NCBI GenBank assembly: GCA_977030845.1
Contig: OZ365110.1
Coordinates: forward strand, 38,564,001-38,628,000
Direction of reading: 5' to 3'
Length of the DNA: 64,000 bases
Source: Fimbriosthenelais zetlandica
Lineage: Eukaryota
Shown: in pieces, positions 1 to 64,000 of the stretch
How the letters are laid out: every line of letters starts with the position of its first letter
How positions within the stretch are numbered: position 1 is the stretch's first letter
The notes under the pieces: model-generated
Database searches by the model: none
The model's input: the letters and a program-made list of their open reading frames with translations, nothing else
What the model was told of the DNA's origin: nothing
Program-made: the position numbers and the translations under genes

Positions 1-490
1 AGTCTTTTACCAAAGAAATAATGATACAAAATCTACCCATCAATGTAAACAAAATCATCCCGAATGTTAAAAATATAATATCATCCATCTATTTATATAT
101 ACATGTAATGTCAAATTCTTAACATGCATACAGTCGTGCCTGTAGCTCTATTCATAACAAATTATATCAAATTCTATATTAATTGCGTGGTCCTTCTCTG
201 CATGCGACTGATTGCTGGTTCTGTTACTCCTTTCAATCACAGTCCACGAAAGAGAAAATGAGAACATTTGACACATCGCATGCTTCAGGGGCTGTGTGTG
301 GGTGTGGGGGACCCGTTATAAATGTCAGCCTGGAATTTAACCTAATCTGCTAATCAATTGGTAATTTATTTCTTGGAGCATTACGTGAGGAACCATTGAA
401 TTGTCGGGCAATTAAAGATTAATTTAGAAATTCCACAGAGAAAGATCGCCTTCTGTGCGGGGAAGCTGGAGTCAGAATCAATGAGACCAC

Positions 491-723
491 TGTTATAGAT
501 CTAAATTCTATATATATATTATGTACAACCCTGTACATTACACACCCTGTAGCGTCGTCCAATCCTAGCTTAGGATTGGGGGACGCTACCCTAATGAGCA
601 TATAAATAAAGCGAGCACCTCGGTGACTCGCCAGTCTAAATCTGACCCTGTAACTGAACGGACTTACTTATCATTACCTCTCAAACTACCTACACATTCA
701 TACGACAATAGACATTCATCTCA
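491..723 (+). repeat. 5' LTR (233 bp)
   Basis: Starts TGTTATAG and ends CATCTCA; 491-638 is identical to 4110-4257; contains TATAAATAAA (overlapping TATA and AATAAA) at 601-610. Confidence 0.95.
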
Positions 724-724
724 C

Positions 725-739
725 TGGTGGAGAAGCCCG
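725..739 (+). other. Primer-binding site, probably complementary to a tRNA-Ala 3' end
   Basis: TGGTGGAGAAGCCCG starts 1 nt after the LTR-terminal CA. TGGTGGAG is the complement of ...CTCCACCA, typical of tRNA-Ala 3' ends; the isoacceptor assignment is from memory. Confidence 0.75.
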
Positions 740-1638
740 AAATTTCGATACCTCTCAACATCACAATATTACTTTGTGGATTTTGCAAAAATTGGAATTT
801 TTGGACCGATTCAGGGGTTAGACTCCTTCTCCTACCGCCACAGTTCCAGCCAACACCCACGGAACTACATCAAGACCATGAGGATTTCAAAATGATAAAT
901 TGGAGAGAGGACTGTTATAGGTGTGGTTTCACATGGACAGCCACACATCAGTGTCCTGCCTATAACAGATCCTGCTTCAAATGTGGCAAAACAGGCCACT
1001 TTGCAAGACGCTGCCTTACACGGACTATTCAAAATGATAAGGCGCGCCATAGAGATGTGACAAACCTCCCTTTTACTCTAAAGACAAACGGACTCCATAA
1101 AACAACACGGGAGGAACCTAGCCATGGAAGTTACGTACATGTATATCGAAAACCATGGAAAAGAAGAAAGAGAAACTGGCAACGATGCCAAAGGACTAAA
1201 AGACATAACACCAGAAACAGCAATGCCACATGTGAGTGCACCCACTTGAGGGGCAAAGTGGCGGAATTAAGCTCACAAGTACAAAACTTGACCAAGGAGC
1301 TTGAAACATATAAGGCAGCAAGTGTCAATCAGACATCAAAGGTTGACATTGGTGTTAATACCGAAGACTGTACAGGACCATCAAGAGTAGACATTGCAGT
1401 GAGTACAGAGAACCCCGAGAAATGTGAGGAATCCACACAAACTGTGCATAGGACCTTGTTTGAAACTGCACAATTACAATATATGATTAATAAAATTATA
1501 GGCACATACTTGGGACGACAACAGGAGCTTAATGACGTTCATTATAAACGTATGGAAAACCAACTAAGCTTCATGCTACGTTGGATATTAGATCATCCAC
1601 GTGGTACGCAAGAAGAACAAATAGAAAACTATAGGTAG
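727..1638 (+). CDS. Retroelement Gag-derived nucleocapsid-like protein (two Cys/His knuckles, basic stretch, coiled coil); first in-frame ATG at 892 gives 248 aa
   Basis: Uninterrupted 303-codon frame. CYRCG-x6-HQCPA (913-954) is followed by the canonical CX2CX4HX4C knuckle CFKCGKTGHFARRC (973-1014), a pairing typical of Gypsy-type Gag C-termini. Lies between PBS and 3' LTR. Confidence 0.85.
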   Translation: MEKPEISIPLNITILLCGFCKNWNFWTDSGVRLLLLPPQFQPTPTELHQDHEDFKMINWREDCYRCGFTWTATHQCPAYNRSCFKCGKTGHFARRCLTRTIQNDKARHRDVTNLPFTLKTNGLHKTTREEPSHGSYVHVYRKPWKRRKRNWQRCQRTKRHNTRNSNATCECTHLRGKVAELSSQVQNLTKELETYKAASVNQTSKVDIGVNTEDCTGPSRVDIAVSTENPEKCEESTQTVHRTLFETAQLQYMINKIIGTYLGRQQELNDVHYKRMENQLSFMLRWILDHPRGTQEEQIENYR

Positions 1639-1694
1639 GACTTGCATGTATTGTTCAAACCAGGAAATATATATAATTATCTATTAGCATCTTA

Positions 1695-1724
1695 AAATTC
1701 CTCATTGACACTGGGGCAACATAA
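1695..1724 (+). pseudogene. Relic of a retroviral-type aspartic protease active site
   Basis: AAA TTC CTC ATT GAC ACT GGG GCA ACA TAA = KFLIDTGAT*, about 60 bp after the ORF stop, where protease follows Gag in Gypsy elements; in-frame stops on both sides. Confidence 0.65.
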
Positions 1725-4089
1725 TTTTGTCTATATCATTTGTTTTCTCAAATAGTAAAACAAGCATGTAATTTTTTTGTGTGTGCGTATTAATATATTT
1801 TTTTTCTGGATTACTTCTCGACTTTTAAGTGATTTCATCAAAATTAATCCATGACTTTGGCTTAATCCCAATTCACTTTCTTTAGTTCAAAGACATACCT
1901 CCAAATTCAAAGGGACTCAACCATCCCCCTTGACATAAACAGTAAACCTTAATTCTTAAACAGTCGCATACTTTCCCATCATTAAGGAACCCATCCAAAT
2001 TCTCATCCCCAATAATCTGTATATGTTCAAACACTGTAATGTCATCACAGAGGTTAATGACCAACGCTTATCAGCAACTATGTTTATGGCAGGAGCGGAT
2101 TGGTTTGTGTGCACCCATATGTCAGTCGCCGTGACCTCTGTAATGAGCCAGGTGGTTTGAATATCAAGCCACCCTTCCCCATGACGCTTCGTCGGAGTGC
2201 GTCCTTGCTGTCGTCACTGTCATAAAGCTTTGTAGCTTCGTGCCGACTTGCCTTGACCAGTGACTAATAGACACCCCCAAATTCCCTTTGATCTGTTGTC
2301 ACTTGGTCATTTATACGGCTAACGCCATAGGAGCACGTGGAATCAGCTGCACCCGCGTGAAAAAACAGCTCAGTTGAGCCAAGCCCAAAGCCAGCTGAGT
2401 TGCTCCTTCATGTAGCACAGCTACGCTCTTGTGCTTAGGCAGTGACTAACCATAAATTGGTGGCAGCTTGGTAACGTGCATCATGGATAGGCTGAGGCAC
2501 TAATTAGTGTCTCTGATTTCTGGCTCATTTACAAGTCTTACTGGCTATTGAGGTGTCTCATTGATTTAATTTGTGACTGCTATATTACATGTGTCAATGC
2601 TGACTAGGTCAATTGGTTTAATAATTTCTGAACTAGTGTTATTCAAATATTCAATTTCATAAAAGCACACAGTATTTTTTTTTTCGGTTTACCTCTATAT
2701 TATATTATTCAAATTACTGCAAATTGCTTAATACAAATCCCCCTTACCTGTTACCCAGTGTCATACAAAATTCATAAGGAAACATTACATTTAATGATGT
2801 ATACTTTGATAATATTTTACCTTTGATATTTGAACTTTGGACAGATGCACTTTCTGGTATATCAAATAATTTATTTTTGAATCTTTTGCCTGGTTTGTTC
2901 AATGGTTATTATGCAATGTCTGTATGCACTAGCAGTACCAGAAACCCAAGTTACTCACGTGGCCCTTATCCAACTCAACTCGTGGCCATTATCTCCCCAT
3001 CAGGAAGTGCGCCACCCCAGCCGCGTGTATATGTATGCCATATGGACTCATTAATGACACTTGGAGGGCAAATTGAATTTTAGAAACTTTAAACGCGCCC
3101 ATTTCAAACGCAGAAAATATTCTTCATTAACAACTTGAAGACACTGATCATTTAAGCAATTATGATTTAGGGTAAAATAACCTGTATTGTGTGTGTGTTT
3201 TTTTTTGTTTTTTTTTAATGTTTGAAATTAATGGTATTAATTATGTGTGTTTTTTTACTTTGTGGTCGGGACAGAGTGTATGTCCAGTCAATAAGTTTCA
3301 ATGCTCAACCAACTTAACAGTTAACATGTTTAAAAGTTCTATATAAGGAGTGAATACATTTTCTCGGTTATCAAGTACATGTATGGCGATAGAACTGCAT
3401 CCTTATCAATTCGATTTAATTAGTTTTCTTATAATAAGGGTCCAAATATATATGTACTGTGCCCCGCCTTGTGAAAGCGTCACGTCGACACTTGAGCGCG
3501 TGTACACTAAACCGTCACTTCGTTCCACCCCATTATCACATAACAGATAACATAGCACCCTAAACTAACCCCACTCTGAGTTTATTATCAAGTAGCCGCT
3601 GCCAGATATAGAAGCCAGATTATTTGTCCAAATTATAAGTTGATTGGCAGCCGCGCCCCTTTTATCACATCTCTCTCATCTTTTATTATTCTGTAATTAC
3701 TAAGTGTCTTGTGTTTGAATTTAGCTTAAATATTAAAATTGGTTCGCACCCCACCCCCCTACGGGGAGGGGAGGGATGATTCCCGTCATTATCATTGTTA
3801 CATTTTAGAGTATAATGACAATATGTTTTAACTTTGAATCTGAATGTCACCTCAAGCGATTGACTCCCCAATATTCGTTAAAACAGCTTTCATTAATTTA
3901 GGTAATTAACAATCTCCATCTCGTTCAGTTTTGTTGATTTATGTTAAACAACAATTTCAAACCTTATGTTTAATCAATATCTCTTGTAATCTTATCTATT
4001 GTAAACCTCACTAACTTCTCCCAGAATGAATTACTAAAAACTAGTTAGCTAGATGATGCCTCCTCAAACTCTTTGAGCAGGCATCATCT

Positions 4090-4106
4090 GGAAAGGGGGG
4101 AGGGAG
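4090..4106 (+). other. Polypurine tract
   Basis: GGAAAGGGGGGAGGGAG, ending 3 nt before the 3' LTR TG. Confidence 0.9.
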
Positions 4107-4109
4107 TGA

Positions 4110-4344
4110 TGTTATAGATCTAAATTCTATATATATATTATGTACAACCCTGTACATTACACACCCTGTAGCGTCGTCCAATCCTAGCTTAGGATTGGGG
4201 GACGCTACCCTAATGAGCATATAAATAAAGCGAGCACCTCGGTGACTCGCCAGTCTAGAACTGACCCTGAACTTATACAGACTTACGTTTACTTATCTCT
4301 CTAAAATACTCATAACATAATAACTACAATAGTCATTCATCTCA
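4110..4344 (+). repeat. 3' LTR (235 bp)
   Basis: Direct repeat of 491-723; ends ATTCATCTCA, followed by the TSD CCAC. Confidence 0.95.
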
Positions 4345-7292
4345 CCACCTTCAAATTATCAGGCTCGAGTGGTGGGAAAAGGTGAATATCAAATTGATCT
4401 GTCATTCTGAAAAACCACGAAAATAGAACGCCAATTAAATTAATAATCTTAGAAAAAACATCTTCCAGGACTTAATATACGAAGTGGCCTTCACATCTCC
4501 GGTCAGTATCTGTACCTCTCTATCTTATATATCAAAGTAATTTTGGTTCATTGACTTCATGTACTAGGTTATTACCAGTAAAAGTTTGGTTTAGGAAATA
4601 TTGAATTACATAATGAGATTCATAAATTTATGAATTAATTATGGGGTAATAAAATATGATTAAGGGATTCAAAATAAACGAAGTATTAAGTTATATGTCC
4701 CTTGTGTGGTAGTTAGTTCATTCAATCAATCAATTCAAAAAGAGGCAGGTCAGAAGTTATCATGGGGAAATGCAAAGGTTAATTTGTTATGGGCCCATGT
4801 GGAGAAGTCAACTGATTTATGTTCCCTCATGCCTCCACAGACAGCAAGAGAAAGTGAGGAGAGTGAGAGAGAGGATATTCTTCTTCATTTCTCCAGTCTT
4901 ATCAATGTAGAAATCTCTTGCTTCCACAAAATGGAATCAATACAGATATATTGCAAACATACACAGTGAGGGAGCACACTGCCTGCAGGATAAAGCCATC
5001 AAATGTAGATCTCGAGCACCCACCATCGTTAGAAATATAGTCTTTGACTAACATGAAAGGATCTGGGGTGGATGATTTGTGGGTGAAAACATGGCGGCGC
5101 CCATTGATCTGAGCGATAATTGCTTGCACAATGAGCCAATAATGTCCTAATCTGACGAGCTGTAAGAAATGGCCCCCGAAGTGGCGTGTGCTTCGTTACA
5201 AATCCCGATATCTGACATTACAGCGCTCAAACTGATACAAGGAGATAAAAAGGAGCTGCTTTTCCCATCAGGCACAGGGGCTGGTGGTAGGAGATCGGGT
5301 GGATCTTCTGATGTTCAGTTTGCCTTAGCACTGATACTCCCAGCCAACACTCGGCTGATCTCTGGACTGGTGTGGCATAAAAGGGTGTACCCCTCTCTTG
5401 GAATAGTGGTATTCGACTGCAATGGTTTCGATACAATAAGGACATCAGTCTCATGCATGCCTAATTATAAATTAGGCCTAGCTGTTCGAACTTGCATGCA
5501 TGCACATAATAGACAAGTCGACTAATTAAGCCTGGAACACACCATGCACATGCGTTCATCTGTAACGACAGATTCTGCTCTTTATGCAAATACAAGTGGG
5601 CATCTCCGATGTTGCTTTAAAAGGTAGTGCAGATATCTGTTTTCAAGCCTGCTGAAGAAGCCCAGATTTGGTCCATTCATCAGGCATCTGAAATACACGC
5701 ACACTGGTCAATTTGGGCATGCCTTCTAAATCCTATTGATTTTGGCCTGTTAATTGCATCCACATCCAAGTAATACCCTCATATTTCTTTCAGTTTCAAT
5801 ATTCTTCCAAAAGAAACCAAAGAATGTCCAAGGACATTTCGATGAGGGGACCATTACTGTAACACCACCAGTTCGATCCCTGCCTACCTTATCGCTACAG
5901 AAAGAAGCGATGGAGAATTCAATTAGATGATGGCACATTCCGGGCCCACCAACCTCCATTCATCATCATTCCACAAGGGGCCGCCTTACACGCACAATTA
6001 CACCGCCAACGAGTCTCCGCGTCCCTTGGCCAATTGCACTGCTCGGATCGTCTGCTGTTTGAGCGCGATGGATCAGTCTGCCGAACTAACATCCTTAAGC
6101 CTTATTTGTACAAGTGATAACAAAGATCACGTGGCCGTGGTTAGCCAGTACGAAATATGCTTGTGGGACGCGGTGGAAAGCGGAAAACGAGGTTGTATCT
6201 CGGTCCCGCGACAATGTATGAGACTGGGGTGTGTGGAGACGCCTAGCGGCACTCGTGGGGAATGGCAGATCAATTGGCCGTTGGTGGGAGCATCGTGTCG
6301 CCTGCTTTCAACGATAAACCGGTTATTTTTCAATCTCTCTCGAGCAAATTGAATGAAATGCACGCGCGACCTCCAGGAAAATTGGGTTTCTTCTTGGGCG
6401 CAGTAGTGTGGGTCAGGTTGTTACGATGAAGGCGGTAGAGGGCAGGTTTTTCTGCCTCGCATGAATGGGACCGTGCGCCTACACTTCCGGCGGCCATGAT
6501 TTGTCTTGATGAAGAGGGCTAGGATTGATATGTCAATGAGATAAATGGTGGAGCGTGGGGGTCTTCCTTCTTGATGCTGCATCAGTGGTATACCACCAGC
6601 CCCAGCGACGCTCTGTTAGCCCAATTGGATGAGGATCATTCTTCTAACGATGGACGAAAAACACACCAATTTATGGCGCCGCCTGCCTCTTGCCCGCCAC
6701 AATAGATGCAGCCTAATTGAACCTTGATAGGACGCCGCCCAGAGAAGGAGCACATTCCGCGACAAAGTCAATTGATTCGCGGCGACGCAGGCGAAATATT
6801 CGCCGACATTTGGCGGTGTGGGCTGATTGTTTCTAGCGCCATCAATCAGTTCATTCCTGACGGCCAGATCTCATTCTCAGCCTATCAGAGTAATTGACGC
6901 CGCCGGTTTGAGCCGAGCCAGGGGCTGGTCGAGAGGAGAAGATGGTAATATTATGGGATGGCAAGGATCATTTTGATCAGCGCCAGCTCGCGGCGATGAA
7001 GGAGACATTACTTGCAATTATCACCACACTGTGTCGACCTCGACAGACGACAATTTTCTCCCGGCATCGTCATCTCGTTATGTATCTCGCGAGGAACGAG
7101 ATCAAAGTGAGAGTCGAGCGTGGCTTGGACTCTGATGAGCCCCGAGCAGTGATATGGTGAGAAATGACGAGAACTTACGATATTGCCGTGATGAGGAGAT
7201 AGCAAGAGGAAGAGATGGTTCTTAACTAAATTGTATCCGTGAGAGGAAGGGAGAGGATTATAGGGAGAGGCAGAAAGGGAGTAAGAGAGATA

Positions 7293-7328
7293 GGGGATGG
7301 GGTGGGGGAGGGAGGGAGGGTGGGTGGG
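7293..7328 (+). repeat. G-rich tract, potential G-quadruplex
   Basis: GGGGATGGGGTGGGGGAGGGAGGGAGGGTGGGTGGG: eight G-runs of at least 3 with 1-2 nt loops. Confidence 0.6.
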
Positions 7329-10300
7329 AGCGTGAGAAGCATAAATAACATTGTTATCGATGTATTATGTATACATGTATTAATATAGGCCTACCTTTGA
7401 TTGCCTACTCTTCCAGCAAGCTTTCATTTCAGATGAAAACGTGAAAGAAGATGAAGTTTCAGATATCAATTGGAAATTATATGACTAGTGATATCTTTCC
7501 ATTTTAATTCAAGGACAACCTTTCAATTTTCCAATCTTGGAGTCTTATAACAAAGATTGAGCGCTTTACCTCGCTGTCACATTATTGAAAATAAAATTGA
7601 AAGATGTGTAAATCAGAAAATGGAATATGATACCATGAACTCGTCATGAAGGCAATTTAAATGAAATATGCTGCTATACAACATAACAAACTTTTTTCTT
7701 CAATCTTGTCAATTTCCAAACAATTCCTGTTTACATGAAAACGGTGTGTACACCTTTTTGACATTAACTTTCAAGACACGTTCAAATGTTCGGCTTTGAA
7801 TTCCAGATATCTGGATTTTATTCAATTTAGAATGTTACCAGAGCTTCATCAAGTCAGGAAAAACACTGGCTAAGATATCCCAGACGCGACCAGGTCGTCA
7901 TATGAAACGCAGCAAAAAGAGCGAGCTGGGGGAGAAATCACCAGATACTCGCAATATCATTGACCTCGAGGGGGTGCTGGGCTTGATCGCGCGTTTCCCC
8001 GTCCAGGCTATTGCTATGGCGACCTCACAGACCTGCGCGCGCCACACAATCGACTCTCACCGCAAAATGTCGTCTGCCATTTCGGACCACGTGGTATCTA
8101 TCTGCTCGGGGCTCCCTCTAGTGCTTGATGGGGCAGGTAATGCCAGGGTGATGAGACTGGAGGATGAAACCTAATGGGACGCCGGCGGGAGGGCTGTGCA
8201 GCTATGAGAAAAGCAGGCGTTACTATGGCATCCATACGCTAACCCCCTCCTCTCCCGACCATCCAAGTGTTATGTTAACTCTGTAGGTCGCATTGTCGAT
8301 GGAGGTGTCTCTCTCCTCCTCCTACTCCTCCTCACTTTCCTCTAACCCGAGAAGGAAGATAGATTTGCTTGGTGGGAGGGAAATCACTTACAGTCGAGGC
8401 CTGTGCCTGATTATTAGGACTGATGAAAATCCCTTTCCCCCGCTCATTCGAAAGCTGAGGGCCTCATCTCCATAAGTCAGAAATTCATCAAGCTTTCCCT
8501 TCAGGTCGTCGCTAGGGGCGCTAATTGTAATGGCGCGAGAGGAGGCTACTCATTAATTGTTATTTGATCGTCACCGCAGGTCGCTGGTGCGTCGCCAGCG
8601 ACGAGCTGGCGATCAATTGTCACCGTGGCTGTGAGAAAGATCAGTTTGGTAAATGTATGCAGGCAGAGGGTCGGGACTGGGTGGAACAATGCGCTAATTG
8701 GGCAGGGACAAAGTACACTAATGACAATGCCTGCAAGCTATGTGCATAAAAGTCATCCACATCTTATTTCTCACAGAAAATAATCCAAACTGAAACTCAT
8801 AATTACGCTATATATTTTTCCAGTCGATAATTTCATATTACAGTACCCTTGGGATCGACGTTGAGGTTATAGGACTATTATAATAAATAATCGCTCAAAA
8901 AGTCATGGTAATTCAGTGATTAAATTGTTCAGAGGTCAGGTCCAGATTTGGAATTTCATACTTAATTCGTATAGCCCTTTATTGCCACAGCAGCAGCCAT
9001 AATAATAGAGATATGAGAATTGCGAGGTTAGGGGTCCTGGCATTGCTGTCATATTCATTTACAAAAATGCAGCATAGAATGTGAGGATGTATGCATAGAC
9101 AACTCATCACAATATGATTGCAATTTAACTGCTGGAAAATAGCATAATCATTTATTCTATTTGTAGGCATATGAAAGAAAGCTTGAGGCATTTAAAAGCA
9201 GAGTTACTTCCACCTCATTTATGTAACCTATATACTTACAAAAATTCAATAATATTACCCTTTTTTGACACAACAGAGCATATAACTCTGCGAAAAGGTA
9301 AATGGTGTAAATAAAGAGGCTTCATAAAAACTGTATATAATGAAGGTTGAGGTGGAAGTGTGGTACTGCTATATTCATTAGGACCTCACTGCTGTATCTG
9401 AATGCGTTCAATGTGTGAAAGCATTCAGGCCGTCTTCTTTCTGTAACCTTCTCTAAGCGTTTCACTCGCGCCCCATGTGAGAACAGGAGATAATTAACCT
9501 CCATCCATATCATTTATCCTCGCCATTTCCTGACGGCCTCATCCAAACTGACTTGTAAAACCTGCAGCGAGTGGAAAGAAGACAGATGCACCTTGCCGGG
9601 CCTCTGATGGGCCTGATGGCCTGCTAGCGGCCAGCAGACATGTAGTCGCTCAAGGGACGCGACGCGATAAAATTACAACAGATTACCAGGCGTGTCCGCT
9701 CGCCAGGAAGCCAAGCCAAACGACCTGACCCGGAAGTGCCTTCCAACCAGCGCTGGTTCCCTGAGACTGCGCAGTATAGCTAAGCTCGGAGCGCCCCCGA
9801 GTAGCCTCAGCGGGGAAAGAGGCAAATGCTTGTGTTATTCCGAGAAGTGACAACCAATGCTTCCATCCGTCCTAATAAAATCTGAATTCCATCATCTCTA
9901 TCGTAATTATCAGCGACAAGTGTGTAGATTTATTGGATGGGGCACACGGCTTGGGCACAACAACATGGCGCCGTTGATGGCACTGTTCCATAATGCACCA
10001 GAATAGGGTTTGGGTTCGATGGTACGACCCGCAGGGCAATGACACTGAGATGGCAAGCATGCGCACATTATTGCAAGCCCAGCCGGGGCTGAGGACGATG
10101 AATTATGTTGGTTAGACAGACCTATTTGATACCTCCAATAAGAAGTGAAATGAATTGACTGTTCAATGAAAAGCTATAGGCCTATGCTGGGTATAAAATG
10201 TCTGGGTCAGAGGGACTACAGCCTGTTTTATAAAAGGTCATCAGAAGATATTTCACTACAATCTATTTTGCCTGTAAATTGGATTTGTTTCAGCTTTTGA

Positions 10301-13300
10301 ATTCAAAACTAAATCACAATAGACCAATGATTGACACAGCTCAAAAAATGCCGCCTGACGTGGCAAATGGTGTTGCAGTTAGTTTTTGCTTTAGATCTTT
10401 GTATTAATTAAAGCTTCAATCTATCATTGGGAATTCGAGGCAATTCACAAAAGAGCAGTTCAGCATTGCTCCCCTTTAGACATGATCGTTGATCTATGTT
10501 CACAAAAGGTAAAGAACGTGACAGGAACAACTGTACTATTTCCCCCCATTGCTCTTGACAAATATAGACTGTGTAATAATCTTAGAACTTTATCAATGCA
10601 AACCCTCGGGCTGCCCTATCATATCCTATTACGGCCGAGATCAATGAAAATGTCACTGCGGAGCACCGTTTAACACTGACCTTAGACAAGGACTTGTTTA
10701 AAACCGTAGATTCGACGTCAGCGAAAGATTACCGATGTAAGGCGTCTAGGGGACGTGCATACAAAGGCAGAGAGCCTTTAAGTTCAAATGAAGTTGACCT
10801 TTCAAATACTAAGTAGCAGGGGAGCAGGCAGCAGAATATGCAGCCTAATCAGTGCTAATTAATCGCTAATTATATCTAGACTTGCGTCAGCAGGTGTATA
10901 TTCTACCACACGGATTTGTCTAAGTAGAAACATTATTAATTTCATGTTTTACCAAGTGATGATAATTACTTCAATTAGAACTCGAGCTCAGGCAGTTCCT
11001 GACCCTTGACAGATATGGCAGTGATGGGCAGTGATCTGAGCACAGCCGGAGTCAAGACCAAAGCACGCCCAGAAAGTAGTGGGTAAAATGTATCATATTC
11101 TTAGCTACCTTAATCAATGGACATTTACTCTCTTTGTTACTAAATTAACTTAAATCTTTTTTACATTATCCATGCATAAATTCACATCAAAATCTGACTG
11201 GATGAGGACTGACATTCAGGATAGTTCAAGGGGAGATATCCAGTAAAGAGAAGGTGTAGGTATAAAGCATCGGATCCAATTAAGATGATTCATTCAAAAA
11301 GGAATGAAGATTATGCTAAAAGGTTTTAACCTAGTTGCATTGAACGTAGATAATCATAATAGCAACCCACCTTTTCCACAACTCCCTGCTATTCTTTTTA
11401 TACTATATCTTATCCTAAACTTGACTAACAATTTGATCAAAGTAGTAGAATTTTATGACCCTTTTTAGTATTCAGCTGTTGGCTGGACAGGGAGCAGGGC
11501 TATTTAAAGTCGAGATTGTGCCTGTGTAGAGAGGGTTTTATCCTACTCAAGTAGCAGCACAGCGGGTCGGGTCGCCTGAATATTTGCAGAGCGAAGCGTT
11601 CTATTTGAGGGGGGACATTGGTCACTTGGGGATTAGACATGGCAGACGACAACCCCACCGAATGATTTAAGGCTCCTTTCCTTGCTCATGGGCCAGATTC
11701 CGTCTTTTAATCACAGCCACTGGCCACTTCCGGTGGCCGTATCTTTCCGTCTGCACGCTTTAATGGTGGGGTGGAGTCTTTAGATCATTCGGTTTGCTTG
11801 ATGGACGGTAAAGTAGCCGCTCCAAGAGCTTTTACTGGCCATAGCGAGACCTGGCCGAGGCTTGGCGAGACTTCACGTGCCCTGCCTCTGTCAAATGCTT
11901 GATTTCCAGGAGACAGTATGCGCATGCGCTGGGCCCGGAATTCTCTTTGTGTCAGACTGATGGTCGGTTGGGGCAACTGCATCCTAAGTGTTCGTGTTTA
12001 ATTTGCACCAGCAGTCGTGGTCAGTCAATCGCGATAACGCCCCGCCGTCGCCTGCCTTTATTCGCCTTTCATTGCAGCCATCTGACTTTCCGTTCACGTC
12101 CGCAGTATTTCTGTGCTGGCAATTGATCCGCGGACGCCGACTGTGCTGAACAGCCTCTTTGGGTCTCGTTTAGGGATCCGGTCGGCGGCTCCCGGATCTA
12201 GCGGCGAGTAATATAAAGAGGTGGCCCAGCCGGCCCTTACTAACGAAGCTCACAGCCAAATAACAGCCCATCATGTCACCGCGCCCCACAGTGGTCCCTG
12301 ACCACACTACTCAGCTCAACGAGAGCAGCCTGACCCCACGTGATCCACTGGCCCTTTGGCGGCCCTGACAAGCAATAAAAGCAGGCCGCCGGCTATTACC
12401 ATTAGGGAAAGCGCTGCCGCGACATTATTACAATAGCCGAGAAAATCGATGGCGGACGGCAGAATGAAATTGATGCTGACCCCACAGTGAAAAGCATCTC
12501 GTCGCCTGAGCAGCCATATCATTGGTGGTCCCAAAGCTTCCCCAACCGGACATGACGCGGAAAATCTGCACCGTAGAAACTAGACAAGCAAGTAACCCCG
12601 CTTTCTGGCTGCTGCCCCTTTTTGTCGTCTGCTCATACGTGACGTCATTACCTAGCATAGACGGTGCGGTTCATCCACGGAAATCTAATAGTGACCACTC
12701 GCCGCTCTGCCGGGGAGAGAAGCCAATGGGCATCAGTGATACTTTGATTGGGCTTAATGTATTCCAAAGCTGCTCCCCCCTCTCTTCCTCCATCCCCTCA
12801 CCATCAGAGCTAACTCCTCTCCAAGGGCCAGAGAGAATAGTGGTCTTTGGGGACAAAACGTTCAACCTTCCTTTCAAGTAAATCAGAATGCCAGCATCTG
12901 TAATAACACTCCTCCTCCAGGGGTTTACTTTACCACGACCACTAAAATAGACCCGGCACTCCTCCTCTTTTCTTTTCTTGCCCGTCACAAAGGAACAGTT
13001 TTCTCAGACTCTTTTAGCAATGAATATTTGTGTTGTTCGCTGACACTTTGCAGTGCAGCAGAAAGCCGATTATCTTGATATAACTCTGGGATAGGGAGCT
13101 CGAGGAGACGTCTTGTATCACCGGCCCTAAGTAGCTTAGCTTGGTCGTCACTCGGGGGCAGGTTCGAGTACATGATACTAAGTATATTAGGGCAGGACCG
13201 GCTCTGGTCTACGCCCTTCAGGCGCCTCTAGACCTCCGCCCGATTCACATCCATCTCCCGCCATTGATCCGGTAATTAAGCCAAATGTCGGCTGCTACAC

Positions 13301-16026
13301 GAACTGATCCGCCCTCTCCTATTGATAGATGTGCCAAATGTGGTAGAAAGTCAGCAGCTCCTGCTGGTGAACTTGAGGCATTAACGGACTGGGCGGGATC
13401 CAGCATCTCTCTATAGACAAGTGTCTATATTGGATTGATATATAATCCATCTGTTCTATTGCAATCTTTTATCGTATCGCCAGAAGCTACAGGCTATAAA
13501 GTTACCACTCTTCTGATCATTCGGTTCTGTGGCAGAAGTAACCTAAATATCATGCAATTGATGAAAATTAAGCATGATTCACAATGGACCTTGATTTGGA
13601 AAGTGAATTATGGTCACATTAAAGTGGGAACCAGTCTCTTTGTGAAGTACATGTATCCATTTAATACGATCGTGGAAAATATCCTTCTGCACTGCATCAG
13701 AATTGGGAATGTGCCGAGCAATCATTTCCATATTTAATAGGGTGTAGCCCCTGTACATGTATGGACTACCAGCATCTACATTATTTGGAATCTGCTTTCA
13801 AGCGATCCCAGAATGAACAGGTTGGCCACATTTGTATAAGCCTGAATCCAATACATGCTCAATGCCTCCCGGTTTTAGGCCTTATTTCGTATGGACAAGG
13901 GCACCATTCATTCAACAAGGTCGGTCTGAGCGCGATAACCACTGATTCAGAATCCCTTGTCCGCGGACATGACCCCGAATGCTTGCACATGAGTGGACTT
14001 GAACCAGCAAGGACAGGGGGCAATTATCACCCATAGCAGGCTGGAACTGCTCCACTAATCTCTATTGACATCGAATTTGCAGCGTCTAGCCTATCCATTC
14101 AAATGCGCCCAAATGATACCCAATAGGGTTAGATTCAAAAGTTTGCATTCAAGTAAAGATGCAGACTGCCAGAAATGAAAATATTATACAATCATTAGTA
14201 GATCCATGGGCTTAAATGATATTACATTGTAGTTCAATTCAGAACATATAGGTCATAAAACCCTTCTGGCAAATGACCTAAGGGTTAAAAGTTTGATGTT
14301 AATAATCCAGTACTCTGTTAGATTCCTGCTCTAGGGCTTGATAAATACAAGGACCTTTTGATTCGGAGTGTAAGTGGTCACCATGACAACGCCGCCATAT
14401 TGATTAGAGGTGGGAACTGGGGGCCACACAGTAACGTATCAGTGATAAGAATGGATGATCTGTAATGTCAATCCACATGGATTTATTTGTAAATGCCCCT
14501 GGATGCCACTGATACAAAAACATAAACAATGGATGTCTCACTGGCTAATGTAAATCAATAGGCCATTTTGTGGTATATCTGATATATATTCACAGGCACT
14601 CAGAGATAAGCTTAAACGATAACACTTGAGATGGATAAAATGACTCCTTTAAATGCCACAAATACATTGAGAATTCACGCAAAAGTGCCCTTCACAATCT
14701 CTTTTATCCCCTACAAACCTTTAAGGTTTGATTAAAAAAAACCAGGGCCTACCACAATACTCTTTTCAATTGCCTTTTTTCGCTGTTTCAGTAAAATTCA
14801 ACAATTAATACTTTCCAGAGACTTCAACACCCTGGGAAGATGTTTTAAAATGTTTGACCTTCCTAACTTTCACATTTTCAAAAGCTGTCCACTCCAGGAG
14901 ACTGAACCAATAACGCATCCCCAGTAATTGCTATTTGCTTTTATCCAAGAAAAAAATGTTGAAGGAGAAAATACAGCTTCATTACCCGCCGGCAGTTGGC
15001 TCATTTGAGAGTGTTCGCCTTTTTTCACAGCGCCCTCTTGACCGACCAATTGAAAGCGTCTTGATTTGACCACACATTGATGACGCAGGTTGTAGCGTTC
15101 CCTGGGCCTGCGCATGGAAATCCATTGTCCTATCCTCACCTCTCGCTGCGCATGTGTCGATACTATTGGCTTGTGTCGGTGGGCATTTAGCGACGCATGC
15201 GTTGTCTGCCACATTAAGGTAGTGCAACATTCCGACATGTACCAATGCTCCGGCCAACAATGTGACCAGCGGCAAGGAAAAACAGCTCGGCAAGAAAATA
15301 ACAAGTATCGAGTGTTGGCTTCAAGTGGCTACCAGCGGGGGTTCGTTAGTACAGCTTGACGGCAGATGGCGCTCCGGGCACTGGGCTAACACACGGCGCA
15401 TGCGCGCCAAAACAGCGGATGAGAGTGAGGCTGAGGTCGAGAGGTGCAAACTCACTTGGCAATGCCTGGTTTTAAACGGTGCAACCATTCTACTGTTCTC
15501 CCAGCAAAGTTCATTTGGCCACACATTGAATTGCTCATGGGACACATCAATAAAGTTCTATTGTCTTAGGCCTTCATAAGATTTTGCCAATTTGATGCAG
15601 TCTGAAGTGCATCCATTCAGAATAGTCCTACTTCTGTTGTTTCTAGGCAATATGGATCTTGAAAAAAATTCCTTAAGGAATTTGTGAATGAAAAAGTGAA
15701 AAGTAAATCTTGATGAACAGTTGCAAGTAAAATCCCAATTTGTTATCGAGATATTCACAAAGGTGAATGATTGTGTATCTAGGCCTACACGGTCATGTAG
15801 TATTTCATACACAGGTCAATATAATATAATTACATAGGCCTATACAGTAGTAATAATCAAAAACTCTTCACTTATTTGAACAGTGATTTTACCATGCACA
15901 TTTATATAATATAAAGTGTCCTGCTTCTCCTTACCAACATAAAAGGCATAGCTTAGCACTGCTACTGCTCCACCTCTATCTATCCAATCCCTTCTCTTGG
16001 ATCCATGTACACAATTATTTTAACAA

Positions 16027-16071
16027 CCCCCACCGCCCCAACCCCCCCCCCCCCCCCCCACTCCCACCCCC
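16027..16071 (-). repeat. Poly-C / C-rich tract (G-rich on minus strand)
   Basis: Near-pure C run including an uninterrupted stretch of about 18 C. Confidence 0.7.
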
Positions 16072-19000
16072 TGAATAATATCTACATCCAGGCAGAAAAT
16101 AATCTAAGGTCAGGTAAGGTTCCTAACTGTAATTCTCTAAGGTGGTAATCAACTGATTCCGTGGGAGGATAAGTAAGGAGGTGGCACAGAATGAGTGGGG
16201 CCATGGGGAGAAGTAGGGTGACGAGAAACAAGACCAGTGCATTTTATTCAGAAGCCCCAATCGTAAATGAATGAGCAGATGTTGGGGATGGGAGGGAGAT
16301 GTTGCCGGAGTTGATGCCGAAGAAATACGGGGATGTTGGGAGTTGAGAATGTACATGTATAGACTATACAAGTGTACTTGGACGGGATCAATGGAGGCAT
16401 GAGAGGAAAGATGATGCTAGGGAAGAAGGGGAGGGATAAGCGATATACCCCTATATAGCCTGTATCCAAAGAGATTGTGATTTAAAACCCCTTGGCCACT
16501 ACCCCTTTGGTAGATCATAGACCGAGCAGTGGAGACTTTGGAGCGGCCAAGTGGCATCCTTCATGCCGCGTTTGTACTTCAGTCCATCATCCTATACTCC
16601 TTGGCGCGGAGATGATTTTGGCCCATCATGTTTATTGGCTCACTGCGCGGTTTACCACCATTGACGATCTATTTAAGCCTCCTCCAGTGGCCCGCCCCAA
16701 GCCTTTAAAAATCCTAAACCATTTCCAGCATGGCGGCCGGGGATCGATCTCCATTACATTAAACAGGACAAGATAACTGTTACACTTAACCTGCGATGGG
16801 TGGCGCTCTGGTAGCCGCAGAGTGTCAGAGAGAAGAGGGCAGGATGGGGGGCGCCTTCCTCGGGCGCAGGCGGTAGGAGCCCAGAAGGAGCAATAGATGG
16901 TGATCGATGAATCCCCTATGGTCTTATGGCATAATGATGAACCGCCTTAAGGTTAGGTGTTGGGAGCTTGGCGCTTTCGGACGGCGCGATTCTCGCTTTA
17001 GATAACTGCAGACGATCCATAAATGGTCGCGCGATGACCATCTAAATAGCGCCCGGTGCAAGCAGGGTGGTAGCGCGTTTGACCCGGTGTAGATTTCATT
17101 GTTGATTTTCTGTCATTTTCCACAGCATTTAAGCGCCGAGGCTTGACCCTACTTATGGCCATGTTTTGCCCTATAGTGGAAGCTTACCCGCCAACCACCC
17201 TGCAAAGAGGGCCCTCGGAGGGCCCCTACTCAAAAGCCCTTCTGCTGATAACAGCCTGTGGCTGAGAAAAGGCCTCCGATCGGCGCGCCATCGCTGGGCG
17301 AGATAGACGTAAGACAATCAGAGAGCAGAAGGAGGAGAGAGAAATAGGTGCTTTACAAGAAAAGACATGGTCTCCGCGGGCCTGTTGTTCCTGATAGCCT
17401 CATCCTAAGGGACTATTCCACATAATTGGGTTCATTGGGAGCACCTAGCGAATGACTAGTAAGTCCCTTATCAGCCCCAGTCCCTGGGAATTAAGCTACA
17501 CTATCGCCCAATGAAGCGCACCGGCACGAGCAGCCCATAATGACTGATCAAAGAAGATAAATGTTAATTGGACAAGCCGGCGGTAAGGCGGGCGTATCGG
17601 GCGCACATTAAATGATTGTTTGTCATTTACACACACCACCCAAGCTGCGCTCCACTAATTGCAATTTAGGATGATACTAAGAAATGACACGTCGTATTCA
17701 ATTAACAATTGAGCTTAATTGAGATTAAGCTCCCATAGTGATAAGTCCGCTACTTCTTGCGGTCTTTTAAGGAGTAGAGCAGTGATTTTTATCATCAATT
17801 TTAAAGCGATAAGATCAACAGAGATATCTTTCGATGGAGATTACAGTAATTGGCTCAATTTTTATCGGGATTTTCCTCATCATGTTGCTCATAATTTATA
17901 TTCACTGTATATGTGTCCTTTCCCTAGGTATACATTTAATACCAAGTAATAAGACAGCCTCTGCCAATTAAGGAATAAATGACTCTGTATGTTTGATTAT
18001 CTTGTAATATCTACATGCTTAAATGAATCTAAAAGCATGCATTCATCTAAATGGACTCTGCAGGGTCATGATATGCACGTTTAATTGCTTGCGATGCAAA
18101 TAATTGTTCCCAATCTCAAACGCTGAGAAAGCTAAATAGGCCTATAGGCGTATAAAAATTGACATGAACTGTGGAAATCATATTAGGCCTATAGGATGTT
18201 TACATGCAGAAACATATCATCCATTCTCATGCCATGTTATAGCATGTTAACTAAGGCATTGAATCTCATAATTCCTTGTCCATTGTATTGATTACAAGAG
18301 ATTTAGTAGGATACAAAGGCGACTCGATACCCAATCCTTATGTGGTTCAGCATACAGTGTCATGGGTCTGACTCTCCTAATAATGAATCACCCTAAAAGA
18401 TTATGTTAGCAAATACGTCAGTCCTCTAGAAATACTTTCATTGATTCGGATCCGTATGAGAGCGGGACTTCCCTGACCCACTTTTGAATAGGCCTAATGA
18501 CGTCACCACATGCACCGCACAGTAATGCAGTGACGTCTTTGCATAAATACAAACAATAACAATAGAAGGGATGTGTGCAATGTCACCTAGCACGCCACCA
18601 AATTAACTATGTCTAATTATGGGCATATGACAGGCATTTTTAGACCTATAACCTATAACCAATTTAAATGTAATTTGAAATTCAGGCGGAATGCATTCTT
18701 TCCATCTAAAGATAGGAGCTACAAGTGATACATTTGATCCTGTGGTAATGGTTAAACATTGAAAGCAGACCTCTCTGTGTAAACTCAGTTCGGGAGATCA
18801 TTAACCCAGGCTTTTAAGCTCCCATTTAGACATCGCTTCTCGCCTAGGTATCTGGCTCTAACAAGGTCACGCGCCCCCTCTCGCCAGCTCCGAGAATTAG
18901 CTCACGTGACCTTGGACTATCTGGTCAGAAGGGATTTGGAGTCACATGACCGAGTTGTTAGTCTAGCCAATTAGGATTTGATATGGCATTATTGAGCTTT

Positions 19001-22000
19001 GACAGTGCCAGTAGTGAACTACAATACTGAGCTCACATTAACGTCTGAAACAAGAAGGGTTATTCTGCTATTATACAGTGATCGTTTTGTAATAAACAGA
19101 TTGGCCTAGAGGATTTGGCCCTGCCCCCAAGCTTCACCATCCCCAAACCTCAACCCTCGGTACCCTCTGGATCCTTTGTCCAAGTGAACATGCAAATATC
19201 TTCCGTTAATTGAAGCCAAATGAAATACAAGGGTAGTTTGGGGTCATTAGGCTAATTCCAGTGCTCACTGATTTCCCTGGAATTTTTGTTTTTATGAGAC
19301 CCGAAAACATTAATATCGCGGATCCCCTTACAGACCCATCCCTCAACCTGGATAAAGGATAAAAAATGGTTGTTGAGGAAACGGTGAGGAAATGTAACAT
19401 GAATTAACATTACACTTGTAATGGTATAGAGTGCATCGGATGCATTATGGGCATTCTTCTCATGCACAACATTTACAGTGCATTTGTTAAAAAACATTCA
19501 ATGTTGGCCCCAAAATTCGTCAACTTGTCTCGATTTTGAACTTGAAGATGGAACAATGGTATTTTAGAGGTTCTGAGAATTTCATTTGGTAACTGTTGAA
19601 TTGACCTTTTGAATCCCAATATCAATACAGGTAGGCCAATAGGAAGGCAATTCCACTGTGGGATTTCATCCTCAGACATTCATATAAGAGATTTCCATGA
19701 AAAAATAACTTTTCAAGAAATCCGGCAGGCCTACTTATTGCAGACATCTTAACTGTGATCTTTTGGGCTTGAATCTCCAAAGCTATTGCTTGGTCATTGA
19801 GCTCAATACATGTCCCCAATAATTATGTTATACATGTATACATGTTCGAATGTGCAGATAGAGGGTGGTATGATGTCTTTATAAAGGCTGCATTATAAAC
19901 AGGTTGAGCAAGAGGATAATTGGCTGAGTAATTACAGCCTCTCATTACGGTAATGAGGTGAAGTAAGGAGGTGGAGGCACGTTAGTTACCATGGTGATGT
20001 GCTCATGCACATTGATGGCTACATCGTCCACTTGTCATCGTTAAGTAATGGTAAACGATCTACAACATGATGGGCTTGATGAGGTGAGCTCTATTATTTT
20101 TCCAAGCAACGCAAAAACTCATGCAGCGATGATTGAATCACTTCAATGTACATATAATTTTAGAATTACTTCATAAAACACACTGAGCAGATATTTCGCG
20201 TTTTGTAATATTTTCTTCCTTCATAACAAAAGCCCAAGTGTCCAAATGATAAATGGGGGAATAACAAATTACTTCAGGTTTCTCAATCCACCCACCTATA
20301 CATACAGATTAAGGGAGCACCTATATTAATAGGTTGAGCGTATAACTGTAGCCGTACACATCATTTTTACTGATCATACAAACCACTTAAATGATATTAA
20401 GCTCACTTCCTTCGATCCTGACAGTACTATGACTTGTCCCTTTGATAATTGATAAAGAAATGCCCATAGTCTAAATGAAGACAGATGTGGCATCTTCATT
20501 GAATTATTCCATTCGCAATTCCAATCCCGGCGACAAGAGGCAATAACGTTGATTCTTCTATCGTGGCCCATTGATGTACACGTCATCAGCATACATCCAA
20601 TATTTTCCTCGCCGATATGTGGTCTATGGAGGATCCTAATTATTCAATGATCTTGAATGTAATTGCGAGTCAAGACAAGCGGTACCGTACATAATAAAGT
20701 GATTCCTCTACATTGTACATGACTTGTGTACCCCTATACATGTATATCAATTTCGATTGAAATGTTCCCAATTTAGACCCTATACTATACATGCATCTTC
20801 CAGGGACCCATCATCATGTGGAATACACGGTTGAGACAGGCATAAGAGGAATCTAGACTTCATTCAAGCCATCAATGCAAGCAGAGATTAAAAATCTCCC
20901 ACACAGACACATCGGGCCACGATCGACCTGCTGCTCACTTCGTTTTATCCCCCTTCCGCCAGGACCGATTAATTTGAATCTACCTGTTGGCAGACTCGGA
21001 GCAAACACCGTGCTCAAATTTAATATCGCGTCGCATGGGTGGCGCGGCGCATATTTAATGGCGACTGGGCCAACTCATTGGGATGTCGCCAGCGTCTAAA
21101 ACGTCAAGCAAAGACTCATTAGAAGGAGGCTGGCGGGCCTTCTGGTCGCCTACTTTTCACCATCTGACAAGCTCCTTTCTGCCCCGCTTTCTAATTGGTT
21201 TTATTTCATTATGGTCATGTCTCCTTCAATCTGGATTAATTGCAGGATGGAGAGGTAGCCTGAGTTGTTACAATTGCTCGGCAGTTGCTCATGTCGTTGG
21301 GCTTTGATGCCCCCCGGCCGCAAGTGAAGAGATGAGTGGATTCCCAGCACAAAAAATGACGATCATTTGTAGAAGACAAACACCGGATAAATTGAGATAA
21401 ACCAGTGGTAAAAAAGAAAAAGACAGGGGTGATGTCTTCTCAGGGCGTTTCTTGTCATTGTCATTCACAATTATTTGGAAAGCTTGTGCCGTATGTAGCT
21501 GCACGTACAGATTTTTGAAATCTACGTGCGCAAATGCCTTCTGGTATATTATCTATGGCAATATAAGACATTTCGAGAACAAATAATCGGATGTACATGA
21601 CAGTTTAATGTGATAGACAACAGGTCTAGAAGGACAAGAATATGAAGCAGTAATGTACATACGGAGCTCCAAAGTTTCCCATTCCCTGATGTCAGTATCA
21701 AATACTCATCAGGACATGCTGGTTTTAAATGTCTCAATATCAGATTGAATGTCCTACAATTGAACGAAAGAAAAGAACCCACCTCTCATGACACTTCAAT
21801 ATGTGAAAATATATTACTTAGGCATCAAGTTTGCATTGCACTGATATTTTCCGAGCTCTTACAAATGCCTTACAGGGCACATTGCATTATTTCGCCTGGT
21901 CAGTGGTCTGGACAGTGGTCAAAAGGTTGGCCTTCTGAATACCATTCAAGTTCCCATGACTACCCCGGTCATTTACTAAGAGCTGACCATTCCCACAGTC

Positions 22001-24912
22001 GGGTTTCATAGCGCCAGCGTGAACGAAATGCCAGAGCTTGTGTCTTGATGACCTTTAGAATTATTTCCTGATTGCGTTACGGCTTCTGTCTGTAGCGACC
22101 GTTAACCATTCAGTGGTTCACATACATAGCTTCAATCATTATAGAGTTGGTCTACATGTACTTATGTACGGGCCAAGTTTACTGAACATTTTGTACTTGG
22201 TCATTAATTGACTATACATGTAGTATCATCACCGACACCATTTTCTCTCATAAAAAATATTGAGCAGCAATATGGTTAAAATTAAAATCACCCCTAATGT
22301 GAATTAAATGGAAAAGATATAATCAGAGCTCATAAAATGTTAAATATGGTACATGTATGTATATAGGCCTACAGTGCAAAGAGCAGAAGTTGGATTACAA
22401 TAATTCTGATAAATGACTGACGTCAGAAAACACGTCTTATAAACAGAAGACATGGATTTGTTGAAATAAAAAAAAACTGACATGTTTGCTGATATTTAAT
22501 ACTGCAAATTGTTAATTAACCAGATGTAAGAGAGTCTCATCTGCTCAAGCATCTCAGCCAAGATGACATATTAAACCAAATCAAAGTAGCGCATGATAAG
22601 AGAGGCATTTCATAATAATATTGACACAGCGTGACTTCCATTTCTAATTGGCCGCGCCTCCTTATATGTTTGATTCATGAATAGGTTTGATAACCCCACC
22701 CCATGAATCTTACATCTTCAAAGCGGTGGAAGGAAGTTCCTGGATTTCCTCCATCTGATCTCCAAAGAGCAGCTCATAAATTTAACCCAATGCTCCCCCT
22801 TTTACTCACGATTCTAACCACGTCAGGAATGCACAATCACGGCTTCTATTTCTTTGTCTCTCGCGGGGAACCTGACAATCATTGTCAGGAATTGGTCGAG
22901 GGAGTCTCCTGCTTGGATTTCCACAGGGGCCGGAGATAAATAGGGGTCGATGGTGCGCGGGGTCAGGGGTGAGCCACTCCCGAGCTGCTCGTTGAAGACG
23001 AGAGGCTGCTCGAGTGGCCGGGACGCGGGCGACCCCCGCCATCTCGTGGCAAGACCCCATACTAGTGGGTTCAACACGCCACCTACCGCAGGGAGATTCA
23101 AATATGGTGTCCATGTCACTCACCATATCATTATAGGATATTTTGTTGTGTGACTTTTCACGTTGGTTTCCAGATGAAGCGGGAATCTTCTTACAATATG
23201 TCAGAGTGTAAATCGTTATAATGAAGATTGATAATGGCTGTGTATTTCTGATCTCTCGAATTTCAAATAACAGAATCATGGTTTTGCTTTCGTGTTCTGT
23301 ATCTGTCATATTGAAGATCTTCCCAATTAATCGCCTTATATTATATTATAAGACTTGGAGAAATACATGTAGTAATATCAATTGAGAAAGTATCACTCCG
23401 GTGTGATGCAGGCCCATGTTAATCATATCATTGTGCACGATGGGAGCTCCTGACTGTTTTTACACGAGGGGATCCATTATGACCCTTTGCCATTTAGAGC
23501 TTTGCTTCGGGACATCACTGGGCGTTCATAAAGAGGGTGAGGCGAGGTTCATAACAGAAAGGCTGAATTTCTTTTGCCCAAAGGAGGATCGCCGATGTAA
23601 TATGTTGGGCCAAGGCCAGTTTTCGAGTGGCCATCGTGGGGAAATGAAAGCCCGTCAACATCTGCAGGCTGAGACGCTCAAGCAGACGATATTTGGGAAG
23701 GCTAAAGACGTTGGGGGAACTTGTCGCGACCGTCCGTCTATGAAATTCTGGCCCTAGGTAAAAAGCGGCCAACTGTTGCCCAGCAAAAAGAAGGGAAAGG
23801 TCCACTCCCCGACGGACATGCTTCTCTCATCTCAAGCTCAATACGCGAGCTTTTCTCCCGGGTCATAAAAAGGCTCGCCACTTGTTTGATGATGTGTAAT
23901 TTTGCTCAATGGCCGGTACCTCTCAAATGGAAAAGTTGGGTAGCACTTCCCGCCCCTGGTTGTCGCGCCCGGCGGTCATATTGCTGAGCTGTTTGAATCG
24001 CGCGTCCGCACACAACATCAGAAGACGCACAGACGACACGAGTAGGTTTGTTTCCGTCCGGGCAATTTTCTAGATCTTCAGAAGATAGCTGTAGGCTGCT
24101 CTGAATTCAGACGTTATTGACAGAAATATAGGAGAAAGTGGGTGGAGAGATTCCCTTTAGTAAAGATATTTTGCGAAAAGAGATATGTCTGTTCAGTTTC
24201 ATCATCTGTTCATCTTCAATATAATCTTATCTTTTTTACACAATTGATGCATATAAAACATCTTCCACCTATATACCCATGATGGTGTGCAGTATAGCTG
24301 GCCGAAAGAAACTTCTTTAAATTCCATTAAACAGAGCCTAGAGGAATTAACAAGACAGTATGCTTTGGTGAGCAGCAAGACGAATCATTGGAAACAGGAG
24401 AGAACTCAATGACCGCAGCTATGTTGACTTTGGTGTGGCTCGATCGAAAGATCCAAGATGGCGGCGGGTAGTGTTTTTCGAGGTGTTTTAGTGGGCCACG
24501 TGCGACCGATTAAACGATCCCAAACGCCGGGTGATACATGGAGACCAGGCGGGCCAAACAAAGCTTGCTTGTTGTTATTATCGCACTTAGATATTTTCCT
24601 ACCACTTCCCAGCCAACAGGCCATCAGCGTCCCATTATAGCTTCCCCTAGAGGTGGCGCGGCTGTAGTTACTCTGCCGCTACTGCGGCGAATATTCCCAT
24701 CGGGCAGGTGATTTTTACTCGGGCAGTTTCCGTTTCCGGTGAAAGTTGTGGAGGGGCAGCTTGGCCACGTGACGAAACATTTGGTCTGGATTGGTTGGAT
24801 AGAGAGTGGATGGGGTAAAAGAGGGGTGCAGGGAAAGAAAACATGACATCTCACGAGGAGAGGATGGGCTGTGTTTGCACATCTTTAAAGCTATCTGCTG
24901 TAAAGACTAGGC

Positions 24913-24937
24913 CTGAGCTGAGCTGAGCTGAACTGAG
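24913..24937. repeat. Short (CTGAG)n pentanucleotide microsatellite
   Basis: CTGAG CTGAG CTGAG CTGAA CTGAG. Confidence 0.6.
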
Positions 24938-27900
24938 AGAGTTCCAAAATATCCAGATCTAGCTATTAGCGATTAAGATGTGAAAAACATTCAGTGCAAT
25001 AACTGGATCAGTATCATAACAGAGCTTAAAATGATGATACACAGCCTCGGAGTATATTCCTCATTTAAGAATTAATGTCCTTCTAGCTGTGATGAAAAAT
25101 ATAGTTATAGCTCCTTAAATATAATCATCTATTTCCAATCAAAGTATTTAAATCTTTTAATTGGGGCCATTAGTCATTCAAATTATCCCTATAACTATAA
25201 AAAAAATAATGCATAGCGGTTCGGGCAAAAGTTGGTGTGCAATTGCAATTCCTGGATGAATGGAATTACATGTATTCCATTCACAGAACTCTCAAGACCC
25301 CTGATAATTCCAAATCCAATGGTCGAATCCTATAATAGCTATGCACAACAATATGCTACAAATGTAGACTGTCACCGTTAGTACTCATTGGCATATCCCG
25401 CATAACTGTCATAGCCCTCTCAAAGTGAATCCATTTTCAAGATAAACACCCTGCTCCATGTGCTTTGGGTGTCAGCGATTTTTTTCTCCCTCCCTGCTCC
25501 GAGCTTGTGATGTTCCAAGGGGCCAATAGGACGATTCCCAGATGGGCTGTATTGACACGAACGGTGAGACGACAACATTAACAAAACGCCACTTAACATT
25601 CTGCTGCTGTAAAACGATTGCAAGCTCTTTCTTAAATGACCAGATCCATTCCTCATAACTGCATTCATCTTTACCTGTGTGTGTCTGGTTTATAAACATG
25701 TTCAAATAATTCTTAGTGATATAACAACCATCGATTTTATATCATTCATATAATTGTCACATGTATCATAAGCACACATATCTAGCTGGATCGATTGAGT
25801 CATGGGTAGTCTTCAAATGGCTCAGTCTTTCGCAAATAGTCCTAAATTGTTTCAGTCAATGTTACAGTTCTGTGGTCGCACATTCTCATGTCATTCCTCA
25901 CGACACATTTGGAATAGATGTAATACTCCACAGAACACATGTATCAATATTGTTTTCACTGAATGTTTTGAGATCGCTAGTATATGGTTTTAGACAGATG
26001 AATGAGTCACAGATAAAATAATTCTGATCCCTATGTTATTATATTATAGTGACGAGAGTGCAATAATTTCACAAATAATATGACAAATTTCTTCGCCGAG
26101 AAGGCCTTATGAAATCAGCCCATGTGTACAGCAGTTTTACAACTTCCCAAATCATGCACCTCTGCCAACTTATTCCTGAATCTACTACAAATTTATGTGT
26201 TAAAACACAGTGTCTTGCATCAGGAATTGTCATTTTGCTATATAATAGTGCATGGTATGATATTTACTTGGATTATAAAATCTCTGCTTTGATCTTGGAA
26301 TATTTAAAAAGTATGGCTTCTTTTGTATTTCGCAGGTGGCAGTCGTTAGGACACGATTTAGCAGGCGCTCGTCACACATCGTCAACATCCACGCGTTTCC
26401 TCTCGCCGAATCTCGTCCCTTTCCCGAGACTTGAACCAATCAGAACCATTGGCCCGGAACGAGGCCATCATGGCCGCCGACCCAATAGCCATGCACATTT
26501 CTCTTTTTCTCGATCCATCATTGAGAGGGTGGCTTTGATGCCGATTTTGTCTCGGGCGATTGATGTGGCTCGAGTCTGTTTACCCCATCAGGACCACTTG
26601 GCGGGAGGGACTTGTGGTCCATTTTCCGGTGTTTAAAGTCGAGGCTGGGGATCCTCGTGTCCCAAAAGTGGACGCGGAACAAGGACCACGTGTTGACACC
26701 TGTTGTGTTTATTTCATCACATGCCCATCATCTTCTGTCCATGTCATGTTATGAGAAATCTTAAACCTCTTAACAGTTTTAATGGCCTTCTCCGCTCGAT
26801 TTGTCTTGCACTTGAAGCCTTTAGAAATCTGAAACTCTTTTCCAAGTCACAGAGCGTTCTGAGGTGTTGTGGTTTACAAGGACCCTCTGTTGGAAGCTTG
26901 AATATCTTGAGCCTCAGCATTTTTTATCTTGAGGAAAAAAATCATGTTTCTATATTATAAAGTAATTTTAGTACACATTCTAATTGTTTTCACGAGGTCA
27001 TAGGTCGAAGTATATATAGGAATTAATGCATGGCTGTGATGACCATTTAATGTTTGACATATCAATTTCATATTTCCTGACAGCTAAAAATTCTCGTGTC
27101 ATGAAATAAATAACTGTTAGTATAATTGATCATAGTGTACAGAACTATATAAAGCGACATTTGATGCTGCTATTTCTCACCATCATCACTAACAACCAAT
27201 GCAGGCAGCAGTGAGGGTGGTCCAACGAGTAATTTATGTGCCGAGCAAATATCAATTACCTCATATTCATGGATGGCAGCGGGGATTAGTTTTCCCCACG
27301 AAGGGGAACCGCGACACCGATGCTACGGCAAGGTCGAGGCGATGAAGGACGAATGAGAGAGGGCCCCCGGAAATATGGGGAGAGTTGGTATTTTGGTATG
27401 TAGATGGCTTCCTTCTGCTTGTACAATTCATAGATATTATATTGGGATAGAATTATAGAAATAGACTAAGGATTTATTGATTTATGATTGTTACAAGGGA
27501 GGTATTTTTCAATATGAGGTATTTTTTTAAAGGTATTTTTCAAATATTTTTTCTCCATTGTATGATATATATTATGAGTTACCTTTTCATTATATAATGA
27601 TAATATGGCGCTTAATTAATTTACTGTGTACCATTATTTCTTCGACGTGTTAGGATAATATAGTGCTCACACTGCAGTGTCTGGAACTGATGGGATCTAT
27701 ATTCATATTAATATAAGTAAGGCACTTCATAACTATCATTTATTGAAAGTTGTCCTAATCAGTTGCACCTGATCATACATATATGAAGGTAAAAGGATGG
27801 ATTACACCTTCTGCAATTATCTGACAAGTCAGGCACGTGGAGGAGTTGCATTCCAGGGACATTCAGGATACCTGGCTACAAGCGATCTGTTAACATGGTA

Positions 27901-29620
27901 TGATAGTCAGGGATCAGACTGATATCAACGAGTAACACTAGCTCCAGGCGTGCCGGGAGGGCGCCCGGAGCAGAGCTGGTACCTCCAGGTACATTATACA
28001 CCCCCATCAGGCAGAGACCCTGGAGCATAGGATGAGTCTATCACACAAGATGAAGTTTGCATTTGATGATCTGGGGTTTATATATTGGAGGGGGAGGGGG
28101 TTATTGTAAGGGTTCACAGGGCGTTTCTTATCAAAGATAGAAAGTTAGTCATTGAGAAAAAAAAGGTGAGATTAAATATAAATGGATGGGGTAGGCAAGG
28201 GTATTTCTGTGACTTGATATGGTGGATGAGTTAGTGAGTGTATTAGAAAAAATCATAAAGAAGCGCAGCGTAATGATTAATGTGGATATGGATGTCATGA
28301 GTGGAAGTTTCATTCATCAAATAGCAATCAACATCTGATTCCAACGGCGCGCGTTATATTTGATAATTGCACGGTATCTTTTACGTTTGCTGATAATAAA
28401 CTGGAATAGAAATCATCGATGGTTAGTTCCTAATAACTTTTGAAAACTATTAGGAAGTCAATTATTTAAACAGCTACTCTTCTTGATCAAAAGGATCATT
28501 TATGAGATAGATAGATATGGGAAAGTTACCCAGGAAGAGTTTACCAAATTTCACGGAATGTTCTTTACACCTCCCTTGCTTCTGTATGTAAGTATAATTA
28601 TTCATAATCACAATTTTAAAACTGTATAATCTATTGGTTTGATTACGAGTCAAAATAAAGGAGAACCAATTATAGCTAATAGGTTATACCTCTCATACAG
28701 TATAGGACTATTATAGTGGGCTAAAGTGTCAGGCATTCTCCGATTTGATCTTTCACCATCGTGGTTGACACCCAGTAGGACAAACCCACCGGGGTCAGAG
28801 CTTAGCTATTATCTCGCTGATATTTAATCGTTCCTTTTGCTTATTTTCCTTTCATTTTTCAACTTCAAGAGTCTAATAAAAATGCCATATTTTATATGGA
28901 CCAGTTTTAAATGGACCAATTCAACTGTTACAGGAAGTAAGAGCGATCGACTGTTAGTGGTTTGCTAGAAGATGCAGGTTATCAGATACCTGTACAGGAC
29001 CTGTAGATATTGAAATGGCCAGTCAAAAATAATACTGCGCAGTCATTTCTCGGTAAACGATTGAGTTGTTTTCCTGGTATATTATAAACAGGCAAGTCTT
29101 CACAATGATTAATGATTCCGCATCCGGAATAAATCGAAGCAATAGTCACTGCACTAATCTCCTCAGCACTTTCTTAAACATTTTCTCCGTGAAACATCGA
29201 CTGGCTTGTCATGGACATATCTCAGGTGAAATAAGAAATAGACCTGGCCAAGCCAAATTCAAATCATTCATCATATACCTAGGAGATATATTTGAAATGA
29301 TTATGATAAGAAACTGTTGGTCGGAAATCTATGTATCCTTGCTGTCGGTAATAAATGAGAGATGGTGGAAAAAACGGTTCATATAACACAGAAAGTTTGC
29401 CAGCAATCAAACATGTATGTAACTTTGGTATTGCTTGCCTCTTCTCCCGCAGTAACCCCCTCTGGAGCTGGGTCAGCCCCTCAGCGGAGCGCCCCCAAAC
29501 GGGCCAACCCAGTCCATCATCCCACTGGGCTGAGCTCAAATTGCATCCCGAGTATGATTTGAAAAACAGCGGAGCTAATAGAGAAGCAATTTATTAATCC
29601 TCTCTCTGAGAGGTTCGCTT

Positions 29621-29634
29621 CTGCCCCCTGGTGG
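29621..29634 (-). promoter_or_regulatory. CTCF-like motif
   Basis: Reverse complement reads CCACCAGGGGGCAG, a full match to the CTCF core CCRSYAGRKGGCRS. Binding not demonstrated. Confidence 0.55.
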
Positions 29635-30356
29635 TTGGCTGGATAAACAGGGCGTTAATTCGGATGGTTTTTGCCACCGATTGACGCGCTACCTGGAGTT
29701 AGGTGGAGTAACTAGATACTGGAGGGAACGCTTGGCAATGACGCTCAGTGACAAGCCTGGGGTCGGTTGGGAATGTATGAGAGGAAACTGCAGGTATATA
29801 GAGGGGCACACGGTCATAATTCATATTCATATTGCCATCTGGCATCTTATTTCTGACTCAGCTATGCTCAGCATCTCGTCCACCAATTAGGCCTACATGG
29901 AATTCATGGATGAGAATCCTACTTGCCCATTCGTCTTATTACAGAGACAGACCAGTAAAAACACTGTCTATAAGATGCAGGCTCGGATTCCAACCAGACA
30001 GGGGAGGTGGTCCCGGTCGTTCAATATTAAAAGGTTATATGATAAGCAAGGCAAACGGATGGTATTTCCACTGCTGCACATTTCTGTGACATCTGTAAAT
30101 GATTGCAGTGTTTTAATAGAAGCGACTGACGGTTGGATAAATGCATTGGTTATGGCACCCCATGGATATGCATCTTTATTTTAACCTTTAGAATTAGCAG
30201 GAGTTGGAGAACAGAGAGATGAGCTTGGATATCAAATAATTTAGCTGATTCTATCCCAGGACAATTTTCTCTTTGAAACCAAAATATTTCTGGGTGGCCA
30301 AGATGCGTATCAAAGTCGTCATGTATCCAAGAGATGCAACAGGAAGTATTGCGCCT

Positions 30357-30690
30357 CATGGTTCCCACGGATTTTGAAAATCCTGGAAACAAATGGTGGT
30401 TATAGAAAGTTATGGTAAAGTTATGGAATCATGTCAATTTTGGAAAACATATTAGGAAAGCCTCGAAAAAAAGTTATGGAAATTAAAAGAACATTATGCA
30501 GTGGCTGCTTAAAAGGTGATAAACTAATGTTCATAAGGTGGGGACAAATTAAATAACATTTTGACGTTTATTTACAAGAAGCCTTGCCGCCAAACACCGC
30601 GAAAAAAATGGAAATTTTACCATGTTTGGGGTTTGGAAAGTGATAGACAATTTATGGAATTGCCTTTTCAGATTGGAAATGGAAAGAGGT
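30357..30690 (+). mobile_element. Possible degenerate non-autonomous DNA-transposon fragment
   Basis: Begins CATGGTTCCCACGG...AAATCCTGGAAA, with repeated AAGTTATGG units at 30409, 30420 and 30473. From memory this resembles widespread MITEs starting CAGGGTTCCCACGG with GTCATGGAA subrepeats. No clear second TIR or TSD. Confidence 0.35.
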
Positions 30691-33252
30691 AAAATAGAGA
30701 TTCGACATTTGGCCTACCGTAGCCAATAGTTAGCCCGTAATGTCTGAGCTAATAGCCTATTTGCAGAGAGTGAAACTTCCGTCTGAAACAGACCCAAGGT
30801 TTGTTTAGTTTGTTTCAACTGCCGAACATAAAAGTACTTTATCAATCTGGTATACTTGATACAAGTGAATCGGCTCACCAGCGACACCTGTAGTGAATTT
30901 CTAACGACATCCTCAAGCGTCAATTCTCCTGTTTCGCACCAGGGGGAGGCAACTGACGTAAACTCTAAAGAAACCGTGGAAGTTTATTTTCAAAATCAAT
31001 TCATCTCAATGCCTGGATTTGAATAAACATACACCAAAATAGCACATATATGCCCGGGATGGGAGGAAGGTGACTAAGGCCTAAAAAAAAGCATAAAGGC
31101 ACAAAATCTCGACCTAAATTCATTAGGGCACATGATTTTAATTAGGTCTAAGCCTATACACTACAGTTCTAGGCCTCTTAGCCTCATTGCCAGTGGGGAA
31201 ACATGTCGGCGGGAAAAGAAGCCGAAAACAATTCATGAATTGTTTTGTCCTCCATCCTGGGAAAAAATATAATCGAGCGGAAATAAAGGATTAGAGAGGG
31301 CCCGCATGACAGCGTGGGAACCAATCACTGGCGGAGACGCATCCTGGATACACGTCGTCGACGTTAGCAACAGTCGACGTAACGTCGTGTCAGGTAAAGT
31401 GACAGGCAGATTTATGGGGAGCCCCTGGGAATAAGAAGCCAATTAAATGAAACGTACCCAACAGATGGAACAATAGGCCATTACGGTGTATAATCTTTGT
31501 GTATTCTCACGTGAGATAGAGCTGATACATCTATATCTATTAATCCTATGAGACCGATTTTAAACTTTTGACGACTATGAAACTAAGTTTCAATGAAAGG
31601 ACTTAAGTTTGTTTTGTTTTCAGTTTTCCAGCACATCTGTTGATTATGCCTTTGTACAGTAAAGTTTAGCCAACAGTGGAAATAATTTTACTAGCATTGG
31701 CCTACATCTAAGCCTAATGTCATTGTAGAATAATACATAATTTGTTATAACCCACGTTTACTTTTGATCACGTAAAATAAAAATTATTAAAGGCCTACAT
31801 GAAAGTGCCTAGGCTACAATTATAGAGAGAGGGGGGGATCCGAGGGTTGGAGAAAGAGATCACAGTGAAAGACAACGAAACGGAGAACGAAGTGAGAAGG
31901 GAGAGGGAATGAGAGAATTTTCACCACATGGCTCTGTACCTCGCAGAAGAGGTTTACAGGTTCCCCATGTATCCACTAGGTGTCGACTGGGTCGGCAGGC
32001 CGGGCCAAATCTTTCCAACTAAACTTGGAGTAGATCAACAGTTCCCGTAGACTGTAGACTCGCTGAGCTGTCTTATTGAATCATTATTTGGAGAACTATT
32101 ATTGGGACGGGATGGGATAGTCGTTTTATTTGTGCATTGGATGTTTGATATTATTATTCAGAAATAATAAAATTGATTAGAAGGGCTTATATCCATCAGG
32201 TCGAATTTATGGATGATAGTTAAAAGAAGAAGAAAATATCATGCCTATTATTCTAAAGGAAATCATACCGGAAGTTGGTTGGCAGTTGACCAATATTATC
32301 AAACAAGTTTTATGACGTAATAACGCCAAGTTCAAGATGGCGGCCTCAGTGCCAGAAGGGGCGGATTTATTGGCTTTTATTGGGGCCCTTAATATGAAAA
32401 ATAGAACTAGACTCGAACCAACGGGCAGATCGATGCAACACAGGCACAGATTTGGAAATTGCAGTATTATAAACCTAGGCCTGCTAGCTTTTCTGCTGAT
32501 AGGCCTAGCGAAAAAAGCCCGTTGGACTCATCTCTCGTCTGGAGCTTAATAATCCGTGCTTTGAGGAATATCTTACATTGAATGTCAGCCTTTAGTTTTA
32601 ATGAGAGATCCTTCATGGTTTAGCCTGAACAATGATCTTCGGTTTCCAGCTGTTTGTAAATATTAATCTTGCCTTAAGAAAACTACAACGTCATCCATCA
32701 TGGCTGCCCCCTGTTGGACGGTGGTGGACATAAAACAGGGTCATGTGACTGTCACGTGAATGTCGGTTGAGGATGGATGATGGAATGAAACATTCATCCC
32801 AATACGAGCAACCAGAGTATGGTAGGCCATGGCCAGTTACACCAAAGGTCAAATACAATTCATTGTCAAAGACCAAGCAAAATTATTGTTTACTCTTATT
32901 GGGAAGACTTTACTTTTTGCGAAAGACAAATGCTTTAAAGTCATTTAAAGTTCCCATTAAGGGATCCATCTATACTGTTAACGATTTCCTTTAAAATTCT
33001 CAAATGTGTCTCCTAAATTTACAAGACACTGTATGCTTTATGTACGTAGCCTATTCAAAATAATATGAGTGACAATTATGATTGCATGGGAATTTATCCC
33101 ACAAGAATGAAAAAAAGTCCATTTGTAGGCATTAGCAGACCCTGTTGTCAATATGACATAATAATAATATGTATCAGTGTTCAGTCACATTATTGGAATC
33201 AATTTAGTGAATCGTGACCACATGCTAACCGATCGTCCGTGTCCATATAATG

Positions 33253-33328
33253 GGGTCATGGGTCAATCGTCATCATGGTCATTGTCTTGGCAACGTCGTC
33301 AGGTCAAGAAGAGGTCAGGATGAGGTCA
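33253..33328 (+). promoter_or_regulatory. Nuclear-receptor element cluster: DR1 plus tandem DR5-DR5 (RARE-like)
   Basis: GGGTCA-t-GGGTCA at 33253-33265; AGGTCA-agaag-AGGTCA-ggatg-AGGTCA at 33301-33328. Confidence 0.6.
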
Positions 33329-36300
33329 CTCCCAAGTGAAGTGATGGTCATCGGAAGGTCGGGAAGGGCGGGCGTAGGTCGCATCAGCGGTCATTTGTTC
33401 GGAGTGACAGGGAGGGAAGCCAGGCACAAATGACCACATCTTCACTGCTGGCTGTGGCAGGCGCCTGTCCACTGGACGCTGCTCTGATGAGCAGGCTCGG
33501 ATCTAAGGGGTCGACTCTGAGGTAAATGCCCCCTAGATGTCCAGTTACTGTCATATATTAGCAATGTGTTCAACAATAAAGCAGAACTTGTGTTCGAGCA
33601 CAAAACACTCTTATTTCTCCTCGAGGCTCAAAATGTTGGATGTGGGGTATAAAGAAGGGCTTCTGCCCCAGCCATTTAGATTTCGTATTGGAATGACTTT
33701 CGAGGGAAAGTCCAGAGATGTGCCCTGAGGACAACTGGATCCCCATCGTGTCATCCCGCCTGGATCCGCCTCTGATGAGGTGCTGCTTGAGCAGGGTATC
33801 TGGTTTTGATAGTAAGATTATGCCTGGTGATGTGGGTGGGTATAATGGTTACACGGAGGACGTCTATATAATTATGGGGGACCCCAGGGCTCCATACCTC
33901 TCCGATCCTCTTACAGCTATAACTAAACAGATACAGCTGACAATGATTTAGGCGAAGGTCAAGTGTATTAGTGAATTTATTTTTTAAGGGATGCATGCAG
34001 GGTTTTGAGGTAGAGATTGGAAAACCCACACTATATAGGAAGAAAGTCCTGTCCAAATATGGCTAAATCCGATTCTCCAGTCCGTCGCCATTCGAACCCT
34101 AATTTCTAATGTCATTCAACGATTGAAACGTTGTCAGTAGTTACATAGGTGTAAATGTCTTCAAATTTCATGCATTTGTGTCAATAGAAATATACAGCTA
34201 TCGGATGGAGCCGGGTATAGAGAATCGGAACAATGTGCTCCAGGCTTAGGACTGAAACGAATTGGGATGAAGAGTGAGGGTGCATTCCTGTCTGTCTGAA
34301 TGTCCCTTTAGCTTAATTCTCATGTCTCCTTGTTTAGATAACGTAAAATGACTGAGGTGTTTTGACTGGCACTGGGATCCAGACCTACACCTGCATGTGT
34401 TTCACACTATCTGATATCAGCGTCACGCTCGTGTGGTGTCCCTACAACCAGACTGCATCTGACACTTCTCAACCTGATTAACCGTAAAATTACAGTCGAT
34501 GCCAGTCATTAAACATCCTATACAACCTGCCTATTTCAGTTCACAACTCAGTGGAAAAACACTGTACTTCTTGACATTATGCCTATATATTCGGAGGCCC
34601 CTTTATATAAAAGATACATCACTTCCGTCATTAAAATAATCATTTCTATTTTTTTCCAAATGGTCTGCCAGGTAATTCAGTCCCCCACATCATCAGAGTT
34701 AGCTGATTCTCAGCTGTTTGACTCGTGGAATTGATTACCACAATTTTTGCCAGCCATCCCACGCTCAGCGACCATCGATCAATCCCTACAAAATGTCCAT
34801 TTCCTGAAAGTCGTAACATTTGATCACCCTCCCCGCGTTCTCCAAATAATGATCGCGCAATTTACGTTGATCTAAACGGCGGTGGTCGATGCCCAGGGAG
34901 TTGGAGGGGTGGAGTAGGATGGGGGATGTAGGATGCATGGACCTCCTTACCGACCCTTGCTCCCTCGTTCTCACCCTCGAACTGCGCGCGCATACTCTGC
35001 GTCTGACACTCATTGTGTTCCGGTGATACATCGCCGACTGACCTTGCCCGCCGAAAAGGGCTCATGTCGGGTTAAGTAAAAACTACGCGATTGTTGTCAT
35101 TCGACCATCAACTGACCCGGCCTTTCAATAACTACACCGCCTCTCCCCTCTTTTTATGAGCCCATTGGGTGCGGGCCCAGCCGCCATTTTGTTTCCCCCA
35201 CTCCATCTCACATCATTTTTTTGAAGGGCACGCCCCAAGAAATCTGATCATTATTGTAGTGAGGGGGCGCCCGTGTTGTCCTATCTATTACTAAACCCCT
35301 TTCTAGGGTTATCGCTCCGTTATCACTGATAGGATGTCGTATTACTTGAGGGGCGGGGTAGGGGTGAGCGGAGGGATCCAGAATCGCCCTTTTTCTCCCC
35401 CAACCCACCCTCTGGACTGACACACGCGGGGGCAAATTGACCAAAGCGGGACCTTTTTCTGTCAGCGTCGGCGGCGATCGTAAAGTGACGTGGCGCCACA
35501 AACCTCATTATCGCTCATCAGCTGTAATTGAGTAAAGAGAAAGGAAATGGAAATCATGATAGGGGCACGATCCTGGACGGGCGTAATTGAGAGAGGCTAG
35601 CACTGATCCTATACAATGTAACAAACGCGATTATAGGCCTAGAAAAATAGCACTTGTTTGTTATCAATTTCTTTTTCAACCCAACTAATGTATATAAAAA
35701 ACAATTAATATCAATTCCCTGCACCGATGTTGCATCATTTAAAGTGTATGTACTCAGTTGATGCCGAGTACTGTAAAACCTTTCAGATGGCAGGATGGGC
35801 GTATATACGCGTATTAAAAATATCACACATGTTGATGGGTCCAAAGGAAAAATGAAAGACTTATATTCTAATGATACTGTTTGAATAAGATGAAATGGCA
35901 CTGAAGAGTTAATAAATAATATGATGAAGGTATTGTACAGAAGGGTTATTCATGGCCTTATGACAGTGACATTATAAAGTGTATACCATCGTGGCCCGAG
36001 ATAATCTTACATAACTACATGCCCGTGTACATCCTTTCCCACAGGCATTATCCTACCCAGTGATATACAGGCCCATAGAATTGATATCATCCGCTTTTGT
36101 AATCGTTTTGACCCCCGTTTTTCAAGCTGTATTTGTAACGTTTTCATCCACTTACTGAAGATGGGCAGGACTCTGCAGTGACAACTGTATTTTGTTTATT
36201 ATGTCCCTCGTCTGTCGTATACAGGAAATTTACCCAAAATGATGGATAATTTCATCCGAAATTATTTATGAGATGAATATCAGGAAATACCTCTATAATG

Positions 36301-37577
36301 CGTGTACACTTTTGGATGTTGAAGATTGATGAGCTATGGTTTTGTATGCACTTATTATCAGTTACATAATCTATACATGACCGTTTAATGGAATGGTCTT
36401 TTGGTGGGATTAGAATGTGCACATGATAAAGAACATAATACGTGTAAATGTTTCTATGAACCTCGTTATTGAGGCTGATATAAGTGCAAATAATATCTTA
36501 TGTAATACGTAATTAGTCTTCTTGCTTGAAAATCCAGTGTCATAGAGACGTCCTTTGTTATGGCCATTCTCATTTTCAAGGATTCTAAAGCATCTATTTC
36601 CAATTCGGAAGTCATCTATAAAAGCTGCTAGAACTGAAAACTGAGAAAGGCAAAACGACCAATGAAACTGATTGCATTGTATGGCCTTTGTCAGTCACTG
36701 CATTGATGTCCTTTAGGTTGAGTGTATAATAAACCTGAATGTATTGTTCTTGGCCTTGGAGAGCCTTGGTCTTGCAGTCTGTGATGCCATCAGAAGAAGC
36801 TCCCAGTAATTACTTGAGGCTGAAGGTGTCTGGCTCATGCTCCTCTTGGAGCTTCACCACCCTGAGGGGTGTTGGCAAGCTCACCCAGGCCATTGTGACA
36901 TCCATTAGCCTATGATCATGGTGGGGTGCTCTCACTGGACCTCTCACTGCCTCTCTTGCTTGATGTATGAGCTAAAGCGAGCCGATGGGAGTTGAAAATG
37001 AGTTGGTCAGCAATGCACTCTGCCCTCTTACCTTTTGGAATCGATTAAGACTTGGGACCTCGAATGGGAAATTTTGCATTCCAATAACATTGATGGCATC
37101 TATTTGATTGTCTTGTCTTCCTATTCTTTTCAAATAGGCAACCTTATATCCATTTTTGCTCTCCAATTTAGAAATATTCCACGTATTTAATCACTTTTAA
37201 AGTGTGCAAAATGTCTTAATAATTGTATAATGGTACCATACCACAATTAATGCTTTATTTAGCATTCAATCAATCATCCAAGCTGCAGTCTTAATATAGA
37301 TACGATTAGCATCTTGTCGCTCCTGGTATAAGTGATGACCTGCTGAAGTCCAACTTCAAAAAGTAAGATGAGTTGCTATAAGCCGTGACTCCTATAATTC
37401 CTATGATGCACTGTTAGAATGAACTACATCAATGTCAGGTGATTTCACTTGGCGCGACCACAGCTTTTTATGAGCCATTTACCGATGTCCGTTTTACCTC
37501 TGCCAATTAACATAAATGGCCGCCAATTATTTTTGAGGCAAGGCTATGCTAATGCCAAGTACCTATGTCATGTGTTT

Positions 37578-37709
37578 TTAATTGGCCACACCAATTAAAT
37601 CTTAAATGGCCAAACCAATTATAGGATTAGGGAGAGCCTCTTTTCACTTGGCTATACCAATTATATTATAAATGGCGGTACCAATTATAGGATTAGGTGG
37701 GCCTGGGCC
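37578..37709. repeat. 66-bp tandem duplication, each unit carrying two TGGC-N4-CCAATTA motifs
   Basis: TGGC at 37583, 37607, 37649 and 37673; both units share ACCAATTATAGGATTAGG. Confidence 0.75.
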
Positions 37710-37862
37710 ATTTAGTTTTGAAATATTTATATTATTAATTTTGTGGTTAAATATGGTTGCAAATAATTTACCACTAATTATAAAATTAAATAAACGCACA
37801 TATGAAATATTATGAACAACTTTTATTCGATAATCCCTCGAATATATATACAAAAATCTAAT

Positions 37863-38490
37863 GCATTATCACAATGGAAATCATGATAATAATCAAAATA
37901 ATCCATCAAAAAATAACAATGGAATCTATGTATGGAATAATTAAAGCGTTATCACATAATGCAAACAAGCCTAATCAAAATAGACATGGATGACAAATGG
38001 ACACAATTGTACCAAAATGTTGATACTTTCATCGACACACAATATTAAATATCTCACAAATCTAAATATATAAAAAAATGTAAGCATTATCACAGAATGG
38101 TTAAATAATCATCATGAATGGTAAATGTACACAGGTGCACCCAAGATTCTGAAACTTTCGTCACAAGAAAATATTAAATATCTCACAAATCTAAATATAA
38201 AATAAGTAAAGTATTACTACAAAATAAACATAATTAACATGGATGGTGAATACCGCAAAATATACAATAATTGATGGCCTGATCGAGAGAGCTAAGTAAA
38301 AAATATCAAAAATTTCTAATATCTCTAAAACATGTTTACACAAAAACTTAAGGCATTGTCACAGGATGAGAAGTATCCTAATCATGGATGATAAATGTAC
38401 ACAGATGTACCCCAGATTGTGATAGTTCCATCATCACACTAAAATTTTATTACCACTGAAATATAAATATACAGTAATTTAAAGTATTCC
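37863..38490. repeat. Degenerate AT-rich tandem repeat, ~130-140 bp unit
   Basis: Unit anchors (GCATTATCAC-like) at 37946, 38084, 38211, 38353 and 38484; exact 30-mer AATATTAAATATCTCACAAATCTAAATATA at 38041 and 38170; recurring CATGGATG..AAATGTACACA. Confidence 0.75.
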
Positions 38491-40777
38491 TAATTTAGGA
38501 ACGGTGGGTAGACGAGATGTGATTAGATGGCTTAAATTCAGACATAGAGGGATATAATGGGTTCCCTTTTTTAAGCATGTTTCAGAAGGTCTCATGATGA
38601 GAAATTAGTCCATTATCCTGCGTCATTTTCCTTGAAATGAATTAACCGCGTCAAATCAGCACTTTTTAGACAGTGCCATTGTGTTGAATGTCATTTGTTC
38701 ACATAATTTATATACAATTGCATTCCAATATTCCATTGAAATTGTGCATACCGTGTGTCTCTTTTTAAACAGATCTGTGTCTCATGTCCTCATGCACAAT
38801 ATTTCTCCAACGATTTTAAGGTTGTGTTGAGGTGCCAATCGCGTCGAATTTTAGCCATTTACATATCCATACATACGGTATTCCAATAGCATGTGTTACA
38901 TGGCGACTTGATGTATTCCAGATTTGGTCAGCCTCATTTCAAATGATTTGTGTGGGATGAATTCTTTCCTTTACATGAGGACTCTGTAAAGACAATAAAC
39001 GAGGTGTTATAACACAATATATTAATCTTAATAAAAAAGGTTCAGAACTTTGGGAATAATAATGATTAATATGTCTAATCAATATAATGTTGGTCAATGA
39101 ATCATTAGCAAATATATACTAACCTGTAACCGCTGTAATGTGTGTCAGTGCCTTCTTGATGAGTGATGCCCATTGAATTGACATCACACTTTGGATACCA
39201 TCGAAACATACGTACCGTTAATCTGAATTAAAATAATAGAAATAAGAACACAAGTGTAAGTAATTTGTCTGGAAAGTCGCCTTACTAATTCATATATATT
39301 CATAACATTTTTACAAAAATGGACTATGGATGGATATGGATTTAACAGTAAGCATTTTCCCCTCACACCTTACACGGACAGCCTCACCTCCAAAATGGGT
39401 GGGGGTTAACATATGGTAACAGGTGGTATCGTGACCTAATTATTCACCAATACTTATTAACACCTTTTTACATACTTCAAAAGTACCTTTGATGACCTCA
39501 AATAAATGTGAACATTATTAAAGGTAAGAAATTCCCCAGAATTACCAACAAAACAAACAGTGAACTTCTTGCTAAGCGGTTTACTCAATCCATTTCCACA
39601 TAGGTAAATTCACAACTGTTTTAAAGAAGTCAAAACAAACAACTTACCATGTTATGTGCAGTCATCAAGAAGAATATTCATACCACTTATGTACATTCCT
39701 TGCAACTTCTCTTGAGGCTGGAACATATAACAGGTCGATATTGAAATATGTATGAAATGGGGCTATAAATTAAAAGTGAGAAAGCTTAAATTGATACATT
39801 GATGCCGCGAGTTTAAGGGGATAAAGGGACGCCCTTGACCAGTAGGTTTACGGGGTCTGGTCAGCCATATAGCCGGCTGTCTGTCGGGCATCATGGCCGG
39901 CCTTCGCCCTGTCTGGTCAATCGGAATTCAACCCCCCTTGGACAATAATCCCTCATTACTTGCCATCAAATGTAGATATTTTATCAAGGTACTTTATGGA
40001 CATGTGGTCACAAATAAAGTAAATATTCTTTTAAACTTACCTGTTATGACGAATGAGTTTCGCATTGAAGTAGGCATGATATCATGCTGTAACTGTTCGA
40101 TTTCGAAAATGGCCGTTCGAAGCGCCGAGGTGAATAAAGGTTCAATTATAGTTTTAGCGACATTAAACACACGGAACATCTTTGCAGATACTCAATTTTC
40201 TCGGGTTTAAAGGCAATATTTAATTTTGTATAACACCCGTGTATGATCATTATATTTTAAAGGGAAATCATTTTTCTGTAGGCTTAGCCAATAGACGACC
40301 AGGACTCAATATTTGGTGCGGAGCTAATATTATGGTGTCATATTAATCGCTCCTCCAATCTTTGTCTTGTTTCACCCGTATCATTAGTGTAACTAATCAT
40401 AAATTTCGATTTAATTAAAGGAGTAATTGATTCTATAAATCCATTGCACTGGTTAAACGACATTTTATGGACAGTAAAATACTTATTACTCAAAATTATT
40501 GGAAGATATTGGCCGTGATAACCTAATAACTTGTATTAAAGCTTAACCCCAAATTCGCACATTACGGGCGACCCATATTTCGCCCCACACCTAGCTATAT
40601 CCTCTATTCTATAGTCATGTTAATATATATTTCGCACATCATTCACACACCCAAAAGTGTGAATCAATGTAATTGACTATGCTTTTCACATCTAAAACTG
40701 GGCTTGTGGGACTTGGTCATCAGTTGTGAACTCAGCCCACACTAGCTGTAATCTCCTATGCGGGGTGAGGCCGGCAG

Positions 40778-40798
40778 GTGGGGGGCGGGGGGGGGGGG
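40778..40798 (+). repeat. Poly-G tract
   Basis: Near-pure G run broken by single T and C bases. Confidence 0.6.
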
Positions 40799-43700
40799 CT
40801 TATGCTAATGAGGTAGGGTAGCATTCATAGCCTGAGGTTTGTTTGAATTAATTGAAGGCCAAGTATTCAAGGAAATGCCATTGAATTTCAATTGACATAA
40901 GTGTAATTTTAAATGGCCGAAATTGGGCTAAGAGATGCGCCCCGAGAACAATAGAATTTCACTTGGCTAAATTAGGTATGTGAATTCTACGTGACATTGC
41001 GTGTTTTTAAATGGCGGTCACTTAGTTTTAACAGGTTTTCTAACAGTGTGGATTTTGAGTATTAATCATTAATCATGAACTAGTTATCCATTTATTCCAA
41101 GGTTACAAATGACGCATTATGCAACCACCATAGCTCTTGAAAGTAATTGCTTTTAGACAAGTGAAATTAACATTCCTGATCAACGTTGGTAGGCAATGAT
41201 GCAGACATTACCTACATTTGAATGATCCCGTCCTTATGACATGCTTATGATAATACTTCAAATAGGATTACACCAGATGGATTAAGACGTAGGGTATATA
41301 CTTATGTCACAGTGAACCTATTAGTGCTGCAAGATGGCGGTGAATTAATCCACTTAGTAAAACGCTGGCACATGTTCATCTTCACCCCATATTACATGTG
41401 TATGCTTAATCAATATCATGTCACACTTAGCAGAATGATTGGTTCCAGCTCCATATTGGTTCCTGGTGTCCGCGCTGGTATAGGATGATCCAATTGCTAA
41501 CTCTGTGGATTTGAAATGCGTGAAAGTCAATAAAGGAGAAGAGGGTTGGGCGAGGAGAGGGGTATGGCAGCCATGCATCCCTGGACTTTCTCCAAGTTTG
41601 GGCCACATTAAGGCACATGTAATGAGGGGACGTGTAAACACTGCATGCTAACACTTAAGTGGAACCTTATAGAAAGGTTTAATGAAAATTATTAATTATC
41701 TCTACATGGAATCGCTAAAAGGTATAATAGAATAATTATTATATGTCTCGAATTAGTAATATGATTAATGCAACATGGGCAATGTTAATGTTTTGCATTA
41801 TAACAAAATAATTATCTTGCATGATTCTGTGCGCGATTTTGTGATAAAAAGATAATATATTTTTAAATATCCCGAAGGAAACCCAGAGTAATTCATGGTC
41901 TTATATACATTTATATATAGTATTTCCAATCGTCAATATATAGGCTGTAATATTCTATTATGCCTTGAGCCAGGCGCGGTAATTCATAAAATTAGAGGGG
42001 TCCAACAGACCTAATTTCCTCGCGAAAATCAGGCTAATTCTTAAAGATCCTCTCTCCTGAATGCATTCAGGTGACCTCAAGGACAATAGATTGAAGTATC
42101 AGCCTCATGAATATTTACCAACTACTTTGTTTAATTGACCTCTGTCAGGGACACTCAAGGCAATAAGCTTAACATGGTGACTGTCAAATGTAGCAATAGC
42201 TTTAATGAATTTAATTAAGTTACATAACCCTTTGCACCTAAATACAGATTGCTATTGCTCAACAGTTGCTATAACTTTAACAACACAAATGCCATAACAA
42301 GAATTTCATTTCCATATACTACGTAGAATGACACTTATGAATAAGAATGACCTGTTTTTTGTATTTTGTTCATCTATATGCCCCATTAAAAGGGGCCACA
42401 TAAACTATACAGGTCGGTACAAGGTAACGGTAAATATTACAGTCCCTTAAATGTGAGTGAGGATAATCTCACTGTAACATTATAAACTTGTCTACGTTCG
42501 TTTCTTATTCAAAATTATTTTTAAATCCAAACAACCCTCATCATGTGTCCTCTCATACTGTTTAAAAGGAAACTAAGTGAGTCTAAAGCTCATACAGTCC
42601 GCCATTACAATAGAAGTAATAAGAACAAAGAGAGTGGGAATTTACATTATGGTCCTCTCGTCATTAGTTCAGATAAAGTGGTGATATTTCCCCATCCGCC
42701 CAATGAGTTCCTTTTACCTCAGTCGAGAGCAGCCAGGCGATCGTTAAGTGGGCGATAATCCAGGTGGCCAATGTTCACCGGAAGTCGTTAGCGCGGCTGT
42801 CTTTTATTGTTTATTTAGATGCAATGAGGTGCTGATCGGCCTTAATATTCCACAGCCTTAATGTGAGTGAAAGCTCGTCATCATTGTGGACATTGGTGAA
42901 GTGTCTCCTGGGGCGAGAACTCTACACAAATGACAAAAATGGCGCTCGCTCACTGCAAGTGCCACAACTATCTGCTAACATGATTTTGATCCTAGACTGA
43001 AGAGGGCGCTGAACGGTGGATAATGACAACTAATGACAATTGGGGACGCGAGGGGGCGTGGTTTGGAGACGCCCGAGCTGCGTCCCGGAACAGCAAAACC
43101 CAGTGTAATGAATCTCTCAGGGGCTGACGACATTTCGACAAAAGGATCGACAGTTGTGACGTACCGCGCGCCAATAGTGACGTTTGGACAATTCAGGGGT
43201 CACTAAACAAAATAAAGAGTGGTGCCTAAGGGCCATAATTTGATCTCGTATTAGAGACTGGGTGATCCTGCTAAAGCGTCGATGACCTGGTGGGGACGTT
43301 TTTACACTAAAGTCGTTATGAGTAATTTGGTTTTGTCCGAACTAATAAGTAAAGGTCGGCTTCGATGGAGAGGCTTTCAGGAAAATGTATGTTCCTTTGC
43401 CATTATCGTCCCAAAGGTCGAGGATAAGTGAATAATGCTCTCTGAGGCTGGGAAAAAACGCCTATTTGATGTTAAACAAACAGCAATGACATCAAATTTG
43501 AGCATCACATGATGGGACTGCAGTATTAGATGAACTATGCCTGAAAGTAATGGAGTCCAACCACTATGAATAATTTGTTGTTCTCTTTTCCTCTATGACA
43601 ACAAAATTAAGATTAAGGTTTAGTAGACCTTTATATTATATGTATACATGTATCACGTGGGTTTATGGTAATTGGTGCGTATGCACAGAATTTGTACAGC

Positions 43701-44918
43701 AGGATGTTAAAAGGAATTTTCCTGCTAGTAGGAACACCTAAATACTTGGTGAATGTAACTGAATGGAGCTGGGCGTTCCTGCAGAGAATCAGACATAGCC
43801 CAGATTAACGAGATCACTTTCCACTTTGCCTCACAATTCCCCGCAATAGTCTTTGCGCCGCTTGGAAAATCAATCCAGTGCCATTTATTTTTATCACGAC
43901 AGAGGCAAAAGAGACCTAATTCATATCTACGTCCTTCGCAAAGAGCTTCCCCGCCGATTCTAGACGCCCTCGGCCATGCCTCTTGTGTCCAAAGATGTCC
44001 AATTACTCTGGTCTCCCGTAGACACGGGCGATGTCAAAGTGCAGGACTAATTCAGAAGCTTTTAACTTGATAGGAGCTCTGACTGAGGAGCGATACAGCA
44101 AACTCCTCTCAGCCACTTACCGGGATTACTGCTAGAGGTCGCCGTTGTAGCAATATGGAGGGCCATGATTGTGACAGATGGCGTCCAGAGAATTTGACGT
44201 AATAGGAAGTCCTTTTGGGCGTTGCATTCCGAGGCCATCCTGCAGGGCATTTGCCAGACATTTGTTCTATATACTGCTGCAGTCTCGTTTTCCTGGCATT
44301 TATTTAGTATATTATGCCCAGTTCGGGTATGCAGCATGAAGGAAGAAAGCTCTACATTTTCTTTTCATCATATAATGTAGGCTAATACATCGAAATGGTC
44401 TTTTTAGTTTATGTCCAATTGAATCCCAAAATTCAATATGTATGGGACTTGTTGCACGGACTTTTTTCAAAATAAAATTAAGATGCATTATAAATTTCTA
44501 TTTATGAGCTGGGGATCATTATCTCTAAGTGATATTGCTCATTGCTTTTCAAAATAGATGTCCTCAGTCTCATTACACTGCTTCTGTCGGTGCATAAGTA
44601 ATGAACAATGGGAAATCCGCCTTTGGTAAATGATCTGAGCCGTCATAAATTCAATAGAACAGAATACTTCTCCTTTCTAATAAGTAATTAATTTTCATCT
44701 GCAGTCTTGAATCTCTTTAGATACATTATTATGCTTTCAGATATTTTGAATTAATGATGGATCATATTCAATGGTTGCAACTTACTAGACGGCAAGTCTT
44801 CGGTATATATATGGTCTTTTATTGCCCCGTTGGGATCAGTGTTTCATCTATGCTTATCTATGTGGAGTGAAATATGCCATTAATGCATAGAGTCAGTTGG
44901 TATGTATCCTTTGAAGGA

Positions 44919-45002
44919 GTCAGGATGGCCGAGCGGTCTAAGGCGCTGCGTTCAGGTCGCAGTCCACTTCTGTGGGCGTGGGTTCGAATCCCACTTCTGA
45001 CA
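44919..45002 (+). tRNA. tRNA-Leu(CAG): tRNA-Leu (anticodon CAG), intronless, apparently intact
   Basis: GTCAGGATGGCCGAGCGGTCTAAGGCGCTGCGTTCAGGTCGCAG...GGGTTCGAATCCCACTTCTGACA. Acceptor stem GTCAGGA/TTCTGAC pairs; anticodon loop TTCAGGT with CAG at 44953-44955; long variable arm; A and B boxes; TTTT terminator at 45007-45010. Confidence 0.97.
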
Positions 45003-46267
45003 AAACTTTTCGAAGGGATTGATGTAAATAAGGTCTTAGCGTCTTTTTCAAACCTGCACACTCAATATAAGTATTAGTAAATGGAAGATCTGTACACATA
45101 CAATGAAATCCTTCAGTAGCTTGGAGCCATTGCTCACCATATTGCTCTATGGGAGATTTCTGTCTACCCTGGGGCTTGCTGTCATGCTCCCCACCTGCTA
45201 TTTGAGATGAACTGTCGCGCGATTGACAGATGCTATTGACTGACAGCAGCGGCAACTGCGTGATGCCCAACTCCTGCTCGAGTTCATCGGATTAGCGCGT
45301 CATCAAATTCATTTTCTGTTGGAGGTAACATTAATTTGAAGTGACGCTTCAACCGTCTGTCGTAAGAGCTCCTCCAAATATTGGTTTGACTTGATGCTAT
45401 TACTGGATCTTGGGCCGGGCGCCAGGGGGTGCGATTACAGGCGAAATGGACGCGCGACCGAGCGGGCAGAGATGAGAAGATGATAAGGTAAGGGAGGCTA
45501 TAGCTTTCCCTGTCAAATATCATCATATTAAAGAGACTGTCATCACTTCTCGCACATCTTTCTAACGATACAGGCTTTTCACCATATTGTCACCAACAAT
45601 ATCAGGTTAAACAAGATTCCCAGGGAACTGGGTCCTGGGTGGAAACAACTTGAAGAGTATGATATATGCAAGAAAGGTACTGATAGCAAAACCATACAAA
45701 ATTGATTCCCCCATATTGTGAGCAAATGACAACAGCTCATGAAATATACTTAGCGCACAGAAATAAATGTACACGTTCAACTTCAGCCCATGAATTGAGG
45801 TATTTCCCACAAGTCCTTCCCTGTGAATTTTTCATGAGCAACTAGTATCTTCCCGCAACAATTTATTTTCTGAGTGGCAGCTCTCTGTAAGGGTCGTTAT
45901 TCCGAACGCTATCACATTTTCTTCCCCTCCCATCAAGAGAAGCATGATGGCGGTGATCGTTGTGCGGACACTTCTCATTAAGACCGCTGTCATCTCTTCG
46001 CTCATAAACAACCCCTCCTGTCATTCTCCCCCTTCTTGCCGCTTGGTGCCTCTGACAGCATTGTGATGAGCCCACTTCCGCCATATAACTTGTCCTGCCT
46101 CTAGTCATGAGCACCTCGCTTGCGCGCGAGCGGTAGCGAGGACACCTGTAGATGCGCGCGCATCTCCCGGCATTGATGCAGCACATCCTTCCGGCGCCGC
46201 ATGCTCAGAGGTCAGCGCAACGACTCTGCGGCTGATAGAACACGTCATAAGTCACGTGAGCTTTCAG

Positions 46268-46281
46268 ACGCCACCTGGCGG
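46268..46281 (-). promoter_or_regulatory. CTCF-like motif
   Basis: Reverse complement CCGCCAGGTGGCGT, 13/14 match to the core, inside a CpG-rich island. Confidence 0.45.
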
Positions 46282-49200
46282 AAAAAATATGCGATTTACG
46301 CAGAGGAAGTTGGAGATTAATCTCTGCATGATGAGTAGGCTGTTAGGAGAACGAAAGAGAGGAGGAGGTTGGGTTTGGATGAGGATGATGAAGACTCTCA
46401 AATATTTGGATGTTGTGAAGGTAGAATGGCATACTTGGTTTTTATGCAGGTGGAAATGTTGTCTAATAATATTGTACAGGATAGCATAGCAGGGCCCGAT
46501 TCAGAGCAAAAATATCCCATAGACTTGGCATTGCTATAATAGTTGTTCTGAAACAGGCCCCAGGAAGCTTGGTCCTGTTTCAACACAGAAATTTCCCATA
46601 GACTTCACACGATTAATTGTTGTTTTGAAATCTGGAAAGCTTAGGTGCAGTGATTTCCATGAAGTTCGCCCTAGTATTAATTCGGCAATCCAATTGCTGT
46701 GAATGTCTAGCCATATATTCACCAAACTTCAAGATCATAGATCGAGCAACGAGTATAGGCTATATGTAGAATGAACTCGGTGGTTCTAGCCAGCTTTCCG
46801 GACTCGCTACGAAGCAGTCATTATTAGAGGCTGTGTCATTGATGGAAAGGAGGAAATATTTCAGCATTATGACAACCGATCGTTTCTACTTGTCACCTTG
46901 GTCTAGGCCACACCACCAGAGTTTAGCAATCTTCCTGACAATAATCTCAGCCTCCGACTCGCCCTGACACTACCCAGATTCCTCTTAATAGTCTCGGTCA
47001 ATTTTCTGGGGGGTCGGGGGAAGGGGGGCATCGCCTTTACCCTCCTACCAGCTTGCCTCTTTCCTCGTCTGTTCTTTCTCAACCAATAGCCCCCACTTCA
47101 TTATCCGTCCGCTGGGCGCGCTGTGATCGCCTCACTAATCGAATCCCATCGGCGCCTAATGAAGAATCATTCGAAACCTTTTGCGCAAATTATATCAATT
47201 AATTCCTATGTAATCTTCTTGCAAAGTTGACCTTTCTCATTTTCATTAAGTGCCCACTGTATATTAGATTTTGAGCGAGCTTGCCAGGACTGGCTAGGGG
47301 ACATTGAGGAAGTGCAGAAGTGGCACTGGCAAGTGGCGATAATCACTATAGAGCCGAGCCGGATAAGGCCCGACTGAGGTCACAGTCAGGGCCCTCTACC
47401 GGCGACCTCTAAACCTGTAACAGCTTCCGATCCTGTCATCAGTCGTACTTCCTGTATTTCTCATACTTTGTTCCCATTGTTTTTAAGGAGAGCTGTTTAT
47501 ATAAACAAACAGCCAAGTTACATAAAACTGGTGATTCCAAAGATAGCATGCACGTTACTACCATTCATTTTATCAGGGACTTCCAGGCAGGAAGTAGACC
47601 TAGTGACTGTATGAGGGCTTCAAACAGAATGAAGTGAATGGCATACAATGATACACAATTTCTCACACTATATGGTTGATGTGTTGCATTCACCATTTTA
47701 GTGGCTTCTAATAACATCTTTACGTAAGTAAAGAATGAAATTATTCATTAATTCCCGATAACACATGATCAGTTTTGTGAACATCATGAAGCGAAAGATA
47801 CACATTCTTTCATAAACAGCTTCAAATTTCAGTAGACTGTAGAATGTCTCTTCTGTATGCAATACACAGGAAAGTGTACATGCATAATAGTAACTTTACA
47901 TTCCAGTGTAGGTGATATATTGTTTAACGTGCCAATTATATAATGATCCCAGTCAATGACTCGATCAGTAAAATGATTGTGTTACCACGGGCAAAGCACC
48001 ACTTTAATGATCTCACCTCCCTCGTCCTAATTAAGGGCCCGCTTCATCCGGACTGTAATTGAATTGAAACCGTTTGTGCTTGATGAATCACCTGCTATGA
48101 AAATGACGCTGGATTAATAAATGACATGAATGAATCAATGATGACAGCTGCTTTTGTCTTTTCTCCTCATTTCCCCAGGCGTTCCTTATCGCATCATTCT
48201 TAAGACATTAGTGTCATCCTTGAGTCAAAGCTGTATAATTTGCAAATGGGAACTCATAGTTTTTAATAGAAACGTTCAAATTTTTCATCTCAACTGTTGT
48301 TTGTGTATTGATTACATTAAGTATTCATTAATATATAAGACGACATAAGATATATTGTCTTAGAATACCGAGACATGTATAGTATACATTCATTCTTTTT
48401 AAAAAGATGATTAGAGACTCTCTATAGGAGACAATGAAGATATATTTCAACTGTTCCTGGTGAATTCATATCTTGGCTGTAAGTGATAAATAGTCGCCAT
48501 TTTGTGGCTATGATGCATGGACAGATATTACATTATTGGTTGGGAACCTTGATACCTTGGTTTCCCCATATCGGGACTGTCCCGTATATAGCGTTAGAAT
48601 AGAATGGTAGAGCATTGGCTTTGGGAGGGTTGGTTTTTGTCCCATCACCCTCACCTCCTCCCACCTCCCAGATTACCAATCTCTGCGTGTATTTCATAAG
48701 TCAAGCGCAATACGATTAACTCGGCCCAGGCCACTCCAGAGCAATGGACTAAATAAGGTTAGGGGAGGAATTAAAAGCGAGTCCTGCCCCATACCACTCC
48801 GGACCCGGAAGAAGCAATAAGACCTAACTGACAATTAATAAACCACGTCACGTGACCAGGGTGGACATTCCAACCACGTGACCAACAAATCTCGTTTGTC
48901 AGCGAGAGATTAGATCACGGGATCAGAAGCACTAGACGCCCAGTCCTTCCGGAAGTAATGAGGGGATGCTGCCTGTCGCAGTGTATTATGGGTGGCGCTT
49001 TTTGAGAGTGGCCACAGGAAGAGGAAAAAGAGGGAGGGGAGAGAGGGGCACCATGCTTATTACTGGGCTGCATTTTGGAAGACGAATTTTGGTGTAACGT
49101 TCATGATGACATGATATTTAAGTGAAGCCGTCGCTCGCCATACTAAACATATCTCATATAACATGAAATCTTCAGTAGGCATATGGGGAACATTATGTTG

Positions 49201-51053
49201 GGTAACAGTATAATATGTTACTCAACTCAAGTATCCCAACCTTATAAGTTATAGCCACAACCTATGGAGGTGCTAGTCAGGAAGAATAGTACTGCCACCG
49301 AGCATGCCGAAGTATAACAAAATGCAAAGTACCGACCGGTATGCTATTCACGAATGGTCTTTACTGTACAGTAAGATACTTGCGGCCTCACTTTTCAATC
49401 TGGCCATCAAAGAGTTGGCTGGTGATAAAGTGATGCCTGGCTTTGTTCTCAGTGAGATCTCTGTGAGGTTTTATCTCTATGATGTCCACCTTGCCATGTA
49501 GTCGGGATGAGTGATGTCACACTGACAACCTCCAGCCCAGCAACCTCTGACTTACGGCTCTACCTTGCTGACGAAGGTCTGAAGAACCTCATAAGTCTTT
49601 TAATTGAGCCTAAAAGGTTCCTTTATCTTTTAAAATGGAGGACGCGTGCCTGGTGTGTGGGTGTCGGGTCCATTTAGATAACTTCAACGACCATCAACAA
49701 ATAACATAGCAACCATATCAGTCAGTCAGTCAGCCCACTGTCCATTGCATGCTAGGCCAAGCAAAAGTGAGGACTTTTTTCAATGCGTTTCAGAAAAACT
49801 TCGAAAGAATAGGTTACTCCAGTGTTCATAATGCACAAGTATTCTAACGATTTATCCTGGAATTCAAGAGAATCTGTCCAAGTCAATCTGAAGTGAACTT
49901 ATACCAAAAACAAGTCGTTTTAGGTCCCATCAGAGATAAGAGGGAGAAATTTGAACAGATCAACCTTTCAGGCGAAAACAAACTGAGATGTGAGTTGAGT
50001 GTGTCACCTGTCAGCTCGGACATTACACACGCCACCTCGCCAGCTAATTGGACATCTGACAGGTCGACCAGACACGACCCTTGACGCGTCGTCACCCAAT
50101 GACGAGCAAGGAGGAGCGGAGACGCTGGCTGGAGATGGCACGACGTCGTCTCTGACGTCAGGTCGCACGCGTTGTGATTTATGACGTTGGACGTCGTTGT
50201 TGGAGGAAGCCATTGATCAGAAGAAGGGGCGTCTTGGTGTGAAGTGTCAGTGGTGATTTACTGAGACAAAAGGACTGGACAATGCCCCTATCACCTCCAC
50301 CAAGATCTCCCAATAATGCTGGTTGGAATTGGACCATATGTAAGGCCTATTTATACATTAAATTTTGCAAAGCAAATGTAGTCTTGTTCAATATAACTCT
50401 CATGAGTAATCGATATGGATAGTGGCATTATCTGGAGATTGCCCTAGCATATTTTATTTCTTCAGAGAAAAGGGCTAACATCTGCACGAATCCATTCTAA
50501 CTTTATAAAACAGAAGTCCCTATTATTTGGAGTACATCTTGATCAAATGAGGCCAAAATCTGATCCAAAATTTGTACCTCATATCTGGCACAGTGCTCAG
50601 CAACATATTATTACGAAAGATGACAGAATTCAATGATCAATGCTTCGGGGAACTAGAAACAAATAAAGAACGGATTCATGCATTTACGGCAAGACAAAAA
50701 TTAAATCCACCATCCATCCAATCATAAAAGCCCTCGCTTCCATCAAGGCAGACTTGTAGCCTGGGGATGGCCTGCCTATATCATTTCGTGTCGACGTCTC
50801 TGATTGGATGAGGGGCTGACCTAACTTTGCTTGAGGGTTCTGGGCCAATCTCATAAAGATGGATAATATGGCTTACTGTCTACTTGCATATTCGGGGAAA
50901 ACGTCACAAGGCCTTCGAGTAAATAAAACGACTTGCCACATTTGATGCCTTGTAATATACAGTGGCTTTGAGTGGAAGTGGGCGAGTAGGTGGGTGGCAG
51001 CTAACATGGGAAAATGAAAAACAACATGGAAAAGTGTGTATAAGTGTCTTTTT

Positions 51054-51059
51054 TTTATT
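51054..51059 (-). terminator. Candidate Tlx polyadenylation signal (AATAAA on minus strand)
   Basis: First minus-strand AATAAA I found after the Tlx stop, implying a ~1.1-kb 3' UTR; an alternative lies at 50453-50458. No transcript data. Confidence 0.4.
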
Positions 51060-51510
51060 ATTTCATGTGGCACATGTCACCATTGACTTTACACCTTGTC
51101 TTTAGAGTCTATGTCTGTACAGATAATATCATGAAGAGGAATCGGATGAAATTATGAAGACAGTGATAACTTAGTGAAAACAATGCAAAATGTCACAAAT
51201 GGGGAAAGAGTGATGTAGAGGTGAGAACAAGCATGCACCAGTTTCGAAAATGAACAAGATATTTAGATTAGACAAATATACATGAAATAAGTTCACATTA
51301 GTTTGACCACACAAATGGTTTACAGGAAGTTACGTAGTATAGAGTAGTGATAAGTATAGTCACTTTTATATTTACATGAAATGGTGGTAATTTATATTAG
51401 AAACCAATGCATTGCAATTTGCATTGTGAAATGTTCCTGAAATGTTCATATTCCAGCCATAGTGCTGTATAGTGTTATGGGAAGGTAACCTACATAACAG
51501 GGCATGTTAT

Positions 51511-51737
51511 CAGGGGCGGATCCAGATTTTGCTACGGGGTGATGTTATAGAAGTGATGTTAGGACCATCCCACCCCAAACACACACCGCCAGAAAAGTTT
51601 GATTCAAGCAATCGCCAGTAAAGGGAAAGCATATTCAGACATAATTTTAGTCTAATCTCCATGGGAAAGATAAATCTGGGGCCAGTTTGGAGGGCTTAAG
51701 CCCCCAAAGCCCCCCACCCTTTCTGGATCCGCTACTG
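51511..51737. mobile_element. MITE (227 bp), superfamily unassigned
   Basis: Terminal inverted repeats CAGGGGCGGATCCAGA / TCTGGATCCGCTACTG (14/16 match); 6-bp TSD TGTTAT at 51505-51510 and 51738-51743; no ORF. Confidence 0.88.
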
Positions 51738-52142
51738 TGTTATCCTATTTTTTCATACAAAACAGGAACAAGAATGCAAAATGAAGACAAATGACGCTTT
51801 CATATTTTCTATTCATTTTGAAGAATCGTACATGCAATTGCATTAAAAAAATGAAATGGAATAAAGTTGAATAACTTTACAAACAAGTATTTGATGTCAT
51901 AGAATAAATTCACAATTAAGGGGCATATAATAAACAAGCCAAAGAGAGGCTTACATACACGCCTGGTCGAATGATTGATGTCGATCTTTTTAAAAGATAG
52001 AAAGTTACATAATACAATCATGTAATGAATATTCATAAATACTCGGAGGTTATGATTATCAATACAGGTTACTCGGAGAATATTCTAGCGACGTCATCAA
52101 TGAGCAACAGCCACAACGTCCTCAAAGTTGGCGGCGACGTCA

Positions 52143-52380
52143 TCATACGATGCCTGGTGACGTCAGTGAGGCGACGTTGAGGTAGTTGGGTCTGTTGTCG
52201 TTGCTGTCACTGTTCTCCTCGGCCCAGGGTTGGAGGTTTTGGAGGGCTGATAAGGAGGCGTTGTTGAGACACAAGGGGTCCGGACTGTTGTACATATTTT
52301 TACTGGCTTCGGCTTGTAAACTCATCATGAAACGATTGGCTGCCTGTCTTTCAGCCTCTCGTTCTTCTGCTGTTTGCCTC
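52143..52380 (-). CDS. Tlx: Final coding exon of a Tlx (T-cell leukemia homeobox / Hox11 / C15 family) transcription factor; not the nuclear receptor tailless
   Basis: Polypyrimidine tract plus AG acceptor (TCTCTCTTTTTTTAG ending at 52381), then phase-2 G|AGG CAA ACA giving [25 protein letters not shown]...[23 protein letters not shown]...SPGIV*. This matches the Tlx-specific post-homeodomain motifs [12 protein letters not shown] and [19 protein letters not shown], and the intron position known from vertebrate TLX genes. Confidence 0.95.
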
Positions 52381-55300
52381 CTAAAAAAAGAGAGAGAACA
52401 ATATAACTTACAATTATTGGGCTTCTATAAGTTAAGGTTAATATTATGATTATGTTTTAATAATCGACCATGGAGAAATCAAATTCCCAAAAATTGAAGC
52501 TCGCTTTTTTCCAGTGACCAATTAATCCTATAATATAAATCATTATCAAAATAAATTACACTGGGCAAGAGAACACAGGCTTATATCTTTTGCTTTCTAA
52601 CGACAAAGATTACCTCACATGGGTTATGCCTACTCATACAAAGTGTCAAACCCCTGTGCATGAATACCTCTTTTGTGTGCATTTTTCCACTCAATTTCAC
52701 CAGCCCCCTGATAAACTCCATGTAGTGCCTCCTTCAATTATTCTTTCAAAGTAAATTGAGTGTGTACACACATTCACACGTTTTGTTAAACCGGGCGCCT
52801 GTAGTGAGCAGCCAAACAATGCCCACTCCATTGACTCCGGTTCAACAAAGCAAACATGGCGGCGGACTGAGTTAGGTGGGAGGGGCCCTTGTTCGGTCTC
52901 TTGTTCTGCATGGCCGTTTAGAGGCATACAAGAGTGCTGAAGAAAGCAATGTCCTAATGGATCAATTAGAAACCCATCCACATTGACACAAACATCTAAA
53001 ATAGTTTGTCAGGAGGAATTTTCTCCAACAGTTCGGCAGATCGAGGGCTTTAAAGAATCCAACAACTCCTGTTACACAGTAGGCCTATATAATATTATGG
53101 CACTCTATGAAAGTGGATATTCTTAGGCAATTCGAAGATTGTATAATATAAAATGTTATAATTATCATAAAGCTATACGCTATGTTATATTCCATGAAGA
53201 GTACAATAATTTAAGTTCAAAATATCAGCCTGATTTACGCATCTTACATAGATTGGCCAAGCTATTTCTAGGAATGAACCCTAGTTTTATTAACCCTATT
53301 AGAACAATGAATGAATTCTTATCATCCCATTCCCTTCAGTTATATCCATCCCCATCCCGTTTGGCTGAAGAAATCGCACCAAATTACCCCACACAACGCT
53401 TCCCCTTTCGCAAAATGAACAGTGTCCATACATTATTTAGTTTCGTATCTCACTTTCTGGCCAGTCGCGCGGCCATCAGTCGTTCCCGGCGGAGGCTTAA
53501 TGAAAATAAAGCGTTTTAATTTATAGTCCGTTCAATTAAGCCGACTCTCTGTGATGGAGAGAGGGCGTCTGGCTAAAACGCGCCTCAAATCCTTAAATGT
53601 CTCTATTATACTTGAGGGAATTAAACGAGGAGTTAAATGTAGAGCGATGGTCGTATCAATTTAAATGTGGGTGCTTTTGACAGTGATGGGCTAAATATTG
53701 GCTGCCATCTATTCAACACTGCCTACAGTGATAATCAATATCCTCATTGGATGGTGTTATAGTCGTCCATTGTTTATCTTAGAAAAGCCATTCTTTGTAA
53801 CAGTGATATACTTTTCACAATATGCAGATGTGAGCCACATTAGTAGGTCTATAATGGATATTTTTCTGGATCTCAAGCACTTTAGAGGATTCTAAACAGT
53901 TGCATGAAGGGGATATAATGTTTAATTTTCAAGGATTGTTGCAAACTAATTGCATAAAACGTAAATTAATGTTCGCCGAATTTAAACGGACAACAAAGAT
54001 CACATTGGCCTGGCAGTCAATCACCATTTTGTAAGCGATCCCCATGGTCAGACCTATAGCCAGGGAAACTCTGCGTGATACACTGCCCACTTCGGCAGCT
54101 CTCGGCAGTTGTCGGCTCTGTTCGGCGATCAGAGGTCAGCGGACAATTTGTGTCATTTCCTGGCCATGTGACAAACTAACTGAGGTCATAGATGTGACGT
54201 GAATGCTGTCTATATGCCACCCGTCCTCTCTGGTCATACTCAACACTTGCCAGCTACAGGCTACTCTCCAACGATTAAATCTTCCCATTTTATTACTTCA
54301 CATCACTTGTGGATTGGATCTTTCAATATTTCCCATTGATATAGACACTTAATTAACAGGGGCTCACATATTTAAATCATAGAGATAAAAATGTTTATCT
54401 ATAGAAGTAAGAGGCATTTCTTAAATTCATAGCTAAACATCGTAGCTTTGATCAAACTATTCCAAGAGATTCAGTTTATGTTCCCCCGATTTAAAAAGTT
54501 AATACTAAAAGTTCACCAGTGCCAGTGCTAAAACCACCCTTTAATGTCATAAATTTCGTTTGGTTGAGCACTATAATATCCTCATCTGTCTGTTTTATTG
54601 ATTATCTAGAATACCTTTTTTCCCTATCTTTTTATGCCAATCTAAGAAATAAGTTTAAGAGCCTCCAGGCACGTCTATGCTATCCAGTTATATTGATCTG
54701 TATGGGTCAGTCACATGACTCAATACCGACCAATCACTGTTGACCTCGTTGTTTCCTCCAGTTTTCCCAGGAGGGGGGCACGCCGGTTGGCAGAATGGCG
54801 GTGGCTTGATGGGTAGAGTTCACCTTTCATCAATGTCTTATTGGCCTACTCATTGCCTTCACACATACATGGGCACTAAACTGTATATGGGGTAAACATC
54901 CCTTCCTCATGTATTCGCCTATTTCTATCCCAGTGAGTAGTATAGAAAAATATGGATTAATCTCTGGGATAACATAATTAAATGCCCTAAATTAAGCACA
55001 TCAAGGGTTGCAGAGGTCGCACCCCTACATGGTGTAATAGTCCAGACAGATACTTAATTATAATTCTATTGGACCTAACACCTCAGCATTTAAAAGAATG
55101 GGAACATAGATAATTATGAAAACTGGAATATTATTATACCAATATTCCAATCGATTATTCCACTAAAAATAAAGTTAATCGATCAGATTATTGTCTTCCT
55201 AATTTAAGATATATTTTTCCCATAGTATGAGTATAGTTTGGCAACATGGAGAGCAGATGGCAGGTTGCTAAATAAACCTTGGCTTATACCTTCCATGCAG

Positions 55301-58300
55301 TACATAGAGTGGTTCAGAAGCCTGAGAGGCATAACCTCAATGAGAGGCTGTACTGAGAAGCCATCTCCTTGTATGTGTATGCTCGTCTTCCATGCTCCTT
55401 GTCCACCAAGGTCACGTGAGCAGCCTGTCTGAGCATTGTGTCCATTTCCGAGGTGTCACATCCTATTTCCCGCCCAGGACTCAATTGTCGCCCAACTGCC
55501 CGATTGCTCACTTCCGAAAACCACTTATGCCCCTCCCTCCTCATCCTCTTTCTCCATTTTACCGAACGGCGCCGCGTCTCCAACTCTTTCTCCCACCCTC
55601 CTTCCCCTCCCCACCAGCCCTTCAACGTTCAATTTTGATGACGTTGACTTTGGCATCTCGGGCTTTCTCGTGACGTCGTTCCCTAACGAGACTCGGCAAC
55701 TTCCTGTGAAAGAACATAGCTTGATGGTTGGTTGCTAAGACCATACATCCACTGCCTTTCTCTACCTTCCTCCTCAACCCTCCTCATCCCCTCTCCTCCG
55801 CCTCACCCTCCCCACTCAGAAGCTAACTTGGTTTGCTCATGGCTACCCGCGCCTTGCCAGGCTCCAGACCGTGGCGCTTTAACTCAATTGCCTGACTAAC
55901 GACGTCGCTGAGCTAATGAATTTCCTGATGAGCAACGGAAAGCCAGGGGTTCACCACAGAGGCGCAGATTACACAGCCTTTGTGTGCATTCAAATCGTCA
56001 TAATTGACACTATCATGCAAGACGCAACTCTCTCTGGTGTTTCCCTTCAAATAAACACGAGGTGGGGGGCTTTTTCAAATCCAAGCCACGACAGATGGGG
56101 ACGAGGGGCACATGGAGGACCGAATACGAACAGATGGTTTCACCATAGTGCCGGTTTTGTCCGTTCAAATTTGATATTTAGGGAAGCATCTTTTGAGCTG
56201 ATTAAAATGATCACAGGTTCTCCTTGGAGAGAGGATTGCACAGTTGACAGGCCATGAGTGTATTATGAACCCCATGTTGAGTGGTCTGTCATTAGAGTGA
56301 TGCTCTTTTAAAGGAGTTAAATGCGGGGTTGAACTTTTAGCTTGTTCCTGTTGTGCTGCATATCAACACTGCAGTGCATTAACCTATGGCATTGCATATA
56401 ACTGACTCCAGCTACTGATTTTATTTGTCACATCTATAGGTATAGGCACTATATCAAATGAGATTATCTTTATTTTGTTGTAATAATTTTTTAACTTTGT
56501 TATTATCCACTCATTAGCCCCTATAATCCACATTTTATGCAGTACTTGAGTGCATGACACTACTTATAGACCTATTATTCAACATACCAGCTGATGGAAA
56601 AACAGTATTTTTTCACTCCTTTTTCCAAATATTGACTGCCATCAATGTCAAGACATATCCATAAAAGTCATATATGTCTAACGCTGAGCTACTTAGAAGC
56701 GTGTAACACAGTCTTTGCATTATTTTGACAAAGGTTGAGTTATCCCTATTGAATGTCATGCACGCTTTGGCCTGGCCATGTTATAGCCTTGAAATATGTC
56801 TAATGGTCTTGACCAGTGCGTAGTACTGTAGTGAATCTCTTTCAATATGTCTACTCCTGTCTGGTATGTCCATGTTAAGTGCTTTGTGACAGGCCTGTGT
56901 GTTTTATTTGGATATTACTTGACTTTCCATATGTTACTCGGGGCAGATGTGGCAGGTATTTTATCCTATGTCTCACCAAGGCCTAAGGAGGGCTCGAGAC
57001 ATGTATTCCTTCGCAAAACCATGTCTAAGAAAGAATATACTACCTGACATGCTCGCCAAAAATGTTTGAACGAGAGTGAATTCAAATAAAAATACCTAGA
57101 CCAAAAATCGTTACAACCAGTTACTCGTGACATACTGATGGTTTCTGGTACTTATATTAAAAATGTGCAAAGGAATATTTATGCAAAAATACAAGCATAA
57201 TATACCATGAAGCCTGATTCCATCTCGACAAGCAAAATTGTACAAGCACATATACCCAGGCAATGGAGATGCTCAATATAGAAAAAATACTCATTTCAGA
57301 ACACATGTTAATGTTTAACCCTACAAACAGATCACTGTTACAAGAAATGTCCATCTCCTAGTCATATAAACAGGGTCCAGATTGCATCCTTGTTGATTAA
57401 GAATGAACACCAGCCTTCCATAACAGGTGTTAAGGATTGTCTAATGGCCATTATTTACACCTGTTGAAACATGAAGACTGGGTACCTGCTACAGTTATTA
57501 GACACCTCATGGAGCAACAGCTGGAAGTATACATATACATGTGCCGAGCATGGTTCTGTACATCCGTATATATTTAAATGTAAAAAATAGTCTAAAAAAT
57601 GTTCAAATGACGAATGATGTCAGATGAATATATATAGGGACTCTTCACAAAAGCAAAACTGTTGAAGCCGATTAAGATTCTTCAGCATTTCCTGTATGGA
57701 ATAGGAAAGATATAAGGGCCTCCGTTGAAAACGAACTTGTATGTTGAATAACGTCGAAGCTTAGAGCAAAGTGCAAGGTCGAAGCATGAAATACAAATTC
57801 AATCCTGCATATTTAATTGAAACCAGTGTCTGGGGGCTGCCTAGACACAATGTCATATACTGAAACTCGGTAAAGTATAAAGTATAATGTGCTGAAGTAG
57901 TTTCACACAAGCTTTCTCTTTAAGCACCATTTTATACTTGCTTTTAGTGTAACGAGCGCCTTTTACAGGTCCCCTAGGCCAGTAACAGTGTTGCCTAGTA
58001 CGCACCGACGTCGCCTGAGGGCGTCTCGCGCCGCCCCTGGGCGATAATCAAGCAAAGGGCCTGCGCTGCTCAAGTTAAAGCCGATTCATGAATATGTGCT
58101 CAATTACAGGAACATTTACATTTTGTTTTGTCAGAAAGTGAGCACCTAATGGCACACTTGCAGTTCCTAGCCCCGAGGTCCCTGGTCCCTAGCATATGAT
58201 GGCTCCATGCAGGGGTGTCCCATACAACTGGCCTTAAGCAGGAATGTTATAGCTACATTTTAAAATATTTTCCCACCTGCACGGTTAATCATTAATACCA

Positions 58301-61300
58301 CACGCGTGGGAAATATTTCATTTTCGTCCCAATTCATAAAGATGGATGTGAATAATATAGTTCGGGCCCATGCTCAGTAGAAACTATTGTCACTTTCCTC
58401 AGAGTAGGCCTATTTGGAATGAATGACAAATGACATAATGGATTCTCCAAGGGCCCATGTTGTCAGGTCCGGCGCGTGCATGGTCTTAGTATAAAAGGAT
58501 ATACGATCTTATGTCTGTTGTTAATCAGCCTGACCTTAAATGTCCGGAGGTATGGCCAGCACGTGACTCTCATGAATTTAGGCTTCATGTCACGTGGGCG
58601 AACAGTGCCATCTGGTGGTCCTGTCAGATTAAATAGTGTCAATGAGACCGGCCTGTTTTGCAGAACTTCTCAGGCCGCCCAGCCGTCGGGTCCGGGGAGT
58701 CTTGGCGTCCAGACCCGGTCTCTCCCGGGGGAGCACCTGCTTCCTCTTTTGTATTAGGCGAGCTGCTCATCTCATAAAAGTTAATGTTTATTTCGGCATC
58801 TCGAGGCTTAGGTTTCATTAGAGTGCCTGTTTGAGTGGGTATGTACACGTTCGTGGCTTTGACTTGTATACCAACAGGGTAAGTGTGGGGGATGGTTAGC
58901 TTTGACAGATTAGATGTGTCTCTGGATTAGTGGTAAGGAGTGCAGCGTCCTTCATTATGGAGAATTCCCCTCCAGGGCGGGCAGTATTACAATAGTGTGG
59001 CCTGGAGGGGCACTGATTTACACAGCAAGATTAGCTCAGGTGACACCTAGGTGGGCTTTATCAATCATCCCCGAATATTAAACAGAATACGCTAGCGACA
59101 GGAATCATTTGATACACAGACATTAATTGATCGAAATCCGTTTTAATTTAAGTGGACAAAAGGTGTTTAAATTAAGCTTAATTATATCTCTTCGGTGGAT
59201 CAGATGTCTGGAAAAAGTACAATGGGTACTTGGAATGATTAAACTATTGATCTTATGATTCAATTAATCTAAAAACTCGCCCATTCATTATAAACCTTTC
59301 TACACGCCCGCTCTCCCTGTCCTTTGGCATCAGCTTTAATAGACAAAAAATGATTGACAGATTGTCCTTCCTCTACAATTACACTCTGAAGAAAAGCCCG
59401 GTTCTATATTCTATATCAAAGCTGGATATTTTATTTTTAAGTAAATTTCAATTCGTTCTGTCATGATAGACATAAATTACGTATTAACGTTAGGAACCAA
59501 TCTCTAGAAGTTCTAATTTGTAGAAAAATGCATGGTTTGCTTTGTTTCTCTATCCCGGGAAAGAGCCCGCTTTATCTACACTACTCACGGGCACGCGTAG
59601 CCATATTTACCGCTCGCGTCAGCGTCCCTAACGATGAAACCGCCATTATTCGTCGATATAGGAAATAAGGACATTAATATTGCTTTTAACCCACTTTTTT
59701 GTTCTAACGATATTGGAATCTCAGAGACCAATTTTTGTTTTGTTTATGAGTCTGAAAAGGTGTTGCTCAATTTATGTTTTCGAAAGGCGAAATCAATTCC
59801 ATGCAAATCAAATGAAATTGACTGCGAAAACAAATCAGCCTAAACCACTAATGGGGAGGTGAAGCAGGTAAAGGTACAGCGTTAAATATGTTTTGCATCA
59901 GAGATAATTCCCAGTGGCAGTCGGCGGAGGAACAATTAATCACATCCACCGTATAACGCCTCCTCCGCTGGTACAAATAGGGCATAACTATACCGACAGA
60001 AGAAAGAGTCCACGGTCCTGTTTTGTGTTACGCCAACTTAGAAAGCTCTAATACACATCATGTTACTGCCGGCAAAAGGCCCTCAGGGTATCTTATTATT
60101 AAATATGTCATCACCGATGCGATCCTTTCTCCCATACTTACATACCAGTTGCATTAAGTGAGTGGGTTTAGCCCCCACCGGACGCGACACAACACTCAAT
60201 TATGTTCGATTGAAGTGGAAAATTTGATTTATGAAGAAGGGGCTGGTGGGGAGTCCCGCGACTTGTCATCTTAACAATTCATTTAAATGCACAATGTTTT
60301 TAATTAATTTCATCGGCATCAATGTGAATCATGGCTGATGTCTCATATAGGTCTTGCATAAAACTGGTATAGCATCGTGGAAAGTCATAGTATTATACTC
60401 TCTAAAATGCTAATGGAACGCAACAAAATCACAGAAGTGTATGAATATAAAGCGCTCAATCAAAAATAAACTTTCCCATTAAAAAAAGGCTAATTGACAC
60501 ATTTCAATGAATTGTTAAACGTGAGATGCCCTTTGATATCAGGTCGACAGAGACCCATTAACTTTTCAAATTGAAGACTTCATATACCAACATTGCCTAT
60601 ATCGTTTATGACCTCTATATATAGCTCGAGGCTTCATAGAGATGCAGCCAAACATCAAACATGTTTCATGTTCTAATATTATGATGCCCTCGAGTGTTTT
60701 TCAAAACATATCACCGGTACATAGGCCTATAGTGTTGTATTCTTCTTATCCTATACAACATGAATTTTTCAGGATTTGAAAAGTACCCATATATACTCTC
60801 CTGCACTCTTTGTTCTTAATACCCAACCCTAAATCTAAATGAGATAAATTTGATGTACTGGTGTCGCTAAAGCGAAAGTGACGAGAGTCAAGGGGTCAGT
60901 GCTTATAGCGGGTTTATATTAAGTGTGGCTTGGCGAGAGAGGGAGCAAAGGTGAGCTGTGGGCGGCGAGGCTTTTATCACTAATAACAAAGACAGCTCTT
61001 GATGTTTCCCTCAGGACATTGGTGGCCGACAGGAGAGGCGAGCATGAATATTCTAACTCCATCTGACCGATTAGAAGATCAGAGATTCACTGTGTCAGCC
61101 TACATGATGTGGAGTTTATAATGTACAGTCATGTACTCGTCCATTTATAAAGCCTTGCCTCTCAAGCTTAATAGTTATGTATTCAGTCTAGACATAGGGA
61201 AATATGAATTGATAATAGCCCTTTTAAACATCCATGGTTTTATTAATTGGACGCGTGGCAATTAGCATCTCCTGATGTCATGATGGATTGCATTCTTGGC

Positions 61301-64000
61301 TTAAGTAATAGTATGCAATACTGACATATAGATGGCCGAATGGACGAGATGTCACTTTGAATGTAAGGCTTTTCCCTTCTCAATAAAGATATAATTATGT
61401 TCCATTTTCCCTTAGCGCGATCGAGAATTATATACAAACAGGGAAGTAAGAATAATAGTGTTTTCCCGTCATTATTGTTTATTGTTCGCGAGACAAGGGA
61501 CATAAATCACTTTAATGGGCCGAGTATTTCACCCAGAGTGGTATCATTTCATCTTTTGATCTGTCCTTCTTCATGTTATGATTATTAACCATTAAACAGT
61601 GAGAGGTCTGGGAAATAAAGGTCTGATCAGCGGGTGGTCTCAGAATGCAAAGGGTTAATAATCAGAAGCCAAGACCCCCAAGGGGGCCAGGCCCCGGTTT
61701 CACTCACCATCCCATGCACATGACCCCTTCTTATTTTCTCATTTTCTGTTTTTGTATTTAATCTTTTTTTTGTTTTAAACAATCTCTTAATTTTCTCAGG
61801 CTTTAACAATGGCAGCCTCGATTGGAACTTTGGTGCATGGCCGAAGAGGCAATGTGGATTTTCAAATTAAATAGAAAATAACAAACATTTCAAATGTTTA
61901 AAACCATTGTGCATTGAACGATTGGAACTCGTTGGCACAGGGCAAAAAAACCCTCCATGACTGAAACAAACATGATACCTGTATGTCAAATAAGACCATA
62001 TAAATGGCTTTCATTTCTCATTTGTCTAATAATGAGCCATACATGCAGGTTGTAAAAATGATATTCCATTACAGCGATGGGCATGGGTATATTGGAGGGC
62101 ACCCATATACCGGACGGGCGAGCTATCATTTGATACAATATGAGGGCGCTATAAAAGGCAAGGAATGGCGGGGCGGGGGGACAGGCACGGCGTCACAGAT
62201 CATCTGACCGCTATCAGCCAATCAAGTTATTGATACATGTGCACTTCCGTTAATTCAGGCTGTCATAGAGTAAATGAGGGCTGGTTTTGTACAACCCTGC
62301 CCCGTGCCAAGGCCAGGGTTTGAATGGTGAGGCCAATAGAGAATGGCTATATACTGGGTCTATATGCTGGTGACAAATGGCTTACACACTGCTCGTGTCA
62401 CCTATAGACTGTCAGTGAACTAACACAGGGTCATCTATGATGAGACATGGATGTGAATAATAGCCCTTCATTTGATGCAATATAAATGCTGCTACTATGT
62501 ATCAAAGGCTGCCTAACACACATTGGCACCGTATTATAATAGTTGTCTTTAGCCTCTAACGGGTGTCTTATAATTCAAAAGAGGGCTTATTTTTCATTGT
62601 CATGTCATTAAAGTTTTCACAAGTCGAATTGATTTCTGTTGAGGTCTCTCTGTACAAAGCACAATTATTGCGAAATAGGAGAAACTTATTTAGTGCAAAG
62701 AGTGGCCAATGATTAACTTCGGCATAATATTTAATCATTTTCCCCAAATCTAGAGGTACATTAATGCTTGATTGCGGGAGTGATAACCCAAACTCATAAT
62801 CATTGACAGTCTCACTACCAGAGCCCCCACTAATCCCTCCATCATATGGCTATGCCCTCAGGGGCTTCCCATTCAAGCCCTGCCCAAATGTTGGCCAATC
62901 ATTAAGCCAATATCGGGCTAATTACACTTTGGTGACCATTTGTTCCCTCTGGCTGCTGGGCTCCTTTCAATTAATACGAGTAAGTCGCGTGAGGGGTTTT
63001 AGTCAAGGATGACAGGAAAGTTAAACGCTTTCCTAAACGCCTTTGTTAATCTGATATTCTAGGAACACGCGATATTGAAAAATGTCAATTATCGTCACTC
63101 GGCGAGATCAAATTATCTCTCTGAAGAGTTAGAATAACCGACAGAGGATAGCATAGTTCAAAGGTTTCCTAAATGAGCATTTGACTTCTCAGCTTTGTTT
63201 CTTTCCATACATTGATGGCTAAAACGCGTTATATTCAAAAGGCAGCTCATGAATTGATTTAAGATAAATTGTTGGACAGCTCCTTCTGCTTCGACATTCT
63301 AATCGTTTTTTGAGCAACATCCGATAGATCAGTTTGAGCTTAACAAAACAATGACAAATATAAATTACATTTGTCATAATGGATTCATTCCCGTGGCGAG
63401 AGAATAACTAATGATCAACGGTTTATTTATAAGAGAAGAAGCCAGAGATGATATGCCTTAGCACCTATACATGTGGACCTTGCATATATAAGCAATATCA
63501 CCTCTTAATGTTACTAAGTGGGACGTACGTTAAATGTTTCTTTTTTTCTTTTTCATCTTCCTCCTGCATATAAAGTGAGGTACCTGGATGTCTATATATA
63601 ATACAAGCACCTCCAGACACTTTCCATGTGACAGAATCACGCCCACTCTGGCCCTGACTCATGTATAATCATGTAACTAGCATGACTTAGCATGCCCTCC
63701 TAATGTCCTGTATATGGAGGTGGAAGAAGAGATTGTATGTCCACTGTATAATAGCCACTGTCCAAACAAATGATGACCATGGGTCAGTGTGAAGACTGCT
63801 CGGTATGCCACCTCTCAACTGGCCATTAATTCTGATGGGTCGATCAAACGTACATAAGTGACGCTCACTTATACCAAAATATAGTCGCATGCTCAAAGTC
63901 GCGCCAAATGTCCCATCACCAAGCAGAGCCCACCGAAAACAGTCCTGCCTTTAAGGGCGTTCATACATTCACAGGAATCCTATCGGTTAAAATTATGTTA
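52381..64000 (-). other. Probable last intron of Tlx (over 11.6 kb, continuing past the window end)
   Basis: Acceptor at 52381-52382. No WFQNRRTKW-encoding homeobox exon was found between here and base 64000, by eye or in the ORF track. Confidence 0.65.
58605..58618 (-). promoter_or_regulatory. CTCF-like motif
   Basis: Reverse complement (GA)CCACCAGATGGCAC(T), a full match to the core consensus. Confidence 0.55.

Follow-up and report, generated by a model that had tools for sequence, protein, structure and literature searches.

How can a single retrotransposon insertion carry two unlike long terminal repeats (LTRs)? This question is raised by an element at positions 491–4344 of a 64,000-nucleotide stretch of Fimbriosthenelais zetlandica DNA (contig OZ365110.1, 38,564,001–38,628,000, forward strand), the whole of which we call the window. 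The element reads on the forward strand, with a 5′ LTR of 233 bp (491–723) and a 3′ LTR of 235 bp (4110–4344), both of the form TG...CA, and it is bounded by a CCAC target-site duplication (TSD) at 487–490 and 4345–4348. In a comparison of the two LTRs no column differs at LTR positions 1–148, but 29 do so between 149 and 222, a distribution far from an even spread (Fisher p = 9e-15). Identity is 67% from position 149 to the end (59/88 columns) and 90.3% over the whole pair. A first, sequence-only reading had reported an abrupt divergence after 148 identical bp and an intact TSD, and both observations hold. Both flanks of the element are single-copy in the 447-Mb assembly, and no empty-site allele of the insertion was found there. 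Elsewhere in the window, a tRNA-Leu(CAG) gene lies at 44919–45002.

LTRs of the same family were collected with a 26-base pattern from a block shared by both LTRs, allowing one mismatch or none (96 sites), together with five from similarity searches. There were 103 LTR matches in all, 97 of them of sufficient length for alignment, and later searches added five older LTRs; similarity searches pointed to some 130 candidates, which means that this set holds too few of the old copies. Two young LTR lineages emerged, A (225 bp) and B (235 bp); 46 diagnostic columns tell them apart, and none of these lies between LTR positions 119 and 149. LTRs of lineage A flank a pol-less internal region resembling that of the window copy, while those of lineage B flank a second pol-less type and two copies of 11.9 kb (L096/L097 and L130/L131). 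L123, a resident non-autonomous A-lineage pair, has in both of its LTRs exactly the 5′ U5 of the window copy (639–723), which is a rare haplotype (3/97 LTRs). The 3′ LTR is B-lineage over its full length, and its U5 part (4258–4344) is identical to 11 B-lineage LTRs, including all four LTRs of the two 11.9-kb copies, which encode reverse transcriptase (RT). At all 29 differing columns the alleles are shared with other family members. These exact matches on both sides exclude decay as the source of the mismatch, as the sequence-only reading had argued from the intact features of the copy. Its predictions that each U5 type would form a subfamily of its own with matched LTR pairs, and that one type would sit on pol-encoding elements, are borne out by lineages A and B and by the 3′ U5, respectively.

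We recovered 35 LTR pairs. Three have an interrupted LTR and show 0–4 differing sites outside the gaps. Among the other 32, 19 show no difference, 11 show one to six, and two are discordant in blocks, namely the window copy and L109; one further older pair is concordant in type, giving 2/33 discordant pairs. Single-site differences in L099, L108, L114, L124 and L132 match family alleles as well and were left uncounted, since 39/233 sites carry such a transition allele and chance could account for them. With 30 of the 32 comparable pairs concordant, asymmetry is not a trait of the family, a possibility that had been named as one that would overturn the original interpretation. Four pairs of loci (L116/L118, L148/L157, L183/L184 and L115/L145) have near-identical flanks and are likely segmental duplicates or uncollapsed haplotypes.

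Assignment of the whole element to lineages shows a layout of U3b-R-U5A, an A internal region, and U3b-R-U5B, where b denotes the B-lineage type of U3. The U3 parts of both LTRs (491–609 in the 5′ LTR) are B-type and identical, and both carry the variant T at LTR position 48 (T48). On a b background T48 is found in the window copy and L090 only, and three more T48 LTRs fall in an older lineage, 82–87% identical; its presence in both U3s points to a single U3 template. The internal region (724–4068) is A-type throughout, a mosaic of A haplotypes with seven private variants. Sixteen full-length 5′ LTRs precede an A leader, and the window's is the only one with a B-type U3. The lineage of the 5′ U5 is thus that of the leader (A), and the 3′ U5 belongs to the other lineage (B). 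Neither putative source element, a T48 B-type copy or an A-type copy with the window's U5 and leader, was found in the assembly. On these sequence grounds the window element is a real hybrid between two resident lineages; it is non-autonomous, of Gypsy type, and belongs to the young members of the family.

The two switches fall in 610–638 (b to A) and in 4069–4121 (A to b), the latter interval including the polypurine tract (4090–4106) and the start of U3. The 5′ switch had been placed about 28 nt after AATAAA, near the expected R/U5 boundary. It does fall within 610–638, but it cannot be fixed at 638/639, because LTR position 149 is merely the first site after 119 at which A and B differ. Variants at LTR positions 132 and 164 failed to place the junction more finely, T164 accompanying both alleles at 132. 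The positions of TATAAA (601–606), AATAAA (605–610) and CAGT (632–635) in the 5′ LTR suggest a very short R inside this shared block, where the RNA start would also lie. TATAAA is lost in most A copies; a loss of the poly(A) signal in the A lineage was considered too and rejected, as A copies have AATAAA four bases upstream. Both junctions appear to fall on landmarks of reverse transcription, the position of R at the first of them being the one suggested by these motifs and by eight recombinant loci described below, and the extent of the A-type part matches what would be expected in an A RNA between its start and its polypurine tract. The sequence-only reading had overlooked the B-type U3 and the wholly A-type internal region; together they call for a further template switch beside the polypurine tract, in the same or an earlier cycle. 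The LTR also contains an inverted repeat in U3 (549–589 and 4168–4208; 18 pairs, z = -8), each pair of which is paired in 90–97 of the 97 LTRs and in which a compensatory T-A/C-G swap at 566/572 keeps the pairing across lineages. A small hairpin (611–630, z = -3.2) lies directly after AATAAA, inside the block common to both lineages.

The window copy is non-autonomous, as it lacks pol and has its LTR, primer-binding site (PBS) and polypurine tract in common with a pol-bearing family. Its PBS (725–733) can pair through nine bases with the 3′ terminus of tRNA-Ala, CCA included. The 'intact ORF' of the sequence-only reading exists as an open frame of 308 codons (712–1638; 248 codons when counted from Met 892) that contains a single CCHC zinc knuckle, in an element that has no pol. 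A tblastn search with this frame against the pol-bearing copies gave no match, so it is not their gag, and an Atlas search gave no convincing look-alike. It could be, speculatively, a captured nucleic-acid-binding gene that helps packaging. A long frame with a CCHC knuckle (892–1638) is retained in the A lineage as such, and it bears no relation to the gag found in the pol-bearing copies.

The two 11.9-kb B copies encode gag, a pol in the order protease-RT-RNase H-integrase, and an env-like frame of 841 codons. Their pol order is that of Ty3/Gypsy elements, their RT is closest to Ty3 RT among solved structures (E = 1e-69, next 2e-42), and TG...CA LTRs, a tRNA PBS, a polypurine tract and a TSD are all present. 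Pfam searches of the gag and of the 841-codon frame gave no match. By its features the latter scores 0.95 in the Atlas to clusters with PF12259 on 33% of their members, at a recognition value below threshold. In gag, PR-RT-RH-IN and a possible baculovirus F/Gypsy env-like frame the copies may resemble errantivirus-like Ty3/Gypsy elements, the env likeness coming from this feature search with its low recognition value. Among the 150 scored of 714 candidates, the two copies are the only places with more than 76% identity to their RT segment, so they are likely the enzyme source, and would supply both pol-less types in trans. An older, partly deleted relative lies on contig C25. A 12-kb A copy (L105/L106) was considered as an A-type helper and rejected, since it has no pol, just an inserted stretch; this copy (G000:C11:27622496-27634490) has identical LTRs and an insert of about 8 kb, with frames that by eye resemble those of a THAP-type DNA transposon. 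The same genome holds numerous further young Gypsy families whose pol frames are long and open, and these would suit the same typing of LTR pairs.

Recombination between A and B LTRs is not restricted to the window. Concordant U3b/U5A pairs surround a B body in L090 and L126, and solo LTRs have the structure U3b/U5A (L153) or U3a/U5B (L116 and L118, probably one duplicated locus). A further concordant pair, L128 (G000:C38:422916-426652), has LTRs that are U3b, then A for 149–170, then B, with the lineage change between 170 and 178. Counting these six, the 3′ LTR of L109 and the 5′ LTR of the window copy, all eight young loci with a lineage switch between U3 and U5 have it within LTR 119–149, and none has a switch in two comparably long U3 stretches, of 41 and 27 bases, that do not differ between the lineages (p about 0.003 for the clustering, taking five independent lineages and three long blocks). 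L093, L101, L112, L113, L121, L129, L135, L139–L141, L143/L144, L156 and, at two sites, the L137/L142/L147/L152 group, older LTRs in which the states at diagnostic sites are mixed, were taken as ancestral and left out of this count. The placement of the switches is indicative of RNAs of both lineages sharing particles, and carries the signature expected of co-packaging and first-strand transfer. The change of lineage inside the U5 of L128 suggests in addition that an intact partner U5 may at times be available. Switching beside the polypurine tract recurs as well, as seen in L146 (G000:C21:11149450-11150072), a miniature element of 623 bp with two identical A LTRs around 173 bp, in which a B leader is joined to an A 3′ end at a short shared word at that spot.

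The second discordant pair, L109 (G000:C14:2503561-2505803), has an intact TSD (GTGG). Its 5′ LTR is all A, its 3′ LTR combines a different U3a haplotype with U5B, and its body has a B leader, an A 3′ end and an internal deletion, with a lineage junction at the PBS. Since its U3s differ too, another route is needed for L109, and it does not replicate the route of the window copy, which is the one case of its type of discordance. The L109 structure would fit intermolecular second-strand transfer or conversion. Both discordant pairs are among the six A/B hybrids of the 33 pairs (p = 0.03), which favours an origin in the particle, yet hybrids may also be easier to convert, which weakens this p value. 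Three hybrids with U5 and leader from different lineages (L090, L126 and L146) are concordant, a point against the reading given below.

In the standard scheme of reverse transcription both U5s derive from the primed RNA, and hence the LTRs match (PMC3187697); for a second U5 to persist, the minus strand must copy it. Our reading is that the mismatched U5s of the window copy were probably fixed when two co-packaged RNAs served as templates in a single round of reverse transcription, with the A-type U5 retained in the 5′ LTR. The minus strand would be primed on a B-type RNA (U5B), jump through R and copy a single U3b template. It would then move onto A-type sequence beside the polypurine tract, unless this step took place not in the same particle but in a previous cycle, from which the template came, and, because the 5′ end of the A-type RNA would be unused for priming, it would continue across that RNA's PBS, U5 and R. 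Plus strong-stop DNA (U3b-R-U5B) would pair with the extended end by R and PBS around the mismatched U5. R pairing and PBS pairing need not be alternatives; the nine-base pairing of the PBS with tRNA-Ala may favour help from R-U5. Both ends would then have the same U3, and the 5′ LTR would hold U5A opposite U5B, a mismatch settled to U5A by repair or at the first replication. A product of such read-through has its 5′ U5 from the RNA that gives the leader and its 3′ U5 from the other RNA, and the window copy agrees with this, as it does in having one U3, with the rare T48, at both ends. It had also been suggested that one U5 could mark the helper. The 3′ U5 is indeed that of the RT-encoding copies, but pol-less B copies share the identical U5, so that the priming RNA could be either's.

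The genomic predictions of the two-RNA reading have thus held, but a gene conversion that followed insertion would leave the sequence looking no different. Such a conversion would start from a concordant hybrid with B LTRs and an A body, itself a recombinant of reverse transcription, whose 5′ U5 was overwritten from an A copy by a tract spanning the shared R block and reaching into the shared leader. An exact donor for the 5′ U5 exists in L123, which is identical to the window copy up to 793; there is homology on both sides of U5, and the many solo LTRs tell of active recombination after insertion. From 794 on the window's leader is closest to L137, as a tract from an L123-like donor would give, a weak point in that the linkage of U5 and leader is loose in the family. 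We nevertheless consider conversion rather unlikely, as it requires one more event in a copy so young that its U3s do not differ, the left end of the tract would have to coincide with the very block in which the other young recombinants all switch, and the other 30 comparable pairs show no conversion-like patch of A/B alleles.

The remaining explanations are far less probable. Plus strong-stop DNA (U3b-R-U5A) could have moved at the PBS to another nascent DNA (U3b-R-U5B with an A internal region), an intermolecular transfer of the kind proposed for HIV-1 by Cappy et al. (PMC5651808), and L109, with its whole-LTR discordance, intact TSD and junction at the PBS, is what such a transfer predicts. 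For the window copy it is improbable, since whole LTRs should then differ and its U3s are identical, and since the same U3b with the rare T48 would be needed in both RNAs. With about 100 near-identical LTRs in the genome, one U5 might instead have been overwritten by reads from other copies during assembly or polishing; this is a shade less probable still, given the intact TSD, the unique flanks, a contig of 57 Mb and the 19/32 pairs without any difference, and because polishing would impose the majority haplotype and not one found in 3/97 LTRs. A crossover between a solo LTR and a one-LTR circle was rejected on logic, as it would yield reciprocal bA/aB ends. Ordinary ageing of once-identical LTRs, or a fixed family asymmetry, has raw divergence in its favour and nothing beyond. 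Its probability is negligible in view of 0/148 against 29 U5 columns, of differences that are all shared alleles and of the concordance of the other pairs.

The read-through on two co-packaged RNAs that we favour has a close parallel in murine leukaemia virus vectors with modified PBSs, for which a 1998 J Virol study reportedly described a minus strand running through the partner's PBS and a second transfer mediated by R-U5. Priming on one RNA, extension via the partner PBS into R-U5 and an R-U5 second transfer would be shared with the window copy. Those vectors were engineered, PBS-modified and followed in cell culture, whereas ours is a natural germline insertion of Gypsy type with an unmodified PBS, U5s that are no more than about 65% alike, and an inferred route. 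Swapping of LTRs between autonomous and non-autonomous elements is said to have been described in soybean by Du et al. in 2010, a family-level exchange in a plant; there too, a non-autonomous partner trades LTR sequence with an autonomous one. For bursts of Onsen/COPIA78, Sanchez et al. (2017, PMC5668417) describe pairwise recombination of co-packaged family members with junctions at R by first-strand transfer. Two co-packaged members, mosaic LTRs with R junctions and internal switches match what we see in L090, L126, L153 and L116/L118. In the scheme set out in a review (PMC6894440), however, such first-strand transfer at R ends in two identical mosaic LTRs, whereas the LTRs of the window copy differ. 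The intermolecular transfer that Cappy et al. (2017) propose for recombinants of HIV-1 resembles our case in that a new integrant has unlike LTRs from two co-packaged RNAs, and differs from it in predicting discordance of the whole LTR and a junction at the PBS, which L109 fits and the window copy, with its identical U3s, does not. Mosaic LTRs from co-packaged relatives are therefore known; the literature searched, most subscription papers being outside its coverage, yielded no report of a natural, TSD-intact pair that differs in U5 only and has been traced with exact matches to a pair of resident lineages.

LTR dating assumes that both LTRs are identical at insertion. The window pair, about 10% apart though its U3s are identical, would be dated as old despite being young. 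If 2/33 pairs were typical of families with co-packaged subfamilies, age distributions would have a tail in which copies are falsely counted as old, and some of the mismatched pairs usually blamed on gene conversion may be born so. The window copy also connects one particular pol-bearing lineage with a lineage that lacks pol, and offers a natural test case for the second-strand route described in engineered retroviral vectors. More tentatively, and with somewhat less than even confidence, we suggest that LTR pairs may regularly be born unequal in this Gypsy family, through shared particles and two non-canonical second-strand routes, the read-through of the window copy and the intermolecular transfer at the nine-base PBS of L109. 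If this is true, the ends of both parents would be frozen into single insertions in about 2/33 pairs and 2/6 hybrids, and such copies would record the primer RNA and the body donor, and seed mosaic LTR subfamilies.

Follow-up and report, generated by a model that had tools for sequence, protein, structure and literature searches.

A pol-less satellite of errantivirus-type elements in Fimbriosthenelais zetlandica carries a selected, knuckle-first gene with predicted LC8-binding sites

The window analyzed here is a stretch of 64,000 nucleotides of Fimbriosthenelais zetlandica (assembly GCA_977030845.1, contig OZ365110.1, positions 38,564,001 to 38,628,000 of the forward strand), and it contains a 3.85 kb element that is a pol-less satellite of errantivirus-type elements with a gene of its own. 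The element is flanked by a 4-bp target site duplication (TSD; CCAC, 487..490 on the left and 4345-4348 on the right) and, with all its features on the + strand, begins with a 5' LTR of 233 bp (491..723) followed by a primer binding site (PBS, 725..739), and ends with a polypurine tract (PPT, 4090..4106) and a 3' LTR of 235 bp (4110..4344). The TG..CA ends of the LTRs, together with the PBS, the PPT and the 4-bp TSD, are those of a Ty3/gypsy-type non-autonomous element, and the initial annotation had recognized a pol-less LTR element; helper pol matches the element solely in a 92-bp protease scrap, and a reverse transcriptase (RT) and integrase of its own are absent. Positions 1-8000 of the window hold no other ORF longer than 124 codons, and a scan of positions 1-5000 for the hammerhead ribozyme that marks retrozymes gave 0 Rfam matches at E 0.5. 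Troyka elements, as described in the available part of PMC12440569, differ from the window element in their 3-bp TSD and CG ends. The PBS, which we infer to be of the tRNA-Ala type, is common to the helper described below, and its first 10 nt also occur in two further families (B and C); one pattern search found no matching tRNA gene. A tRNA-Leu(CAG) gene was located by ARAGORN at window positions 44919-45002. Both LTRs contain a 41-nt hairpin (549-589 and 4168-4208, z -4.7) whose stem differs between copies by paired changes.

The accessory ORF (892..1638) encodes 248 aa from an ATG in good context (AAAATG), 167 nt past the PBS (725), to a TAG at 1636-1638. An upstream ORF of 5 codons (878..895) ends in a stop that overlaps with this start codon (ATGA), and 16 of the 16 copies listed have such an ORF, of 5-10 codons. 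The roughly 60 codons before the ATG, which had been judged too few for a capsid domain, are open in the window copy and shared by two others, but most copies change frame there. From the ATG the knuckles do come first, since only 7 residues precede the first Cys, and the HMM and structure predictions proposed earlier found zf-CCHC and no capsid: no capsid Pfam family matched before the knuckles, whereas true Gags score, and the monomer model, of low confidence (pLDDT 42), contains none. The double knuckle (913..1014), the most constrained part of the ORF, combines a non-canonical CX2CX7HXC (C8-C21) with a CX2CX4HX4C (C28-C41) that matched zf-CCHC at E 4e-5, the single Pfam family above cut-off; PDB sequence matches were nucleocapsid knuckles (HIV/EIAV NC, E 5e-4). 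The Arg-rich stretch and coiled coil that had been read from the sequence were also recovered, the former at 1147..1206 (residues 86-105), Arg/Lys-rich and basic in every copy though its sequence differs, and the latter as a CxC followed by a predicted coiled-coil helix (1231..1335; residues 117-148 in the structure model), with the CxC and core leucines found in families B and C as well. Three LC8-like motifs follow in a predicted disordered linker (1342..1446), and then a predicted helical C-terminal region (1438..1590) that occurs as two divergent alleles among the copies. An insertion of 1 nt, private to the window copy, accounts for the last two residues of its ORF (YR); the remaining 12 whole ORFs end IEN-stop.

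Overlapping the end of the ORF, at 1629..1720, lies a non-coding scrap of the 5' end of helper pol with the LIDTGA protease motif (71% DNA identity). It starts at a donor-like GGTAGGA; the donor-like site at the ORF stop is helper pol sequence, and no splice acceptor for it was found by simple pattern. The scrap is dead as coding sequence; its DNA is not simply decaying, since few parts of the element vary as little (pi 0.008 at 1607-1754). A second block, at 2121..2491, derives from the helper interval between pol and env (88% identity). Copies vary least within this block (pi 0.005-0.014), its sense strand is structured (z -5.4, against -4.2 for the helper counterpart; 30 shuffles) and 5 of 115 pairs have two-sided changes, and for these reasons it is likely a cis element.

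The helper was sought with the PBS, which gave 57 matches in the genome, 20 of which were fetched. Four of the 20 share the satellite LTR, another 14, with an ACCCGG or other form of the site, have nothing in common with the element, and the remaining 2 were chance matches. The existence of a helper, foreseen in the initial annotation, was borne out by L066 and L069, in which gag, pol and an env-like frame lie between identical 235-bp LTRs. The pol of 1373 codons contains protease, RT, RNase H and integrase (Pfam), giving the errantivirus gag-pol-env order with a gypsy Pol; the third frame shows a cleavage-type basic site and, towards its C-terminus, hydrophobic segments, with no Pfam match on the part scanned, and the Gag has a weak Ty3 capsid match and an Arg/Ser-rich tail but no knuckle. 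Helper and satellite share the LTR with the PBS and first leader bases (491-756), the protease scrap, the pol-env block and the 3' end (4000-4344, 98%), and an element of the L066/L069 type likely supplies the satellite with particles and enzymes. The 3' LTR of the window element is of helper type (2 of 235 sites differ), and the 5' LTR is identical to it over its first 145 columns and then turns to satellite type; L058 has the same helper/satellite split between its two LTRs, again in the distal part. Such mixed LTRs would mean that satellite and helper RNA had been packaged together, or may have arisen by gene conversion instead. Two other pairs of elements, L046/L047 and L045/L048, were rejected as helpers on account of a different PBS and no shared DNA. 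L046 and L047 are gag-pol-env-like gypsy elements with a knuckle-bearing Gag and identical 387-bp LTRs, with at least 4 matches in the genome search made with the ORF.

A sibling satellite (L036-L038, L058, L140-L149, L152-L156) has the LTR, protease scrap, structured block and 3' part of the coding satellite and, in place of the gene, a different and apparently non-coding 700-bp slot, without an ORF above 80 codons in 14 of the 14 slots read. The longest frame in these slots, of 80 aa, has KETGTQDI as its C-terminus. Full-slot copies with 98-100% identity number at least 10, and because the gene-less sibling is so represented the protein is not required in cis; it is an aid rather than a requirement, or it is supplied in trans.

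A genome search with the ORF returned 54 matches, and 19 copies of the same family as the window element (family A) were read, namely the window copy, L021-L035, L039, L040 and L049. Each copy has a different TSD, and LTR pairs differ at 0-2 sites in 16 of 19 (coding and sibling copies taken together), therefore the family moved recently. Because most copies are this young, a single open copy is weak evidence of selection, and the evidence rests on variation common to copies, which are mosaics of older variant blocks as template switching would be expected to give. The ORF is whole (245-253 aa) in 13 of the 19; the other six are broken (L030, L034, L035, L040, L049) or carry an in-frame deletion (L039), so broken copies, named beforehand as a sign against a selected gene, do occur, but most copies keep the ORF. 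A GY codon model on the 13 whole copies (null with omega fixed at 1, kappa on a grid) gave an omega of 0.46 overall, 0.34 for residues 1-186 including the LC8-like motifs (lnL -1680.1 versus -1698.1 at omega 1) and 1.42 for residues 187-246 (lnL -425.5 versus -425.8), the latter not different from 1, the likelihood test being rough because the copies are recombinant mosaics. Variants in the knuckles comprise 7 synonymous versus 3 replacement changes (on 27 versus 108 sites) and those in the motif region 12.5 versus 17.5 (on 27 versus 93 sites), and the two very different C-terminal alleles are separated by 33-35 replacement versus 7 synonymous changes. In a DNA alignment of 15 copies, which took in the broken L030 and L035, every shared indel in the ORF (7 of 7) has a length divisible by three, as against 0 of 2 private ones and 1 of 9 shared indels in the leader and post-ORF DNA. 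Residues 1-186 are thus under purifying selection. The earlier argument that an ORF staying open beside a decayed protease indicates selection was right about selection, as the dN/dS and the in-frame shared indels show, but not about the protease DNA.

The LC8-like motifs (1342-1365, 1387-1410 and 1426-1446, with VNT, VST and TQT anchors) lie where they had been described, although with anchors 15 and 12 residues apart they are only roughly evenly spaced, and the third alone has the TQT that had been attributed to the group. A typical LC8 anchor, in disorder, has Q at 0 between small branched residues (-1 and +1) and D, E or P at +2, and the rules given in the available part of Jespersen 2019 (PMC6607443) include a strong preference for the central Q. 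Motif 3 fits this anchor, with V or D at +2, and motifs 1 and 2 carry N and S or G at 0; in the second allele the motifs read GVNTD, AVGTD and STQTD, each keeping T at +1 followed by D at +2. The motif count by itself is not beyond chance, because shuffling the ORF protein 20,000 times gave three [TVIS][QNS]T anchors, a broad form, in about 10% of the shuffled sequences. In KANK1, weak sites bind LC8 cooperatively, and its best-predicted site in the available part of that report (bioRxiv 2025.07.16.665182) is ASRGVNTE, which motif 1 (VDIGVNTE) resembles in sharing GVNTE. The motif region is unstructured in the low-confidence monomer model, and a complex model of 4 host LC8 chains with two copies of residues 143-192 scored 0.57, versus 0.01 for the best of 3 controls, with contacts agreeing by at least 79% and partner pLDDT of at least 53; this score is rated weak, as 5 of 78 solved pairs and 4 of 180 mismatches reach that level, and the model may have reproduced LC8-peptide complexes already solved. 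Of 5 LC8 matches in the genome, at least 4 are loci of intact length. Four of the LC8 coding matches (L061-L064) are intron-free, two of them in tandem 2.5 kb apart. The ORF protein would likely bind host LC8, a prediction with weak independent support; LC8 motifs by themselves do not imply that it is tied to dynein transport.

Apart from the knuckles, alignments of the ORF with helper Gag, Pol and Env do not exceed those of shuffled sequences, and the same holds for a stretch of the coil that looked similar to a helix of helper Gag (THLR..V.NLTK). The ORF is not a Gag of the TR-GAG kind, as it has no capsid and does not resemble helper Gag, in DNA or protein, more than shuffles do. Nor is it a repurposed piece of the helper's own Gag: since helper Gag lacks both a knuckle and any resemblance to it, the ORF is a cassette foreign to the helper and imported. 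Its double knuckle is of the kind that ends the capsid-bearing Gags of another gypsy lineage (L045, P0100, P0103). Cassettes of the same build are carried by family B (L041-L043, L051; 3.3 kb, with another LTR and a whole ORF in 3 of 4) and family C (L044, L053), in which the ORF begins MxxWREDCYRCGF as in family A, with the start Met at the same place despite unrelated flanks and the CxC-coil kept; across the knuckles of the three families 18-23 of 41 third positions differ, versus 5-10 of 41 first or second positions. Only family A has the LC8-like trio: family B is without an anchor, and family C has one TQT, before the coil. Over 606 bp, family B is 96% identical to the pol-env interval of L102, a second helper with Pol and Gag 55% and 37% identical to those of the first; the fold of this retained block is not unusual (z -1.1, first 400 bases). 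As the same gene sits on the cis elements of two helpers, the cassette either predates the split of these helpers or moved between them. L096 and L097 are 2.8-kb Gag-only derivatives of L102 with LTRs 99% identical. No helper was found for family C, and the matches to its upstream probe were mostly to an inverted-repeat element. That element recurs at a spacing of about 8.1-8.2 kb (G000:C14:77434-118227, C31:1554871-1583054, C35:84-16759), suggesting tandem arrays.

Beyond this genome, a profile search of 1.8 billion proteins returned mostly plain knuckles, plus some proteins in which knuckles come first and are followed by a basic stretch and a coiled coil; where named, these come from the bivalves Saccostrea, Magallana and Mactra (e.g. 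XP_062593687, KAL4240728). In a non-redundant set of 10 such proteins, picked by architecture with the sequences already seen, [TVIS]QT was present in 7, with 10 matches observed versus 2.4 expected, although two of the ten matches look like coil sequence and two of the proteins are 41% identical. An unpicked but redundant split gave 18 versus 7.5 expected in 37 knuckle-first proteins and 2 versus 2.8 in 21 others. A profile of the external tails, with their basic RxRD..R and LPF motifs, matched no tail of family A, B or C, so this enrichment points to a class of architecture and not to orthology. Word-indexed homologue searches gave no protein near the length of the ORF product and none longer for residues 46-248, an alignment search found 6 homologues, atlas matches all stayed below 0.9, and a metagenome scan produced 34 knuckle-only matches. 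P0050 (XP_074097266), a wasp DnaJC7-like model, starts with a Gag-type double knuckle; a transposon exon may have been fused to a host gene there, or the annotation may be in error.

Every step beyond a selected gene in a satellite is one that we infer, and the reading we prefer, with a probability of about 0.5, is that the protein forms an LC8-braced RNA-binding dimer that favors the RNA that made it and raises the share of this RNA in helper particles. The knuckles and basic stretch would grip satellite RNA soon after translation, a cis preference that would be what allows selection on a gene carried by many copies. The coil and up to three LC8 dimers would form a two-headed RNA clamp, much as LC8 reportedly acts for Egalitarian, and the resulting RNP might be stabilized, dimerized or routed to the site of helper Gag assembly, by which the satellite would win a larger packaging share. 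The fast-changing C-terminal helices may be a contact with helper or host.

The protein could act instead by interference, binding helper RNA or Gag, lowering helper replication and freeing particles for satellites, for which the inhibitors of phage satellites and Ty1 p22 are models. We consider this unlikely. Satellites do outnumber the helper, 3 of 40 matches to the shared block lying in identified gag-pol elements, and the two C-terminal alleles resemble an arms-race surface, but the omega above 1 is not significant there; the gene-less sibling would gain in trans, yet a benefit shared in this way is harder to keep under purifying selection, and the missing resemblance to helper proteins means that the product is not a dominant-negative fragment. 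Rather improbable, too, is a silencing suppressor that shields element RNA from piRNA/siRNA or titrates LC8 off a silencing complex. The LC8-dimerized Piwi silencing complex is known from flies, LC8 is abundant here with its several intact-length loci, the anchorless family B does not fit, and a trans benefit invites cheaters. In favor of suppression, LC8 dimerizes the Piwi co-transcriptional silencing complex of Drosophila in the available parts of PMC7861614 and PMC7919418, and RNA binding with several LC8 sites would suit a decoy, as the variable C-terminus would suit host conflict.

We hold it very unlikely that the cassette was captured from a similarly built host gene and serves the host or is merely carried. 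The single match of another kind, L055:1709-2290 (G000:C10:36.2187 Mb), has the same double knuckle, a basic motif, a likely splice donor and no nearby PBS, is 82% identical to P0022 from another dataset and related to P0011, and is a probable spliced host gene, possibly a domesticated member. Its 80-residue N-terminal extension and a tail unlike that of the ORF argue against it as the source, the knuckle tree supports 2 of 30 branches, and selection acted along element lineages inserting at new sites, not at one locus. The least credible account, a neutral C-terminal half of Gag minus its capsid, open since the copies are young, can cite knuckles close to the ends of capsid-bearing Gags, the minority of copies without a whole ORF and a gene-less sibling that fares equally, but it is largely refuted by the omega of residues 1-186, the in-frame shared indels, the fixed place of the start Met in three families, and the failure of the genome search and, as a weak test, of 562 longer candidates to yield a longer protein carrying this tail.

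Among known systems, LARD and TRIM elements are non-coding, and TR-GAG and zebrafish BHIKHARI encode Gag only. The basic stretch, the predicted oligomerization and the structured RNA block form a layout like that of Rev/Rex-type proteins, such as Rev with its response element, and the structured block is also present in the gene-less sibling. Retroviral nucleocapsid shares the two zinc knuckles, but the ORF product is free-standing, with its own start codon and no capsid. Multivalent LC8 clients (KANK1, ASCIZ, Egalitarian) resemble it in having several weak motifs, short linkers and an adjacent self-association domain; the ORF differs in its three motifs only, its transposon origin and an LC8 binding that is predicted. 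The rotifer TelKA2n, as given in the available part of PMC5408684, is a non-autonomous LTR element that kept env. Like the satellite, LARD, TRIM, TR-GAG, BHIKHARI and TelKA2n keep LTR, PBS, PPT and cis blocks without Pol and use helper enzymes, but they retain nothing or a gene of the parent, whereas the satellite keeps a capsid-less gene foreign to the helper, and does so on the satellites of two helpers. The rotifer ORF3s are likewise captured genes common to diverse elements and thought to aid replication, but they sit after pol in autonomous elements and are of env, lipase and nuclease types, with no knuckle-first protein mentioned in the available part of that paper (PMC5408684). Errantivirus-type Ty3/gypsy elements of metazoans, as covered by the available part of PMC13524379, share with the helper the layout, LTRs, tRNA PBS and third frame, and the window element is a pol-less satellite of this type; the main text there, to that extent, contains none of the terms 'non-autonomous', 'zinc', 'knuckle', 'nucleocapsid' or 'accessory', and LTR pairs less than 5 kb apart were dropped. 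A literature search, with repeat databases outside its scope, found no description of this architecture, and a Repbase-type entry for the element may exist.

A wider reading, which we offer as tentative, is that gene-carrying errantivirus satellites are a class in which a portable cassette, assembled from nucleocapsid knuckles of another lineage, a coil and LC8 sites, moves from one helper's cis elements to another's and out-competes helper RNA for particles via LC8, with the TQT-rich bivalve proteins as further members. If true, such satellites would be the retroelement counterpart of phage satellites. This reading would also give a function class to unnamed bivalve knuckle-first proteins and would add LC8 to the host factors of retroelements. 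Non-autonomous LTR elements are usually taken as passive deletion products, and here one carries a selected gene that was never part of its helper. One genome holds the helper, the coding satellite, the non-coding sibling, a Gag-only derivative and the likely footprints of co-packaging, and the system is a natural test of how selection can act on a trans-acting protein when the parasite that encodes it has many copies, and of how parasites cheat on one another.
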